63,518 bases of DNA, filler included, from Octopus bimaculoides (GCF_001194135.2; 7 parts of 6 records of this genome joined end to end with filler, not necessarily neighbours in it), one strand, 5' to 3'; shown: positions 1 to 63,518, numbered from the whole stretch's first letter. Numbers and translations: made by a program. The notes: a model not told the origin generated them from the sequence alone.

Positions 1-2
1 AT

Positions 3-630
3 TTAATTATACTTAGAGAAAGAGTATTTAGTAGCGTGAAGACAGATTAGGCTAGATTCGTATCTCCTGTTTAATAGGTCATTCTTAGCCGTTAGGATCT
101 CGAGGCGCTCAGTTAAACAGAGTTGATAGCGTCTGTTAGTTGGGTTATAGGAATTAGCTACTTTTAGTATGTGCCACTTTAGTTTATATTCTATCTTATT
201 GTCATTTAGTTTCCAGATATACCTACTAAGTCCTGTTGAATTTGCCTTATTTCTATTTTCAAAGCTGGATAGGTGCTCATTATATCTAACCTGTATTTGG
301 TTTTTCGTCCCACCAATCTAAGATCTAGTGTGGCTGTTTGTTTGTACGTCACATTGGTAAACTATATTTTCGGTCTTGCATCTATTGGAGAAATTACATT
401 TATTCCTATCTCTACAGCCACATAGGTTGTAAGGGGTGTCTATGTCTGTGTGTTGTTGTGTGGCCCTATTGTTTTTTTGGTGTGCGTCCCTACTAGTAAG
501 GGGTGTTGGATTAGGGTTGGAGTTAGTTCTATTAATTGGAGGGTTGTTGATTTGGTTGTTCGTGGTGTTTCTAGCTGTATAGAATGCGTCTAATTTCTTA
601 TTATTAATAAATGCTATTATGGTAGCTAAA
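3..630 (-). mobile_element. Penelope-like element (Naiad-type) 3' fragment: GIY-YIG endonuclease region, one nonsense codon
   Basis: Minus frame of ORF 318-653 continues past a single TAG (318-320) to TAA at 3-5: IIAFINNKKL...LCGCRDRNKCNFSNRCKTENIVYQCDV...S*IGGTKNQIQVRYNEHLSSF...STGLSRYIWKL...KWHIL...YQLCLTERLEI...LLNRRYE...CLH. This matches the CxC-x5-C-x5-C / IVY / YIG / CxLC / LN layout of PLE endonucleases. Confidence 0.85.
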
Positions 631-1509
631 TATATATATACACGTACATGCACATATATAATTTTTTTAAATTTTATTCATACTTTATAAATGAATATTT
701 CATTCTTTTATTACCAATAAATTTACCTTATTTATATTTAACTTTTCTCTATCATGTCTACTTACTTTATTTATTTTTCTTAATTTTATCTACCCATTCT
801 ACTTTATCTCTAATCAACCTGTAAACCCCTCTCCCGAGCATATAACAATACAAACCATAAATTGTAACATTCAGTCTGCTAAAATGAATTCATTAGCACA
901 TTTATAGCATTCAAATTTATATCTTTTACCTCTAATGATATTCTGCTCGTGTCACATAAATGTAAATGTAATGAATCACAGAATTTAATACGAGTGGGAT
1001 TAGTACTTGAAGAAAGGATAAATTGAAGGGGAGAGGGTGAGGAAATATTTTAGGTCGTGGGGGAGAAAGAAGGTGTGTATGAATAAAGTAAGTTAGGGTG
1101 AAGAATTTAAGCCCGGCTAGCTGGTTGTTAGTATTCAAAGGGTTTTTATGGCCAAAGGCAGTAACTAGAAGAGGAGTGGTAAAAAGAAAACTAAAAAAAA
1201 CGTATTTTTTATTTATTTTATTTATGCACTGACGGCAACAGCCACGGCACCGACACCAGCGCTACGACCGGAGATGACGACCACGTCAACACCAACAAAA
1301 CTACCGGTCCCACGCACAATATTAGCAGCGACGGCAGGCACACCACCATCAGCAACTGCAGTAGTTACATCAGCGCTACTGAGAGGGATGACTACTGCGA
1401 CGACAACAACTTCAACGATATCGCCAGTCCCAGACCGTAATAATAGCACCGATGACAGCTCCAGTAACAGCAGCGGCAACAATAACAACTCCAGGCCTCG
1501 GAGCCAATA

Positions 1510-2160
1510 GAAGATACACCAGAGGCGTGAACACGACAGCACTCAAGTTCGGAGATATATCGAGTCGACCGGAACTGCTTTTAAGTGGCACCTATACAGC
1601 CACAGATCCTCTTTTAGAATTCCGAAAAGACGGTGCATCACGTCCCTGGCCAGATGTGTTTGGCGCCTTAAGGATGAAGTAATCCCATACGAAATTAAAT
1701 GGAGGATCATAGAGCAGCGGGAGTTCTACATAAACGGGAGCGGACGATGCAAGCTTTGCATAGCAAAATAAACAAGGATCGTTAAAGATTCCCTAGACCT
1801 AGATTCTCTGTTAAATTCTACATATTAAATCTATATTCCCTGCCCCCATTTCAAATGTGATTTCTCATTCGTTGATTAGAGCCTGAAAAAGTCCTCGCAG
1901 ACTGGAAAAAGCCTAAGGGCGGAGAATCCTTGCTCGCCCTTTAAGTTCATAACATTTGCCAACTAAGAAAGAAAACTCGTCTTGGCTAAACTTCAAACGG
2001 TATTGATTACAATTTAACTAACCGAAACGGATTTCTACCTCCGGTTTCAAGAGAGGATATATGCCCTTCTCCATTAGAATCTGACGAGTCGTCCATAAAG
2101 CTAAGCGCTTTATGGATGTCAAACCATTGGTCATTCTATGACCGGACATATATTTAACTG
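1510..2160 (+). mobile_element. Penelope-like element 3' end: GIY-YIG remnant plus pseudo-LTR
   Basis: Translation VRRYIESTGTAFKWHLYSHRSSF...TSLARCVWRLKDEVIPYEIKWRII...GSGRCKLCIAK* (about 1545-1770), followed by a 3' region that contains a hammerhead ribozyme. Confidence 0.8.
2075..2138 (+). ncRNA. Type I hammerhead ribozyme (degenerate) in PLE pseudo-LTR
   Basis: Stem I TAGAAT(2075-80)/ATTCTA(2133-38); core CTGACGA (2081-87); stem II GTCCATAAAGC/GCTTTATGGAT; (G)AAAC; stem III ACC/GGT; GTC cleavage triplet at 2130-32. G12 of GAAA is missing. Confidence 0.75.
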
Positions 2161-2397
2161 CATGTAATTACGTGTGTGTGTGTTAATATTTAGCAGAAGT
2201 AACTAAGTGACACAAGGTTCGAGAAGTTTGTGCTTTAGCACTTATCAATGTGATAAGTGCCAACTCACGAAACTCTCGGACCTTAGGTCACATTATTGCT
2301 TCTGCTAAATATTAATAAAGATATACATATACACATATTTTGAGTTCTATTTTTCCTGTTTGCATCAACATACCTATACCTCTCTCTCTCTCTCTCG

Positions 2398-2439
<42 letters not shown>

Positions 2440-2750
2440 NNNNNNNNNNNNNNNNNNNNNNNNNNNNNNNNNNNNNNNNNNNNNNNNNNNNNNNNNNNNN
2501 NNNNNNNNNNNNNNNNNNNNNNNNNNNNNNNNNNNNNNNNNNNNNNNNNNNNNNNNNNNNNNNNNNNNNNNNNNNNNNNNNNNNNNNNNNNNNNNNNNNN
2601 NNNNNNNNNNNNNNNNNNNNNNNNNNNNNNNNNNNNNNNNNNNNNNNNNNNNNNNNNNNNNNNNNNNNNNNNNNNNNNNNNNNNNNNNNNNNNNNNNNNN
2701 NNNNNNNNNNNNNNNNNNNNNNNNNNNNNNNNNNNNNNNNNNNNNNNNTG

Positions 2751-2786
<36 letters not shown>

Positions 2787-3464
2787 CGAAACGCCTAGTT
2801 TAGAATAGAGGCAGCTGATGAAGGAAAAGTTCTATAAGTAGCTCGTCTGTTTTCCTATGTGTTCATTCTTTTGTCCGCAAAAAAAAATCGGTTTTTTGTG
2901 CTTTACTTATGTTCCCGTTCCTTTTTTGACGTCCTGTACCCGGATATGCATCTATATATACATGTAGATGTAGGTATGTATACATGCATATGCTCATATA
3001 TCATTTCTATTATTATATATATATATATATATATACATACATGTACATATATATGATGGTTGTCTACTCCTTATGTAGAGTCTGACCACCTATTGTACCT
3101 ACATCTTAGATCCATCATGGCGTCTGATGTGGCTTTTTTGTAGGGTGGGGGGTTACTCAATTACATTAACCCCAGTGCTTAACTGGTACTCATTTTATTG
3201 ACCCTGAAAAGATGAAAATCAAAATCAACCTCTTCAAAATTTGAATTCTGAGTTTCAAGAGGCAGAAGAAATGACACTAAACAAATAATAATGATATTCA
3301 TGATAATGACAGGAAAATGATTTTCATGATGGTGAATTTTTCATTAGTACGAGTTAACAAGGTTTTATTCGAAAGGTGTAGTTCAATTAATCACTCTTAT
3401 TATACATTTTGTATTTTATCACTTCAGATATATATGTTCTTGATATCACAATTATGACACTACC

Positions 3465-4540
3465 ACATTTGTTCAATAAGACCACATTTCTTCGATATGA
3501 CCACCTCTGTTTTGAATCACAGCCTTAAATCTAGGGGTGCAAATACTTCATATATGGCACGAAGATGTTCTTGCAGAATCGAAGCCCATTCCTGGCGCAA
3601 TTTTGCCTTCAGAGCATCAAGCGAAGCATAAGGAGTGCCTGAGACCCTCGTCTCCAAAATAGACCAAACAGAAAAATCCAATGAGTTGAGATTGGGGTCA
3701 TACATCCTTACCAAATAACGACGGCTATACATCCTTGCCAATGAATGACGGAGTATTTTCTGAATCCAGTGGTGTGTCTGTTTGGAACTGTGGGATGGTG
3801 CCGAGTCCTGTTGGAGGCTCCAAGTTGCACCTTGAAAGTACTTATTCGCCAATGGAAGCAGTTCAGCTTCCACAATGTCGCTACTGTATCAATGAGTGTT
3901 AATTTTAACACATGAGGGCACAAAAATGAGGGGAGACCTTTCAGTGGCTGTCACAGCCACCCAAACCATAATTGATTGAGGATTTTGATGTCGATTTACG
4001 AGTCTACCCTCAATGGAACCAGAGACACTCCAAAGTCAGTCCTTTTTGTGTTTTACAATCTGTTCGATATCAAATTTCATCAGTGAACACTAGGTTGGGC
4101 AGCTTGCCTTCAGAAATCTCCAATCTCATGGCCTTATAAACCTGCGTGTGCTCATGATGGCGGATCATCTTATAGAAGCGGTTCCTGAGATCCTTCTTCA
4201 GCACTCGATACATTGACATTCGGTTTCTTTTTGCTGTGGCAGCCAATTTTTCTGATGGAATGACGAGGATTTCACCGTATCTTTTCTCTATTATTTTTGA
4301 TAAGCTGAAGGGGTCCGCACACTTCTTTTTCAGCCTTGAAATTTCTTAACAATTTTCCAGACTGCTGTTCGGTATATAGTCAATGTCATAATACTCATAT
4401 ATCAACATCACTGACAGTTACCATGTATTGTGCTATCAATATCAAGTTAAAATACAACGTTAGGACATTAGATGCAGTAGTTCATAGAGTATCAAAGTCT
4501 TTTACACTTTTCACAGCAACCAAACTTATTGAACATACAA
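3465..4540 (-). mobile_element. Decayed IS630-Tc1-mariner transposon, maT/DD37D-like; ends approximate
   Basis: Minus-strand motifs LPNLVFTDE..DIEQ, WSLQQDSAPSH and PNLNSLDFSVWSILE, with frameshifts. Partial inverted match TTGTTCAATAAG / CTTATTGAACA near the ends. Confidence 0.8.
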
Positions 4541-4620
4541 ATTTAGATTTTTGCAAATAAGAACTGCCATGAATCTTTCATTTGAGTATATCTACTTTTG
4601 TTTCTTCTCTTACTTTTCAG

Positions 4621-4830
4621 ATATCGCCAAGACTCTCTATTCAGATAGACATTACACACTGAGTTATTTCTGTTTTGAGGAATATAACCGATCCTGTTCC
4701 AGGAACCGGACTGAAGTTCGTTTGGATAGTAGACAGAGGGAAATTGATCCAAATTTCAAGAGAACACTGTTTCAGCTTCTACAAAAAGTCTGTTTAACAG
4801 CAGATAGCATGAAAAACATTGAATATAAAA
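4621..4830 (+). CDS. Lipocalin gene exon: domain 1 C-terminal half (phase 1 to 1)
   Basis: Acceptor tacttttcag, donor gtatgt. IAKTLYSDRHYTLSYFC...SC...VRLDSRQ...KVCL aligns with the other two C-terminal exons. Confidence 0.75.
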
Positions 4831-7800
4831 GTATGTTTGATTTTTGTCTATTATTGTTATGTTGTTGTTATTGCTGATAGGATGAGAGTTGACCTCGGGT
4901 AAGTCAATCATTCATTATTTCTTTATACAAAAGGACATGTAAGGTGTAACTTAAATAATAATAACGCCATTGGCAAAAAATAATGTTAGAACATTACATC
5001 AAAGTATTTTCATACATTCTTTTATGTTCTGACTTCAAATGCTACCAGAAGTGACTTTGCCTTTCATATACTTAAGGGCTGATAAAATAAATAGCTGTAA
5101 TATGTTATTATCAACTTGATTATATTTCTCCTCTAAAGATTTTGATCTATTATTCAACTAAAATACCAGCATTATTACTCCTGCTGGTAGACATTCCTTC
5201 ACCAGTGTAGTTCTCTTGAGAGTATCTGATTTCACCACTGAAAGCAAACAAAGTCCCTGCAATTTAGACAGTTCCTAATCTCATACAAAGATAATCTGCA
5301 CTTCATCAAACTATTTATTTATAGATATGTTGATTTCACTATTCAAGAGTTAAATCTCTTTACCTGAAACACTGTATATCATAAGTGATGAGATGTGAAC
5401 TATGCTCCCTTCTAGAACAAACCTAGCAATTTCATGACACTATCAACTTCTATTCACTTCCAAAAATTATTGAAATTAAGTATTTTTTAGTTATTGCCTA
5501 TAAGCTTCATACAAACATAAGTTTCTGTTTCTTAAGTGATAATGCTATGCTTTTGGTATAACTGGTAATTGTCTTAGTATTATAATTGGTTGTCGTACTG
5601 ATATATTAAGTGCTGATGGTGTCGGTATAGGTATAATTGCTTGTGTTACAGGCATAGCTAGTGATGCTGTTGGTATAACTGGTGGTGGTGTACAGAGAGT
5701 TGGTACACTAGCTAGTAATATCAGTCACATATTTGCTGATAATTGATGGTATAGTTAGTAATGGTACTTGCATAACTGGTAGTGGTCCTGGTGTAGCAAT
5801 ACTGGTGTAAACACTGGTAATGGTGTTGGTATAGTAACTGGTAATTGTATTGGTATAATAACTGATAGTGGTGTTGGTGTAGCTGTCAGTGGTTTTGGAC
5901 TAATAATTTGTAGGGATTTTGGTAAAATAACTGGTAATTGTATTTTCATAATAGCTGGTAGTATTGTTGGAATAATTACAGGTAATGGGCTAAAGTACAT
6001 ATGTATGTATCCGTGCATACAGACATGTACACACATATAATATATGTAAGTGTATTTTTTTCATTTAAAACTTGTTTCATCCTTTTATTCCAGTCAATTG
6101 CTCTTCAAATTTAAATGAAGTTGTCAACAAAGAACAAGGTAAGTAGAGCATTACATTTTATCTTTAATTCTTTAGCTATGTTTCGATGTTTCATTCTAAA
6201 TATTTCATAATGGTAACTTGGAAGAATGTGGAAATATGTGGAAATATAGAGTTGTAGGGGAAGAAATATGTGGAAGTAAATGGAAGAGAGTAAAAATAAC
6301 ATGGAAGTACCTGAAAGTATGTGAAAGCACTTGAAAGTAAAAGGAAGTGTGAGGAAAAGTGGGTAGCAGTTTTTATGTAATGTTTCATTTTTATCACTTT
6401 TTGAGCCTAACAACAAAACACAAACAAAATCATTGCACGCATCTGACTAGAGAAAGCAGCCAAACTTTTATATAACACACCTTTGTATAAAAAATAAGAA
6501 AAGTATAATCCTAGATACCCATGAAATATGTGATACACATGACTGATTGTGATATTTAAACAAAAAAGACTCTTGGTTTACTTGAAAATAAAATTATTTA
6601 AATTGTATTTTACAAAAGTGCAATTTAAGAACCCTGTCAATGGTGTCTGTCAAATGGAAAATATGCCAATAGCGGACTACAATCATGGAAAAACACAGGT
6701 TAGTTTGTTTATATATCAATAATTTTATCCTTGTAACATCTCATAAAGTATAATAATTATTTAATTTCATAGAAGAAAATACAATTAACCTCGTTCTAAA
6801 ATAATCTTTAGGAATTGTTACACTACAGTAAAGCTGAATAAGAGTCAACTGAGTCAAAATTCTGATCCTTAACTTGTATAAGATTATGACACTCACCACC
6901 TACTTACAACCAGGGTATCTGTATGTGGTAGGTGAACTTGCTAGAAATAGTACCCAGAATTCTTTTCTTTTCTAATAACATCCTACTGTTTTGAAAAATA
7001 AATACATATTGGACAAAATACTCCTAGATATACAAAAAATACTGCATGGTAACATATGGAATGCATTTTTTTTTTTCTACTTGTTGAGTCTGGTGGAACA
7101 GGCTTTGTGAACCTCTTGAAATCAGGGAGATTGATGCCATTGCTTAAACTGATTCAAGTTGACACCTGTAGAAAAGTCTTGAAGAAAGAGATGGTTTTAG
7201 AGGGACAATATTTTGGGGAGGAAAGACCGGGAGTAGTGAGCAGTGCATAGCCTGAAGACCAGACACAACAGTGATGAAGAGAGGATAAGAGATGTGTGAG
7301 TTGGTAGTACTTGAGTGCAGGTTTCACGATACTCACAAGTTTTGATGTGTTGAAGCCATGGAAATAAGAGAAGAGTTTTGAGCATATCTGCAAATGGCTA
7401 TGTGCAAATTAGTCAAGTAACTTTTCTCTAAATGTTGTCTCGGATTTTTCTCTGTACAGAAGCAGTATCTTAGCACAATCAAGGATGACTCACTTAATCA
7501 CAACTCCAAAGTTAAAACTAAATGTACTTTCCTTCAACGGTGTCAAAAAGAAAGAAGCTTATAAATATTACTACAAGTTGTTTAATGCAGAGAAGGCTTT
7601 GAAAGAGAGAGACTACTCCCAGGTAGACTCAACAGAGGGACTAGCAATTAAAACAGACAGTCATATGGTTGAAAGCATTAACTGGATTATAAGGGATAGT
7701 TGTTGAAATGATGAAAATTGCTGACAACATAAGACATGCACTAGTCACTTGCATTTGTCAGTCAGATAAGACAAGGAGATATTACATTCAATGAATGGTA

Positions 7801-7962
7801 TAACAGAGCAGAAGAGATTTAGAAATGTAGAAGAAAACTTTTTTCAAAATCTTACCTGTAGAAACTGGTGATTTTCCTTGAAAATTCTCAAACTGAATAC
7901 CTGCTGTAATAGTTGTTATAATAATGATTGTTGTTGTTGTTGATAATAATAATAATAATGAT

Positions 7963-7994
<32 letters not shown>

Positions 7995-10900
7995 GGAATA
8001 TAAGAGACACCATGACAATATAGCCAGGCTTGTCCATTGGACACTTTGCAACAAGTATGGACTTGACAGAGCAAAACATTGGTATAACCACAAACCTGAA
8101 GGCATCATCGAAAATAGAAATGCAAAGATCCTATGGGATTTTATGATTCAGTGCAACCATGAGATTGAGAATAGGAAGCCAAACATAGTCTTAATTGAGA
8201 AAGAAAACAAACTATGCTAGATCATTGATATAGCATGCCCAGCTGACAACAAGGTATGCGATAAGGAAGAAAGAAAAGTTGAGAGATATGACAGGTTAGC
8301 TTGGGAAGTTAAGCAGTTGTGGTCAATGAAAAAGGTAGCAGTAGTACCAATAATTGTCGGAGCCCTGGGTACAGTGAGCAAAAAATCTCAAGAAGTATGT
8401 GGAACAAATAGGGGCTGCAATAAGGGTGGAGCACTTGCAGAAAACAGCACTGCTTGAAACTGCACGAATACTCCAGAAGGTGCTCGAACAATAAGATGCG
8501 TTACCTTAGTTCACTGGTAGTGAACAGTTAACACTGTAGTACATCTCCAGCGTTAGAAGCTGTGCAAAGGCAATAATAATAATAATAATAATTCCAAATT
8601 TTGACACAAGACTAGCAAATTTTGGGGAGGAGCTAAGTCAGTTATATCGATCCCCAGTGCTCATCTGGTACTTATTTTACCAACCCTGAAAGAATGAAAG
8701 GCAAAGTCGACCTCAGCAGAATTTAAACTTAGAACATAAAGAAGAAGGGGCTAAACATAAAGGGGACAAACAAGGACAGACAAAAGGATTAAGTTGATTA
8801 CATCGACCCCAGTGCGTAACTGGTACTTCATTTATCGACCCCGAAAGGATGAAAGGCAAAGGCGACCTCGGCGGAATTTGAACTCAGAACGCAATGGCAG
8901 ACAAAATACCGCTAACGATTCTGCCAGCTCGTCGCCTTAGTTATAATACTAATAATAATCTGGCTGATGAATGGAAACCTGAAACAAGAGGTAAAGTGCT
9001 GAATATAGCTGCTCAGGAACAGACCATCTGGACAAATCTAACAAAGGCAAAGAGCAACAAAACTCAGTCAGACACCAAATACAAAAACTGCAGAAAAAGA
9101 GCCAAAAGCAGCTCTTGAGTGGATTCTGTAAGTTAGGGCAAAAAAGCAAAAGTGTAGGTAAATGAAGTGCATTGGGATGTTAGCTGAGTGAGTGGTTTCA
9201 AAATATCAGGAAAGTGGTATGAACAAAAACTGTGACAAAGAATGAGGATTACAGGATCTTATAGGGCCTCTCCATAAAGTCTGACCATACCATGAAAGCA
9301 AGAATATCAGATATAATTATAGAGGACAAAATAGATAAACAGTGTAAAATCAGAGATTTTGCAATTCCCTATGATAATAGAGTGGGTACCAAAGAAATTG
9401 AAAAAATTGAGAAATATCAGGATCTATATCCAAAGAACTGAAAAGACTGTAGAAGTCTAAGAAACAATTATTCCTATGGTAATTGGTGCACTTGGCACAA
9501 CACCCAAAGTGCTACCTAAAAAGACTGAAAGAGATTGAAATTAAAACACATTTTGTCAACCTACAGAAAAGTACCATCCTATATTCTGCAAATATCCTAA
9601 TAAAGATTCTAGAGATTTGAGGAGACTTGTTGTTACCAAACCTCAAGATAACATTGGTGCATGTAAAGCTTGATAATAATAATAATCTTAACTATCATTT
9701 TTCTCTTCTAAATCTGTCATCTAGTTGGATGGTATTTGGTATGTCATTGCTGCTTTGAACAGTATTCCCGGATCTGTTGTGAACATCACCACACTACCTG
9801 ACACTTTGATCATTGACCGGTGCACACCAAAGTAACAACCTTTTTATCATTTATCTGTTGTCATTATATATTCATGCTAACTGCTTTGTTTTCTCATCTA
9901 TCCCATACGTTGCTATGGTAACTTGTAAATTGTCCAGATGTCATCATAACAGTCTGTGTACATCCAGGCAACCACAAAAATTATCCTTGTGGACACATTT
10001 AAAAGATTGCACTTCTTATGTACTACACAGCTTACACAACTGCACAAAAGAGACTACTGTGAATGCAGTCATTAAAACCACCTGCACTAATGCATTATGT
10101 ATGCAATATAAATTTGCACTACACCAAAATATATGCATGCATTGTGCACAATATTGGATTACACGTCACATTTGCACACTACATCATTTTGACACCAACA
10201 TCTCTTTACATGCACATTAATACCAATGCACATTAACACCACAGCACTGCTAATAATACTGCACACTAACACCATTGTAGAATAAACAGCACTACAATAC
10301 TAATACTATTGCACACTAATACTATTACAACTACTACACTACAATATAAACACCCTTGCATCAATAATACTATGGTTGCTACAAAGGTATTGATACCACT
10401 TCAGACCGACACTTTTAACTAGAAACACTTCTGTATTAATAACACCATCAATTATACCACTGCATACTATCTAAATTGCACCACTAATAACACTACAGTT
10501 CTAACATTTCTAACATCTTTAACTACACTGCAACTCTAACACTGCTACACACAAACAATATTGGAATGTTCAACATCGCAATATAAGACTTTAAGACCTA
10601 CAACAATAACATAATGTCACTGCATCATATATACATTATAAGCTTACAGTTGCACTAGAGTAAAAAATGTATTCTTCTTCAATACCACTATATCATAGAT
10701 ACAACCCACAAATTTCACCCTTGCTCTCTTCTTCTGTCTCTTTTTACTGTCCATCTTATTTGATGCACTATAATCTAGCAACATAACTACTAAAATATAA
10801 ACACTTACTCATTCACAATGCATGATCAGCAAATGAACNNNNNNNNNNNNNNNNNNNNNNNNNNNNNNNNNNNNNNNNNNNNNNNNNNNNNNNNNNNNNA

Positions 10901-13900
10901 CTACTAAAATATAAACACTTACTCATTCACAATGCATGATCAGCAAATGAACACCATTGTAGAATAAAATAAAGTGAAGAATTTCCAAATCAAAATAATT
11001 CAGAAGTTCACTATCTGTTTTCAATTTACCTAGCAGTAAGTGTTATGAATAGGAGAAAAGTAGTCTCTATCTGGTCCAAGCTGAAATTGAACTTGCTGCT
11101 GTAAGTTAATAAATCTTTATTGATGTTGTTTGAAGCAATAAGTTGTTAATATACTGTAGTACTTAGTGCATAATTAAGTGCACTTGAGAGTTAAGTGTCT
11201 TAGCCATAGATGCAATGAGATACTGAGGACAAGTTATAAACTATACATCTTTCTCTATGACTGTCCACTGCACTGATATGTATAACTTATACAATGAAGA
11301 ACATAGAAGGATAAATAGACAAATACAAATGTACAATAATACTTCACAATAACTAGTCAACAATGTAAATTAGGATCCACTGAAAGACAGTCTGTAATCC
11401 AACCATTTCATTCATGAGCTCAGTACTTAAATGTATTTCATTCTACATCAGGAACAATACTTGTCAATGGAAATCGAGAAGCAGCTATACCCAAATCTGT
11501 CCAGGAAAGGCAAAATTCATGGAAACATACCTGAACTTTCCAGGAACAAATTTCAGTACAATATGTAAGTCCTTACCTGAATTATTGTGAAATATATGAA
11601 GCTTCATAAAAAAATAAGTGGTATGTGAGTTTCTGAAATTTCTAAGTAATGTATTGATTAACTGAATGTTCTGACACTCTACATCTACATAAATGCCTAC
11701 TTGTTCAGTCAACATTTACAGTGTGTCTGTCAATCTCCTAAACATCTACACACTATATCTCTCTACTCAAATCCTACTCACTATGTCCTTCTATATGGTC
11801 AATATCTACACATTGTCTCTATCTATACAGTCAACATCAACATATTGTGTCAATTTATGCAGTCATCATCTATTGTGTCAATATTTGCACATGGTAGCTC
11901 TCTATCAAATCAACATCTACACATTGTATTAATGTATCCACTCAACATCTACATGCCATATCTATCCACTCAATATCTGCATCATGAAACTATTCAATGT
12001 GTATATACATGTGTGTCTATGTGCATACATACACATGCAGCCATGCCAGTGTGGAAAGTGGATGTAAAAAAATGATGATGATGATAATGATGGTGAGAAG
12101 GAGGAGATTCTAGTGCTGATGGGGGTAGTGAGAGTGGTAATGGTAGTGGAGGAGGGGGGAAGAAGAGTATGTCAAGTAACAGAACAAGCAAGTTACAAAT
12201 ATCAGTTAGGAACATGCTATATAACTGATTATTCTTTTATACTCTTTTACTCGTTTCAGCCATGCGTTTGCAGTCATTCTGGAGCACCACCATTATTATG
12301 TAGAGTTAAATCTAATATATTTTTCAATTACATTAAATCGAAATCGAAATTGAACTAAATTCAATGACTGGCCCCCATGCCAACGTCTCCTTCATTGGAC
12401 ACTAAACTCGGCTTGCGAAGACCTGTTGGGGCAAGCGAAAGTGAAATCGTGATGGCACCTGTACCAGTGGAGCACTAAGAGCACCATTCGAGCATGATCA
12501 TTGCCAGAGCAGCTGTCCGGCTTCTGTACCGGTGGCACATAAATAGCATCATTTGAGCGTGATCATTACCAGCATTGCCTTCCTGGCACTTGTGCTGGTG
12601 GCACGTGAAAAAACATTCAAGTGAGATCATTGCCAGTGCTGCTGGACTGGCTCCTGTGCAGGTGGCACGTAAAATACACCATTTTGTGCGTGGCCATTGC
12701 CAGTACTGCCTGACTGGCCTTCGTGCCGGTGGCATGTAAAAGCACCCACTACACTCTCAGAGTGGTTGGCATTAGGAAGGGCATCCAGCTGTAGAAACTC
12801 TGCCAAATCAGATTGGAGCCTGGTGTAGCCATCTGGTTCACCAGTCCTCAGTCAAATCGTCTAACCCATGCTAGCATGGAAAGTGGACGTTAAGTGATGA
12901 TGATGATTAACCTTCAAACCAAGCATTTTCAAACACATAGTAAGAATAAATAAAGTTAACAAAAAAGAAACCCGCATGCACACATGCGTGCGCACATGTG
13001 TGTGTGTGTGAGCTCATCAACAACATCATCATCATCATCAATGTCTTCATTGTCATTTTATGTCCACTTTCCATAATGTCATGGATTGAATGGTTTGTCA
13101 CAGTCCAAATCAATTCTTATTTAGAGTCACTGCCCTCTTATATTTCTCATTCATGTTTTAATTAGCATGGTCTTTATGGCCAAATGCACTTTCTAATAAT
13201 AACCACTTCACAGAGTGTACAAGGTGAAAACAATATGCCACCAACTGGAGAGGTTGTCTTGTCCTTAATAGAACAGAACTAATGAGTCCTCTCACGCTTA
13301 CATTATCTCCACTCATTCATCAACCACTTTACAGAGTGTACTGAGTGCATTTCCTCATGGCACCAGCAATATTGAGATTACCTTCTACTCTGCAAGACAA
13401 AACAGATCCTTACTACTGTGTGTTGTCTTCACTGGATCGAGGTAACAGGGATGAATAGCAGAAGGAAAGTGAGAGAGGGGCTGATTGTAGAAGGTGAACC
13501 AAGGTGGAAAAAAGATTGAAACAAGACAATGGTTGGGGAGACAGTTAGTTGGGCTGACATCATATAAGTAGATGGAAATGGAAGAGAGTACTAACCCTCT
13601 AGTGATGAAAGAAAGGAAGTTATGGCAAGGAGTCTCTAATACCAGGATATAAAGAAAGAGATGGTAGTTGCAGAAAACAGAAGAGAGCAAATGATGAATA
13701 GTTGAAGAAATGGGTGTATGAGTGGGACTAACAGTACAGAATGGTGATGTTAGCTAGCAAGAGAGAGAATGTGACTGATGAATAATAAACAGGTGATCCG
13801 AGCTCTGCAGGCAGAGCTGGTAGATAATTAGGACTGCTTTTATGAGGCCCTTCTGTACTCTCCATCAACAATGATTGATAACAATTTCATTATTATGGTT

Positions 13901-13984
13901 GGTGATTTTAATGGAGTATTAGTCAACACAGTAAAGTTTCTGCAGTATTCATGGAGGTTATGGCTACATGATGAGAAATGACAT

Positions 13985-14023
<39 letters not shown>

Positions 14024-17000
14024 AGAGAGAGAGAATTCACATATAAACATTGAAAAGTATATTTACAGTAATGAAGATCTCAATAAATGAACCATTGTTA
14101 AACTCCAATATGGGAAACTCTTGTAGAACAAACTTGCATGTATTAGAAGTGGCTTTAATGATTATTTAAAATAATAAGAGGGAAAGCATAAATTTCCATA
14201 TACTTCATAATTTGTGTTAAACAGATGTTTAATTGACATACCTTAATTGCATAAATCATATTGTTTGATGACAAAGAAACAGCTGTGGGCCACAAATTAT
14301 GAACTTTGTGAAATTTATGCTTTTCTGTTTTTTGTTTTGTGTGTGTGTGTGTGTTCATGCACACATGTGTGCATGTGTGACTACGTACATGTTTGTGTAT
14401 TTAGCCTTCGCATTTTATTTAACCTGATAAGTACACACTGAGCTGCCACCTCAAGTTCTTCAGCTCTTGCTTGAACTGGTATATCTTATTTGCTCCATCA
14501 TTTATGCTGTAGGAAAATTTTAATGTTGTCTTCTTTTTCAGCCTGAACTCAGTTTCTAGACTAGAGATAGTGGTGGTAATCATCTGGAGGTATCAATCAG
14601 AATCACCCATAACTATTGCCTTCAAGATGGAATCAACCCATTCCTTTCTTTGTTAGTTAAGGGCCACATCATTCAGTGATGTTCTACTACTCTGCATAAG
14701 TTTGGGCTTGTCTATCCAGTAACTGCAGATGAATCCAGGCTTGGCTTCCCCTGAATCTCACTACCATCTACACACATTTCATCTTGTCCTATTAGATTTT
14801 CAGGTCATACCGGTTTTTACAGACTTTGTTACAAATACATTCCATTTTCATTACTATAAATCTGTTACCAAACAGACTCACATGAATATGAGGCAAATTG
14901 AGCTTAATAAATCACATGACTTTTGTGCCACAATTAACACACCATCCTAAATAAGCATACCATTATTACTAAAGAGATCTGTTACCAGAAAATTATTACA
15001 CATAATTCTTTTCATTCATAGATGAACATCACATGGCCTATATTGATGAAGACACTCATTTCATATACTCATGCCCAGAAGAAAGTACAGGAAAGTGTGA
15101 TGCAAATGGTGTTTCACTCATGATATACTCCAGACGAAAACAAACAACACACGATATCCTGGAGAAACTAAAAAACTTTCAGCCATTTCTATGTTTGAAT
15201 ATTTCTCACCTGAATACAGTAGAATTTCCATCATTGAGTAAGTAAAGTTGGTACATTTTTCAGAAATGTCTCTTCAATCTACTCTCATCCCTAACTGTCT
15301 AACTTTATTTCTCACTATCTTACTCTATCTCTCTTTCCTTCTGTCTTTTTCTTTGTTCTTATCCTTATCTGTCTCTATTGCTCTTTATCTTTCATCTTCC
15401 AGTCTTCGTCCCTCTATACCAATCAATTTCACTATCTACATCTGTCTTCCTTTTTCTCTATCTGTCTATCTTTCTATCTAATTCCCCCTCTTTGCGTCTC
15501 TCACACTCATTCTTCTTTAGCCAAAAATTTTCATAATTTACAATTTGAATGTCATACCACTACAACAATATCCGCCATCAGTAATACACCTCTATGCCAA
15601 CATCTATATCCTCCACTATAACTACATCCACCATTACAATTTTATCTCCAGCTAATCTAAAAACTGTTATAATTCATTACATTTATGTACGTGGTCTGAT
15701 CAATAAATATCCAAACTGTTGCCATAGTAACAAAGCTAAAGCACACAAAATGAAGCCACTTGGCACAGATTGACCTTGAACTCTGCTGTGCATGCAACTA
15801 AGTCTTAATGTTCTATCTCACTTCCACTGTTTACGGCAGTGCTTGGAAAGAACATGTGTAGTGTGTGATCATCACATTGACCATGACAGAAAAAGTTGAG
15901 CAGAGAATCTGCATCAAATTTTGCTAAAAGCTTGGTGATACCTGCTCAAAGGCCTACACAAAGTTGCAGAAAGTGTATGGAGAGCAGTGTATAAGCTGCA
16001 CACAGGTGTATGAGAGGTTCAGACGTTTCCAAGATGGCTGAAAAAATGTCGATAGGGATGAACGTTCTGAGAGACCTGCAACCAGCAGAACTGAGGAAAA
16101 CATCGCAGATGTGCGTGCAGCTGTGAGGAAAAATCATTGAATTGCCATCCATGAGTTATCAGAGTATGTGCAGATTAGTTACGGTTCAGTTCAGTCCATT
16201 ATCACTGAAGATTTGGGTATGTGACATGTGTCTGCTAAGATTGTGCCAAAACTGCTTTCAGCTGATCAAAAAGACACTCAGGTTTCAGTTGTACAAGATC
16301 TCCTTGATTGTGTTGAGAATGACGTAAACTTTTTGAAAACGGTCATAACGGGTGATGAATCATGGGTCTATTTGTTATGACTCCAAAACAAAGGTTCAGT
16401 CTTCACAGTGGAAGACCTCAATTTCTCAGAGATTGAAGAAAGCACGAATGAGTTGAAGCAATTTGAAGACACTGGTGACCATTTTCTTCGACCACAAGGG
16501 GATTGGTCATCAAAAGTATGCTCCACCTGGTCAGACAGTAAACAAGGAGTACCACCATGACATTTTGTGGGATGCTATTCATCAGAAAAGGCCACAATTG
16601 CATGTGTCCGGTGAGTGACAATTGCACCATGACAACGCGCCTGCCTGTTAAGCACATCTTATGCAGCAATTTTTGGCACAGCATTCCCCAGGTCCAACAG
16701 CCACCATATTCCCCCGATCTTGCCCTTGCAACTTTTTCCTCTTTCCAAAAATCTAATTCTGCTTGAAAGGAAGAAGGTTTCAGGACGTCGGGGAAATCAA
16801 AGTGAATGCAGTGAGGCAGCTGCTGACTATCTCAGAAAACGAGTTCCAGGAATGTTTCCATTAAGTGTGTGGCTTCTGGAGGGGACTAGTTTGAAGGAGA
16901 TTAAATGCCAAATTGGTATTTGCTGTAGTTTTGTTTTTATAGTACCAGTCCAGATACTAGTTGATCAGACCTTGTATCTGTTTTGCACAAGTCTTCATGT

Positions 17001-20000
17001 GAAAATGTGTGTTTAAACAGATATTGTTATAATTGAGGATGTTTTGTATTTTTTTTTACAACTATACACACACACTATTTGATCTTCACTATAATTTATT
17101 TTTATATATCCTTAATTCTAGATTTCACAGAACCTACAAAATTGACGAACAACACACATACTACATGTTCTGTGGAAAATATTCCTGGTATTGAAAACTA
17201 CAACCAGTCAAAGGTTCGTTGTTGTTGATATTCTTTAGCTTTAACTCAGCTCTAGCCAAGTAGGAAAGTGGTCCAAGACATTACAGTCATGATCAGCAAA
17301 TTTTATTATTAATTAATTTTACATAGGTGGAATTACTGGAGGAGGTCTTCATGGTCATTTTAAGACCAAAACCAGCTTCCTAACTTCATTCCTTGCCAAC
17401 ATTCTGAATGTTGCAAAACTTTGACTGTGTTTTTCTCGGTTTTTAAGTTGCAGTGCTTACAACAGTCTGTTACTAAATGCCTCATATATTTTAATGCTTT
17501 AATAATTCTGCCAGCTCACTACCAATACCACTTGTTGATACTCCGTCGTTTACAATGTCGAGGGTTCCAGTTGATCTGATCAACAGAACAGCCTGTTCGT
17601 GAAATTAACGTGCAAGTGGCTGAGCACTCCACAGACACGTGTACCCTTAACATAGTTCTCGGGGATATTCAGCGTGACACAGTGTGACAAGGCTGACCCT
17701 TTAAATTACAGGCACCACTACTACTATGATTATCAGAAATACTACAACTTCTGTGGTCATCAATACTAATATAGGAAAGTGGGTTATACATCATTAGATG
17801 TATACCTGACTTTCCTATATAATATTATGAATATAACGGAACGCTGAACTCCAGACTATCAACATAACTATTATTTATTTAAGGTGGTTAATATATACAT
17901 CTTTAGCTCTTGTTTGTTGTTACAGCTTCTGTGTGTGTGAGCATTGTTGTTGGGACGTTGGTATGTAGATGTAAGCGAGCTGTCGAGCGTAAGTCCGAAA
18001 GATGGAGAGAGACAGCTAAACACGTCCATGCTCAATCGCTGGCCAGCAAGAAAGAGACAGATCAAAGTGGGAAAGCTTGGTATGTTGAATTCCACGCATG
18101 CGTGAGACTACGCATGCGCACGGCGTTACTACAGGGCTCCCTTGCCAGTGCGGAAACGCACGATAATATGAGATCTGTTGGAACGCCTGGGGCAGGATGG
18201 CCACCGAAACCACCCACAAGATGTGGTACAGACACACACAAAGAAAAATCAAAGAAATGAATGTACACTTGTGAGATACATGCATGCAATGTACAAATGA
18301 AATGACAATGACAAAACAACCGTGATGACAACTGTCCAGGAAACTGGAATCACGCGATGTAAAAGTCTGATTTTTTGTTCTTTCTGAAAGGAAAGAAAAT
18401 ATATGAGTGCACAAGTGTGTGTGTGAGAAAAAAACACAGAACATAGTAAAAGTGTCTGTAGTATAGACTGCGAAAAGTCCTAAAACACCGAGATAGAGAA
18501 AACCAGTTTGTATTAAAATTCCACAAGGAGATAGAATGTCTGTACTCAGGAAGTCGTGGTCNNNNNNNNNNNNNNNNNNNNNNNNNNNNNNNNNNNNNNN
18601 NNNNNNNNNNNNNNNNNNNNNNNNNNNNNNNNNNNNNNNNNNNNNNNNNNNNNNNNNNNNNNNNNNNNNNNNNNNNNNNNNNNNNNNNNNNNNNNNNNNN
18701 NNNNNNNNNNNNNNNNNNNNNNNNNNNNNNNNNNNNNNNNNNNNNNNNNNNNNNNNNNNNNNNNNNNNNNNNNNNNNNNNNNNNNNNNNNNNNNNNNNNN
18801 NNNNNNNNNNNNNNNNNNNNNNNNNNNNNNNNNNNNNNNNNNNNNNNNNNNNNNNNNNNNNNNNNNNNNNNNNNNNNNNNNNNNNNNNNNNNNNNNNNNN
18901 NNNNNNNNNNNNNNNNNNNNNNNNNNNNNNNNNNNNNNNNNNNNNNNNNNNNNNNNNNNNNNNNNNNNNNNNNNNNNNNNNNNNNNNNNNNNNNNNNNNN
19001 NNNNNNNNNNNNNNNNNNNNNNNNNNNNNNNNNNNNNNNNNNNNNNNNNNNNNNNNNNNNNNNNNNNNNNNNNNNNNNNNNNNNNNNNNNNNNNNNNNNN
19101 NNNNNNNNNNNNNNNAGCAGATAGAAAGTCAGTACACGTGAGAGTTTTATACCAAGTTCTTGAGTACACAATTGGAAAGTCGTGTTGACTATGGTTGGAG
19201 ATCTTGGTGGTCATCGTTGCTTGGTAGTTCAGTCTCCATGGCCGTATTTGTTCTTTAGTCGGGGTTCACCAGTTATAGGTTGGTAGTCCAGAATCCATGC
19301 TGCGTTTGTTTCTTCGTCGGGGTCACCACTTTATAGGAAAGTGGGTTATATGAACTTTTCAAGTTGGCTGCGTGTTTGAATCACGTCGGGGGTCACCACT
19401 TTATAGGAAAGTGGGTTATACATCATTAGATGTATACCTGACTTTCTTATATAATATTAAGATTTAACGGAACGCTGAACTCCAGACTATCAACTTAAAC
19501 AACATTTATTCAGGTGGTAAATATATACATCTTTAGCTCTTGTTTGTTGTTAGAGCTTCTGTGTGTGTGTGAGCATTGTTGTTGGGACGTTGGTATGTAG
19601 ATGTAAGCGAGCTGTCGAGCGTAAGTCCGAAAGATGGAGAGAGACAGCTAAACACGTCCATGCTCAATCGCTGGCCAGCAAGAAAGAGACAGATCAAAGC
19701 GGGAAAGCTTGGTATGTTGAATTCCACGCATGCGTGAGACTACGCATGTGCACGGCGTTACTACACTAATATTCCCACCATAAATACTACAATCATCATC
19801 AATACCACAACTTGTTACCACTATTACTAATACCAGTTACTATTATTACTAACATTAATACCACTAGTATTATCATTAATACTTCTACTATTACCGATAC
19901 TATTACTAAATTGGGATCTTTTTTAAAACTGGGGCCACATTTTTCATTAACGAAACACTTTGAAACTTGGAACACTGGTAGAATGTGTCATATAAAACAT

Positions 20001-22519
20001 CTTTTTCTCTTAGTCTTCTTTAAAAAAAAGAAATCCCTAAGTTATTCCATGTTAAAGTTGTCGTATTTCTGTAATTTCAACCAATCACTGACGTCCATTC
20101 ATCCGATATACATTAAGTGCCGACTACATAAACAAACGATTCTGAAACAATTCTATCGGTGATAGGGTTAGGGTTAGGGTAAAACAGCAAATTTAAAAAG
20201 AAAAAAGCAAATAAAACGAAGCTATGGCTTAATCAGCCAAAGGAGTAAATATAAACAACTGAATACTTGTCAGTGATTGGTTGAAATTATCGAAATAAGA
20301 CAATTTTTTACATGAAATAAATTCGAATACAAAAATATTTTTCTGTTCTATAACACAAAATAGATAAGTATACGAAGTTTGAAAGTCTTTCGGTACCAAA
20401 AACACTACGTAAAACATTAATGAAAAATGTGGCCCCCGTTTTAAAAAAGATCCCTAAATTAACTAATATAATCATCAGTACTAGTACAACTGCTACTATT
20501 ACAACCAGCACTAATTCTATTGCTACTATTATCATGAATGTGGAGGCGCAATGGCCCAGTAGTTAGGGCAGCGGACTTGCAGTCACAGGATCGCGGTTTT
20601 GAATCCCAGACCGGGCGTTGTGAGTGTTTATTGAGCGAAAACACCTAAAGCTCCACGAGGCTCTGGCAGGGGATGGTGGCGAACCCTGCTGTACTCTTTC
20701 ACCACAACTTTCTCTCACTCTTACTTCTTGTTTCTGTTGTACCTGTAATTCAAAGGGTCAGCCTTGTCACACTGTGTCACGCTGAATATCCCCGAGAACT
20801 ACGTTAAGGGTACACGTGTGTGTGGAGTGCTCAGCCACTTGCACGATAATTTCATGAGCAGGCTGTTCCGTTGATTGGATCAACTGGAAACCTCGATGCC
20901 GTAAGCGACGGAGTGCCATCAACAACAACAACATTATCATGAATACCTTTGTTACTTGCACCAATACTACTATAATGATTACCTCTTTTATAGCTAAAAT
21001 TTCAGGAGGGTTATCTGAGTAAATCCCACCTGCTTTATATCTTACAAAAGCAGAGACTCTTGTGCCTATAAAGGAAATAATTATACAGGAAATTTAATTT
21101 CCTAAGTTGCTAATCTTTCATTTCTAAATTGATACATGGCATTCTTTATTTTTCTGAATAATATAGCTAATAGCCAACATTTGCTTCAATCATTTCAGCT
21201 CCTTGGAACATGGTATGAAGTAGCACATTCTGATATCCCTGACCAAATAGGAAAGAGGGGTCCAAACCATACACATAGAGTTCAATTCTATGAGGACACA
21301 GATGGACATCTAAAACTTGGATATCAACATGATAGGTAAGTATTACATTACAATAGTAAGACAAGTGCCGTTACTATGGGACAGAGATATGGACATTGGT
21401 TAGAAATATATTAATAGTATGGCTGCTATATTAGACAACACAATATTACTATTGCATTATATTACACCACACAATACTACATAAGCTTTCCTAATCCCTA
21501 TTATATTGTGCAAGCCATTCTAATACATTACACCAGACCAGCCATCCTATGACATTGTATCACACCAGCTCTTTATTAAATTATAAAACACCAGCTAAAC
21601 TATTATACCATACCATCTATCTTATTACGGCACACTATATATTGTATTACATCACATCACACTAACTGTTCTATTACATCAAAACAGGTGTCACATTACA
21701 CTGCGCCACACCAGTTATATGTATTGTTACATTACATTCTACCAGCTGTCCTTTCACATCATACCATGTTCAATTACATCACACTAATAATCATATTACA
21801 TAACACCAAACCAACTGTTGTATTACATCTATCACATCACACCAGTTGCACTATTACATTATACCACACAGCTGTCCGATTATACCACACTGCATTTTAA
21901 ACATCTGGCTGTTTCTCAGTCTGACATTAAATATCTAACCAATAGTACATGACTCCAAATAAATACTTTGAACTGGGCAATACAAATACAAGAAAGCAAG
22001 TTGTTTTAAAGTGTAGTGCAATCTACATCTCTCTTTCTTTACCTATCTCTGATTCAGTTGTTTCTGTCTCTCTCTCACTCAAACCTTTCATCACCTCCAA
22101 TGCCCCCTCCTCTCTCAATGCACTCAGTCCACTCTGCAGGGTGGTTGGTGTCAGGAAGGGCATCCAGCCATAAAAGTCATGCCAAAACAGACACTGAAGT
22201 CTGGTGCAGTCTTCTGCCTAGCCAGCTCCTGTCAAACTGTCCAACCCATGCCAGATTGGAAAGTAGATGTTAAATGATGATGATGATGTTCAATCTTGTA
22301 TCATAACAGTATTCCTCTTCTCTAAATAATCTATGCTATTCTTGTTTCTTTCAGCAACAAGACAGACACTTCTGGTGCATTTGTTGGTGACATACAACCT
22401 CAATGTGTTTATAGTCTCAGTGGACATTTTACATCGAAGTACACATTTTCTGCACGTAAGAGATCAGATATTGCACATAATATTATAAATATATATCCTG
22501 TGTTACATTTGATGTGAAC

Positions 22520-22571
<52 letters not shown>

Positions 22572-22701
22572 NNNNNNNNNNNNNNNNNNNNNNNNNNNNN
22601 NNNNNNNNNNNNNNNNNNNNNNNNNNNNNNNNNNNNNNNNNNNNNNNNNNNNNNNNNNNNNNNNNNNNNNNNNNNNNNNNNNNNNNNNNNNNNNNNNNNN
22701 N

Positions 22702-22792
<91 letters not shown>

Positions 22793-23086
22793 TTGTATGT
22801 GTGTGTATATAAATATATTTCCTTTAGCGAGGATCCTTTCTCTCTGAATATATGTTTACTCTTTATTGCAGTTGTGAAGATCATCTACACTGATTATGAT
22901 AATCTCACAATAATTTTCGTTTGCACTTTCACCAATTACAATGGTGAATGTTATATGCCTATGGTCCACATAATGAGTAGAAAGCTTGAACTTACAACAC
23001 ACATGCTCGGTGTGGCTGAATCTGTCTTCAATAAAGTTTGTATTCATCCAGATAATATCCAGATAGTGCAGGATGTTTGTAAGTAA
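4621..23086 (+). CDS. Multi-domain (three or more tandem domains) lipocalin-family gene; 5' part not found in window; span of nine exons
   Basis: Exons 4621-4830, 6619-6698, 9725-9819 (or 9831), 11452-11564, 15022-15237, 17122-17213, 21199-21335, 22355-22455 and 22872-23078/23086 all have AG/GT boundaries and splice in frame. They carry lipocalin motifs GxWY (twice), TDY-like (three times) and SR (three times). Confidence 0.8.
5560..6000. repeat. Degenerate low-complexity satellite. Similar tracts at about 6200-6360, 10000-10800, 11690-12000, 21420-21900, 27040-27330
   Basis: Recurrent GGT(A/G)(T/A)(A/T)ACT-like short units with strong strand asymmetry. Confidence 0.7.
6619..6698 (+). CDS. 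Lipocalin gene exon: linker/N-terminus of domain 2 (phase 1 to 0)
   Basis: QFKNPVNGVCQMENMPIADYNHGKTQ, donor CAG|gttagt. The acceptor is a weak AAG. Homologous to 17122-17213. Confidence 0.6.
7090..7400 (-). mobile_element. CR1/L2-group LINE 3' fragment; ends approximate
   Basis: Minus translation TAHYSRSFLPKILSL*NHL...GVNLNQFK matches the SFxPRTxxLWNxLP...NLxxFK terminus. Confidence 0.6.
7990..8580 (+). mobile_element. R4/Dong-type non-LTR retrotransposon 3' end (restriction-like endonuclease)
   Basis: RHHDNIARLVHWTLC...KILWDFMIQ...RKPNIVLIEK...IIDIACPAD...VVPIIVGALG, followed by a (TAA)n tail. Confidence 0.85.
8590..8935 (-). mobile_element. Two adjacent SINE copies with Deu/Nin-like core. 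Other copies at about 3140-3270, 36820-36910, 43950-44330, 47760-47950, 49540-49790, 53150-53340, 55827-56042
   Basis: Recurrent motif GCCTTTCATCCTTTCGGGGTCGATAAA..AGTACCAG..CTGGGGTCGAT with B-box-like GAGTTCAAATTC. Confidence 0.75.
8950..9690 (+). mobile_element. Second, older R4/Dong-type 3' fragment
   Basis: KPET...IAAQEQTIWTN..KAK..KTQSD and PMVIGALGT segments, with frameshifts and a (TAA)n tail. Confidence 0.75.
9725..9819 (+). CDS. Lipocalin gene exon: domain 2 GxW exon (phase 0 to 2; alternative end 9831)
   Basis: Acceptor ctgtcatctag; LDGIWYVIAALNSIPG... Confidence 0.75.
11452..11564 (+). CDS. Lipocalin gene exon: domain 2 middle (phase 2 to 1)
   Basis: Acceptor ctacatcag, donor gtaagt; NNTCQWKSRSSYTQICPGKAKFMETYLNFPGTNFSTI. 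Confidence 0.75.
12335..12906 (+). mobile_element. SINE-like repeat with internal subrepeats and (GAT)n tail. Shorter copies at about 22120-22290, 25280-25520, 32610-32760
   Basis: Shared tail GGTTGGC.TTAGGAAGGGCATCCAGC...GGA.GTTAA.TGATGATG at several positions. Confidence 0.7.
15022..15237 (+). CDS. Lipocalin gene exon: domain 2 C-terminal half (phase 1 to 1)
   Basis: Acceptor ttcattcatag, donor gtaagt; MAYIDEDTHFIYSC...GKC...LMIYSRR...FLCL. Confidence 0.8.
15690..16974 (+). mobile_element. Full-length mariner transposon, inactivated
   Basis: 1285 bp; TIRs CGTGGTCTGATCAATAAATATCC / AGATACTAGTTGATCAGACCTTG flanked by TA. Transposase remnant MTEKVEQRICIKFC*, VITGDESWVY, HHDN and YSPDLA, with stops and frameshifts. 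Confidence 0.92.
17122..17213 (+). CDS. Lipocalin gene exon: linker/N-terminus of domain 3 (phase 1 to 0)
   Basis: Acceptor ttaattctag, donor AAG|gttcgt; FTEPTKLTNNTHTTCSVENIPGIENYNQSK resembles the C..P...N(F/Y)D..K segment that precedes GxW in lipocalins. Confidence 0.75.
17770..19765 (-). mobile_element. Small (probably non-autonomous) Gypsy-type LTR element with tRNA-Trp PBS
   Basis: Two 364-bp direct repeats (17770-18133, 19402-19765), TGTAG...CTATA on the minus strand; 4-bp TSD CTAA at 17766-69 and 19766-69; PBS TGGTGACCCCCGACGTGA 3 nt from the 5' LTR; weak PPT GGCAAGGGAG; 554-N gap inside. Confidence 0.88.
19913..20454. mobile_element. Non-autonomous TIR DNA element (542 bp), superfamily unassigned
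   Basis: 38-bp TIRs GGGATCTTTTTTAAAAC(T/G)GGGGCCACATTTTTCATTAA; TAAATT on both flanks; internal inverted repeat. Confidence 0.85.
20542..20930 (+). mobile_element. tRNA-derived SINE, full length. Related copies at about 17525-17715 (-), 30780-30910 (-), 35820-36130 (+)
   Basis: A/B-box head GGCGCAATGGCCCAGTAGTTAGG...GGTTTTGAATCCC; shared 3' body CAGCCTTGTCACACTGTGTCACGCTGAAT...; (AAC)n tail. Confidence 0.8.
21199..21335 (+). CDS. Lipocalin gene exon: domain 3 GxW exon (phase 0 to 2)
   Basis: Acceptor catttcag, donor AG|gtaagt; LLGTWYEVAHSD is the SCR1 motif. Confidence 0.85.
22355..22455 (+). CDS. Lipocalin gene exon: domain 3 middle (phase 2 to 1)
   Basis: Acceptor cttgtttctttcag, donor gtaaga; NKTDTSGAFVGDIQPQCVYSLSGHFTSKYTFSA. 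Confidence 0.75.
22872..23086 (+). CDS. Lipocalin gene exon: domain 3 C-terminal half (stop at 23084-86, or donor after 23078)
   Basis: Acceptor ctttattgcag; VKIIYTDYDNLTIIFVC...GEC...HIMSRK...KVCI contains SCR2 (TDY) and SCR3 (SR). Confidence 0.85.
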
Positions 23087-23479
23087 ACAGTGCTTCTTTA
23101 TATTATTTTCAAAGGCTACTTAAATACATGATAGTAACAGTGAATGATGATAATAACATTACTCACTATGAAAATGCTGATGATAATGATGCTGATGGTA
23201 ATGAATGAACATTCAGTGATGTGAGTCTGTTGCTAAATTTTTGTGAGTGAGTGAAAATTTTTTGACATTACTGTGTAGTCTACCACTTACAGGTTAATCT
23301 CATCACTATATTGTGTATGTGTGGCTGTGTATAGGTTTTAACACAATAGTAGTGTGTGTGTGTATTTAGTTATTTTAAACTAAAACACCGTCTTGTCACT
23401 ATTCCAAACATCATACAGTGAGCTCAGAGAAAAAAACAGTGAAGTTTTAACAGCTCTGAATAAATGAATAATTAGACAA

Positions 23480-24300
23480 AGTGATAGATGTAGATGAATG
23501 GCTTAGGTGTAGACAAATGGCTTGTGAGGGCTATATAAGCTATGTACAAAGAGTAAAGAGAGTCAACAATGATTTCAGTGATGAATTTGAGGGGAGTTTT
23601 TAGTCCATTCAAGTGCAGTCCTCAGTCCAATCATATTCATCGTAAGTCATACGGGCTAAGATTGTCTCTAAATGCTCTTTATCTACTTCTCGTAGTTGAA
23701 TCTACAGGGGAAAACTAAACCTAGAATCAAGAAACTTCAAGACTAAGCAGGAAAGAAAATAGGAGTCTGATATCTTCAGGGAAATAGCCTTGCTCAATAT
23801 GTAGAAAATGAGTAGGCATAGATGCCATACACTAGACTCAATGTAAGGTATGGACACACAAAAACTGTAATGGAATCACAAGCAGACAAACAAAATGTTA
23901 TTAACAGTGACAGAAGCAGTATTAATATCAAAAGGTGATCTTCATCTCTCACTTAATATGGAGGTTGTGTTAGAGTACAGAATACTGCATTATTTACTTT
24001 GAGAGGATCTCTCATATGGACTCATGGTATGCAGTAGCACAGTACATACTATAAGCACACCAGAAATAGATTCTTTGAAATGCCCAAATGGCTCACTAGT
24101 AGTCAATACCGAGAAGATGTAATTTTCCTAAGGGAGGTTGTTGCTTCAAAAACATAGTAACCAGGATAAGAACAGGTCATAAAAAGTTCAGGGAGCTTAT
24201 ACTGCAACTGGCATCAAAGATCTTTTCCCTCAGAGTGAAGAGCAGATAATATAACAGTTGTATTAGAACTGCAATGTTGGTTGTTTTAGAGAGGCATCAC
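23480..24300 (+). mobile_element. RTE-clade LINE fragment (RT C-terminal part), decayed
   Basis: LGVDKWLVRAI, RVNNDFSDEF, PCSICRK*VG...TQCKVWTHKNCNGI, RIRTGHKKFREL...YNSCIRTAML. Confidence 0.75.
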
Positions 24301-36911: not shown

Positions 36912-39010
36912 CCTGAAAAGGAGATACTGTTTTCAGTCTGTTGGTTTGTAGTAGATGCCAGTTGCAATTTGGTTGTTGGATGTTTTTTTCTTTTTATAAT
37001 CAAAATGTCCAGAAATGGGAGATGTTCCTTGGTATATTCCTTTGTAAATTGAATATTAGAATTTATATTGTTCAGTGGGGATTTGAGATCCAGACGTTTA
37101 TCATAGGTTTCATTTGAAATGATAAAACAATCGTCTAGGTACCTTTTTCAATGTTCTCTTATATACTGGCAGGATGGAAGTCCAAATTTTTGGAGCGAAA
37201 GTTCATATAGGGTAGATTCAAAGATACCCATTATAAGGTTCGCAAGGACAGGTGCTGCTTTTGTTCCCATCCCAATACCGCATTTTTGGTGGTAGTATGT
37301 TGCATCGAATAAGATGTAATTGTTTTGTAGGATGAACTTCAGGGATTCAATGACAAAAGTCTGGTCTATGCGGTCCAGGAGATCTTCGGGGTAGTTTTCT
37401 GACCAGAATTTTACTGCCTCTATTTCGAAGTCATGTGGAATGTTAGGATATAGATTGATGACATCGAAGGAGAATAATGGTGTTTCTTCGGTTGTGGTTT
37501 TTGGTAGCTGCTCTAGCATGTCCAGATCGTCTCCAACGAAACTTTTAATGTATCTGAGGAAAGGTTTCAGTAGTATGTCCAGAAAGTTGCTTAGGCGTTG
37601 TGTATTTCACCGGCTGAGCCCGCTATAATCGGTCGTAATTTTAAGTCTTACGGTGTTGGGATATTTATATATAGACCTGGATTTGACTTGCAGGCATTAG
37701 TAATTATTTGGATTTTGGGGTGGCAATAGAAAATACTTGGTTTGCAGTTAAAGTATGCGATATAGTCTTTTTATTTTTCTGTGAGGCCTTTTCCATGTTT
37801 GAGTATTAAAGATCAAGATCTTTTAAAGATTTTGCTGCCTATACTTTGTAACTTTTTCATAAAAGGAGTCATTTCTAGTATGGACAATGCAAGGTTGTTA
37901 TAGTATTCTGTGTCCATCAGGACTGCAGCACTACCTTTGTGTGCGTCTTTGATTGCCAGGTCTTTGTCGTTCTTTAGTTATAGTAGGTGCTTCCAATGTA
38001 GGTTGTTGAAGTTAGGTACAGTTTTTTGGTTTATAGATAGTGTGAGGAACATTCTGGATACGGTTGCACAAGTCGTCTAGCGTTTTATTCCTTCCTTTGG
38101 ATGGCAGATAATTACTTTTGTTTTTCACTAGTGATTCATCATCGTTGTTGTTGTTGGTTAGCACTTCTGTCGATCGAAGTTTTCTACAGAAATTTGCAAT
38201 ATTATCTTTAATTTCATTGGAGTTTTGTTTACGTGGGGTGGTTGTAAATTTTAAACCTTTAGCTAAAATATGGATTTTTGTTTTGAAGAAGGCTTTCTTA
38301 GATAAATTGATTATTTTTGGTTTCTCCAGTAAGTTCTGTTCCAACATGAGTGCCTGTGTCTCTCTACTCTGTATAAAAAATGTTTGTTGTAATTAGGTTG
38401 GAAGTTGTTCTCAGTGTTAGGACAGTTATTGTGGGAGGATTGTTGTGTAGGTGAATTGGTTAGGATTATGTGGTGTGGGTGCTTAGGCTGGAATGAGTTG
38501 TAGGGGTGTTGTGAAGTTGTTCTTTTTGTCTGGGCGAGAGAGTTGAAGTTCCGGAAGTTGAATTCTTATGTTGAGGAATAGGTAGGATCCCCTGTCTGTT
38601 TCTAGTTGTTGGAGGAAAAGAATTGAAATGATTGTTATCATTCTTCTTCCTAATCCTGGGGTGTTTCTTACTGGTGTTTCCTGTTAATGGGTGGTTCTTA
38701 CTGGTGTTTCCTATTAATTGGGGGGGGGTCCCATTGTGAGGTTGGTGGTGGTTCATTTCCAAGTTTTGGGGTAGTTTTGTGTGTCCGTGCTGGGGTAGTT
38801 TTGTGTGTCGTTGTAGTGAAATAATTTCTTCCGATTCACAATCATCTTTCCATAGTTTAATAACATTTTGTAGAAGTTGTTCATTGGCATGTATTGTGAG
38901 TTCTGTAATCATCTCAGCATCGATCGTTTTATATTTCTGTTCATGATTCTTAGCTCTGAGTAATTCAATTTCTGTTCTCATTTTTTCTAGTGTTAGTTTC
39001 TCTCTGAGGG
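36912..39010 (-). mobile_element. Penelope-like element 5' portion with reverse transcriptase, decayed
   Basis: KIINLSK...LAKGLKFTTTP, FSFDVINLYPNIP, YHQKCGIGMGTKAAPVLANLIMG, RYLDDCF (about 37120-37145) and PFLDI. Confidence 0.9.
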
Positions 39011-39630
39011 TTCATTATTGTTATATATTTTATATACATATATGAAAACCCAGTAAGGTTCGAAAATCGATAACGGTCATTCATCATTTTTTCATTGTGC
39101 GGAGAAATGGCTAAAATTTGCCCTGTTTAACGCGCAGGATGAAGCAATATAATTTATTGGTTACTGCTAAAGAACACTTCACTATTCGTATGCGTATGCC
39201 ATTGTGGACAGGCGTCTTGTGGAAAGACTGATAATAGGAATACACTAAAAAATAATAGTATATATAACGACTATGCTGACAAGAGTAACGCAGAAAAGTT
39301 GAATCATACGCTGTTGATATAGACTCTGTCGATTGGAAATGGTACTACGAAAATATATTAAGCAGATTTTCTTTGAAAAAGGTGAAAGACTTAACCAGTA
39401 CGTTATGTGTGCTTTTGTTTGTTTGCTTGACTTTATCTCAAATGACAACTATGCATATATATGCATATACTTGCACACACATTGACACACAAATACACCC
39501 GCGCATACAAGCACGCGCACATGCTCATGCACACCTTCGCACATACTCAAACATAACCGACTATATATGCACAGGCATACGTAGAAATGTAAATAGATTT
39601 ACAGATATTGGCAAATATATACAAACAAAT

Positions 39631-39782
39631 GGAGTGGCTGTGGAGTAGCTTGCTTCCCAACCACTGATTCCGGGTTCAGTTCCACTGCGTGGCACCTTCG
39701 GCAAGTGTCTACTACTATAGCCTCAGGTCGACCAAGGCCTTGTGAATGGATTTGGTGGGCGGAAACTGAAAGAAGTCTGTCG

Positions 39783-39815
<33 letters not shown>

Positions 39816-40320
39816 NNNNNNNNNNNNNNNNNNNNNNNNNNNNNNNNNNNNNNNNNNNNNNNNNNNNNNNNNNNNNNNNNNNNNNNNNNNNNNNNNNNNN
39901 NNNNNNNNNNNNNNNNNNNNNNNNNNNNNNNNNNNNNNNNNNNNNNNNNNNNNNNNNNNNNNNNNNNNNNNNNNNNNNNNNNNNNNNNNNNNNNNNNNNN
40001 NNNNNNNNNNNNNNNNNNNNNNNNNNNNNNNNNNNNNNNNNNNNNNNNNNNNNNNNNNNNNNNNNNNNNNNNNNNNNNNNNNNNNNNTGTGTGTGTGTGT
40101 GTGTGTGTCTGTGTACGTGTGTTTGTGTGTGTGTTTCCAACTTCACTTGACAACCGATGCTGGTGTATTTACGTCTCCATAACCCGTAACTTAGCGATTT
40201 GGTACAAGAGACCGATAGAAAATGTACTAGGCTTACAAAGAATAAGTCCTTGGGTTGATTTGATCGACTAAAGGCGGTGCCCTACCATGGCCGCAGTCAA
40301 ATGACTGAAACAAGTAAAAG
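39631..40320 (+). mobile_element. tRNA-derived SINE with central microsatellite. Other copies at about 28770-29130, 44890-45190, 45324-46070, 49131-49536, 55085-55320, 59905-60230, 62320-62395
   Basis: Head GTGGCTGT..G.AAGAAGCTTGCTTCCCAACCAC..GGTTCCGGGTTCAGTCCCAC, core GGATTTGGTAGACGGAAACTGAAAGAAG, (TA/TG)n, tail ...GACTGAAACAAGTAAAAG. Confidence 0.85.
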
Positions 40321-40376
40321 AATAAAAGAATATATATGTGTATGTATATATATATATNNNNNNNNNNGATAGATAG

Positions 40377-40431
<55 letters not shown>

Positions 40432-41107
40432 CGTATATGTAACAAGTACCCCTCGCCACAAAAAGAAATAAACTTTAGGAGTCAATGAGATAGAAGTAAA
40501 TGCCCATAAAAGAGGTAGGGTAGGGGTGACATTAATTCTTTTTATTATTTTCAGTTAAAAGGGCTTACGCTATGAATCTTAGGACGCTATACTGGGATCT
40601 AGAGAAAAATTAAGAGCCCAGATAGAAAAGTTTATAATGAAGGTATGGCAAAAGTTCGTGTAATATTATTTTGTATAAAAGTAACATTTTAATTTTAAAT
40701 AATTTTAAAAAATTTAAAAGTGTACTAGAACCATATTAATTAAGAAGGATATACGGATCAGTTTAAACATTAAAAAGAAAACAACTATTATGTAGAATCA
40801 CCCTAATACTTTATCATTACATAACTATTAGGTGGTCGCTAGAAAGGCCACTCAAACAATGATCATGATTTGCATATGGAATTTATGTGGAAAAATATAC
40901 ATATTATCTATTGATGTAGTGCTTGCATTGTTCAATTAAATGGAGCCGATTGAAACAGTCGTATTGGACTAATAGTTGACATCCTGTTACTGATTTTGAT
41001 TTTATTCGCCTTACTTCGAGCTGTGCGAATAATACCGGACTGACCTGGTGCCTCAACCTAAGTACCTAATTCAACTGAATCTTAATTATTTCTTTATATA
41101 AATACTT

Positions 41108-41140
<33 letters not shown>

Positions 41141-43115
41141 CATATGCATATATATATACATATATATATATATACATATACACATATACATATAAATATA
41201 TACATATATTTATATATATNNNNNNNNNNNNNNNNNNNNNNNNNNNNNNNNNNNNNNNNNNNNNNNNNNNNNNNNNNNNNNNNNNNNNNNNNNNNNNNNN
41301 NNNNNNNNNNNNNNNNNNNNNNNNNNNNNNNNNNNNNNNNNNNNNNNNNNNNNNNNNNNNNNNNNNNNNNNNNNNNNNNNNNNNNNNNNNNNNNNNNNNN
41401 NNNNNNNNNNNNNNNNNNNNNNNNNNNNNNNNNNNNNNNNNNNNNNNNNNNNNNNNNNNNNNNNNNNNNNNNNNNNNNNNNNNNNNNNNNNNNNNNNNNN
41501 NNNNNNNNNNNNNNNNNNNNNNNNNNNNNNNNNNNNNNNNNNNNNNNNNNNNNNNNNNNNNNNNNNNNNNNNNNNNNNNNNNNNNNNNNNNNNNNNNNNN
41601 NNNNNNNNNNNNNNNNNNNNNNNNNNNNNNNNNNNNNNNNNNNNNNNNNNNNNNNNNNNNNNNNNNNNNNNNNNNNATATATATATATATATATATAAAT
41701 ACATACGTACGTACATATACATATGTCACAGCTCCGTATATTCTACTGAGAACCAGAAACGCGCCTGAGTCCGCTAGAAAGAATAACTGGGCAGATGCAG
41801 GGTTTTTCATCTTTTACCATAAAAGAAAATTTTTTCCTCCACGATAACTGCTGAGAATTTGACTATATAATTTAAAATATGTCACAAATATATTTCAATA
41901 ACACAAATATATTTCAATAGTACAGTATTTACTCTGACCAGGCGATTTACAAGCGCTACTCAGTCACTGTATTGACTGTTCTAAGGATAAAGCTATGGCT
42001 GCAGAGGTATCTCTCTTCGTTATCTCCAATTGATTAAGTCTAACGACCCAGAAGCACGCGTCTCGGAGTCTGCCGGATGGAAGCAGATATGGAGTCTTTA
42101 CACTTTTACTAGTTTAGAGAAGCTTTTTCTCCGTTACAAACATATTTTAATGAACTGAAAGTTCGTTTACTCCTCAAAGCTGTTCAGAGCTCTTACAGCT
42201 GTACACACACACATACGCGCTCGCGCACACACTCACTCACACACATACACACATAAAAGACACACCAAAGAACATACATTCATGTTCATATCTGTCACTA
42301 TACTCACTGCAATCTTCTTTGTATGCAAATAGTCACTGCCTCCATCACACCTACTCGTGTTTTTTAAGGTTTCTATATCATTTCTCTTCTACAGGAACAT
42401 GTTACTTACTCTGAAGAAAATAAGCAATGTAAGCCTATATCCTATAGATAAATTTCGTGGGCTTGAAATCTGTATCTCTTTCTAAATGAATTGAAGTGCA
42501 AAGTAAATAGTTGCAGCACATACTATCAATGCATGGTTACTGTTGAGATGTGTACTAACTAAGAATGACTTGAAACATATAGATGATAATATAGTGATAT
42601 GTAAAAGGGTTACAAGAATGAACAATAAAGAAACGAAAATAAGGAAAGAAAGAATGAAAAAAATAACGTTACATTCACGGATGAAAGAAGCCAGACAAAA
42701 TTGAGTAAAATAAATTGAAGCTGTTTCGTGTTTCTTTGCCCTGTAATGTTAAAGGTATCCAAATATATGTCTATGACGCTATTTGAATATATGTCTATAA
42801 ATCCGTATACATTTTATTAGTTATATCGTTAGCTGATAAGAATAAATTCTCCCCTCTTTAACACATTTCATTTCCATCGCAAGACAGGGAAGATGACATA
42901 ATACCGTTACAAAAATGTATGAACATAACAACAGATACATTACTCAGAGACAGTGTATGAGAATCGCAAAATGTTCGAAAACTGCTTTCTATAAAACAAG
43001 AATGTTTAGACACATATGTGAAAATGAATTGGATATATTTCGATGAATAAAAATAATTTACTATACTACAAATATATTTAGCTTGTGCATACATGGATAT
43101 ATACATACATAGTAA

Positions 43116-43156
<41 letters not shown>

Positions 43157-43192
43157 CAAAATATACAACACGGATTTTAAAGATGGCTGCAG

Positions 43193-43238
<46 letters not shown>

Positions 43239-43375
43239 TGTATATGTATACATATACATGTATATNNNNNNNNNNNNNNNNNNNNNNNNNNNNNNNNNNN
43301 NNNNNNNNNTTAATTAATTAANNNNNNNNNNNNNNNNNNNNNNNNNNNNNNNNNNNNNNNNNNNNTATATATATG

Positions 43376-43425
<50 letters not shown>

Positions 43426-43998
43426 TATATAAATGAATAAAGTATTAAGTGGAATTACAGGAATCATCTGTCCATTAGCAAAATATTCCGAGAATTATTT
43501 ATTATGATTGAACCATTTTATTGCTGCAAATCCTTGTCACTTAATGACCAGATCTTGCAAGTATTGAAATGCATATTAATGGAATCGTACATTGTTGCAG
43601 ACCATGACATGTTCAACAGGTTTGCTATAAAAAAAATTGACGAGCAAACGTGTGTATGTGAACGAGTATTGTATAAGAGTTACAAATTAATTGATATTAA
43701 GTGAAAATAACATTTTGTTTATGCAGTGCTATAATAAGCAAGCGGAAATAATGTGATAAATGTAATTTAAGAAATTACATTTTATATCTAAAAGAAAATA
43801 TTAACATTCATCATAGGAAATATATATTATCTATTGTTGACGTCATAAAAATTTAGAAATTTTGAGATACATGAAATAATACTTTATTGGAATGAGGAAA
43901 CTCGAAGCAGATTGAATTATAAACACTAGCATGCAAATAATCTTTTCTACTAGAGACACAAGGCCTGAAACTGTCTGGTAGGGGAACAGTCGATTACA

Positions 43999-44062
43999 TT
44001 AATCCCAATACTTATTAATCCCAATACTTATTAATCCCAATACTTATTAATCTCAATACTTA
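43999..44062. repeat. 16-bp tandem repeat x4 inside a SINE
   Basis: TTAATCCCAATACTTA, four copies. Confidence 0.9.
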
Positions 44063-44412
44063 ACTGATACTTATTTTATAGAATATGAAACGATGAAAGG
44101 CAAAATCGTCCTCGGCAGGATTTGAACTCAGAACGTAAAGAAGGACGAAAAATCGCTAAGTACTTTGTCTGGCGTGTTAATGATTCTGCAAATTTTCGTT
44201 TCTAATATAGGTACAGTTCCTGAAATTTTAGAAGAAAGGGCTAGTCATTACATCGACCTAAGTGTTCAGTTGGTGCTTATTCAATAGACCCCAAAACGAT
44301 AAAAGACGGACGAATTGTGTGCTAAGCATTTTATCCGGCGCGCTAACGATCGTACAAGCTTTATAGCATGTATATAATAACTTAAAAAGTCCTTTACATA
44401 GAAAAAGGCGGA

Positions 44413-44483
44413 TGTTGCTCGTGGGACTTGAGCCCACATCTTCTATAAAAATGGTAGACGTTTAACCATTGCACCAAAGCAAT
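44413..44483 (-). pseudogene. Degenerate tRNA-like sequence (possibly Lys-derived) or isolated SINE head
   Basis: Acceptor stem TTGCTT/GAGCAA, A-box TGGTGCAATGG, T-arm GTGGG-CTCAAGT-CCCAC, anticodon stem TCTA/TAGA with an abnormal loop; T-run downstream. Confidence 0.5.
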
Positions 44484-46115
44484 CCTTTGAATTTCAATAT
44501 ACCCATTTTAAAAACTTTATTATTACTAGTAAAAAATTTATGTTTTTAAGTCAGAAGAATTTAGAAACTATTAAAGAAAGTGAAATAATTTTTTTTTTGC
44601 ATGATAAAACTCGAAGCAGATTAAGCTATGAATATTGATTTAAGAAAACATTCGGGTAGAAAAAGTCGAAAGTTGTCCGCGATAATCAATATCTATAATA
44701 ATGCATAAGAAACTTGAAAGAACATCATTCTTTTACATGCTTCAGCCCCCAAGTCCATGCTGGGGCATCTCCAGTGGAACTTAGTGAATATAATTTAATA
44801 AATTATTTTAAATATTAACATGTATTGATATATTCAATATAAAAATATATAATTTTGTTGAATATAATAAATACATTCTTCAGAACTTTTAGGTGGGTCT
44901 GCATTGTAAGAAATTTGCTCCCAATTCATGCAGCCTCAGGTTCAGTCTTACTGCGTGGCACCTCGGATAAGTGTCCTCTACAAGAGACCTGGACCGACCA
45001 AGATCTTATGAGTGGATAAGCAGACGGAAACTAAAAGAATCCTATCGAATATTTGTGTATATATCTATGCGCGTGTGTATCTTTGTCTTTGTTCTCATAA
45101 CCACTTTATGACTGTTTTCTTTTGTTTACATCTCCATAACTTAGCGGTTCGGCAAAAAAGACTGATAGAATAAGTAACAGGTTAAAAAATATTTTAATGC
45201 CTCTTTCCATATTATATTTAATTGGCTCCGAAGAGTGACTGGCTAACTTCTAACGGAAGAAGCAGAGTCTATTGTATCTGAAATGTCCATCCCTTCATCT
45301 GAGTAAAAAAATATAAATAAATAGGCGCAGGCGTGGCTGTATGGCAAGAAGCTTGCTTCCCAACCACATGGTTCCGGGTTCAGTCCCACTGCATGGCACC
45401 TTCCTTGGGAAAGTTTCTTCTACTGTAGCTTCAGACCGACCAAAGCTTTATGAGCGGATTTTGTACACGGAAACTGAAAGAAGCCCGTCGTATATATATA
45501 TATATANNNNNNNNNNNNNNNNNNNNNNNNNNNNNNNNNNNNNNNNNNNNNNNNNNNNNNNNNNNNNNNNNNNNNNNNNNNNNNNNNNNNNNNNNNNNNN
45601 NNNNNNNNNNNNNNNNNNNNNNNNNNNNNNNNNNNNNNNNNNNNNNNNNNNNNNNNNNNNNNNNNNNNNNNNNNNNNNNNNNNNNNNNNNNNNNNNNNNN
45701 NNNNNNNNNNNNNNNNNNNNNNNNNNNNNNNNNNNNNNNNNNNNNNNNNNNNNNNNNNNNNNNNNNNNNNNNNNNNNNNNNNNNNNNNNNNNNNNNNNNN
45801 NNNNNNNNNNNNNNNNNNNNNNNNNNNNNNNNNNNNNNNNNNNNNNNNNNNNNNNNNNNNNNNNNNNNNNNNNNNNNNNNNNNNNNNNNNNNNNNNNNNN
45901 NNNNNNNNNNNNNNNNNNNNNNNNNNNNNNNNNNNNNNNNNNNNNNNNNNNNNNNNNNNNNNNNNNNNNNNNNNNNNNNNNNNNNNNNNNNNNNNNNNNN
46001 NNNNNNNNNNNNNNNNNNNNNNNNNNNNNNNNNNNNNNNGTAGACAGTAACCGAAAGAAGCCTGTCATCTATCTATCTATCTATCTATCTATATATCTAT
46101 CTATCTATCTATCTA

Positions 46116-46157
<42 letters not shown>

Positions 46158-46252
46158 ATGTCTCTCTCTCTCTCTATATATATATAGATACACGTTCGCC
46201 TCTAGGGGTGAACAACTTGTATAAGATTCTGAGAATTATAACTGTCTTGCGG

Positions 46253-46317
46253 TTCGCGCTGAAGAGGGGCAGATTTTCTCGGTAAGAGATTTTTAACTTC
46301 GAAACCTGTTCCGCGAA
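46253..46317 (+). ncRNA. Type I hammerhead ribozyme (degenerate), probably from a PLE pseudo-LTR
   Basis: Stem I TTCGCG/CGCGAA, core CTGAAGA, stem II closed by G..C, GAAAC; imperfect stem III (CTGTTC). Confidence 0.6.
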
Positions 46318-46740
46318 TAACAATGTTTTAATTTTATGTATGTAATTTTCAATGTCTTGCTCGCTTACGTTTTGGTATTTCGCTGAATTTCTTTTGAGAA
46401 CTACTAGGTCTTAGTAGACTCAACATGTGGTCTATTTCTAGCACATTAAATGTCCACTTTACTGGTCAACATTATATATATAAAAATATACTTTAATCCC
46501 CTTAGATTTCAGATATTTTTTCTGAATCTCTCGGATTCTTTCAATGTGCTAGCTTCCTGGTAATAAATCGATATTGATTAATATCTGATTTTTACCCTAT
46601 GTTTTAATTATATATATATATATATATATTGATGTCTTGTGATCGAAACTCCCGAAACATTCTTTTCTATATCCAAGCTGTATCAAAACATAGATATATA
46701 AATGTCAATCTAACCAGCTACCAGTTGTTTGCCTGTTTGT

Positions 46741-46824
<84 letters not shown>

Positions 46825-48825
46825 TATCTATCTCTCCTTCTCTCTCTCCATACTTATATATGAAAGGCTAAAATCACGTGATCTGGCTTTCTCGGTGCTG
46901 GTGGTTACAGATGATATATTTCCCATATAGCGATGTAAACAAGAACGCGTTTTACGCACCGAAAGCAAATACGAAAGTTTCTCTCATGCTAACTATCACA
47001 GCATTCCGTGTTCTAACAGAAAATCCACTTTTATGTTGGACTAAATTGGACTAAATATTACCTTTTAGCATTAATACTGCTGCTGTCTCGCCAATAATTG
47101 ATTTTTAATGTTTACTGACTAATCACGACACCAGTGACTATTCTGGTGATACAGGGATAGAAGATACATCGCTGCTATATCCATCGTACGAGCGTCCACC
47201 ATTGGCAAGGCCATGGAAGGTCGCACCGAAAGCCTAAATATATATATATATTTATATATATGTGTATACATATATATCTATCTTCATTTGTGAGTTTATA
47301 TTATGTTAGTTCTCCGCCACTGCTTGAGAACTAGTGTTGGTTTGTATACGTCTCCATGCTTGGCAAAAGAGATCGATAGAATGAGTATGAGGATTTAAAA
47401 AGCAAGTAGCGGGTCGATTTGTTTGACTAAACCCTTCAAGGCATTACCCCAGCATGGGTGCTGTCCAATGACTGAAATACGTGAGTGGTAAAGACATCAC
47501 GTTAATAGACGCAGTAAGCCTCCTGTTGATGCGGAACCAGAATTTTTACTATGAACAAATCGTATCGCGCTATCCAGGAAAGAAGACAAGAAAGAGAAAA
47601 ACTAAGATCAGGTTCATAGGAATATAATGGATATTGAGATAGAAGGGGAGACAGAGAGAAATAGAGAGAAAGAGAAATAGAGAGAGAGAGAAATAGTGAG
47701 AGATAGAGAGAGAGACAGAAACAGAGAAAGAGAGTGAGAGATAATTTGGTGACATGTATTGATTTCTAACTTAGGCACAGATCCAAGCATTACAAGATAG
47801 AGAGAACTGTTCATTAAATCGACTTCCAAAACTTAATGAATTAATATCGGAAGGATGAAAGGCAAAATCATTTCCCTGTGGTTTTTGAACTAGTATGATG
47901 AAGGGACGGAATTTAAATGCCGTGAGCACTTTGCCCGCTGTTTTACCGACTTTACCACGCAATACTTATTTGGCGATAGATTTTTATGTGGAGATACATG
48001 ATAAGATGTATTGAGAACGAAGGAAAATATAGTTGATGGCGAGTACGAAAGGCTGTGTGAGAACGAGGAAAAGATGTGATAGTCTTTCTCTTTCGCTTTT
48101 CCTCTGTTTGTCTGACTGTCTCTCTGTCTGTCTATCTATCTATCAGTATTTCTATTTGTCTATGTATGTATGTATGTCAGGTCACTTATGAGGCTCTCAT
48201 AAGCGCTACTGGTAATATGGAATCCAGTACAACCTGTTGCATGGTCGGGTTATCGGCGACTAAACTGGCACCCCTACCAGGCTACACTGGTGAGGAGGGT
48301 TGCTAGAAACCCAGCAGGATTAAAAACAAGACCTGTTGAAAGGTCGGATGAACCTAGTGCAGGCTCAACGGCTATCTAGCAATAACACGGGTACGCAGAA
48401 ATTCCGGGATGGTACTCGGCGTGCTAGAAAAGACCACTGGGAGTGAAGCACCCCTCAGCTTCTGTTGAAGTATGTCTCTAGGAGGTCACTCTGATATAAA
48501 ACCAGTCATGCAGGGAATGGCATTGTACATTTTGGGGATCTTTTGTTTGTGCTAGAGATCATGGCGCTCCTACATCCCTGAGCCTGCGACTCATATTGGC
48601 ACCAGACATCTCGCTCTGGCTTGTCTATGGATAATATCAATATAGTGGAGAGGGTCTATGAGGAGTCGTGCAAGCCTTATTGGACCTAAAACTCTGCACA
48701 GGCATTGCTGACCTCTGCTCAATGTATGTATGTAAGTATGTATCTGTTTGCTTCTCAGTCAGTTTATGTGCCTACCTACCTATCCATCTGTTTGTCTCTG
48801 TCTGTCTATTAGTGTGTCTGCTTGT

Positions 48826-48896
<71 letters not shown>

Positions 48897-48967
48897 CGTA
48901 TCTATCAGTCTATGTTGTTTTCTTTTCTCTTTCTTTCTTTCTTTCTTTCTTGTTTCTTTCTCTTGTT

Positions 48968-49003
<36 letters not shown>

Positions 49004-50786
49004 TCGTTCTTTCTTTCTTTCTTCCTTTCTTTCTTTCTTTTTTCTTTCGTATTAATTCATATCTTCCACTGCTTCCCTCCCATTCTACCCTCTTTGACAC
49101 CATTTATACCCTATTTATATTTAAAACATGAGTGCAGGTGTGGCTGTTGGGTAAGAAGTTTGCTTCCCAACCACATGGTTTCGGGTTCAATCCCACAGCG
49201 TAGTACCTCAGACAGGTGCTTTTTCCTATAACCTCAGGCCGTCCAACGCCTTGTGAGTGGATTTGGTAGACGGAAACTGAAAGAATCCCGTTGTATATGT
49301 AAAAGAAGGTAAAAGTTATCAAGGAAGATAAAGTTATATACATATGTGAATATGTATATTATACATCTATGTGTGTGTGTCTTTATTTATGTTTGTTCCC
49401 CACCACCGTTTGGTGTTCGGCAAAAGTCACTAGATTAAGAAATATAAGTAGAAGGGTCGATTTGTTCGATGAAACTCTTCAAGGCGGCGCCCCAGCATGG
49501 TCGCCGTCCAATGAGTGAAACAAGTAAGATATAAAAGAGTTGTTAGAACACCATGATTTACAAGAAGACAGTGGATTAGCACCTTCGTTTGAGGCATCAG
49601 ACAAGATACCTAGATGCTTCTATCCACGGTCTTTCGCGTTCTGAGTTTTGAAACTTTTCGAGGTCATCTGTACCTTTCCTCATTCCGAGGTCAATAAATT
49701 AAGAAACGTAAGACTCAAATAGCGGAGTAGATTTAATCGTCTATAACCTTCCTCCAAATTTCTGGTCTTATACCAATGACAGAAATCAATAAAAATTATA
49801 ATTTTATGGACTATTAACATTATCATTAACGTGTATATTTCTCATATTTATATCGATCCGTTTGACTCTCTTGATGATCGATGATCAAATTGTTTGTAAC
49901 GTTCTATAAATGTAAATATAAATATACACTCTAAAGCTAAACTTAATTGATTCCCCCTCCAACCAAAATTATAATCGTATTTCTACAAATCATTCATTCA
50001 CTGTCTCACTTTTTTATTCTTTCCTTCACTTGTCTCATTCTTTCAGTCTCCCCACCATTATGATTTTATTTTGTTGTGTATTTTTATATTCTGTTTTATT
50101 CCATTCTAGCGTTTAATCGTTCAATATTTGTTACTACAGGCATATCTCAACTTACGTCGTTTCGAGTAACATGTTTTTCGACTAAATTAATGGGGTAAAA
50201 AAAAAACCCCACCTCAGCTTCAGTTGATCTCTGCGAATAGAGAAGAAAGAAACAGCTAGAAGTTAATACCGAAGTGGAAAAAATCAAATAAAATTCACAT
50301 GAACATATGTACAAACCAACTATTAACACAAGTATAAGATATATGTCTCGCCTATGATAGCTGACCCACTGATGGTCGGCTATCAAAGGGAAGACAATTC
50401 CTTCTAGATTAATCTTACTGGAGGTAGGTATGAAACGTTGAATTTCAAATCAGAGTAAAGTAGGAAAACAGAACGTTCATATCTGATATTTCTTTCTCCT
50501 GCACGTTATAAAGAGGTTAAAATTTCCATGTATCCTTGCGTTTTGTTTTTCGATCATTTCTTCATGCTATCAGACTTTCTTTTACTTCTCCTTGCGGCTT
50601 CCCACTGTTATTAGCTTTGATAGTTTCCCCATCTTATTTCTGTCCTGGTATGTTTTCTTTAGTATTTTAAGGTTTCTGTTGTTCTACTTTTATCATTCTT
50701 CGGGCTTCTCTTCAAAAGAGAAGAAACGGTGTAAAATTAAATGTGATTTTATATGCGCACGCGTTGGTGTGTGTACACGCACGCAC

Positions 50787-50831
<45 letters not shown>

Positions 50832-63518: not shown

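Follow-up and report, generated by a model that had tools for sequence, protein, structure and literature searches.

LOC106871838 of Octopus bimaculoides as a probable single gene for a secreted chain of four lipocalin domains, a predicted small-ligand carrier

The scattered coding exons in the window, that is, the whole analysed stretch of 63,518 nucleotides (filler included) from Octopus bimaculoides, almost certainly belong to the gene LOC106871838, and the body of evidence is probably best explained by a single gene for a secreted chain of four lipocalin domains that is predicted to carry small ligands. In fact, when the 11 exons in the window are spliced at canonical AG/GT boundaries, they give residues 276-735 of the annotated protein, identical at 460 of 460 positions and followed by the stop, which bears out the claim of an earlier note that the scattered exons splice in frame. 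The window matches L001 29256-56973 of GCA_001194135.2 with 100% identity and contains the 3' 60% of the gene, which has 18 coding exons in about 45 kb of chromosome CM046602.1. In its protein of 735 aa, a signal peptide at the N-terminus is followed by the tandem lipocalin domains D0, D1, D2 and D3, and the chain ends in a hydrophilic C-terminus where no membrane-anchor signal was found; the signal peptide, D0 and half of D1 were located upstream of the window, where the earlier note had expected the gene to extend in the 5' direction. The C-half and two complete domains counted in that note are indeed those of the window, while the gene has four. Nor is the gene hidden, as was then thought: it is already annotated yet unstudied, being present in RefSeq and in UniProt (735 aa, 'Lipocalin/cytosolic fatty-acid binding domain-containing protein'), and a literature search found no paper on LOC106871838. 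The multi-lipocalin architecture itself is of a known type.

All 11 exons lie on the plus strand. The first (4621-4830, residues 276-345) encodes the C-terminal half of D1, namely strands F-H and the helix, between a phase 1 acceptor and a phase 1 donor (AAA A/GTATGT); it carries YSD, the hairpin cysteine pair C…x7…C, SR and KVC, and has 74% nucleotide identity with the orthologous exon of Argonauta. A linker exon of only 45 nt follows (6094-6138, symmetric phase 1-1, boundaries AG/…/GTAAGT), which encodes INCSSNLNEVVNKEQ and whose cysteine occupies, relative to D1, the position of Cys174 in retinol-binding protein 4 (RBP4). D2 begins with an N-terminal segment exon at 6619-6698 (…NPVNGVCQMENMPIADYNHGKTQ, residues 360-387, phase 1 to 0, donor CAG/GTTAGT), continues with exon A at 9725-9831 (phase 0 to 2), which contains LDGIWYVIA at 9725-9751 with the GxW motif and runs from strand A onward, and must use the acceptor at 9725 because an in-frame TAG stands directly upstream; then come exon B at 11452-11564 (NNTCQW…ICPGKAKFMETY…, residues 423-460, phase 2 to 1), which a splice-site scan singled out as the sole strong candidate of compatible phase and which is conserved at the nucleotide level in Argonauta, and exon C at 15022-15237 (phase 1 to 1, TTG A/GTAAGT) with YID, the hairpin cysteine pair, SR and FLC. 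D3 is built alike: its N-terminal segment exon at 17122-17213 (NFTEPTKLTNNTHTTCSVENIPGIENYNQSK, phase 1 to 0) is homologous to that of D2 and aligns with the 'C…ENFD…K' N-terminal segment of ApoD/RBP type, and it is followed by exon A at 21199-21335 (LLGTWYEVA at 21199-21225, phase 0 to 2, AG/GTAAGT), exon B at 22355-22455 (SNKTDTSGAFVGDIQPQC…, phase 2 to 1, with a nucleotide match in Argonauta) and exon C at 22872-23078 (YTDY, hairpin cysteine pair, SR, KVC…IVQDV), which has a Pfam Lipocalin match. The motifs and matching cysteines on which the earlier note relied are thus found on this strand and in these A and C exons. The last coding exon, at 25825-25898, encodes the hydrophilic tail SASEVNHSCNTVKSTDWKKERQSR with the stop TAA at 25896-25898, and its cysteine takes a Cys174-like position relative to D3. 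'LLGRWY' also occurs at 17947 and 19579, in both cases within a repeated element of intronic sequence and not in an exon.

In some details the gene structure had to be revised. Between 4621 and 23086 there are 10 exons rather than nine, the 45-nt exon probably being the one that was missed, and these 10 give 436 aa instead of the claimed 480 or so. The C-terminus …QDVCK with a stop at 23084-23086, proposed earlier, is a read-through into the intron, whereas the annotated model is spliced at 23078 to the exon 25825-25898; the phase-1 donor T/GTAAGT at 23078/23079 is supported because all three orthologues continue QDV-S….

The phases of all exon junctions in the window are compatible with one frame: the C exons of D1 and D2 end at phase-1 GTATGT/GTAAGT donors, and the exons that follow them accept in phase 1. 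Moreover, each domain of LOC106871838 is an exon cassette between phase-1 introns with a length divisible by three, so that cassettes can be duplicated or joined in frame, and the phases within a domain (0, 2, 1, a fused C-terminal exon, 1) agree with the canonical lipocalin pattern of 0,2,1,1,1 (PMC3184775). Three assembly gaps interrupt the introns, at 10839-10899 between exons A and B of D2, at 18562-19115 between the N-terminal exon and exon A of D3, where direct repeats of 364 bp (17770-18133 and 19402-19765; 95% identity) stand on either side of the gap, and at 22572-22701 between exons B and C of D3, inside a (CT)n microsatellite; the same three runs of N occur in the chromosome-level assembly, which thus offers no sequence to fill them. 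The exons flanking the gaps splice in frame whatever the gap length. In the gap-free Argonauta locus the D2A and D2B exons are consecutive protein matches, D3B and D3C are matched at the nucleotide level farther along, with their order unchanged, and an alignment of the three orthologous proteins has no insertions at the gap-spanning junctions.

The octopod orthologue set comprises three genome-derived protein models; the O. sinensis protein, at 88% identity, and that of Argonauta hians, at 55%, share the order of the four domains and conserved linkers with LOC106871838, in line with the earlier assignment to a cephalopod multi-domain lipocalin. The Argonauta model bears the gene name of O. 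sinensis, so it may be homology-transferred and not fully independent. At the nucleotide level, conservation between Octopus and Argonauta is confined to exons, whose matches are collinear, and dispersed repeats. Could the motif matches be chance similarities in AT-rich, repeat-rich DNA that holds no gene? The non-exonic 'LLGRWY' pair would fit such a reading, yet the probability of that reading is negligible, and we regard it as refuted by the exact match of 460 residues to an annotated protein, by this exon-confined conservation, with orthologues in two further species, and by domain scores of 50-84 bits from a profile HMM, described below.

As to the lipocalin identity of the domains, the GxW motif (SCR1, at the start of strand A) appears as SGTWH in D0, DGIWY in D2 and LGTWY in D3, with D1 as the exception (LGNSF, the Trp being lost), while SCR2 (T-D-Y-like, strands F/G) and SCR3 (the conserved Arg, strand H) are represented in all four by STDY, YSD, YID and YTDY, each followed by SR, in columns that are invariant in the C-half alignment. 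The earlier note had looked to profile searches and fold prediction for support, and both gave it in part. In Pfam, only D3 is recognised as Lipocalin (29.9 bits, cut-off 23); D0 matches Triabin alone, a related lipocalin-type family (22.2 bits, cut-off 21), and no match was found for D1 or D2. A domain HMM of the family, made from non-cephalopod sequences, in turn finds four full-length domains in the LOC106871838 protein at 50-84 bits, for which reason the motif matches are not chance, and four full-length matches in each octopod protein at 45-88 bits. By hhalign, the orthologue profiles match the family with probabilities of 99.1% for D2 and 98.8% for D1; profiles of these two domains from orthologues alone have no PDB match at E<=1, so that their lipocalin status is transitive. 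The AlphaFold model of D3 (pLDDT 76, pTM 0.75) consists of strands followed by a helix, as in the eight-stranded antiparallel barrel with C-terminal helix of lipocalins, with low confidence in the D/E strand region, and its top 50 Foldseek matches in the PDB are lipocalins without exception (probability 1.0, TM 0.65-0.79); the full-length model, with a pLDDT of 36, is unusable.

We consider one multi-domain transcript very probable for LOC106871838, because the gene models in three species, the intron phases and the lack of internal start exons all speak for it. The alternative, which the earlier note had itself named as fatal to its claim, is that the predictors have fused three or four separate lipocalin genes in tandem, each with one domain, ending at the read-through stop behind its C exon and starting at an unrecognised upstream signal exon. 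The GTAAGTAA donors do contain stops, by which D2C could end in …LSK, two residues after the donor, and D3C in …CK, and the inter-domain introns measure 1.3-1.9 kb, one of them with a transposon remnant. However, no exon with an ATG, a hydrophobic start and a phase-1 donor was found between the domains in the window, and on this ground one multi-domain gene is much likelier than three tandem genes; in particular D2 exon A cannot start a protein, as an in-frame stop precedes it. Moreover, read-through at D1C would produce an odd hydrophobic Cys-rich tail, SMFDFCLLLLCCCYC, before its stop, the linker exons and linker lengths are conserved in three species, and every junction fits a single frame. 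The nearest relatives, too, have many domains, in one case on a contig of mRNA size, and the octopus domains match theirs in the same order. Separate genes are accordingly quite improbable, and we retain a single gene for the four domains.

With regard to function, we lean towards a small-ligand carrier as the product of LOC106871838. The protein would be secreted and glycosylated, with four different beta-barrel pockets along a single chain, and might act as an extracellular carrier or store for hydrophobic small molecules, for example retinoids, carotenoids, bilins, sterols or fatty acids. That several different ligands may be carried, as the earlier note held, is suggested by the fold and by the strong divergence between domains: the four are mutually only 15-20% identical, yet the conservation of each is 86-88% between the Octopus species and about 55% towards Argonauta, a pattern suggesting that four binding specificities are old and have been maintained individually. 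D1, without the near-invariant GxW tryptophan, may not form a normal binding barrel. This loss, together with the absence of two of the three disulfides from D0, would also fit a multi-domain protein that is not primarily a carrier, in which the barrels, some of them degenerate, would form a scaffold for protein-protein interaction, for matrix, yolk or egg-coat structure, or for protease or toxin binding. Lepidopteran polycalins are in fact known chiefly for binding bacterial Cry toxins at the surface, and a thyroglobulin type-1 domain is present in a relative from sea urchin. Nevertheless we judge such a scaffold unlikely, as the core lipocalin motifs (TDY-like, SR, hairpin) have been kept long-term in every domain, the best solved match over the whole domain is RBP4, a classic carrier, and the polycalin of Bombyx is described as a chlorophyllide-binding protein in titles cited by PMC10145054.

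Judged by sequence, the domain type of LOC106871838 is most similar to vertebrate RBP4. The family profile has RBP4 as its best match in the PDB (1iiu, 1.7e-27, 99.5 bits, full length), and chicken RBP reaches 100.5 bits with the cephalopod-free HMM. RBP4 carries retinol as a single domain and binds transthyretin and STRA6; its disulfides are 4-160, 70-174 and 120-129. The corresponding positions (Cys4, 70, 120, 129, 160 and 174) are all occupied in D1 and D3 and five of the six are in D2, while D0 has the hairpin pair only (2/6); the aligned cysteines of D1 and D3 include the 'YSC…DGxC…SR' hairpin, and their pairing as disulfides is putative. Unlike the octopus protein with its four domains, RBP4 is a single domain of about 21 kDa, and single octopus domains match it only weakly (E about 1); the relation appears to be one of similarity rather than demonstrated orthology. 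ApoD, insecticyanin, bilin-binding protein and crustacyanin likewise have the kernel lipocalin motifs and the fold in common with the octopus domains; the next PDB matches of the family profile are ApoD (3e-22, 82 bits), sandercyanin (2e-20), insecticyanin (4e-17) and crustacyanin (2e-12), and these single-domain lipocalins of invertebrate type stand 17 to 50 bits below RBP4. For the D3 sequence alone, crustacyanin is the nearest lipocalin, at an E of 0.14 and ranked behind a non-lipocalin repeat protein.

Insect polycalins are GPI-anchored to the midgut membrane, in contrast to the hydrophilic C-terminus of the octopus protein. The architecture, by comparison, is common to the octopus protein and the polycalins of Bombyx mori (the chlorophyllide-binding protein, P252), Helicoverpa and Plutella, the term 'polycalin' having been coined for a signal peptide and many lipocalin domains in one polypeptide (PMC10145054). 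The one lepidopteran match, a polycalin-like protein of Aricia agestis (1591 aa, 9 domains), is picked out by the octopus C-half profile at 1e-19; however, its domains are near-identical recent repeats, unlike the divergent octopus domains, and belong to a 'YHCNYN…SHRN' type that lacks the second cysteine of the hairpin, whereas the octopus domains have the RBP4-type cysteine pattern. As far as sequence can tell, the octopus protein is therefore polycalin-like by architecture only, as opposed to domain type, and is not close kin of the lepidopteran midgut polycalins; the two tandem arrays are likely to be of independent origin.

Closer counterparts are found among the uncharacterised multi-lipocalin giants that are widespread in marine invertebrates. 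They include Owenia fusiformis CAH1786129 (5687 aa; up to 33 domains in this annelid), a protein of Haliotis asinina (3267 aa), others in Nucella, Batillaria, Mytilus and Gigantopelta, Strongylocentrotus LOC584238 and Saccoglossus LOC100368303, and some relatives have extra modules, for example the thyroglobulin type-1 domain in sea urchin. A related four-domain protein of 848 aa is encoded on a Logan contig of 2.6 kb, too short for sizeable introns, so that the four-domain architecture exists in mRNA elsewhere. Domain family, cysteine pattern and linkers are common to these marine proteins and the octopus one, although the octopods have only four domains against the 4 to 33 of their nearest relatives. 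Moreover, the best partners of octopus D0, D1 and D2 in the 10-domain Nucella protein are domains 8, 9 and 10. In the Haliotis protein, which has 15 domains, they are domain 11 for D0, 13 for D1 and 15 for D3. The octopus order is partly collinear with that of these gastropod chains and suggests positional orthology between the octopus domains and theirs.

As to the gene structure, 11 exons on the plus strand of the window, namely 4621-4830, 6094-6138, 6619-6698, 9725-9831, 11452-11564, 15022-15237, 17122-17213, 21199-21335, 22355-22455, 22872-23078 and 25825-25898, match exactly residues 276-735 of P0077, the 735-aa product of the O. bimaculoides gene LOC106871838, with the stop codon at the end. 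In UniProt this protein is called 'Lipocalin/cytosolic fatty-acid binding domain-containing protein'. Its gene covers about 45 kb within 121.888-121.934 Mb of chromosome CM046602.1 (GCA_001194135.2), with seven further coding exons before the start of the window. The first part of the window, positions 1 to 27,718, is 100% identical to positions 29256-56973 of the locus L001 from that chromosome. The earlier note had described a hidden gene at 4621-23086 with nine exons, about 480 aa and two and a half lipocalin domains. In fact the gene was already annotated, ten exons lie in that range and encode 436 aa, one more terminal exon lies beyond it, and the protein has four domains (D0 to D3 from the N- to the C-terminus). 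The two motifs of that note, LDGIWYVIA and LLGTWYEVA, were located on the plus strand at 9725-9751 and 21199-21225; its C-terminus, …QDVCK and a stop, reads into the last intron, where a phase-1 donor (T followed by GTAAGT) at 23078/23079 predicts the continuation QDV-S… present in all three octopod orthologues. The gene itself is a known database entry, and the octopus gene list is unchanged.

In D2 and D3, an exon A with the GxW motif is followed by a middle exon B and a 'C-half' exon C. Three paralogous C-half pieces appear as stop-free segments in plus frames near 4621, 15022 and 22872, each with Y-(S/I/T)-D, a C…x7-8…C pair, an S-R pair and then (V/L)-C, and in the DNA every exon piece has an AG acceptor and a GT donor, the donors being mostly GTAAGT or GTATGT. 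The middle exon of D2 was not found by tblastn between the domains, because these are too diverged at 22-25% identity to one another, and a splice-site scan for phase-compatible exons gave 11452-11564 as the single strong candidate. Since the C-half exons finish in phase 1 and the GxW exons start in phase 0, the two cannot be joined directly; the join of D1 exon C to D2 exon A produces a frameshift and a stop, and this failure led to the intervening N-terminal exons. A phase-0 donor scan revealed two homologous small exons which give each domain a Cys-bearing N-terminal segment, both on the plus strand: …GVCQMENMPIADYNHGKTQ, ending at 6698, for D2 and …TTCSVENIPGIENYNQSK, ending at 17213, for D3. 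The spliced D3 fragment had no match in a word-index search, and only an exhaustive search with a profile of the three C-exon translations brought up the orthologues. This profile has 75 matches among 1.84 billion representative proteins, the best 19 all multi-domain. The second match, from Argonauta hians, pointed to two Octopus proteins, one of them P0077. The orthologous gene (product P0076) is longer than 100 kb in O. sinensis; in O. bimaculoides and Argonauta the lengths are 45 and 39 kb. The O. sinensis gene is followed downstream by a Peptidase_C13 (legumain-type) gene on the opposite strand.

Judged from the sequence, a single four-domain transcript is very probable. One frame accommodates all the junction phases, and the domain cassettes are bounded by phase-1 introns and have lengths divisible by three, 516 nt for D2 and 537 nt for D3 as calculated from the coordinates. 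Moreover, an in-frame stop precedes D2 exon A and therefore splicing to upstream sequence is required, and no exon combining an ATG, a hydrophobic stretch and a phase-1 donor was found between the domains. The opposite case, that of separate tandem single-domain genes with their own starts, had been named in the earlier note as the one to set against its gene, and it is made improbable by the lack of any internal start exon and by the one frame throughout. As an own start for D3, the ATG at 21136 (MAFFIFLNNIANS…) was considered and rejected: its hydrophobic core is not long enough, D2 uses the homologous acceptor, and the orthologues all have …NQSK joined to LLGTWY. A read-through of D1 exon C into the tail SMFDFCLLLLCCCYC and a stop is implausible as well, and poly(A) hexamers are uninformative in this AT-rich DNA. 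Besides, O. sinensis (88% identical overall) and Argonauta (55%) have kept both the sequence and the length of the linkers, and nucleotide conservation between Octopus and Argonauta is limited to the collinear exons plus dispersed repeats. By profile search the nearest relatives elsewhere are all multi-domain, and an 848-aa four-domain relative is found on a 2.6-kb sequencing-run contig with little space besides the coding sequence. The octopod protein evidence consists of three genome-derived models, of which that of Argonauta may have been transferred by homology, because it bears the O. sinensis gene name.

All three assembly gaps in the range 4621-23086 are intronic. Their N runs are also present in the chromosome-level assembly, from which the gaps are therefore not closable, and coding continuity is independent of them because the flanking exons splice together into the annotated protein. 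In the gap-free Argonauta locus, D2 exons A and B are consecutive protein matches, with nucleotide matches to D3 exons B and C further on in the same order, and the alignment of the three orthologous proteins has no insertions at the gap-spanning junctions. On either side of the gap 18562-19115 lies a copy of a 364-bp direct repeat (17770-18133 and 19402-19765; 95% identity). The repeat may represent two copies of a transposon or a duplication in the assembly and is intronic either way; decoy 'LLGRWY' matches sit inside it. In the stretches 22520-22790 and 21400-21900 there are (CT)n and (TA)n microsatellites around the gap 22572-22701, and a long, degenerate, A/C/T-rich low-complexity tract which makes up much of the intron after D3 exon A.

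The intron from D2 exon C to the D3 N-terminal exon carries a decayed mariner/Tc1-type transposase at 15780-16900, split over the three plus frames, of which the open frame 16457-16615 matches Pfam Transposase_1 (PF01359) at 2.4e-6. A dispersed element of about 170 bp (copies 75-78% identical, 48% GC) occurs at 22128-22288, 12739-12907 and 25351-25520, within introns and beyond the stop codon. The Argonauta locus has several copies too, in either orientation, and the element looks like a SINE common to Octopoda. At 7897-8454 and 9265-9500, and also at 8634-8900 and 3160-3251, there are open frames of the kind seen in an invertebrate retroelement tail (…IIDIACPADNKV…VVPIIVGALGT…), to which Pfam gives no match, and beside them a repeat of about 100 bp which has three copies in the window and occurs also in the Argonauta locus. 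Downstream of the gene, at the very end of the piece and adjoining a 4-kb assembly gap, lies a 152-codon open frame (27234-27689) which is locally GC-rich (55%), rich in Arg, Val and Ser, and without a Pfam match.

The protein P0077 starts with a signal peptide (MSCGIVLLFVTVVSSLVIAAP…), followed by D0 (about residues 21-174), D1 (about 172-347), D2 (about 366-532) and D3 (about 545-722), and its C-terminal tail is hydrophilic, so a membrane anchor is not indicated. When aligned to the family HMM together with RBP, both D1 and D3 have cysteines corresponding to RBP4 positions 4, 70, 120, 129, 160 and 174, D2 has those at 4, 70, 120, 129 and 160, and D0 has only the hairpin pair at 120 and 129, the predicted disulfides being 4-160, 70-174 and 120-129; the counterpart of Cys174 comes from the 45-nt linker exon for D1 and from the tail exon for D3. 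In D1 of all three octopods LGNSF replaces the near-invariant lipocalin motif G-x-W-Y (P0077 196-201, upstream of the window at L001 24830-24949). Since the start of this exon is at the homologous position, the loss of the tryptophan occurred in situ. The intron phases per domain, namely 0, 2, 1, a fused C exon and 1, correspond to the canonical lipocalin phases 0,2,1,1,1 (PMC3184775). Identity among D0-D3 is as low as 15-20%, while for each domain it amounts to 86-88% from one Octopus species to the other and to 55-57% against Argonauta; therefore the duplications are old and every domain has been retained.

With Pfam, D3 reaches 29.9 bits, where the cut-off is 23, D0 has a marginal Triabin match, and D1 and D2 have no match. 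The iterated domain HMM converged on 268 domain matches in 88 of the retrieved proteins, including 33 in an Owenia fusiformis protein and 15 in one Haliotis asinina protein, and when rebuilt without cephalopod sequences it still recovers, at 45-88 bits, all four domains of every octopod protein in full length. By hhalign over 153 columns, the D2 and D1 orthologue alignments match the non-cephalopod family with probabilities of 99.1% and 98.8%. The domain alignment A3, of 32 sequences, matches 174 PDB sequences at E<=0.01, the best 60 listed all lipocalins or engineered lipocalins; plasma retinol-binding protein scores highest (1iiu, full length; E 1.7e-27, 99.5 bits), and the other matches include ApoD (3e-22, 82.3 bits), Sandercyanin (1.6e-20, 76.8 bits), Insecticyanin (4.2e-17, 65.6 bits), Bilin-binding protein (2.4e-16, 63.2 bits), Blc (2.1e-14, 56.8 bits), LCN2 (2.4e-14, 56.7 bits) and Crustacyanin (1.7e-12, 50.7 bits). 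Chicken RBP reaches 100.5 bits with the cephalopod-free HMM. The lipocalin fold which the earlier note had expected is supported for D3 by its AlphaFold model from A3 (pLDDT 76, pTM 0.75; strands then helix, as expected), for which the top 50 Foldseek matches in PDB are all lipocalins with probability 1.0 and TM 0.65-0.79. The full-length model with three orthologues has a pLDDT of 36, which makes it unusable. As the D1-only and D2-only orthologue profiles have no PDB matches either, the lipocalin status of D0-D2 is transitive; at the profile level, the case for their being lipocalins is strong.

Concerning function, the best-supported mechanism, and one we consider fairly likely, is that the protein would be secreted and use its several pockets to carry or store small hydrophobic ligands; the reasons are the signal peptide, the fold, the RBP4-like type of the domains and the long maintenance of four diverged predicted barrels. 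The loss of the D1 Trp and of the D0 disulfides favors instead the main alternative, namely a scaffold or binding protein, some of whose barrels would have ceased to bind small ligands. Cephalopods rely strongly on retinal-based vision and pigment-based display, and in them a four-pocket secreted carrier would be a reasonable candidate for testing.

The multi-lipocalin family is widespread among marine invertebrates, with members in molluscs, annelids, echinoderms and hemichordates, and its source-named members are all 'uncharacterized' or 'hypothetical'. They include proteins of Owenia fusiformis (5687 aa), Batillaria (2221 aa), Nucella (2332 aa), Haliotis (1332 and 3267 aa), Mytilus (912 aa), Gigantopelta (754 and 921 aa), Saccoglossus (1041 aa) and Strongylocentrotus (1276-1309 aa, with a thyroglobulin type-1 domain). 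The sea-urchin gene, S. purpuratus LOC584238 (P0004, P0079-P0083), encodes six RBP4-like lipocalin domains followed by the C-terminal thyroglobulin type-1 domain, a combination of which no description was found. Octopus D0, D1 and D2 have their best matches in domains 8, 9 and 10 of the 10-domain Nucella protein and in domains 1, 2 and 3 of a four-domain transcript-like protein, and D0, D1 and D3 in domains 11, 13 and 15 of the 15-domain Haliotis asinina protein; this suggests positional orthology, with modest scores of 27-66 bits.

What the databases miss is the four predicted lipocalin barrels, of which Pfam flags one, their RBP4 type, the membership in a wide family with up to 33 domains per chain, and a domain order seemingly conserved between octopus and gastropods. 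The predicted four-barrel nature, the family membership and the RBP4-like character of the family appear to be undescribed in the literature searched. Searches with the gene identifiers, with lipocalin and octopus, and with tandem or multiple lipocalin domains returned nothing on cephalopod or other marine multi-lipocalins, and a chordate lipocalin review does not treat them. An octopus optic-gland lipocalin and a 'FABP/lipocalin' synteny marker beside octopus venom genes could not be tied to LOC106871838.

The origin of RBP4 has been called 'unclear' (PMC3184775). It is conceivable, though we think it improbable, that the octopus protein is a short four-domain member of an ancient bilaterian family of secreted multi-lipocalins whose domain is the closest invertebrate relative of RBP4, the link to RBP4 being real. 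If so, RBP4 would descend from a single domain of such a protein, and the multi-lipocalins would be the missing extracellular retinoid or carotenoid carriers of invertebrates; the relationship would bear on the source of the vertebrate retinol carrier as well as on the movement of retinoids and carotenoids through invertebrate body fluids.

Compared with known systems, vertebrate RBP4 would in that reading have its six cysteines in common with the family domain. Among the matches listed, the 'polycalin' literature is all on Lepidoptera or crop protection against them. The Owenia protein P0001 (CAH1786129.1, an 'unnamed protein product' in its source) has by the domain HMM 33 consecutive lipocalin domains, far more than the 15 implied by 'pentadecacalin', the name of the silkworm protein in the polycalin paper. 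A polycalin-like protein of the lepidopteran Aricia was also matched, but its nine domains are near-identical and without the second hairpin cysteine, and we read the insect polycalins as a probably independent tandem array.
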